Positions 1 through 9,787 of a stretch of DNA of 9,787 nucleotides are shown one piece after another. How positions within the stretch are numbered: position 1 is the first letter of the stretch; each line of letters opens with the position of its first letter. Under the pieces are notes generated by a model. That model did no database searches. It was not told the origin of the DNA and saw only the letters and a program-made list of their open reading frames with translations. The DNA is taken from IMG/VR virus record IMGVR_UViG_2565956716_000003; one strand, written 5' to 3'. The position numbers were made by a program, and so were the translations under genes. The DNA comes from a virus. Lineage: Duplodnaviria > Heunggongvirae > Uroviricota > Caudoviricetes.

Positions 1-1236
1 CTATGATAACCGCGCATTCAACATGGCTATCTGTTCGTCGTTCATGTCATCAATCCACATACCGTAAATTTCATACACCATCTGCGCAGTTTCATGCCCC
101 ATTTGGCTGGCTATAAATGCCGGGTTCGCTCCTGCCGTCAACAGCCAGCAGGCAAAAGTATGCCGCGTATGGTACGGATTACGGCGGCGAATACCAGCAC
201 GTTTTACTGCTGCATTCCACCTTGCCCCCAAACTGCTTACCGAGTAATAAGGTTTTTGTTTTCCGTTACACTCCCTGGGCATGAAAACAAAATGCAGTTT
301 TTGCTTTTCGGTTCTGCCGTACTCCCGATGATAAAAGGTGATTTCGCTTTTGCGATGATGCCCGGTCAGTTTGTATTGCTCCTTCAGTGCTTCAAGAGCA
401 GGCTGCAGTAGTGTTACTGTCCGGATCCCGGCATTTGTTTTTGGGGGACCGAACATATCAAGTATCGTCAGGTTTCTTCTGACATTCACTATTCCCTTTT
501 CGAGATCCACATCCTCCCACGCCAGAGCTGCCAGTTCCCCGTGACGAAGTCCTGAGTAAACTGCAAATTTCCACATGTTCTGGCTCTGTCCTTTTTCACT
601 TTCCATTAATGCATTGAATTCTGTTTTAGATAACGGATCAGGCTTTATTCTGTTTCGCTGTAATTTTTTTACTCCTTCAAATGGTTTGGTTGATATAAAT
701 CCCGACTGATACGCAAAACGTAACAGCGAACAGAGCAGGGCGATATAGTTATCAACTGTGCGCACGGTTCTTCCTTTTTTGTTGGATCTTGGATTATCCA
801 GGTAAAGCGTTTCTCCATGCAGCAGTTCATTCCGGTAGTTTAAGATATCGCTATAACGAATATGTGATATCAGGGTACTTTCACAAATTATTATTCTGAG
901 TGTTTTTAATTGTGATTTCGTTTTCTTCATTGTGTTTGTTGTTAACTCTGTCTCTTTAATTTTCGTCCAGATATCACAAAGCTCTCCGAACGTTTTTATG
1001 ACTCTCGTTGTCACCATTTTTGCCCCAGTGCTGGACTGGGGAAAACGTCTTAAATACTCAAATTCACCGGAGTTTATTTCATGAACTATCAGCGCTCTTA
1101 AATTTCCGGCCTTTTTAATATTACTGTTTGTAATCTCCCAGCCTTTTAATGTTTCCCGACATCGTTTTCCTCGAAACATGAACCAGATGCGAATGTATCT
1201 ACCTCTAATCTCGACACCTGTTGGTAATTTAGACAT
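1..1236 (-). CDS. intR: Tyrosine-family site-specific integrase, Rac-type prophage (411 aa)
   Basis: Complete ORF: ATG at 1236-1234 (cat on + strand), TAG stop at 3-1. Translation contains an integrase box I-like segment (GLRHGELAALAWEDVD) and a C-terminal HTRHTFACW segment typical of tyrosine recombinases. Matches my recollection of E. coli Rac IntR in sequence and length. Start lies 1 nt from the stop of the upstream excisionase ORF. Confidence 0.93.
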   Translation of the reverse strand: MSKLPTGVEIRGRYIRIWFMFRGKRCRETLKGWEITNSNIKKAGNLRALIVHEINSGEFEYLRRFPQSSTGAKMVTTRVIKTFGELCDIWTKIKETELTTNTMKKTKSQLKTLRIIICESTLISHIRYSDILNYRNELLHGETLYLDNPRSNKKGRTVRTVDNYIALLCSLLRFAYQSGFISTKPFEGVKKLQRNRIKPDPLSKTEFNALMESEKGQSQNMWKFAVYSGLRHGELAALAWEDVDLEKGIVNVRRNLTILDMFGPPKTNAGIRTVTLLQPALEALKEQYKLTGHHRKSEITFYHREYGRTEKQKLHFVFMPRECNGKQKPYYSVSSLGARWNAAVKRAGIRRRNPYHTRHTFACWLLTAGANPAFIASQMGHETAQMVYEIYGMWIDDMNDEQIAMLNARLS

Positions 1237-1237
1237 A

Positions 1238-1453
1238 TCATGAGTCTTTGATAAACTGATTTATCTTTGGATAGTTGTACCAGATAATCCCTCGTTTGCT
1301 GTCTGGCTTACCTAAAGGAGATACTCGTTTGAAGTGGAAGCCCTCCACCCAACAGTTCTGGCGGTATGCTTCAATTTGTCTGGCCCCCAGACCAGTGCGA
1401 AGCATCAGGCCGTATTCAACCATCCACTCTTCATTAAAGATTACTTGTGCCAT
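1238..1453 (-). CDS. xisR: Excisionase-like small DNA-binding protein (71 aa)
   Basis: ORF track gives 1238..1477; I place the start at the internal ATG (cat at 1451-1453), giving [10 protein letters not shown]..., which matches the recalled 71-aa YdaQ/XisR. Stop TGA at 1240-1238 abuts the integrase start, the usual xis-int arrangement. Confidence 0.8.
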
Positions 1454-1552
1454 CGCATCACCTCTGGCAGGCGCCAATGTTAGACTGAAATTGACGCCCG
1501 ATGTTGATTATTAATAATCAGCTATGAAGTTTTAATTTGAATACAATGCAAT

Positions 1553-1741
1553 TCACGAGGACTGAAGTTTCTCGCAATTAAAATTTATCAGTTTTACTTT
1601 CTGCTCTCTGGAAACGCCTGCTTCTTTTTTACCTGAGAGCATTTTTTCGCATTCTGATTTCGTTAGTTTAGATTTTGAATATCTTGTCCAGTTAGTAGGA
1701 GTGCTACCTTCCTTTTCAATAGTGGCGGTAATTTTATACAT
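1553..1741 (-). CDS. ydaC: Small Rac prophage protein of unknown function (YdaC-like, DUF1187)
   Basis: ORF track gives 1553..1813. The internal ATG at 1741-1739 is preceded on the minus strand by a strong SD (GGAGGTG, about 5 nt spacing), so I prefer that start (MYKITATIEKEG...). Start overlaps the 3' end of ralR by 8 nt. Identity from recalled YdaC sequence; function unknown. Confidence 0.65.
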   Translation of the reverse strand: MYKITATIEKEGSTPTNWTRYSKSKLTKSECEKMLSGKKEAGVSREQKVKLINFNCEKLQSS

Positions 1742-1928
1742 GAACACCTCCGTTATTATTTCCAGTGGTTCGTTTATTCCATCTTTCGAGTGCTTCTTTT
1801 TCACTTCCACCATAACCGGTTCGGGATTCGCATCCGTTACACTTCGCTCGGTAATATCCTGAAATGACTTTCACCGTTACTGATGGACAACCACAAAATG
1901 GACATGGTTTAACATTGTCATATCTCAT
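1734..1928 (-). CDS. ralR: Restriction-alleviation protein / type I toxin RalR (Lar), 64 aa
   Basis: In-frame ATG at 1928-1926 gives MRYDNVKPCPFCGCPSVTVKVISGYYRAKCNGCESRTGYGGSEKEALERWNKRTTGNNNGGVHV, a 64-aa product with a CPFCGC...CNGC Cys4 zinc-ribbon signature matching recalled RalR/Lar. TAA stop at 1736-1734. Two further in-frame ATGs upstream (1940, 1967) are possible alternative starts. Confidence 0.85.
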   Translation of the reverse strand: MRYDNVKPCPFCGCPSVTVKVISGYYRAKCNGCESRTGYGGSEKEALERWNKRTTGNNNGGVHV

Positions 1929-1984
1929 AATTTTTCTCATAAAAAATATTTCAAGTTGGCGGTGCATTACACCGCCAGGCTGAA

Positions 1985-2794
1985 TTATTCCTCTGAATTA
2001 TCGATTACACTGTATTCCCCGGTTAATACAGAGGAATCTGCAGGATCGATTGTCAGTGGTTCCTTTTCATCCATTGATACTGCACGCTGGATCTCAATTG
2101 ATACGGGCAGATATTTGAACAGGCGACGAATAGCCGTTTTCTTTGCCATTTCTTCCCAGTGAGTTACCCACGGCCCGTTATTACCAGCTTTACTCAGGCT
2201 GCGCACCAGCTCAATCTGTTTGCGCGTCATAACTTCAAACTGAGTACCTCCGTCTTTCAGCCTTGCGACAGCATAGACGTGGGTAACCGGGGCATCTTCG
2301 TTTTCTCCCGGGCGGTGTATTAACTTTTTATCAAGGCCAAATTCGAAGCTAAACTCGTCACCTTCACGGACAACACGGGCTGACAGGCTGGCGATTTGAC
2401 CAGAACGGCGAGCCAGATCAATCATGCCGCGATAGCCAATGATTAGCTGAACGTTCTTTTTACCGCTCTTTTCGTTTTTATTACCAAAAGGCAGTAAATA
2501 TGCATGACCGAGGGCGCTACCTGGCTCAAGTCCGAGCTGTGAACACTGTACGATCGCACTGACAAAACTCATAGTGTCACAGTTTCCTAACGCCGGAACT
2601 TTACGAATTTCTGTGGTGGCGATACGGATCATACGTTCAGCCGTCATATGGCGTGGAAGAGCTGCTGCCAGTTGCTCTTTCATTGATGGCTGGTTAATAA
2701 AACTAATCACGTCGCTATTTTTAACTGCTGCTGGTGCACGGTTTCCCTGAGTTTTTTGCAGATCGGCTTTTGCGATTGGTGGTTGCTTAGTCAT
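1985..2794 (-). CDS. recT: RecT single-strand annealing recombinase (269 aa)
   Basis: ORF track gives 1985..2851; start placed at ATG 2794-2792 ([16 protein letters not shown]...), giving the 269-aa length recalled for RecT. AAGGA SD lies just upstream on the minus strand. Start overlaps the recE stop (2789-2787) by 8 nt, the classic recE-recT coupling. Confidence 0.93.
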
Positions 2795-4760
2795 TTGCAT
2801 ATTCCTTAGCCCAGCGGGGCAGTGATAATGTCTTAATAGCTGGCCATTCATCGGTATTCAGGCAGTCAGACAGGGTTCGCAGATTGCGGTGATATTCCTG
2901 TTGACCTGCCAGTTTTGCTTCTTCGCCCATCATGAAAATTTCAACCGGATAACGTCCGCATTCAATAGTTGTGCTGGCAACCAGAAAAACGAAAGTTGGC
3001 TGCACTCCAAACTGTGCTTCATAACCGTCACTGTAGAATGCATCCTGAACGTGATAGCGGTAGTCGTAATAAGCGGTTTTGAATCGTTGAATATCCGCCG
3101 TAGTTTTCACGTCCATGATCCAGTGAAATTCAGGGATAATTTTGTCCGGACGGCACCGACACAAAATTCCTGTTTCAGGATCTTCCCAGTAAATTGATGA
3201 TTCAGCGTGTCCGGCGCTTTCAACAAGCCATTGCCCCAGCGGCAAAGCCATAACGCTTTGATACATGAGTTCAATTTTCCGGCCTTCTTCCGCAGTGATA
3301 ACTGTTTTTCCTGTGCTTGCGCATTCCATCAGAAACGCTTTCTCTTCTTCTTTTCCGGCGTTTGTACGGCGGTTAAATTCAGGTGCTACGATAAAGCGGT
3401 TACTGAATTCTTCCGGTTCAAGTACCCGGCAGTGGAAAGCGGTTCCTAAATCGAGCGTTTTTGTCTTTGTGGTGTCCACGGGGGCATTTTTACGCCACAA
3501 ATATAGTGCCGGAGTATCAGCAATGTCATCGAGCTGAGACTTACTGACACCGGGACCCGCGTGGTAATTCTCATTCGAAATTCCGTAATAAATACCTGGC
3601 TCTATGTCTTCTACGATTACGGGATCTGCGACTTCGCCAGTTTCATCACTGCAATCGCGATGCGGATCGCTGCCAGCATTCTCATTATGCGGATGTTCAG
3701 CGCCTTCCATTTCCTCCGGATCATTTTCCTTAGCTTCAACCTGACTCTCTTCATCGAATGTTTCCTGGTATGTTGCGTCGCCCATCACCGCACCACAGTC
3801 AGGGCAGTTATCCCCGCCAGTCTGGCCGCAGGCATTGCAGGCTATTTCCGGTTCCTGTTGCACTACTGGCTCAGGTTGATTCATATCCGGGCTGGTTTTT
3901 TCCGTTTCTGGCTGGTTCTGGTACACACAATCGCGAGTCTGGATCCCCTTTACCCATTTCGGATCGTTCGGGTCGCTAATTCCGTCAACAAATTCACCAC
4001 GTGATGCAGCAAGCAATTTATCGGCATCGACAGGATCTTTTGATGGAATGTTTTTCCGGGCTTCATGGAGTTCTGCCCGCAGTTCCTGATATTTCGCATC
4101 AACAGAATTTACCTGTGACTGAGCATCCAGCGGCTGCGTGTCCTGATGATGTTCAGTTGCGTCCGGTTCCATTGTTTCAGCCTCTCCCTGTTCAACTGCC
4201 GTTGTTCCAGATGGTTGCGGTTTTTCTTCATCATCCTGTTTTCCTTCTTCTGTTACTCGCTGCGGCATCGGGGCAGAGGAGCGACCGCAGGCAATATCCA
4301 CGATTTCCGGATCAGGGTTGGCATGATCGGTTTCAGTCAGTACTTTGTTCAGATATTCAGTGACGTGCGCGGGGATGACCTCGATCCCAATTGGTGCTTC
4401 TTTTACGGACGCAACCACGATGGCGCGGGAATAATCCAGCCCGCCAGGCATGGTGATGAATTTGTCGCGGAAAACAGAAAAGGGCGGTTTATTTTCAGCG
4501 ATAATTTCCTCAATGCGTTTAGCGTGTGCCGGATGAAGGTTATAGATGTCCAGATCCATTGAACGGGCCAGTACGCCAGTGGCTACGTCGCGCGCCAGTG
4601 ACGTCAGATCGTGTACGAAACCTTCGCCGCGATCGGTGAGGTTTCCGCCGCCAGCATTAGCACCGGAAGCCGTGCGAGTGATGTGTGAAACACGATTACC
4701 CTTCATCCACTCTTTTGTCAGCAGTCCTCGATCGGTATAGTCAGCGTTCAGGTATAGCAT
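2787..4760 (-). CDS. recE: Exonuclease VIII RecE, 5'-truncated: C-terminal 657 codons, nuclease domain complete
   Basis: 657-aa ORF from ATG 4760-4758 to TAA 2789-2787, with an in-frame TGA only 4 codons upstream (4772-4770). Reference RecE is recalled as 866 aa, so about 209 N-terminal codons are absent. Recalled active-site residues D748/D759/K761 map with a 209 offset onto D539/D550/K552 of this ORF (codons 3146-3144, 3113-3111, 3107-3105), which I verified are GAC/GAC/AAA on the minus strand. No SD before the ATG at 4760, so expression is uncertain. Confidence 0.85.
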
Positions 4761-5194
4761 CAGTGTTAATCACTGGCTCAAGTGGTAACGATGGTCTGGA
4801 GGGTGTCAGCTACATACCATACAAAGATATTGTTGGTGTATGGACTGTATGTCACGGGCATACAGGAAAAGACATCATGCTCGGTAAAACGTATACCAAA
4901 GCAGAATGCAAGGCACTCTTGAATAAAGACCTTGCCACTGTCGCCAGACAAATTAACCCGTACATCAAAGTCGATATACCGGAAACAACGCGCGGCGCTC
5001 TTTACTCATTCGTTTACAACGTGGGTGCTGGCAATTTCAGAACATCGACGCTTCTTCGCAAAATAAACCAGGGCGATATCAAAGGCGCATGTGATCAGCT
5101 ACGTCGCTGGACATATGCTGGCGGTAAGCAATGGAAAGGTCTCATGACTCGTCGTGAGATTGAGCGTGAAATCTGTTTGTGGGGTCAGCAATGA
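4754..5194 (+). pseudogene. P21/RrrD-type phage lysozyme (endolysin) lacking the N-terminal signal-anchor-release segment
   Basis: Translation from about 4754 reads [40 protein letters not shown]...[13 protein letters not shown], matching the recalled RrrD/R21 lysozyme from about residue 20 onward. The catalytic E-x8-D-x5-T triad is present. No ATG precedes it: the ORF track starts at GTG 4685 inside antisense recE sequence, and the first in-frame ATG (4877) is downstream of the triad. Stop TGA 5192-5194 overlaps the Rz start (ATGA). Confidence 0.8.
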
Positions 5195-5655
5195 ACAGAG
5201 TAACCGCGATTATCTCCGCTCTGGTTATCTGCATCATCGTCTGCCTGTCATGGGCTGTTAATCATTACCGTGATAACGCCATTACCTATAAAGCCCAGCG
5301 CGACAAAAATGCCAGAGAACTGAAGCTGGCGAACGCGGCAATTACTGACATGCAGATGCGTCAGCGTGATGTTGCTGCGCTCGATGCAAAATACACGAAG
5401 GAGTTAGCTGATGCGAAAGCTGAAAATGATGCTCTGCGTGATGATGTTGCCGCTGGTCGTCGTCGGTTGCACATCAAAGCAGTCTGTCAGTCAGTGCGTG
5501 AAGCCACCACCGCCTCCGGCGTGGATAATGCAGCATCCCCCCGACTGGCAGACACCGCTGAACGGGATTATTTCACCCTCCGGGAACGACTGGTAATGAT
5601 GCAGGCCCAACTTGAAGGAGCTCAGCAATACATAACCGAACAGTGTTTAAAGTAA
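5191..5655 (+). CDS. rzpR: Rz-type inner-membrane spanin (i-spanin), 154 aa
   Basis: ATG at 5191 overlapping the lysozyme stop; the ORF track start at 5179 is a GTG. N-terminal hydrophobic segment ([20 protein letters not shown]) followed by a long charged, coiled-coil-like region, typical of Rz. TAA at 5653-5655. Appears intact here. Confidence 0.88.
5411..5596 (+). CDS. rzoR: Rz1-type outer-membrane lipoprotein spanin (o-spanin), 61 aa, nested in the +1 frame of Rz
   Basis: ATG at 5411 entirely inside the Rz ORF in a different frame. Product [20 protein letters not shown]... has a lipoprotein signal peptide with lipobox-like VVGC, then a proline-rich PPPPP segment; the embedded Rz1 architecture is well established for lambdoid phages. 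Confidence 0.88.
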
Positions 5656-5792
5656 AATCTTAACTACAATATGATTTATTTTGATGATTGTTTCATAAGG
5701 AACAGTGAAGTAAGATCTAAGAGGAGTTAAATTTTATACAGTATAATCATAATATTGCAGCAAGGTGGTTATAATTGAAAGAATATTTAGAT

Positions 5793-7262
5793 ATGAATAC
5801 ATCTCATGTAAGAGTTGTTACTCATATGTGTGGGTTCCTGGTTTGGCTCTATAGTCTTTCAATGTTGCCACCAATGGTTGTAGCATTGTTTTATAAAGAA
5901 AAAAGCCTGTTCGTTTTCTTTATAACCTTCGTTATATTTTTTTGCATTGGTGGCGGAGCGTGGTATACAACTAAGAAATCTGGCATTCAATTACGTACCC
6001 GTGATGGGTTTATTATAATTGTAATGTTTTGGATTTTGTTTTCTGTTATTAGTGCATTCCCTTTATGGATTGACTCAGAACTTAATTTAACGTTCATTGA
6101 TGCTCTTTTTGAAGGGGTTTCTGGAATAACAACAACAGGAGCAACTGTAATTGATGATGTTAGTTCATTACCTCGGGCATATTTGTACTATCGGTCACAG
6201 TTAAATTTTATAGGTGGTTTAGGAGTTATTGTTCTGGCGGTTGCTGTATTGCCATTATTGGGTATTGGTGGTGCAAAGCTTTATCAGTCAGAAATGCCGG
6301 GGCCATTTAAGGATGACAAACTCACTCCCCGCCTGGCCGATACGTCACGGACACTGTGGATAACTTATTCTTTATTAGGTATTGCTTGTATTGTCTGTTA
6401 TAGACTTGCAGGAATGCCTTTGTTTGATGCTATTTGTCACGGGATTTCCACAGTTTCGCTTGGTGGTTTCTCAACTCATAGCGAGAGTATCGGATATTTT
6501 AATAACTATTTGGTTGAGCTGGTGGCTGGTTCTTTTTCCCTGCTATCGGCTTTCAACTTCACTCTTTGGTATATTGTTATTAGCAGGAAAACGATAAAAC
6601 CTTTAATCAGAGATATTGAACTTCGTTTCTTTCTGTTAATAGCCTTAGTGGTGATCATTGTTACCTCTTTCCAGGTCTGGCATATAGGTATGTATGACTT
6701 GCATGGAAGTTTTATTCATTCGTTTTTTCTTGCCAGCTCCATGCTCACTGATAATGGTTTAGCTACGCAAGATTATGCAAACTGGCCCACGCACACGATA
6801 GTGTTTTTGCTGTTGTCAAGTTTCTTTGGGGGATGTATAGGTTCAACTTGTGGTGGAATTAAGTCACTTCGATTTCTTATACTTTTCAAACAAAGCAAAC
6901 ACGAGATAAATCAGCTTTCTCATCCCAGAGCGTTGTTGAGTGTAAATGTAGGAGGGAAGATAGTTACAGATCGTGTAATGAGGTCTGTATGGAGTTTCTT
7001 TTTTCTTTATACTCTCTTCACGGTGTTTTTTATACTGGTGTTAAATGGTATGGGATATGATTTTCTTACATCATTTGCAACAGTGGCTGCATGTATTAAT
7101 AATATGGGATTAGGTTTTGGGGCTACTGCATCGTCATTCGGAGTGCTTAATGACATTGCAAAATATTTAATGTGCATAGCTATGATTCTTGGTCGCCTTG
7201 AAATTTATCCTGTTATTATATTGTTTTCAGGTTTTTTTTTGGCGCTCCTAATATATGGCTGA
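5793..7262 (+). CDS. trkG: Trk-system potassium uptake membrane protein TrkG (TrkH family)
   Basis: Long multi-pass membrane ORF, markedly more AT-rich than its neighbours. Translation MNTSHVRVVTHMCGFLVWLYSL... matches recalled TrkG. I place the start at ATG 5793; the ORF track start at 5775 is a TTG preceded by AAGGTGG, so it is a possible alternative. Stop TGA 7260-7262. Confidence 0.9.
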   Translation: MNTSHVRVVTHMCGFLVWLYSLSMLPPMVVALFYKEKSLFVFFITFVIFFCIGGGAWYTTKKSGIQLRTRDGFIIIVMFWILFSVISAFPLWIDSELNLTFIDALFEGVSGITTTGATVIDDVSSLPRAYLYYRSQLNFIGGLGVIVLAVAVLPLLGIGGAKLYQSEMPGPFKDDKLTPRLADTSRTLWITYSLLGIACIVCYRLAGMPLFDAICHGISTVSLGGFSTHSESIGYFNNYLVELVAGSFSLLSAFNFTLWYIVISRKTIKPLIRDIELRFFLLIALVVIIVTSFQVWHIGMYDLHGSFIHSFFLASSMLTDNGLATQDYANWPTHTIVFLLLSSFFGGCIGSTCGGIKSLRFLILFKQSKHEINQLSHPRALLSVNVGGKIVTDRVMRSVWSFFFLYTLFTVFFILVLNGMGYDFLTSFATVAACINNMGLGFGATASSFGVLNDIAKYLMCIAMILGRLEIYPVIILFSGFFLALLIYG

Positions 7263-7337
7263 TTTATAATTGTGAGTTTAATATTATATTGACTCACTCA
7301 TTGATCCAATACCTAACTTTACCAGCAACACCTCCGC

Positions 7338-7369
7338 CCCCAGTAGCACTGGCTGCTGGGGTGCGTTTT
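7338..7369 (+). terminator. Putative intrinsic terminator downstream of trkG
   Basis: Inverted repeat ccccagtagc (7338-7347) / gctgctgggg (7352-7361) forms a 10-bp GC-rich stem (one G-U pair) with a 4-nt loop, followed by tgcg and a T-rich run (ttttatt). The 4-nt spacer before the T tract is atypical, hence low confidence. Confidence 0.3.
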
Positions 7370-7388
7370 ATTCATAAAGCAAGGCTGT

Positions 7389-8177
7389 ATGAGCGAGAAA
7401 TTAAAGATAGTCTATCGCCCATTACAAGAATTGTCACCGTATGCGCACAACGCCAGGACGCACAGTACTGAGCAGGTGGCACAACTGGTAGAAAGTATTA
7501 AGCAATTCGGCTGGACTAATCCGATGCTGATTGACGAAAAGGGCGAAATTATTGCGGGTCACGGTCGTGTTATGGCGGCTGAAATGCTCAAAATGGATTC
7601 TGTTCCGGTCATTGTTCTGTCTGGCCTGACGGATGAGCAGAAAAAGGCGTACCGCTTGGCAGATAATCGCCTACCGATGAATGCTGGCTGGGATGAAGAT
7701 CTGTTGCGGATGGAGCTGTCGGTCCTAATCAATGCTGATTTTGATGTCTCCCTGACAGGCTTCGGCCCGACAGAAATTGATGAACTGTTGACGGATGTTT
7801 TGCCCGGTACAGGAAATAAGGAGGAGCCGTATACGACGAAAATTGATACGCCTGTTTATGAGCCGTCGGGCGGTAAACCGGATATCAGTGAACTGTACGA
7901 CGATACGAAAACTCAGGAGCTGATCAGCCGGATACGTTCGGCGTCCCTTGATCCTGATATTGAGAAATTCCTCCTGTGTGCGGCAGAACGTCACACGGTG
8001 TTTAATTTCAGCAGAATTGCGGACTATTACGCTCATGCCCCCGCTGAAATTCAGTGCCTTTTCGAGGAGTCGGCGCTGGTGATCATTGATTATCAGCAGG
8101 CTATTGAAAATGGATTTGTCCGAATGACGCAGCGCATGGTGGAGATCATGCATGGCGGGGAGGAGGAATATGCGTGA
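7389..8177 (+). CDS. ynaK: ParB-like nuclease-domain protein (ParB/Srx fold), 262 aa
   Basis: ATG at 7389, TGA at 8175-8177. The N-terminal region has a ParB/sulfiredoxin-family signature (EIIAGHGRVMAAEML, compare the ParB GERRxRAA box). The N-terminus matches my recollection of Rac YnaK. Confidence 0.75.
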   Translation: MSEKLKIVYRPLQELSPYAHNARTHSTEQVAQLVESIKQFGWTNPMLIDEKGEIIAGHGRVMAAEMLKMDSVPVIVLSGLTDEQKKAYRLADNRLPMNAGWDEDLLRMELSVLINADFDVSLTGFGPTEIDELLTDVLPGTGNKEEPYTTKIDTPVYEPSGGKPDISELYDDTKTQELISRIRSASLDPDIEKFLLCAAERHTVFNFSRIADYYAHAPAEIQCLFEESALVIIDYQQAIENGFVRMTQRMVEIMHGGEEEYA

Positions 8178-8183
8178 TGATTT

Positions 8184-9206
8184 TTGCGCCTTTATTCTGA
8201 CTCACGGGCGACCGGAAAAAGTTCTGACTTACCGGACGTTGCGTCGTGCTGGCTAGCCGCGCTGACAGACAATACGCAGGGGGCAGCAGGTCTTGAGTTA
8301 TACGAGGTGTATAACAACGGATATCCAACAGCGTATGGAAATATCATTCACCTGAAAGGGATGTCAGCCGTTGGCGAAGGTGAGTTACTCATCGGCTGGA
8401 GTGGTACAAGCGGTGCTCATGCTCCGGCATTTATTCGTTCACGACGGGATACGACCGACGCAAACTGGTCGCCGTGGGCGCAGCTTTACACCTCGGCTCA
8501 TCCTCCTGCAGAGTTTTATCCAGTCGGTGCACCAATCCCGTGGCCATCAGATACCGTTCCGTCAGGTTATGCCCTGATGCAGGGGCAGACTTTTGACAAA
8601 TCTGCATACCCGAAACTTGCAGCAGCTTATCCGTCAGGCGTGATCCCTGATATGCGTGGCTGGACGATTAAGGGCAAGCCCGCCAGTGGTCGTGCCGTAT
8701 TGTCTCAGGAACAGGACGGCATTAAATCGCACACCCACAGCGCCAGCGCATCCAGTACGGATTTGGGGACGAAAACCACATCGTCGTTTGATTACGGCAC
8801 TAAATCCACGAATAACACCGGTGCGCATACCCATAGTTTAAGTGGCAGCACGAATGCAGCTGGTAATCACAGCCATAGAGATGGCCGTCGATTTAACCCC
8901 AGTGTTTTTAAAGATACTTATCAATATGGTTATACAAGTTCCGGTACAAATACTTGGGGTGTACAAGGTTCAGTAGGTATGTCTACGGGGTGGTTAGCTA
9001 ATACCAGTACAGATGGTAATCATAGCCACTCACTGTCCGGCACAGCAGCATCTGCAGGTACACACGCACATACTGTCGGTATTGGTGCTCATACGCACTC
9101 CGTTGCGATTGGCTCACATGGACACACCATCACCGTTAACGCTGCTGGTAACGCGGAAAACACCGTCAAAAACATCGCATTTAACTATATTGTGAGGCTT
9201 GCATAA
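8184..9206 (+). pseudogene. stfR: Side tail fibre StfR, C-terminal fragment (340 codons) with HxH repeat domain
   Basis: The ORF begins at a TTG directly after ynaK with no credible start. Translation ends ...[22 protein letters not shown] and carries seven G-x-H-x-H motifs, matching recalled lambdoid side tail fibre C-termini; the full protein is over 1000 aa. Stop TAA 9204-9206 overlaps the tfaR ATG (TAATG). Confidence 0.8.
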
Positions 9207-9787
9207 TGGCATTCAGAATGAGTGAACAAGCACGGACCATAAAAATTTATAATCTGCTGGCCGGAACTAATGAATTTATTGGTGAAGGTGACGCATATAT
9301 TCCGCCTCATACAGGTCTGCCAGCAAACAGTACCGATATTGCACCACCAGATATTCCTGCTGGCTTTGTGGCTGTTTTCAACAGTGATGAGGCATCGTGG
9401 CATCTCGTTGAAGACCATCGGGGTAAAACGGTTTATGACGTAGCGTCAGGGGACGCGTTATTTATTTCTGAACTCGGTCCGTTACCGGAAAATGTTACCT
9501 GGTTATCGCCGGAAGGGGAGTTTCAGAAGTGGAACGGCACAGCCTGGGTGAAGGATACGGAAGCAGAAAAACTGTTCCGGATCCGGGAGGCGGAAGAAAC
9601 AAAAAACAGCCTGATGCAGGTAGCCAGTGAGCATATTGCGCCGCTTCAGGATGCTGCAGATCTGAAAATCGCAACGGAGGAAGAAACCTCGTTGCTGGAA
9701 GCCTGGAAAAAGTATCGGGTGCTGCTAAACCGTGTGGACACTTCCGTAGCACCAGATATCGAGTGGCCAGCTGCACCTATAGGGTAA
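9206..9787 (+). CDS. tfaR: Tail fibre assembly protein (chaperone), 193 aa
   Basis: ATG at 9206 overlapping the stf stop; TAA at 9785-9787. Translation [53 protein letters not shown]... matches recalled TfaR-family proteins; the stf-tfa pairing is conserved. Confidence 0.9.

What the first reader, a model, noticed from the sequence alone, without database searches (positions are those of the whole stretch)
2787..4760. Truncated RecE retains the complete exonuclease domain and intact coupling to recT (sbcA-like configuration?)
The missing ~209 N-terminal codons are dispensable for RecE nuclease activity in the literature, and known sbcA activating mutations are rearrangements upstream of or within the 5' part of recE. 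The catalytic residues (D539, D550, K552 in fragment numbering) are intact and the recE-recT overlap is preserved. If any promoter reads leftward through the junction, this strain could express a constitutive RecET recombination pathway. I could not identify a convincing promoter or SD upstream of the ATG at 4760.
Basis: inference. Interest (0 to 1): 0.5.

Follow-up and report, generated by a model that had tools for sequence, protein, structure and literature searches.

The report
Truncated, promoterless recE in Rac prophage
A recent 13-kb deletion inside the defective Rac prophage of an E. coli lineage cut off the front of the recE nuclease gene together with its promoter, leaving what is most likely a silent remnant rather than a switched-on RecET recombination system.

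Summary
ORF 4760..2787(-) encodes Met-Leu plus RecE residues 212-866, 100% identical to an undeleted near-identical relative. It keeps the whole crystallised nuclease domain, D748/D759/K761 and the 8-nt recE/recT overlap.

Corrections:
- 211 native codons are lost, not 209, including the whole Pfam Exonuc_VIII domain.
- The ATG at 4760 is not recE sequence. It is the antisense of lysozyme codons Ala-Ser, created by a 13,161-bp deletion with a 3-nt TAT microhomology (4753-4755).

The deletion removed racC, kilR, the repressor/cro-type immunity module, replication genes, the DUF1133 gene, the holin and the region from which recET is normally transcribed. It joined recE' head-to-head to a 5'-truncated lysozyme gene, so no co-oriented gene or known promoter reads into recE'. 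Promoter-like matches are at chance level, and the ATG has no Shine-Dalgarno (-1.9 versus -6.6 kcal/mol for the native start).

The junction is inherited: at least 24 public contigs carry it, and NCBI annotation (PGAP) calls recE a pseudogene. The ORF is intact because the event is young.

"sbcA-like" is therefore not supported, though only expression data can exclude it.

One weak lead: three independent recT changes (E156K, Q236K, E215*) occur in this young clade.

The parts
2787..4755 (-). recE' : RecE residues 212-866 plus stop codon; 5'-truncated, promoterless remnant of exonuclease VIII gene
   Evidence: 100% identical to the corresponding part of full-length recE in MSHS 472 (L005). NCBI annotation (PGAP) of the identical junction in 18AR0366 calls it 'recE, incomplete, missing N-terminus'.
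4755..4760 (-). Junction-derived Met-Leu codons (ATG 4760-4758, CTA 4757-4755) that open the 657-codon ORF; not native recE sequence
   Evidence: bases 4753 onward match the lysozyme gene (codons I-A-S-V-L-I-T-G on the + strand); anti-SD pairing is only -1.9 kcal/mol, and an in-frame TGA lies 12 nt upstream.
4753..4755 (.). Deletion junction: 3-nt microhomology TAT shared by recE (L005 6840-6842) and lysozyme (L005 20001-20003); 13,161 bp missing relative to MSHS 472
   Evidence: blastn arms 1-4755 and 4753-9787; junction alignment.
2790..3575 (-). Complete PD-(D/E)XK nuclease domain (fragment residues 396-657 = RecE 605-866)
   Evidence: PDB 3H4R, E=2e-180, chain residues 4-265 of 265 aligned; PF12684, E=2.4e-28.
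3105..3146 (-). Codons for catalytic D539, D550, K552 (fragment numbering; D748/D759/K761 in RecE)
   Evidence: One search shows the residues in context ([22 protein letters not shown]). Their catalytic role is from my recollection of the RecE biochemistry and structure literature, not verified in the held library.
1985..2794 (-). recT (269 aa) with native 8-nt overlap ATGACTAA on the recE stop; this window's allele carries E156K
   Evidence: PF03837, E=1e-55; SD -6.0 kcal/mol; E156K vs K-12/MSHS 472.
4753..5194 (+). 5'-truncated phage lysozyme (RrrD-like), lacking its first ~19 codons; divergent from recE'. The PGAP 'lysozyme' call 4715-5194 takes a new N-terminus from antisense recE
5191..5655 (+). 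Rz (with embedded Rz1 5411-5596): + strand lysis genes that any leftward transcript would have to cross antisense
5567..5774 (-). Best leftward sigma-70-like matches upstream of the junction (5596-5567 and 5774-5746, plus 5261-5233 further in); ordinary scores in the AT-rich trkG promoter region
   Evidence: 7 sites found vs 9.2 expected from shuffles; own PWM; scores 8.2-8.6 against a window maximum of 11.7. PMC5811629: the trkG promoter is the only constitutive RpoD promoter detected in Rac.

Best explanation
The window is a Rac cryptic prophage at ttcA that suffered a recent 13,161-bp internal deletion. The mechanism was probably illegitimate recombination at a 3-nt microhomology.

The deletion runs from recE codon 211/212 to lysozyme codon ~19. 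It removed:
- racC, ydaE, kilR, sieB;
- the repressor/cro-type immunity module and ydaT;
- the replication genes, the DUF1133 gene, two tRNAs and the holin;
- the regulatory region from which recE-recT are transcribed.

What remains is a 5'-truncated recE placed head-to-head against a 5'-truncated lysozyme gene. The 657-codon ORF exists because an antisense lysozyme triplet happens to supply an in-frame ATG. It is intact because the event is very young, not because it is used.

The encoded protein would be an active nuclease if made (inferred from published C-terminal fragments). With no promoter and no ribosome-binding site, the most likely state is transcriptional silence, as for recET in wild-type K-12. 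It is a pseudogene remnant, not an sbcA-type activation.
For: - Junction and deletion: window 1-4755 equals L005 2088-6842 and window 4753-9787 equals L005 20001-25034, at 99.98% identity.
- Deleted gene content.
- Age: there are 0 amino-acid differences in RecE 212-866 against the undeleted relative, and only 0-2 substitutions per ~8-10 kb among junction-bearing contigs.
- The junction is real and inherited. The exact 657-aa ORF is on >=24 contigs (the index lists it in 50 blocks) and the fusion lysozyme is on >=24 contigs. Of 25 contigs with this DUF1187 allele, 19 carry the deletion.
- Annotation: PGAP calls recE a pseudogene.
- Orientation: every gene to the right of the junction is on the + strand, so it is divergent from recE'.
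- Promoters: 7 promoter-like sites against 9.2+/-2.7 expected, none at the junction. My own PWM scan gives the same result.
- Translation start: the ATG at 4760 pairs with the anti-SD at -1.9 kcal/mol, against -6.6 for the native recE start and -6.0 for recT.
- Literature: recET is silent in MG1655 unless sbcA or lambda-rev activates it (PMC3945230). racR silencing derepresses racC, recE, recT, ralR, xisR and intR together (bioRxiv 10.64898/2026.09.06.749655). The only constitutive RpoD promoter found in Rac is that of trkG (PMC5811629). Loss of half of Rac, with recE and trkG retained, is common across E. coli (PMC5700373).
Against: - No expression data exist, and consensus scans cannot exclude weak or divergent promoters in the AT-rich trkG leader 0.8-1.0 kb upstream.
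- An internal in-frame ATG (window 4172, fragment M197 = RecE M406) has a good Shine-Dalgarno (-8.2 kcal/mol). It could yield a nuclease-domain product from any read-in transcript.
- Three independent recT changes (E156K, Q236K, E215*) sit among the 7-9 substitution events seen in the clade. That is more than expected if the region were uniformly neutral (nominal p 0.007-0.03).
Confidence: 0.75

Rival explanations
1. This is an sbcA-like, low-level constitutive RecE'-RecT. A spurious or divergent leftward promoter reads antisense through Rz and lys' into recE'. It would lie in the AT-rich trkG promoter region (5567-5774) or elsewhere in the lysis genes. Translation would start at ATG 4760 or at the internal SD-equipped ATG 4172, and recT would be translated from its own SD.
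For: - The nuclease domain and recT coupling are intact.
- An internal ATG has a -8.2 kcal/mol Shine-Dalgarno.
- RNAP binds the trkG promoter region in K-12 (PMC5811629), and minus-strand 9/12 matches lie at 5596-5567 and 5261-5233.
- The deletion also removed the repressor.
- recT was hit three times independently in the young clade, once by a nonsense codon. The E156 and Q236 positions are conserved in Listeria RecT. That pattern would fit a cost of expression.
Against: - Promoter matches are at or below the shuffled expectation.
- A ~0.8-1.0 kb untranslated antisense leader would be exposed to Rho termination (inference), and a terminator-like hairpin sits at 4919-4903 on the minus strand.
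- E156K also occurs in undeleted K-12-like Rac backgrounds, so it is not specific to the deletion.
- The recT enrichment is post hoc, rests on small counts, and comes from a non-random sample of contigs.
- The 12 or so junction-bearing contigs compared that were not retrieved through the exact 657-aa ORF show no disruptive recE' change, only E297E, V325A and P181S.
Confidence: 0.15
2. recT alone is expressed from an internal promoter inside recE (ATGACA-18-TATATT, 3529-3500, minus strand), independently of the deletion. The truncated recE would be irrelevant.
For: This is the best promoter-like match in the whole window: 10/12 and the top score, 11.7. It lies ~0.7 kb upstream of recT.
Against: Searches list no difference from K-12 across 3500-3529, and recET is reported as completely repressed in K-12 (PMC3945230). 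A terminator-like hairpin overlaps the site (3522-3507). It is a consensus match only.
Confidence: 0.05
3. The junction is an assembly artefact caused by repeated lambdoid lysis cassettes.
For: Some contigs (L008, L009) end or become mosaic inside the lysis genes from 4858 onward.
Against: The identical junction is present in a complete chromosome (18AR0366) and in >=24 independent contigs of up to 3.2 Mb that span both sides.
Confidence: 0.01

Closest known systems
sbcA mutations of Rac (e.g. the sbcA8 racC-recE fusion, Tn5/IS50 promoter insertions, regulatory point alleles such as sbcA23)
   Same: The lesion lies in Rac at the 5' side of recE and leaves the C-terminal nuclease domain plus recT intact. 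The N-terminal part of RecE is dispensable for nuclease and recombination function (PMC11611040).
   Different: sbcA alleles are defined by switching on recE expression (PMC10956419, PMC3945230). The molecular details of sbcA8 and the Tn5 alleles are from my memory of the Clark laboratory papers, which the library does not hold. Here the upstream transcription unit is deleted, the new neighbour is divergently oriented, no expressed ORF is fused in frame, and no phenotype is known.
Engineered C-terminal RecE fragments used in recombineering (RecE564-866, RecE588-866, crystallised 606-866)
   Same: The window's ORF contains all of these fragments at 652/655 identity or better to K-12 over RecE 212-866. 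It would be expected to be an active 5'-3' dsDNA exonuclease and a partner of RecT if expressed (PMC11257833, PMC11611040).
   Different: The engineered fragments are driven by plasmid promoters and ribosome-binding sites. This one has neither. It also retains ~350 residues of linker (212-563) that the engineered versions lack.
Other decayed Rac prophages (K-12 Rac; the recE::lysozyme deletions in strains PCP06171 and CFSAN061772)
   Same: They sit at the same ttcA site and share the intR-xisR-ralR-recT-recE left arm and the Rz-trkG right arm. In all of them the central toxic, immunity and replication genes have been lost by internal deletion (PMC5700373).
   Different: The end points differ: recE codon ~141 joined to lysozyme codon ~55-65 in those two strains, with a 3-4-nt microhomology (TAC / TACC). 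K-12 keeps full-length recE and the racR module but has lost the lysozyme.

Membership tests
RecE / exonuclease VIII | C-terminal PD-(D/E)XK nuclease domain | tested here: met
   PF12684 E=2.4e-28. PDB 3H4R E=2e-180, covering chain residues 4-265 of 265.
RecE / exonuclease VIII | Catalytic Asp748, Asp759, Lys761 | tested here: met
   D539, D550 and K552 of the fragment are present in their native context. Their assignment as catalytic is from memory of the literature.
RecE / exonuclease VIII | N-terminal Exonuc_VIII domain (PF06630, residues 2-178) | tested here: not met
   It is present in full-length RecE of L005 (E=1e-96) and absent from the fragment. The deletion removes codons 1-211.
RecE / exonuclease VIII | Translational overlap with a downstream recT (ATGACTAA) | tested here: met
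   the recE stop is at 2787-2789 and the recT ATG at 2794-2792. The stretch has no difference from K-12.
RecE / exonuclease VIII | 5'-3' dsDNA exonuclease activity of the product | not testable with these tools
   Needs the protein or a genetic assay.
sbcA-type activation of recET | Lesion in Rac upstream of or within the 5' part of recE | tested here: met
   The left end of the deletion lies at recE codon 211/212.
sbcA-type activation of recET | A derepressed or newly supplied promoter co-oriented with recE | tested here: not met
   The native upstream region is deleted. The neighbouring genes are all on the opposite strand. Promoter-like sites number 7 against 9.2 expected, with none at the junction. 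Weak promoters cannot be excluded by sequence.
sbcA-type activation of recET | A functional translation start (own RBS or in-frame fusion to an expressed ORF) | tested here: not met
   The ATG at 4760 is antisense lysozyme sequence with -1.9 kcal/mol anti-SD pairing and an in-frame TGA 12 nt upstream. Only the internal ATG at 4172 has a Shine-Dalgarno.
sbcA-type activation of recET | ExoVIII made constitutively; suppression of recB recC defects | not testable with these tools
   Needs an experiment.
Rac cryptic prophage | Integration next to ttcA with intR-xisR-ralR-recT-recE synteny and the Rz-trkG right arm | tested here: met
   Identity to K-12 Rac is 99.5% over 1-4755 and 99.0% over 5211-7642.
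Rac cryptic prophage | racR/ydaS/ydaT-type immunity module | tested here: not met
   It lies within the 13,161 bp that are absent.

The most novel reading that the evidence does not exclude
By removing the repressor and all rightward late transcription, the deletion lets weak leftward transcription from the trkG promoter region leak into recE'-recT. The lineage would then make small constitutive amounts of a nuclease-domain RecE and RecT. This would be costly or otherwise under selection, and recT would be repeatedly altered or knocked out (E156K, Q236K, E215*). That would be a natural sbcA-like state followed by compensatory loss.
Probability: 0.1. Interest if true: 0.45.

Novelty: already known. 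Interest (0 to 1): 0.15.

Why it matters
If RecE'-RecT were constitutively expressed in a natural lineage, that lineage would have a RecA-independent, short-homology recombination pathway switched on. This would affect prophage mosaicism, uptake of linear DNA and triggering of retron defences by RecE (bioRxiv 10.1101/2020.06.22.160242). The evidence instead points to ordinary decay of a cryptic prophage. The toxic centre of Rac is lost, the flanks (recET remnant, trkG) stay, and the truncated gene is already annotated as a pseudogene in public genomes. The practical lesson is that an intact long ORF at a deletion junction can owe its start codon to chance and its integrity to youth.

Tried and rejected
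- I tried to read the primary sbcA papers (Chu et al. 1989; Clark et al. 1994) and the RecE structure paper by DOI and PMC id. None is held. The molecular nature of individual sbcA alleles therefore rests on my memory.
- Two literature searches were wasted on word-start matching, where 'rece' matched 'receptor'.
- I looked for a promoter created by the junction itself. The only candidate is TTGAGC-N19-TATACC / TGcTATACC across 4790-4750 on the minus strand. It lacks the conserved final T of the -10 element, fails the scan criteria, and would start transcription downstream of the ATG. I rejected it.
- I considered that the recurrence of recE::lysozyme deletions reflects a hotspot. The two junction types have different end points and only 3-4-nt microhomologies. 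CFSAN061772 is explained as the PCP06171 junction plus a further 29-bp TAC-TAC slippage. That makes two independent events in 5,426 genomes, which is not a hotspot.
- I considered that recT changes are specific to the deletion clade. This is weakened because E156K also occurs in undeleted K-12-like Rac.
- I searched for transcript-derived (short) contigs carrying the junction. All contigs found are genomic, longer than 10 kb.

Full report
**What the window is**

The 9.8-kb window is the Rac cryptic prophage at ttcA. The ORF list and the annotated public matches give this map:
- intR (1-1236, -)
- xisR
- a DUF1187/rcbA-like gene
- ralR
- recT (1985-2794, -)
- a truncated recE (2787-4760, -)
- a truncated phage lysozyme (to 5194, +)
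- Rz/Rz1
- trkG
- a ParB-like ynaK
- a tail-fibre remnant
- tfaR

The window is 100% identical to GCA_000488035.1 scaffold KI530615.1. It differs by two substitutions and one homopolymer base from the complete chromosome of strain 18AR0366.

**Checking the observation**

The 657-codon ORF is real.
- Fragment residues 3-657 align without gaps to RecE residues 212-866. Identity is 655/655 to the RecE of strain MSHS 472 and 652/655 to K-12.
- Pfam finds the PDDEXK-like domain PF12684 at fragment 406-641.
- The crystallised RecE nuclease domain (PDB 3H4R) aligns to fragment 396-657 at E=2e-180.
- D539, D550 and K552 are present.
- recT starts 8 nt before the recE stop (ATGACTAA) behind an AAGGAA Shine-Dalgarno. 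This stretch has no difference from K-12.

- 211 native codons are lost, including the entire N-terminal Pfam domain PF06630 (RecE 2-178).
- The ATG at 4760 is not recE sequence.

**The junction**

MSHS 472 (locus L005) carries the same Rac variant with an intact middle. It shares the same intR, DUF1187, ralR, trkG and tfaR protein accessions.
- Window 1-4755 equals L005 2088-6842, with one mismatch.
- Window 4753-9787 equals L005 20001-25034, with one homopolymer gap.
- The window therefore lacks 13,161 bp, and the two arms share the trinucleotide TAT (4753-4755).

The lost DNA holds:
- recE codons 1-211, racC, ydaE, kilR, sieB and ydaF;
- the HTH repressor and cro-like genes, and ydaT;
- ydaU, ydaV and several DUF genes, including DUF1133;
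- two tRNAs, the holin essD and the first ~19 codons of the lysozyme.

On the minus strand, the lysozyme codons Ala-Ser (GCA TCA) read ...TGATGC.... This supplies an in-frame ATG five bases beyond the last recE-only base, and an in-frame TGA sits 12 nt upstream. The ORF's start codon is thus a by-product of the junction.

**Is anything likely to express it?**

Every gene to the right of the junction is on the + strand, so recE' and lys' are divergent and each has lost its own 5' end and promoter.

*Literature*
- In native Rac, recE and recT rise together with racC, kilR, ralR, xisR and intR when RacR is silenced (bioRxiv 10.64898/2026.09.06.749655).
- They are otherwise reported as completely repressed, and are activated only by sbcA mutations or by capture in lambda rev (PMC3945230, PMC10956419).
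- That whole upstream region is gone here.

*Promoters*
- The consensus scan of 2500-7400 finds 7 promoter-like sites against 9.2+/-2.7 in shuffles. The only leftward ones upstream of the junction are 9/12 matches at 5596-5567 and 5261-5233, and a terminator-like hairpin at 4919-4903 lies between them and recE'.
- My own position-weight scan gives the same picture, with no site near the junction and ordinary scores in the AT-rich trkG leader.
- Genomic SELEX in K-12 found only one constitutive RpoD promoter in Rac, that of trkG, which points away from recE' (PMC5811629).

*Translation*
- The ATG at 4760 pairs with the anti-Shine-Dalgarno at only -1.9 kcal/mol. The native recE start gives -6.6 and recT gives -6.0.
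- The best in-frame internal start is ATG 4172 (RecE M406, -8.2 kcal/mol). It would still include the nuclease domain.

An sbcA-type lesion works by supplying transcription, and in fusion alleles a translated upstream ORF. Neither is present. The comparison with sbcA therefore holds for what is retained, not for what activates it.

**Why the ORF is intact**

The junction is inherited by a clade.
- The exact 657-aa product is on at least 24 contigs (the index lists 50 blocks).
- The fusion lysozyme product is on at least 24 contigs.
- 19 of 25 contigs with this DUF1187 allele carry the deletion.

Only 1 of 5,426 complete E. coli genomes in the local collection has the junction.

Junction-bearing contigs differ from the reconstructed ancestor by 0-2 substitutions over 8-10 kb, so the event is very recent. 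An unbroken reading frame carries no information about selection at this age. PGAP already annotates the gene as 'recE, incomplete, missing N-terminus'.

**Wider context**

- Loss of the toxic and immunity centre of Rac, with retention of recE and trkG, is the common pattern across E. coli (PMC5700373).
- In the complete-genome set, 1,692 genomes hold at least 80% of the 3' 1.19 kb of recE, but only 1,441 hold at least 80% of the 5' 632 bp deleted here. recE copies with a missing or different 5' part are therefore not rare.
- Two other genomes (PCP06171, CFSAN061772) carry an independent recE::lysozyme deletion, at recE codon ~141. The second looks like the first plus a further 29-bp slippage between TAC repeats.

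**A lead that runs the other way**

I tallied independent substitution events among junction-bearing contigs.
- recT: E156K (this window and a sizeable subclade), Q236K (18AR0366) and E215* (GCA_054493085.1, where recT is no longer called).
- Elsewhere: xisR W10R, tail-fibre T49R and dbpA C244F.
- recE': E297E, V325A and P181S.

K-12 and the ancestor differ in recT only by two synonymous sites. E156 and Q236 align with identical residues in Listeria RecT at about 25% overall identity.

Three of 7-9 events in a gene that is 6-10% of the sequence gives a nominal binomial p of 0.007-0.03. This would fit a cost of recT expression.

The case is weak, for four reasons:
- The gene was chosen after seeing the data.
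- The contig sample is filtered by the look-up tool for differing neighbour proteins.
- The counts are tiny.
- The identical E156K change also occurs in undeleted K-12-like Rac backgrounds (L028, L032).

I record it as a lead, not a finding.

**Verdict**

The most likely reading (about 0.75) is a young, promoterless recE pseudogene remnant next to an intact recT in a decaying Rac prophage. It would probably be active if expressed, but it is probably silent.

A leaky, sbcA-like state cannot be excluded without transcript or phenotype data (about 0.15).

The feature belongs to a well-known kind and is already annotated, so interest is low.

Noticed in passing
window 2329 (recT codon 156); also 2089 and 2152 in related loci L001/L012 and L013: The window's recT carries E156K. 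Two other junction-bearing lineages carry Q236K and E215* (nonsense). Three of the 7-9 independent substitutions seen in this very young clade hit recT (nominal p 0.007-0.03). E156K also occurs in undeleted K-12-like Rac (L028, L032), so it is either recurrent or was moved by a short conversion tract.
   Followed up: partly
window 7232-7240 (3' end of trkG): The homopolymer is T9 here and T8 in MSHS 472, 18AR0366 and K-12. This frameshifts the last three trkG codons (...SGFFWRS* becomes ...SGFFLALLIYG*). The change is shared with GCA_012601895.1, so it is probably real rather than a sequencing error. Its effect on TrkG is unknown.
   Followed up: partly
window 4715-5194 (+): PGAP calls a 159-aa 'lysozyme' (WP_044501964.1). 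Its first ~13 residues are encoded by the antisense strand of recE. The native N-terminal ~19 residues, probably a signal-anchor (SAR) segment, are lost, and the holin is deleted. A rightward promoter-like site, TTGTCA-15-TATAGT, lies at 4715-4741 inside recE-derived DNA (own scan).
   Followed up: no
loci L002 6560-6575 and L003 6560-6575 (strains PCP06171, CFSAN061772): These carry an independent recE::lysozyme deletion at recE codon ~141. The two strains share the recE end point, but their lysozyme end points differ by 29 bp. This is explained by secondary slippage between TAC repeats. CFSAN061772 also has an IS2 insertion just downstream of the lysozyme remnant, ahead of Rz.
   Followed up: partly
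window 1553-1741 (-): The DUF1187/rcbA-like gene ends 7 codons early relative to K-12 rcbA (62 vs 69 aa; TGA here, AGA in K-12 at window 1555). This allele marks the Rac sub-lineage in which the deletion arose.
   Followed up: no
window 3500-3529 (-), inside recE': This is the best sigma-70-like match of the whole window (ATGACA-18-TATATT, 10/12). It lies within the nuclease-domain coding region, ~0.7 kb upstream of recT, and is overlapped by a terminator-like hairpin. K-12 shows no difference across this stretch.
   Followed up: no
loci L008 and L009, equivalent to window 4858-5330: Some junction-bearing draft contigs switch to a diverged lysis-cassette sequence from 4858 onward and end there. 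The cause is either gene conversion with another lambdoid prophage or repeat-induced assembly mosaicism.
   Followed up: no
hit H56 (E. coli NEBExpress, a B strain): The B-strain Rac recE appears split by an internal deletion into a 'RecE family exodeoxyribonuclease' part and a separate 'PD-(D/E)XK nuclease-like' part. This is another natural recE rearrangement that keeps the nuclease domain next to recT.
   Followed up: no

Follow-up and report, generated by a model that had tools for sequence, protein, structure and literature searches.

The repressor gene racR of the Rac prophage is essential: it represses the toxic genes ydaS and ydaT, and its loss alone is lethal in Escherichia coli K-12 (PMC5700373). 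Among 154 genomes, ydaS was never found without racR (Krishnamurthi et al. 2017, PMC5700373). In more than half of the strains, half of Rac is gone, with the toxin genes usually lost and recE and trkG best conserved (PMC5700373). Excision of Rac is promoted by YdaS (bioRxiv 10.64898/2026.09.06.749655). The lysozyme gene of fuller Rac prophages, rrrD, also has well-described counterparts, since its product in HCP17S3_I4 is near-identical over all 165 residues to phage 21 R and DLP12 RrrD (PDB 3HDE, 3HDF and 4ZPU). The SAR domain of such proteins provides for Sec export, membrane tethering and the refolding-dependent activation of R21 (PMC6116005).

The window analysed here, a 9,787-nt stretch from IMG/VR record IMGVR_UViG_2565956716_000003, was found to belong to a Rac element that occupies the same integration site as Rac of K-12 and has the same att repeat. 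A 43-bp direct repeat, identical at 40 of 43 positions, showed that the element had integrated at the 5' end of ttcA; attL is located within ttcA, immediately left of the window (positions 11900 to 11942 of locus L001), and attR adjoins uspF, as it does in K-12, about 6 kb to the right of the window (27760 to 27802). The left arm, with the gene order intR-xisR-(rcbA-like)-ralR/RalA-recT-recE, was 99.5% identical to that of K-12 over 4,755 nt (window positions 1 to 4755), and positions 5211 to 7642 matched the K-12 segment Rz'-trkG-ynaK. The trkG cargo and tfaR are common to both elements, and internal deletions have left each of them a defective remnant. The deletions themselves differ. K-12 retains full-length recE, racC, kilR, sieB, racR, ydaS/T and ydaU/V/W and has neither essD nor rrrD, its own separate deletion ending in Rz at the equivalent of window position 5211. 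The window's element, in contrast, has lost the whole early and immunity region but retains Rz/Rz1 in full and the greater part of rrrD. Between its tfaR and attR, where K-12 has pinR-ynaE, lies sitABCD.

The transition between the two arms was resolved to the base by blastn against reference loci and by three-way alignments. Homology to recE on the minus strand runs from window position 2787 to 4755 and ends there, whereas homology to rrrD-type lysozyme on the plus strand begins at 4753. Positions 1 to 4755 are thus the Rac left arm, from intR to recE, and positions 4753 to 9787 the arm with the lysis genes, trkG and the tail fibre. The two share the 3-bp microhomology TAT at 4753 to 4755, which lies inside the interval 4745 to 4775 where the preliminary description had placed a deletion junction. 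Direct reading also bore out the other local features named there, namely a minus-strand ATG at 4760 (CAT at 4758 to 4760 on the plus strand) with an in-frame TGA four codons upstream and a plus-strand frame reading IASVLITG from 4754. The observation was therefore correct to the base, and every element of it was confirmed. As it is an alignment result (E = 0) and not a statistical pattern, chance is of no concern.

Because Rac of K-12 has no lysozyme gene, fuller Rac prophages (HCP17S3_I4 and MSHS 472) were required for the right side of the junction. The alignment to K-12 that had been proposed as a check placed the breakpoint in recE but left the right side undefined, so K-12 was discarded as an intact two-sided reference. 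VE-T9 was likewise discarded: although the lysis cassette and late genes are present in it, IS1 has removed its early region. The distance between recE and the lysozyme gene was 13.2 kb in MSHS 472 and 21.8 kb in HCP17S3_I4, in agreement with the expectation that many kilobases separate these genes in fuller Rac prophages.

E. coli MSHS 472 (NZ_CP041302.1) carries an allele very similar to the presumed parent. It differed from the window by 1 mismatch over 4,755 nt on the left and by none over 5,035 nt on the right, and the extended flanks (99.98 to 100% identical) differed from those of the window's lineage by 3 SNPs in 16,755 nt and none in 6,842 nt, about 23.6 kb altogether. Alleles of intR, the DUF1187 gene, ralR, Rz, trkG, tfaR and the neighbouring MFS gene were identical. 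The sole structural difference was one contiguous block of 13,161 bp, from the 5' part of recE to the 5' part of rrrD, which is still present in MSHS 472 and has TAT at both ends. This comparison upholds the earlier proposal that a single deletion was involved. The repeat occupies positions 20954 to 20956 and 34115 to 34117 of the MSHS 472 locus (L019), and one copy is kept at the junction. The search for microhomology by alignment to a fuller Rac, which had also been suggested, thus yielded TAT, and TAT is all that the two parental breakpoints share, with no long repeat. No IS element was annotated within the parental MSHS 472 interval, no IS remnant was found at the junction and no att site was found at the breakpoints. 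With equal base frequencies, an overlap of at least 3 bp is expected at a single junction with a probability of about 0.05, only weakly above chance; a role for TAT is therefore suggestive, and causality of the microhomology is unprovable from this one junction.

According to the annotation of the MSHS 472 record, the 13,161-bp segment begins at its left end with recE codons 1 to 211, followed by racC, ydaE, kilR, sieB, ydaF and a ydaG-like gene. It continues with an immunity module (repressor-like and cro-like HTH genes and ydaT), the replication genes ydaU/ydaV, further early genes, queH, and ninB-like and HNH genes, and ends on the right with a Q-like antiterminator gene, genes for tRNA-Thr and tRNA-Gly, the holin gene essD and rrrD codons 1 to 19. 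PHROGs matches identified the antiterminator, the holin, the repressor-like and cro-like regulators and NinB, and both tRNAs (n = 2) were called by ARAGORN. Of the genes that had been predicted to lie in the missing interval, racC, kilR, sieB, a repressor-like gene, ydaU/ydaV, the Q-like antiterminator and the holin were all present, along with ydaE, the cro-like gene and ydaT.

What remains of recE is its 3' part (2787 to 4755, minus strand), annotated by PGAP as a pseudogene. It has lost the first 632 of 2,601 nt, including the native start codon and codons 1 to 211, and retains residues 212 to 866 and the stop codon. The PD-(D/E)XK nuclease domain is intact, as judged from the match of PDB 3H4R to residues 396 to 657 of the open reading frame (E = 2e-180) and from a match to PF12684. 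PF06630, the Exonuc_VIII N-terminal domain, which covers residues 2 to 178 of full-length RecE, is absent from the window's open reading frame. The ATG at 4758 to 4760 (minus strand) is fortuitous, lying antisense to rrrD. The frame that begins there has 657 codons, in which methionine and leucine precede RecE residues 212 to 866, the ATG and first two codons being antisense rrrD; the upstream in-frame TGA is at 4770 to 4772 (TCA on the plus strand), and no Shine-Dalgarno-like sequence was found within 30 nt upstream of the ATG. Farther left are recT (1985 to 2794, minus strand), which overlaps the 3' end of recE, the toxin gene ralR (1734 to 1928, minus strand), its antitoxin sRNA RalA (1557 to 1735, plus strand; Rfam, 220.7 bits), and intact xisR (1238 to 1453) and intR (1 to 1236), both on the minus strand.

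On the right, rrrD has lost the first 56 of 498 nt, leaving residues 20 to 165 of a phage 21 R-type SAR endolysin (4753 to 5194, plus strand). Compared with phage 21 R and DLP12 RrrD, the remnant keeps the GH24 domain (PF00959, 155 bits) and, in its translation, the catalytic triad E35-X8-D44-X5-T50 (native numbering), but has neither residues 1 to 19, which form most of the SAR membrane domain, nor a cognate holin. The best 19-residue Kyte-Doolittle hydropathy falls from 2.24 (residues 8 to 26 of native RrrD) to 0.73 in the remnant, and the uncharged N-terminal stretch shortens from 23 to 13 residues. The cognate (pin)holin gene essD precedes rrrD in VE-T9, HCP17S3_I4 and MSHS 472 and is deleted here. 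With most of the signal-anchor gone, the remnant is predicted not to be a functional member of the SAR endolysins, and its product would be neither exportable nor activatable. PGAP nevertheless calls an intact "lysozyme" from a TTG start at 4715 to 5194 on the plus strand (RefSeq WP_044501964.1), yet the first 13 codons of this chimeric frame are antisense recE and the export signal is gone, which makes it an annotation trap.

Downstream on the plus strand, the spanin gene Rz (5191 to 5655) and the embedded Rz1 (5411 to 5596), both intact, have been left without the late promoter, the Q-like antiterminator and the holin. Directly to the right of the lysis remnant follows the retained potassium transporter gene trkG (5793 to 7262, plus strand), preceded by a promoter-like site at 5646 to 5675. 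An older, separate deletion junction was located at 8251 to 8255, where the gene downstream of ynaK is fused to the 3' end of the tail-fibre gene; terminase, capsid and tail genes are missing, and the same late-gene deletion is present in MSHS 472.

As a result of the 13,161-bp loss, recE'-recT and rrrD'-Rz-Rz1 now converge head to head, both without their native promoters, the early-left promoter region native to recE being inside the deleted segment. Three sigma-70-like sites were counted around the junction, against 2.8 ± 1.6 in shuffled sequences, and the scan for promoters and terminators around the junction returned nothing above the shuffled background. No new promoter is therefore claimed. 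Both remnant pairs, recE'/recT and rrrD'/Rz, are most likely silent, judging by the lack of recognisable promoters; antisense or read-through transcription may still occur.

The exact 111-nt junction was present in at least five further independent NCBI assemblies. The six accessions that carry it comprise one complete circular chromosome and five drafts; their contigs range from 116 kb to 4.87 Mb, and the flanks are the same throughout. The junction-bearing 18AR0366 differed from the window by 2 mismatches and 1 indel, and the closest draft, GCA_016984255.1, by 1 mismatch. Among complete E. coli genomes, one of 5,426 had the junction; the chimeric lysozyme protein had index entries in 31 blocks of the collection. 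Among 50,697 records of a phage collection, 126 matched the 751-nt junction query, none of them with a place covering at least 80% of it.

These data bear on two readings under which there would have been no deletion at all. Lambdoid prophage repeats often break or mis-join short-read assemblies, and the median genome has rrrD-like genes at 2 places, so that a collapse or mis-join of two prophage regions had to be considered. Recovery of the same 111-nt junction with the same flanks in six assemblies, however, and the position of both breakpoints in unique sequence, where 3 shared bp offer no collapse-prone repeat, render an assembly artefact extremely improbable and settle this concern of the preliminary description. 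An equally negligible probability attaches to a native arrangement in which recE of such phages starts at the ATG at 4760 beside a lysozyme gene. The 657-codon frame does exist, and PGAP does call the lysozyme frame intact, but the 866-codon recE runs collinearly beyond the breakpoint in K-12, CX04, HCP17S3_I4 and MSHS 472, all other lysozyme matches extend to a full 165-codon rrrD with essD before it, and the ATG with its first two codons is antisense rrrD. The arrangement itself was found in none of the 126 matching phage records and in only one complete E. coli genome.

Two further readings accept a deletion but differ as to its history or effect. Rac is known for piecemeal decay, many different partial Rac structures exist, and this very element bears the older deletion near 8251 to 8255; smaller losses, for example of kilR, the immunity region or lysis control, could thus have accumulated, with the junction as the last of them. 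This is improbable, although less so than the other alternatives, as the entire interval is still present in a relative whose flanks differ by 3 SNPs in 23.6 kb, no intermediate was found, and the lethality of racR removal without ydaS/ydaT in K-12 limits the viable stepwise paths (PMC5700373). A single step is still not strictly provable, because two rapid deletions, the last overwriting the first, would look alike. The junction might also have been an activating change. It is known that sbcA deletions in K-12 switch on the RecET recombination pathway, and N-terminally truncated RecE is active with RecT in recombineering work, an activity reportedly linked to the 2012 study of Fu et al., which PMC11610992 cites. 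Here, residues 212 to 866 hold the whole crystallised nuclease domain, recT is intact and a new in-frame ATG is available, so that the nuclease part of RecE and recT could have come under a new promoter or start. What lies upstream of recE', however, is the antisense strand of rrrD-Rz-trkG, with sigma-70-like sites no commoner than in shuffles, a terminator-like hairpin on the same strand (4919 to 4903), no Shine-Dalgarno-like motif before the ATG and the native early-left promoter region deleted. No active same-orientation promoter or open reading frame upstream of recE could thus be predicted, and an sbcA-like activation appears very unlikely.

We consider it highly probable that the junction at 4753 to 4755 is the scar of a single, IS-independent, TAT microhomology-associated deletion of 13,161 bp in a ttcA-integrated Rac cryptic prophage, and that the lesion represents neutral-to-beneficial decay. 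The loss would be recent and confined to one clonal E. coli lineage. The parent prophage had already lost its virion genes; since the older late-gene deletion is common to MSHS 472, the event did not kill a live phage. With the repressor, operators and cro/cII analogues gone, the remnant would no longer be derepressible, and the YdaS-driven regulated excision known from K-12 would be lost even though intR, xisR, attL and attR survive. The deletion would have freed the host of the lethal threats posed by KilR, by YdaS/YdaT and by lysis triggered through the holin, while recT, the RecE nuclease domain and trkG are kept. The suggestion that the prophage can neither induce nor kill would hold only in part, since the toxin RalR with its antitoxin RalA, Rz/Rz1, intR, xisR, attL and attR are all still there. 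As K-12 does not survive the loss of racR alone, viable deletions would also have to remove ydaS/ydaT, and an event of this kind would therefore be large and span the whole immunity region. The rarity of the junction (one complete genome in 5,426) fits neutral drift in one clone equally well as benefit, and any benefit is putative.

We then compared this junction with junction classes in other strains, enumerated with window positions 3800 to 5700 as the query. At least five other deletions that join recE to the lysis cassette were found in E. coli, in PCP06171/CFSAN061772, in BE2-5 and at least nine others, in 2EC1, in JNQH497/498 and in EC09. As in the window, a 5'-truncated recE adjoins a lysis remnant just upstream of trkG, and both of the further IS-free classes likewise have 3-bp overlaps. 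They differ in the extent of the recE loss (420, 719, 1,130, 999 or 1,251 nt), in their right ends, which lie elsewhere in rrrD or in Rz, and, in three classes, in the presence of an IS element (ISEc52 or IS1) at the junction. Since the breakpoints differ, these are separate alleles that arose in independent events. With the present junction included, a 5'-truncated recE has been joined to a lysis remnant just upstream of trkG at least six times independently in E. coli. In each of the six, recT, trkG and the nuclease domain of RecE survive, and kilR, racR-ydaST, the holin and the Q-like antiterminator have been purged. It is conceivable, if rather doubtful, that this recurrence amounts to convergent domestication through a "safe deletion corridor", provided that selection and not the design of the search underlies it. 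Such a corridor would be bounded by the lethality of losing racR alone, by an N-terminal third of RecE that can be dispensed with and by a requirement that the trkG promoter be spared. Taken together, the independent junctions could show which part of RecE is dispensable in nature, and MSHS 472 and the 18AR0366 lineage, as a near-isogenic pair, offer a natural experiment for measuring how much fitness the immunity, kil and lysis module of Rac costs.

The junction is a case of ordinary prophage decay, real and cleanly resolved, and its scientific weight is small. It documents at base resolution how a cryptic prophage probably shed its dangerous genes in one step and kept the cargo useful to the host, which fits the published picture of Rac. 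That Rac loses its toxin genes and retains recE and trkG has already been published, and the junction adds one more example. The study of Krishnamurthi et al. (2017, PMC5700373) presents a matrix of gene presence and absence that resolves no junctions, breakpoints or near-isogenic pairs; the junction described here is a concrete instance of the decay pattern reported there.

The window, 9,787 nt long, is what is left of a Rac cryptic prophage of Escherichia coli after heavy reduction, integrated beside ttcA; of the E. coli and Shigella strains that have been sequenced, ~69% carry Rac (PMC6379469). The nearest complete genome was 18AR0366 (NZ_CM132283.1), with two mismatches and one indel relative to the window, and the nearest sequence of all was a draft contig with one mismatch (GCA_016984255.1). 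We converted the RefSeq annotation of 18AR0366 to window coordinates. The minus strand carries intR (1-1236), xisR (1238-1453), recT (1985-2794) and a recE pseudogene labelled "missing N-terminus" (2787-4754); a DUF1187 gene and ralR lie between xisR and recT in annotation order. On the plus strand are a "lysozyme" gene (4715-5194; WP_044501964.1), Rz (5191-5655) and tfaR (9206-9787). To the right of Rz come trkG, a ParB/Srx gene (ynaK) and a tail-fibre fragment. Rfam matches above the gathering score were the RalA antitoxin sRNA opposite ralR (1557-1735, plus strand, 220.7 bits) and "IS009" within tfaR (9549-9747, plus strand, 214.3 bits). The att sites, left arm and trkG of a Rac-type prophage were each sought and found, with attL at 11900-11942 and attR at 27760-27802 of the 18AR0366-lineage locus (L001), and intR and xisR are also present. 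Beyond the right end of the window (L001 21984-27802), between tfaR and attR and thus within the att-bounded element, are a gene for an MFS transporter of the Bcr/CflA type and the iron/manganese transporter operon sitABCD; in K-12 Rac, pinR-ynaE-ynaM occupies their place.

Two small variants were seen. At the 3' end of trkG (7224-7232), the window and GCA_016984255.1 have T9, as opposed to T8 in 18AR0366, MSHS 472 and most drafts, so that TrkG ends in ...FFLALLIYG* rather than ...FFWRS* (489 versus 485 residues); this could be a true homopolymer frameshift or a sequencing error. Codon 156 of recT (position 2329) is AAA (Lys) in the same two sequences and GAA (Glu) in MSHS 472 as well as in 18AR0366 and four drafts, the remaining five loci examined that carry the junction, so by this comparison RecT E156K is a sub-lineage-specific change.

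The preliminary description placed the end of recE directly against the start of a lysozyme gene, and alignment bore this out. In blastn against reference loci, recE homology ends at 4755 and rrrD-type lysozyme homology begins at 4753; a three-way alignment showed a sharp parent-to-parent switch across a common TAT (4753-4755), a 3-bp microhomology. The first 632 of 2,601 nt of recE and the first 56 of 498 nt of rrrD are missing. Direct reading confirmed the minus-strand ATG starting at 4760, the in-frame TGA four codons upstream of it (plus-strand TCA, 4770-4772), and IASVLITG encoded in the plus-strand frame from 4754.

Such a junction might reflect an assembly artefact or a native arrangement of recE next to a lysozyme gene. 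The assembly collection indexes the chimeric lysozyme in 31 of its blocks, and all six loci fetched, a complete chromosome and five drafts of different accessions, had the identical 111-nt junction and like flanks, which rules out an artefact. Nor is the arrangement native; the junction occurred in 1 of 5,426 complete E. coli genomes, and none of the 126 phage records matching a 751-nt junction query had a place covering at least 80% of it. The lysozyme matches listed among phage records start exactly at window 4753.

Fuller prophages were compared for the ancestral order. K-12 Rac runs from full-length recE through racC, ydaE, kilR, sieB, ydaF, ydaG, racR, ydaS and ydaT to ydaU/V/W. It has no lysozyme gene and carries a different internal deletion of its own, joining ydaW' to the Rz remnant rzpR' (14201 of the K-12 locus L007, equivalent to window 5211). 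Because that deletion ends within Rz, K-12 cannot serve as the intact reference on the right, and the textbook Rac itself lacks holin, lysozyme and late regulator. The Rac of HCP17S3_I4 is much fuller. Its recE and rrrD lie 21.8 kb apart, separated by a racC-like gene, ydaE, kilR, IS1, sieB, a repressor/cro/ydaT module, replication genes, a cargo island, relBE-hokD, DUF1367/DUF1364/DUF1133 genes and the holin gene essD.

The nearest thing to a before-and-after pair obtainable from databases is MSHS 472 (NZ_CP041302.1; locus L019) and the window's lineage. The two have the same alleles of IntR, the DUF1187 protein, RalR, Rz, TrkG, TfaR and the neighbouring MFS transporter, and a common truncated ynaK/tail-fibre arrangement. 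Window 1-4755 matches L019 16202-20956 with one mismatch in 4,755 nt, and window 4753-9787 matches L019 34115-39148 (5,035 nt) with no mismatches and one homopolymer indel. The extended flanks of 18AR0366 differ from MSHS 472 by three SNPs over 16,755 nt on the left and none over 6,842 nt on the right. Structurally, the two differ only by a contiguous 13,161-bp block that MSHS 472 has, with TAT at each end; the window keeps a single copy of the TAT. From the recE side, the block holds recE codons 1-211, racC, ydaE, kilR, sieB, ydaF and a ydaG-like gene; an immunity module of repressor-like and cro-like HTH genes and ydaT; then ydaU (frameshifted), ydaV, and DUF1627, DUF977 and hypothetical genes. 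It also holds queH (epoxyqueuosine reductase; L019 28642-29310), a DUF1971 gene, NinB-like and HNH genes, a Q-like antiterminator (phrog_753, E = 3e-79), phage genes for tRNA-Thr(UGU) and tRNA-Gly(UCC) (L019 32913-33066) and, on the rrrD side, essD and rrrD codons 1-19. Thus queH and both tRNA genes were lost along with the phage control genes. No IS is annotated within the block in the MSHS 472 record, and no IS remnant was found at the junction. This near-isogenic pair supports a single, IS-independent deletion. The preliminary description had proposed one deletion of many kilobases that removed racC, kilR, sieB, the repressor, replication genes, late regulator and holin; all are in the block, and both its observation and its interpretation proved correct, with minor qualifiers.

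The lesion has the features tested for an IS-independent microhomology deletion. An overlap of at least 3 bp has a calculated probability of ~0.05 at equal base frequencies, so at one junction it is weak mechanistic evidence. We searched for other junction classes with window 3800-5700 as the query and inspected the matches. At least five further classes, independent deletions that join 5'-truncated recE to a lysis remnant upstream of trkG, were found in other complete E. coli genomes (L002 6465-6467, L014 2367-2369, and L015 to L018). The window's class (18AR0366 lineage) lacks 632 nt of recE and resumes directly at rrrD nt 57. Two others are also IS-free: one in PCP06171 and CFSAN061772 (420 nt lost, direct to rrrD nt 165) and one in BE2-5 and at least nine others, including 23CRST025 (719 nt lost, direct to inside Rz). 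The remaining three have an IS at the junction: ISEc52, then rrrD nt 100, in 2EC1 (1,130 nt lost); IS1, then the last 207 nt of the lysozyme gene, in JNQH497 and JNQH498 (999 nt lost); and an IS1 fragment, then the last ~198 nt of rrrD, in EC09 (1,251 nt lost). The nuclease domain, recT and trkG survive in all six classes. The apparent deletion "corridor" is a lead that may be an ascertainment effect, since the query could reveal a deletion only if its left end fell within the first ~1.6 kb of recE and its right end within the lysis cassette. Both other IS-free junctions also show 3-bp overlaps; three of three would arise by chance at roughly 1e-4 if the events were independent, which favours microhomology-associated illegitimate recombination or replication slippage.

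The recE ORF encodes M-L- and then RecE residues 212-866; across these 655 retained residues it differs from K-12 RecE at only three. Residues 396-657 of the ORF align with the nuclease domain solved by crystallography (PDB 3H4R; E = 2e-180), and Pfam detected a PDDEXK domain. The same search found no PF06630 (Exonuc_VIII), which at the N-terminus of full-length RecE spans residues 2-178, leaving the remnant short of the N-terminal domain of a RecE. The new ATG sits in antisense rrrD sequence, with no Shine-Dalgarno-like motif within 30 nt upstream. The Rac rrrD of HCP17S3_I4 hardly differs from RrrD and phage 21 R (4ZPU, 3HDE). These are SAR endolysins, whose N-terminal SAR domain serves Sec export and membrane tethering and, after release, takes part in enzyme-activating refolding (PMC6116005). 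The window's remnant (residues 20-165), in contrast, keeps the E35-X8-D44-X5-T50 triad and has lost SAR residues 1-19. Its best 19-residue hydropathy falls from 2.24 in the native product to 0.73, and the uncharged N-terminal stretch from 23 residues to 13; neither of the defining features, SAR domain and holin, was found. PGAP calls an intact 159-codon "lysozyme" from TTG at 4715, the first 13 codons of which are antisense recE; the same annotation treats neighbouring recE as a pseudogene. This chimeric ORF is probably better annotated as a pseudogene too.

The remnants now lie head to head. Both native promoters are deleted and sigma-70-like sites in 4400-6000 are at the shuffled level (3 versus 2.8 ± 1.6), so recE'-recT and rrrD'-Rz-Rz1 are predicted to be silent; activation of recE of the sbcA type fails on orientation and promoter evidence. 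The element had been described as able neither to induce nor to kill. This would hold in that the repressor/YdaS module, kilR and holin are gone. It is too strong in that RalR and the RalA antitoxin RNA are retained, so "cannot kill" is not strictly true, and intR, xisR, attL and attR are all present, so excision may be structurally possible. In K-12, YdaS promotes regulated excision upon RacR depletion (bioRxiv 10.64898/2026.09.06.749655); these ydaS/racR functions are absent from the window's element.

A second deletion junction lies at about 8251-8255, where sequence collinear with the gene that follows ynaK in fuller Rac prophages gives way to the 3' portion of a tail-fibre gene; the terminase, capsid and tail genes are lost. 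This deletion is common to MSHS 472 and is therefore older than that at recE::rrrD. The parent was already unable to make virions, yet had KilR, the YdaS/YdaT module and a holin-endolysin pair, which are liabilities without phage benefit. In K-12, racR cannot be deleted unless ydaS/ydaT are also removed, and ydaS without racR was found in 0 of 154 genomes (Krishnamurthi et al., PMC5700373). A viable deletion of the repressor would then also have to take the divergent toxic operon. The deletion seen here took both and reached further, to kilR in one direction and to the late regulator and holin in the other, and this constraint could explain its size. The same study found Rac toxin genes missing from most strains and recE and trkG the best conserved. 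The recE::rrrD allele itself appears undescribed; the kind of lesion is well known, and its biology is that of ordinary prophage decay, matching the published piecemeal decay of Rac, in which toxin genes are lost and recE and trkG retained (PMC5700373).

What the first reader, a model, noticed from the sequence alone, without database searches (positions are those of the whole stretch)
8158..8260. Second deletion junction: SD-preceded 28-codon orphan ORF overlapping the ynaK stop and running into the truncated tail fibre gene
A strong SD (GGAGGAGG, 8158-8166) precedes an ATG at 8170 that overlaps the ynaK stop (ATGCGTGA). That frame encodes [28 protein letters not shown] and stops at TAG 8254-8256. 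From 8181 a different frame carries the stf C-terminal fragment with no proper start. This looks like the start of the gene that natively followed ynaK, severed by a deletion that removed the packaging, head and tail genes and the 5' two-thirds of stf. The N-terminal peptide loosely resembles the start of family-2 glycosyltransferases (x-I-x-T-x-x-R-P-E...L), but that is a weak guess.
Basis: partly seen in the sequence, partly recalled or inferred. Interest (0 to 1): 0.5.

Follow-up and report, generated by a model that had tools for sequence, protein, structure and literature searches.

The report
Prophage deletion scar at recombination hotspot
The 28-codon ORF is the severed start of a phage glycosyltransferase gene, left by a roughly 24-kb deletion in a Rac-type prophage; that is ordinary, but the deletion ends at a 9-base tail-fibre motif where dozens of independent prophage deletions end on the very same TA.

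Summary
A Shine-Dalgarno sequence, the ATG at 8170 overlapping the ynaK stop (ATGCGTGA) and the TAG at 8254-8256 are all present. The peptide is residues 1-28 of a 310-aa TAGT/GREB1-family glycosyltransferase gene. In intact Rac-like phages this gene follows ynaK and precedes terS. A deletion of about 24 kb joined its codon 28 to about 70% into stf, and the junction itself creates the stop codon (GGC TA|G). The ORF is a dead remnant.

The unexpected part is the stf endpoint. It is the terminal TA of a conserved 9-mer, GGTCGGGTA. At this copy at least 18 different upstream partners are joined at exactly that TA. They include K-12 Qin nohA, terL, portal, capsid, tape measure, gpL, gpI, gpJ and lom. 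A second copy of the 9-mer, in another stf allele, has 19 more partner types.

Of the 34 partner sequences recovered in undeleted form, 28 carry TA at the crossover (p = 2.6e-33). One inversion shows both reciprocal junctions with no base lost or gained. The exchange is confined to the two TA bases. This points to a conservative exchange like that of a serine recombinase. The enzyme is unidentified, and the site does not resemble a Pin/Gin site.

The parts
7389..8177 (+). ynaK, full-length ParB/Srx-like gene (262 aa). Its TGA (8175-8177) overlaps the next gene's start.
   Evidence: ORF. Pfam ParB_N and PHROG 620 (E = 2.1e-88). Same length as in phage vB_EcoS-683R6. K-12 YnaK (87 aa) is a truncated form.
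8159..8166 (+). Native Shine-Dalgarno (GGAGGAGG) of the glycosyltransferase gene
   Evidence: Sequence. The same sequence precedes the intact gene in L002/L214 and, with an extra GGA repeat, in L219.
8170..8256 (+). 28-codon remnant of a TAGT/GREB1-family glycosyltransferase gene (codons 1-28) plus a junction-made TAG stop
   Evidence: 27/28 identity to WP_001204033.1 and URC09400.1. The parent reads GGC TAT ACC where the window reads GGC TAG CC.
8254..8255 (.). Crossover dinucleotide TA, present in both parents. It lies inside the 8-bp palindrome GGCTAGCC (8251-8258).
   Evidence: Parent TAGT reads ...GCTGGC TA TACCGG and intact stf reads ...GGTCGGG TA GCCGCG.
8256..9206 (+). C-terminal ~30% of side tail fibre gene stf (316 codons, no start of its own): tail-collar domain and fibre repeats
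   Evidence: Pfam Collar PF07484 and Phage_fiber. It aligns to residues 708-1009 of an intact 1008-aa Stf (L004). PGAP annotates it as a pseudogene in identical genomes.
9206..9787 (+). Tail fibre assembly gene tfa (intact, 193 aa)
   Evidence: Pfam Caudo_TAP, E = 3.6e-43. Annotated as intact in L001 and L220.

Best explanation
Shown: window 8170-8256 is the scar of an internal deletion in a Rac-type prophage of E. coli (the sequence matches strain 18AR0366). In intact relatives the order is trkG, ynaK, a 310-aa TAGT-family glycosyltransferase gene translationally coupled to ynaK, a small ORF, terS, terL, portal, head and tail genes, J, lom, stf, tfa. A single deletion of about 24 kb joined codon 28 of the glycosyltransferase gene to about nt 2120 of a ~3-kb stf, at a TA shared by both parents. 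The native SD and ATG survive. The junction reads GGC TA|G CC and so creates an in-frame TAG. The 28-residue product lacks the catalytic part of the domain (the DDD motif lies near residue 102) and is a remnant, not a gene. The stf fragment has no start codon, and tfa is intact.

Shown: the stf endpoint is not random. It is the last two bases of a conserved 9-mer, GGTCGGGTA (codons G-R-V), just before the C-terminal receptor-binding module. At this copy (HS1, followed by [A/G]CCGCGCTGACAG) at least 18 different partners are joined at the same TA. At a second copy in another stf allele (HS2, followed by CCTTCTGCCCGT) there are 19 more partner types. Base -1 always comes from the partner and base +1 from stf, so the exchange is confined to the TA.

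Inferred: the 9-mer is the crossover site of a conservative recombination reaction with a 2-bp overlap, like that of a serine recombinase, which pairs it with weakly similar TA sites (consensus about CGGnTAnCSG). Recombination with a site in direct orientation deletes the morphogenesis genes. Recombination with an inverted site inverts the segment between. The enzyme is unknown.
For: Remnant identity. Family of the parent gene. Gene order and deletion size. The same junction occurs in three independent complete genomes, and the window equals 18AR0366.

Hot spot HS1:
- Of 185 loci carrying the stf-side 20-mer, 149 are intact and 35 are junctions. All 35 are at the same TA, with 15 partner types.
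- Three further types are L218, L219 and L268.
- Four types are verified in finished genomes, including K-12 Qin nohA::stfQ.
- Control: in the next 284 nt only one junction type occurs (L286), and it has 7-nt microhomology.
- The K-12 DLP12 and K-12 Rac deletions are ordinary and lie elsewhere.

Hot spot HS2: 120 loci, 97 intact, 23 junctions of 19 types, all at the TA that ends the same 9-mer.

Crossover chemistry:
- TA is present in the partner's undeleted sequence in 28 of 34 cases, against a background TA frequency of 0.042 (p = 2.6e-33).
- The six exceptions have CA, TG or CT, and their products carry either parent's dinucleotide. That is what a 2-bp heteroduplex predicts.
- Partner consensus: C-4, G-3, G-2, n, TA, n, C+2, S+3, G+4, with p between 1e-4 and 2e-3 per position.
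- A natural allele lacking the TA (GGCTGACC or GGGTGACC) is intact in 22 of 22 loci.
- Conservative reciprocity: L331 and L419 come from the same metagenome. They are the two junctions of an inversion between HS2 and an inverted TA site, and they map to parent positions 3552 and 3551 with nothing lost or gained.
- A junction retaining the left side of HS1 also exists (L206).
Against: - No recombinase is identified.
- The 9-mer has only one conserved half. The two right halves are unrelated, which is unusual for a dimer-bound crossover site.
- Only one inversion is seen against at least 27 mapped deletions, so reciprocity rests on a single pair of contigs from one metagenome.
- Six of 34 partners lack TA.
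- The partner consensus is weak and was derived after the fact.
- pin lies downstream of tfa in only about half of the loci and is not clearly enriched among junction types.
- For HS1 the partner's -1 base tends to complement the hot spot's +1 base (T versus A). For HS2 it is G versus C. No simple model used here predicts this.
- No experiment has been done.
Confidence: 0.85

Rival explanations
1. The stf endpoint is a fragile site for ordinary RecA-independent illegitimate recombination (replication template switching or microhomology-mediated end joining). For example, a fork or nascent strand stops at GGTCGGG|TA and re-anneals at another TA. No dedicated recombinase is involved.
For: Microhomology at the junctions ranges from 0 to 8 nt, as in illegitimate recombination: L144 has TAACCGCG, L005 has GTCGGnTA, and the exceptions have 0-1 nt. 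Nearly all events are deletions. Ordinary microhomology deletions do occur in the same prophages.
Against: - Thirty-seven partner types end within the same two nucleotides at two unrelated right-hand sequences.
- No hairpin or other structure is predicted at the site (z = -0.4 to +0.4).
- The partner's lost side also shows the consensus (C+2, G+4).
- A precise reciprocal inversion is not a product of slippage or end joining.
- An unprotected DNA end would be resected, not kept to the nucleotide.
Confidence: 0.3
2. The Pin (Din-family) invertase encoded just downstream of tfa in many of these prophages catalyses the events, using GGTCGGGTA and the partners as quasi-sites.
For: - pin lies 1.6 kb downstream in 12 of 18 HS1 junction loci and in the inversion-bearing L331 (99.5% identical to PinQ).
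- Din enzymes exchange strands over a 2-bp overlap inside tail-fibre genes, at the boundary of the variable C-terminal part (Mu G segment read).
- PinQ, PinR and PinE are active in K-12 (PMC12529663).
- The use of quasi-sites chosen by their central dinucleotide is known for Cin (own knowledge).
Against: - The hot spot matches the gix/hix consensus at only 3-5 of 26 positions.
- The genuine Pin sites in e14 are TTCTCCCAAACCAA[CG]GTTT and Mu gix is TTATCCAAAACCTCGGTTTACAGGAA. Neither resembles GGTCGGGTA.
- No inverted partner site lies near pin.
- Din enzymes normally invert rather than delete.
- pin is absent from the window's prophage and from about half of the intact loci, and shows no clear association by junction type.
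Confidence: 0.1
3. Endpoints are random, but selection keeps only deletions that end exactly here, for example to preserve a functional C-terminal Stf module plus Tfa.
For: The site lies immediately upstream of the receptor-binding module, and tfa stays intact. Partner endpoints are enriched near the start of the late operon.
Against: - Selection on a protein cannot fix a nucleotide.
- The 13 HS1 junction types that lie inside partner ORFs fall in all three frames: 7 make an in-frame stop, 3 fuse to stf, 3 use the third frame. This count is my own reading of the ORF ends; the 7:3:3 split is not far from the even split expected by chance (no formal test was run).
- The stf fragment has no start codon.
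- Deletions ending further upstream would keep the module equally well, yet none is seen in the 70 nt upstream.
Confidence: 0.03
4. The 28-codon ORF is a genuine small gene, or the junction is an assembly artefact.
For: A strong SD at good spacing and translational coupling to ynaK.
Against: - The SD, ATG and all 28 codons are those of the 310-aa parent gene, and the stop is made by the junction.
- Only 3 of 5426 complete genomes carry it.
- Those three are independent finished assemblies from Canada, the USA and a clinical isolate, with different surrounding deletions.
Confidence: 0.02

Closest known systems
E. coli K-12 Qin prophage nohA'-'stfQ pseudogene junction
   Same: The same stf-side breakpoint to the nucleotide (…GAGTGAATA TA|ACCGCGCTGACAG). 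The same retained module (stf C-terminus plus tfa). The same kind of loss (all morphogenesis genes).
   Different: The upstream partner is the terminase small-subunit gene Nu1/nohA (lambda coordinate 719), not the glycosyltransferase gene. It lies in a different prophage and chromosomal site, and pinQ is retained downstream.
Din-family invertible tail-fibre segments (Mu G/Gin, P1 C/Cin, e14 P/Pin)
   Same: Site-specific exchange inside a tail-fibre gene at the boundary between the constant N-terminal part and the C-terminal receptor-binding part. The overlap is 2 bp, and the reaction is conservative and reciprocal.
   Different: The site sequence is unrelated (3-5 of 26 matches). Only one half (GGTCGGG-TA) is conserved. 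There is no paired inverted site next to the recombinase gene. The outcome is overwhelmingly deletion with non-homologous partners. No enzyme has been shown.
Ordinary microhomology-mediated prophage decay (e.g. K-12 DLP12 aaaD'::tfaD', K-12 Rac ynaK'::ydaY region, L286)
   Same: Internal deletion of late genes that leaves gene fragments, with short identity at the joint.
   Different: Those endpoints are unique. Here one endpoint is reused by 18 + 19 independent partner types, and the shared sequence is almost always exactly TA.
TAGT / GREB1-related glycosyltransferases (Pfam PF20691; phage 'beta-glucosyl-HMC-alpha-glucosyltransferase' annotation)
   Same: The parent gene of the 28-codon remnant is a clear member. 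GREB1 and the phage TET/JBP-associated glycosyltransferases are reported as relatives (PMC7968844).
   Different: The window keeps only residues 1-28. No TET/JBP gene is adjacent in the Rac-like phages examined; the neighbour is a ParB-like gene. The substrate is unknown.
TA-targeted precise cut-and-join systems (IS630/Tc1-mariner target TA; Tn3/gamma-delta resolvase crossover at a central TA/AT) - recalled from memory, not tested
   Same: TA at the exchange point and a weakly symmetric flanking preference.
   Different: No transposase, terminal repeat, target duplication or res-type accessory sites are present at the hot spot or the junctions.

Membership tests
TAGT / GREB1-related glycosyltransferase (PF20691) | Match to the family HMM above the curated cut-off | tested here: met
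   The parent gene (L002 6177-7109) scores 121.6 bits against a cut-off of 27.5, E = 5.5e-35, over residues 8-222. PHROG 842 gives E = 1.4e-103. The window's 28-aa remnant covers only the first ~20 domain positions.
TAGT / GREB1-related glycosyltransferase (PF20691) | Acidic DxD-type metal/nucleotide-sugar motif and a complete domain, needed for activity | tested here: not met
   The parent has LDDDY at about residues 101-105. The window ORF stops after residue 28, so the remnant cannot be an active member.
Rac-type lambdoid prophage | Gene order intR...recT, recE...lysis, trkG, ynaK...stf, tfa at the ompN/uspF-side locus | tested here: met
   Window ORFs. Identical junction genomes sit next to uspF and ompN. 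An intact Rac lies at the same locus in L214, and K-12 Rac is shown.
Din-family (Gin/Cin/Pin/Hin) crossover site | 26-bp site with 12-bp inverted half-sites ...AAACC NN GGTTT... | tested here: not met
   The hot spot has 3-5 of 26 matches to gix/hix. Real sites were read from Mu and e14 (PMC12529663).
Din-family (Gin/Cin/Pin/Hin) crossover site | Second site in inverted orientation bounding an invertible segment next to the invertase gene | tested here: not met
   No inverted copy of the junction sequence lies between stf and pin in L006, L007, L001 or L004.
Conservative site-specific recombination with a 2-bp overlap (serine-recombinase type) | Identical central dinucleotide in both partners; exchange confined to it | tested here: met
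   TA is in the partner parent in 28 of 34 cases (p = 2.6e-33). Base -1 always comes from the partner and +1 from the hot spot. Mismatched cases yield either parent's dinucleotide.
Conservative site-specific recombination with a 2-bp overlap (serine-recombinase type) | Reciprocal products with no gain or loss of bases | tested here: met
   One case only. The L331 and L419 inversion junctions come from one metagenome and map to adjacent parent positions 3552 and 3551.
Conservative site-specific recombination with a 2-bp overlap (serine-recombinase type) | Dyad-symmetric binding site and an identified cognate recombinase | tested here: inconclusive
   Only the left half (GGTCGGG) is conserved between HS1 and HS2. 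The partner consensus CGGnTAnCSG is weakly symmetric. The only nearby recombinase gene is pin, whose known site differs.
Microhomology-mediated illegitimate deletion | Endpoints scattered, each junction unique, variable microhomology | tested here: not met
   Endpoints coincide within 2 nt in 37 partner types, against one unique junction in the adjacent 284 nt.

The most novel reading that the evidence does not exclude
GGTCGGGTA is the crossover site of an uncharacterised conservative recombination system with a 2-bp TA overlap. The enzyme could be encoded by the host, a prophage or another mobile element. The system acts at the boundary of the receptor-binding module of lambdoid side tail fibre genes. 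Its normal role would be module exchange. Its side reaction with quasi-sites repeatedly and precisely deletes the morphogenesis genes, which makes it a recurrent, sequence-programmed route to cryptic prophages such as K-12 Qin.
Probability: 0.35. Interest if true: 0.8.

Novelty: new variant of a known kind. Interest (0 to 1): 0.6.

Why it matters
The scar is routine prophage decay. It also corrects some annotation. The remnant belongs to a TAGT glycosyltransferase gene, ynaK is full length here, and K-12 ydaY is a different gene.

The hot spot is the part worth attention. Cryptic prophages are usually thought to decay by random deletion plus selection. Here at least 37 independent deletion types, including the textbook K-12 Qin nohA-stfQ junction, end on the same two bases of a conserved 9-mer. 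The joints look enzymatic: TA in both parents, exchange limited to 2 bp, and one precise reciprocal inversion. Roughly 450 of 1134 complete E. coli genomes that carry the HS1 region lack an intact copy; many of the sampled right-half-only rows were K-12 laboratory strains. About 60 of 1450 genomes lack an intact HS2 region.

If a dedicated activity exists, it would explain why stf C-terminus plus tfa modules survive so often in defective prophages. It would also give a defined, testable mechanism for tail-fibre module shuffling and for prophage domestication.

Tried and rejected
- **Din/Pin crossover site at the junction.** Rejected on sequence and because there is no inverted partner site.
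- **stf'-tfa as a mobile cassette with a defined right end.** The DNA downstream of tfa is mosaic, with no common boundary.
- **Single-strand hairpin or other structure at the site.** None beyond shuffled controls.
- **IS-mediated adjacent deletion followed by excision.** No IS end lies at any of the 58 junction loci. IS1 and IS3 ends occur only downstream of tfa.
- **4-bp (gyrase-type) or 6-8-bp (tyrosine-recombinase) overlap.** These predict that bases -1 and +1 come from the same parent. In the junctions, -1 is from the partner and +1 from stf.
- **Restriction and religation.** The partners share no recognition sequence beyond TA.
- **Selection on reading frame.** Frames split 7:3:3 (my reading).
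- **Association with pin.** For HS1, pin is present in 49% of intact loci against 67% of junction loci. For HS2 it is 22% against 67%, but the numbers are small, the loci are not independent, and by junction type the split is about even.
- **K-12 DLP12 and K-12 Rac deletions using the hot spots.** They do not.
- **Hybrids between HS1 and HS2, or both in one gene.** None found.
- **Resemblance to lambda cosN.** Only two shared 6-mers at different spacing, probably chance.
- **Literature.** No paper in the library contains the hot-spot sequences in a relevant context. The 1992 J Bacteriol tail-fibre papers are not held.
- **Solved structures for the parent protein.** None by sequence.
Full report
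**1. The observation**

The sequence and ORF list show the following.
- ynaK is a 262-codon ORF at 7389-8177.
- GGAGGAGG lies at 8159-8166.
- An ATG at 8170 lies five bases upstream of the ynaK TGA (8175-8177), giving the overlap ATGCGTGA.
- The ORF 8170-8256 has 28 codons, encodes [28 protein letters not shown], and ends with TAG at 8254-8256.

A second frame is open from 8181 to the stf stop at 9204-9206.

**2. What the ORF is**

A tblastn search of the peptide against phage records gives 27/28 identity in ten E. coli and Salmonella phages. In each, the match is the start of a gene overlapping the end of a ParB-like gene. More distant matches fall in Vibrio and Lactobacillus phage genes annotated beta-glucosyl-HMC-alpha-glucosyltransferase. 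In phage phi jlb1 that gene again sits next to a ParB gene.

In E. coli strain 400660 (L002/L214) and phage vB_EcoS-683R6 (L003), the gene after ynaK is 310 codons long and RefSeq calls it 'GREB1-related protein'. It is followed by a small ORF, terS, terL, portal and head genes. The window peptide aligns to residues 1-28, with one E/D difference.

The parent protein matches Pfam TAGT (PF20691, 121.6 bits, E = 5.5e-35) and PHROG 842 (E = 1.4e-103). It has no NCBIfam hit and no relative of solved structure by sequence. The link between GREB1 and the phage TET/JBP-associated glycosyltransferases is stated in PMC7968844.

**3. The junction**

Aligning the window with the intact parents gives:
- parent glycosyltransferase gene: ...CGTGCTGGC TA TACCGGG...
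- intact stf: ...AAAGGTCGGG TA GCCGCGCTGACAG...
- window: ...CGTGCTGGC TA GCCGCGCTGACAG...

The crossover is the shared TA at 8254-8255. The G that follows comes from stf and completes an in-frame TAG. All 28 codons are therefore parental, and the stop is an accident of the joint. The product is the palindrome GGCTAGCC (8251-8258).

The stf-derived DNA runs from 8256 to 9206. It carries the tail-collar and fibre-repeat domains and corresponds to residues 708-1009 of a 1008-residue Stf. An intact tfa follows. In an intact Rac at the same chromosomal locus, the distance from codon 29 of the glycosyltransferase gene to the equivalent point of stfR is about 24 kb. That stretch holds terS, terL, portal, head, tail, tape measure, J and lom.

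The exact junction occurs in three complete genomes: MSHS 472, OHT76-1 and 18AR0366. Only 18AR0366 also has the window's other junction, recE::lysozyme near 4755. The window therefore matches that strain, and the glycosyltransferase::stf deletion is the older of the two events.

**4. The stf endpoint is recurrent**

The first search already showed the stf half of the query beginning at the same position under genes annotated nohA, terminase large subunit and tape measure. Fetching these loci showed four different upstream genes joined to stf at the same nucleotide. One of them is the K-12 Qin nohA-stfQ junction.

Scanning the viral, metagenome and species-representative collections for the 20 bases just right of the junction returned 185 occurrences.
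- 149 have intact stf (...CTTCAAAAGGTCGGGTA[A/G]CCGC...).
- 35 are junctions, and every one lies at NN-TA-[A/G]CCGC.
- Those 35 fall into 15 partner types.

Three more types came from other searches: L218 (codon ~159 of the same glycosyltransferase gene), L219 (gpJ) and L268 (lambda A).

The partners map to lambda Nu1 (697 and 719), A (955), B (3911), E (6321 and 6988), Z (8064), L (13979), I (15277) and the lom-stf spacer (19588). Others lie in a second portal type, a prohead protease, a tail-tube region, the tape measure and gpJ. All those examined lie on the stf strand, so they are deletions.

**5. Controls**

- A scan with a 20-mer 284 nt further into stf gave 294 loci with enough upstream sequence. 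In that 284-nt stretch there is one deletion junction (L286, lambda A::stf, 7-nt microhomology), against 35 loci at the TA. The other discontinuities are boundaries to alternative stf alleles, each with a single consistent upstream sequence.
- The K-12 DLP12 aaaD'::tfaD' junction and both K-12 Rac deletions are ordinary joints at other places.
- A natural stf allele that lacks the TA (GGCTGACC or GGGTGACC) is intact in 22 of 22 loci. About three junctions would be expected at the viral-contig rate.
- Among complete E. coli genomes, 1134 carry the region and 684 have it intact across the TA. The sampled rows from the rest, many of them K-12 laboratory strains with the nohA junction, mostly match only from TA+1 to TA+4 onward.

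**6. A second hot spot with the same left-hand 9-mer**

Applying the break-point analysis to another stf allele family revealed four partners joined at ...GGTCGGGTA|CCTTCTGCCCGT. A dedicated scan gave 120 loci. Of these, 97 are intact and 23 are junctions of 19 partner types, all at that TA (one carries CA). The partners include lambda A, Nu1, gpJ, lom and two positions in Rac ynaK.

The sequence to the right is unrelated to the first hot spot. The sequence to the left, GGTCGGGTA (codons G-R-V), is identical. In the 2.7 Mb of fetched loci the 9-mer occurs 168 times against about 20 expected, almost all at these two positions. In complete genomes 1387 of 1450 carriers are intact, and some of the rest are terL::stf junctions starting at the TA.

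**7. Nature of the joint**

The partner's undeleted sequence could be recovered for 34 types, and 28 have TA at the crossover. The background TA frequency is 0.042, giving a binomial p of 2.6e-33. One of these, L362, is polymorphic (TG or TA).

The six exceptions have CA (four cases), TG or CT. Their products carry either the partner's CA (L268, L328) or the hot spot's TA (L218, L319, L408, L076). A two-base heteroduplex resolved by replication would give exactly this.

In every junction, base -1 is the partner's and base +1 is stf's. That confines the exchange to the TA. It argues against a 4-bp or a 6-8-bp overlap, which would deliver -1 and +1 from the same parent.

Partner sites show a weak, roughly symmetric consensus: C-4, G-3, G-2, n, TA, n, C+2, S+3, G+4. 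Each position has p between 1e-4 and 2e-3 against TA sites of the same phages. The consensus appears both on the side kept and on the side lost, and it resembles CGGGTA.

**8. Reciprocity**

Scans with the left-hand sequences found only two junctions that retain GGTCGGGTA.
- L206 is joined to a TA inside tfa, a small rightward deletion.
- L419 is joined to AGTGCCGTTATAG....

The right partner of L419 and the left partner of junction L331 are the two sides of one site, CTGGGCGCTG TA AGTGCCGTT. In six other loci this site lies intact in the orientation opposite to stf. L331 and L419 are contigs of the same metagenome (3300029469). They map, reversed, to adjacent parent positions 3552 and 3551. 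These are the two junctions expected of an inversion between the hot spot and an inverted TA site, with no base gained or lost. It is a single case, but neither slippage nor end joining produces such a pair.

**9. What could do it**

The only recombinase gene nearby is pin, which lies downstream of tfa in about half of the loci, including L331. PinQ, PinR and PinE are active and invert the e14 P segment at TTGGTTTGGGAGAAGG repeats (PMC12529663). I read the e14 sites (TTCTCCCAAACCAA[CG]GTTT) and the Mu gix sites directly. The hot spot matches this family at only 3-5 of 26 positions, and there is no inverted partner near pin.

I found no hairpin at the site, no IS end at any junction, and no common boundary downstream of tfa. 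No paper in the library mentions these sequences in a relevant context.

My best reading, held at roughly 45% (about 35% for an enzyme other than Pin and 10% for Pin), is a conservative exchange with a 2-bp overlap, of the serine-recombinase type, by an unidentified enzyme. It would act at a site of which only one half is conserved. The main rival, at about 30%, is a replication- or repair-based fragile site. Pin acting on quasi-sites is possible but unsupported by sequence.

**10. Verdict**

The finding as written is correct and, taken alone, ordinary: a deletion scar with a dead 28-codon remnant of a TAGT-family glycosyltransferase gene. Following the stf side of the scar leads to something apparently undescribed. 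A conserved 9-mer in lambdoid side tail fibre genes has a terminal TA that is a nucleotide-precise, reused endpoint of prophage-crippling deletions. K-12 Qin is one example.

Noticed in passing
window ~4755 (recE ORF 2787-4760 on the - strand; lysozyme ORF 4685-5194 on the + strand): This is the other deletion junction of the window, joining the 5' part of recE to a lysozyme gene. Among 5426 complete genomes only E. coli 18AR0366 has it. MSHS 472 and OHT76-1 share the glycosyltransferase::stf junction but keep ydaU...essD, so this deletion is the younger one.
   Followed up: partly
window 7389-8177: ynaK is full length here (262 aa), as in phage vB_EcoS-683R6. K-12 YnaK (87 aa) is itself a deletion remnant. 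PGAP consequently labels full-length copies 'incomplete, missing C-terminus'.
   Followed up: yes
L002 5390-7109; L003 5217-6933; Lactobacillus phage phi jlb1: A ParB-like gene and a TAGT glycosyltransferase gene sit side by side with overlapping stop and start, just upstream of terS. The pairing occurs in Rac-like phages and again in a Lactobacillus phage. It may be a conserved DNA-modification or packaging-linked module. Its function is untested.
   Followed up: no
L232 2547-2555 and about 120 other loci (HS2): A second copy of GGTCGGGTA lies in a different stf allele, followed by CCTTCTGCCCGT. It is also a multi-partner breakpoint: 19 partner types in 23 of 120 loci.
   Followed up: yes
L331 junction at 4168; L419 junction at 73 (same metagenome, 3300029469): These are the two precise reciprocal junctions of an inversion between HS2 and an inverted TA site in the head-gene region. 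L331 also carries a pin gene 99.5% identical to PinQ.
   Followed up: yes
L187 and 21 other loci: A natural stf allele reads GGTCGGCTGACC or GGTTGGGTGACC at the hot-spot position, so it has no TA. All 22 copies are intact.
   Followed up: partly
L218 (NZ_AP027877) and L219 (NZ_CM129872): Two further Rac prophages at the same locus have different deletions ending at the same stf TA. One starts at codon ~159 of the glycosyltransferase gene. The other starts in gpJ, after an earlier glycosyltransferase::J deletion.
   Followed up: yes
partner base -1: At HS1, where stf base +1 is A or G, the partner's -1 base is mostly T (6 of 13; G in 1 of 13). At HS2, where +1 is C, it is mostly G (9 of 15; T in 0 of 15). 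The joints therefore tend to be 4-bp palindromes (TTAA, GTAC; the window has CTAG). This is unexplained.
   Followed up: partly
L433/L222 (lambda cos) compared with HS1: The reverse complement of lambda cosN, CGCGAGGTCGCCGCCC|CGTAACCTG, shares AGGTCG and GTAACC with AAAAGGTCGGGTAACCGCG, but at different spacing. Probably chance.
   Followed up: partly
L213 11804-12253; L214 23349-23708; K-12 L432 1622-1981: K-12 ydaY is a tail-region gene that lies upstream of the tape measure in intact Rac-like phages. It is not the gene that natively follows ynaK.
   Followed up: yes
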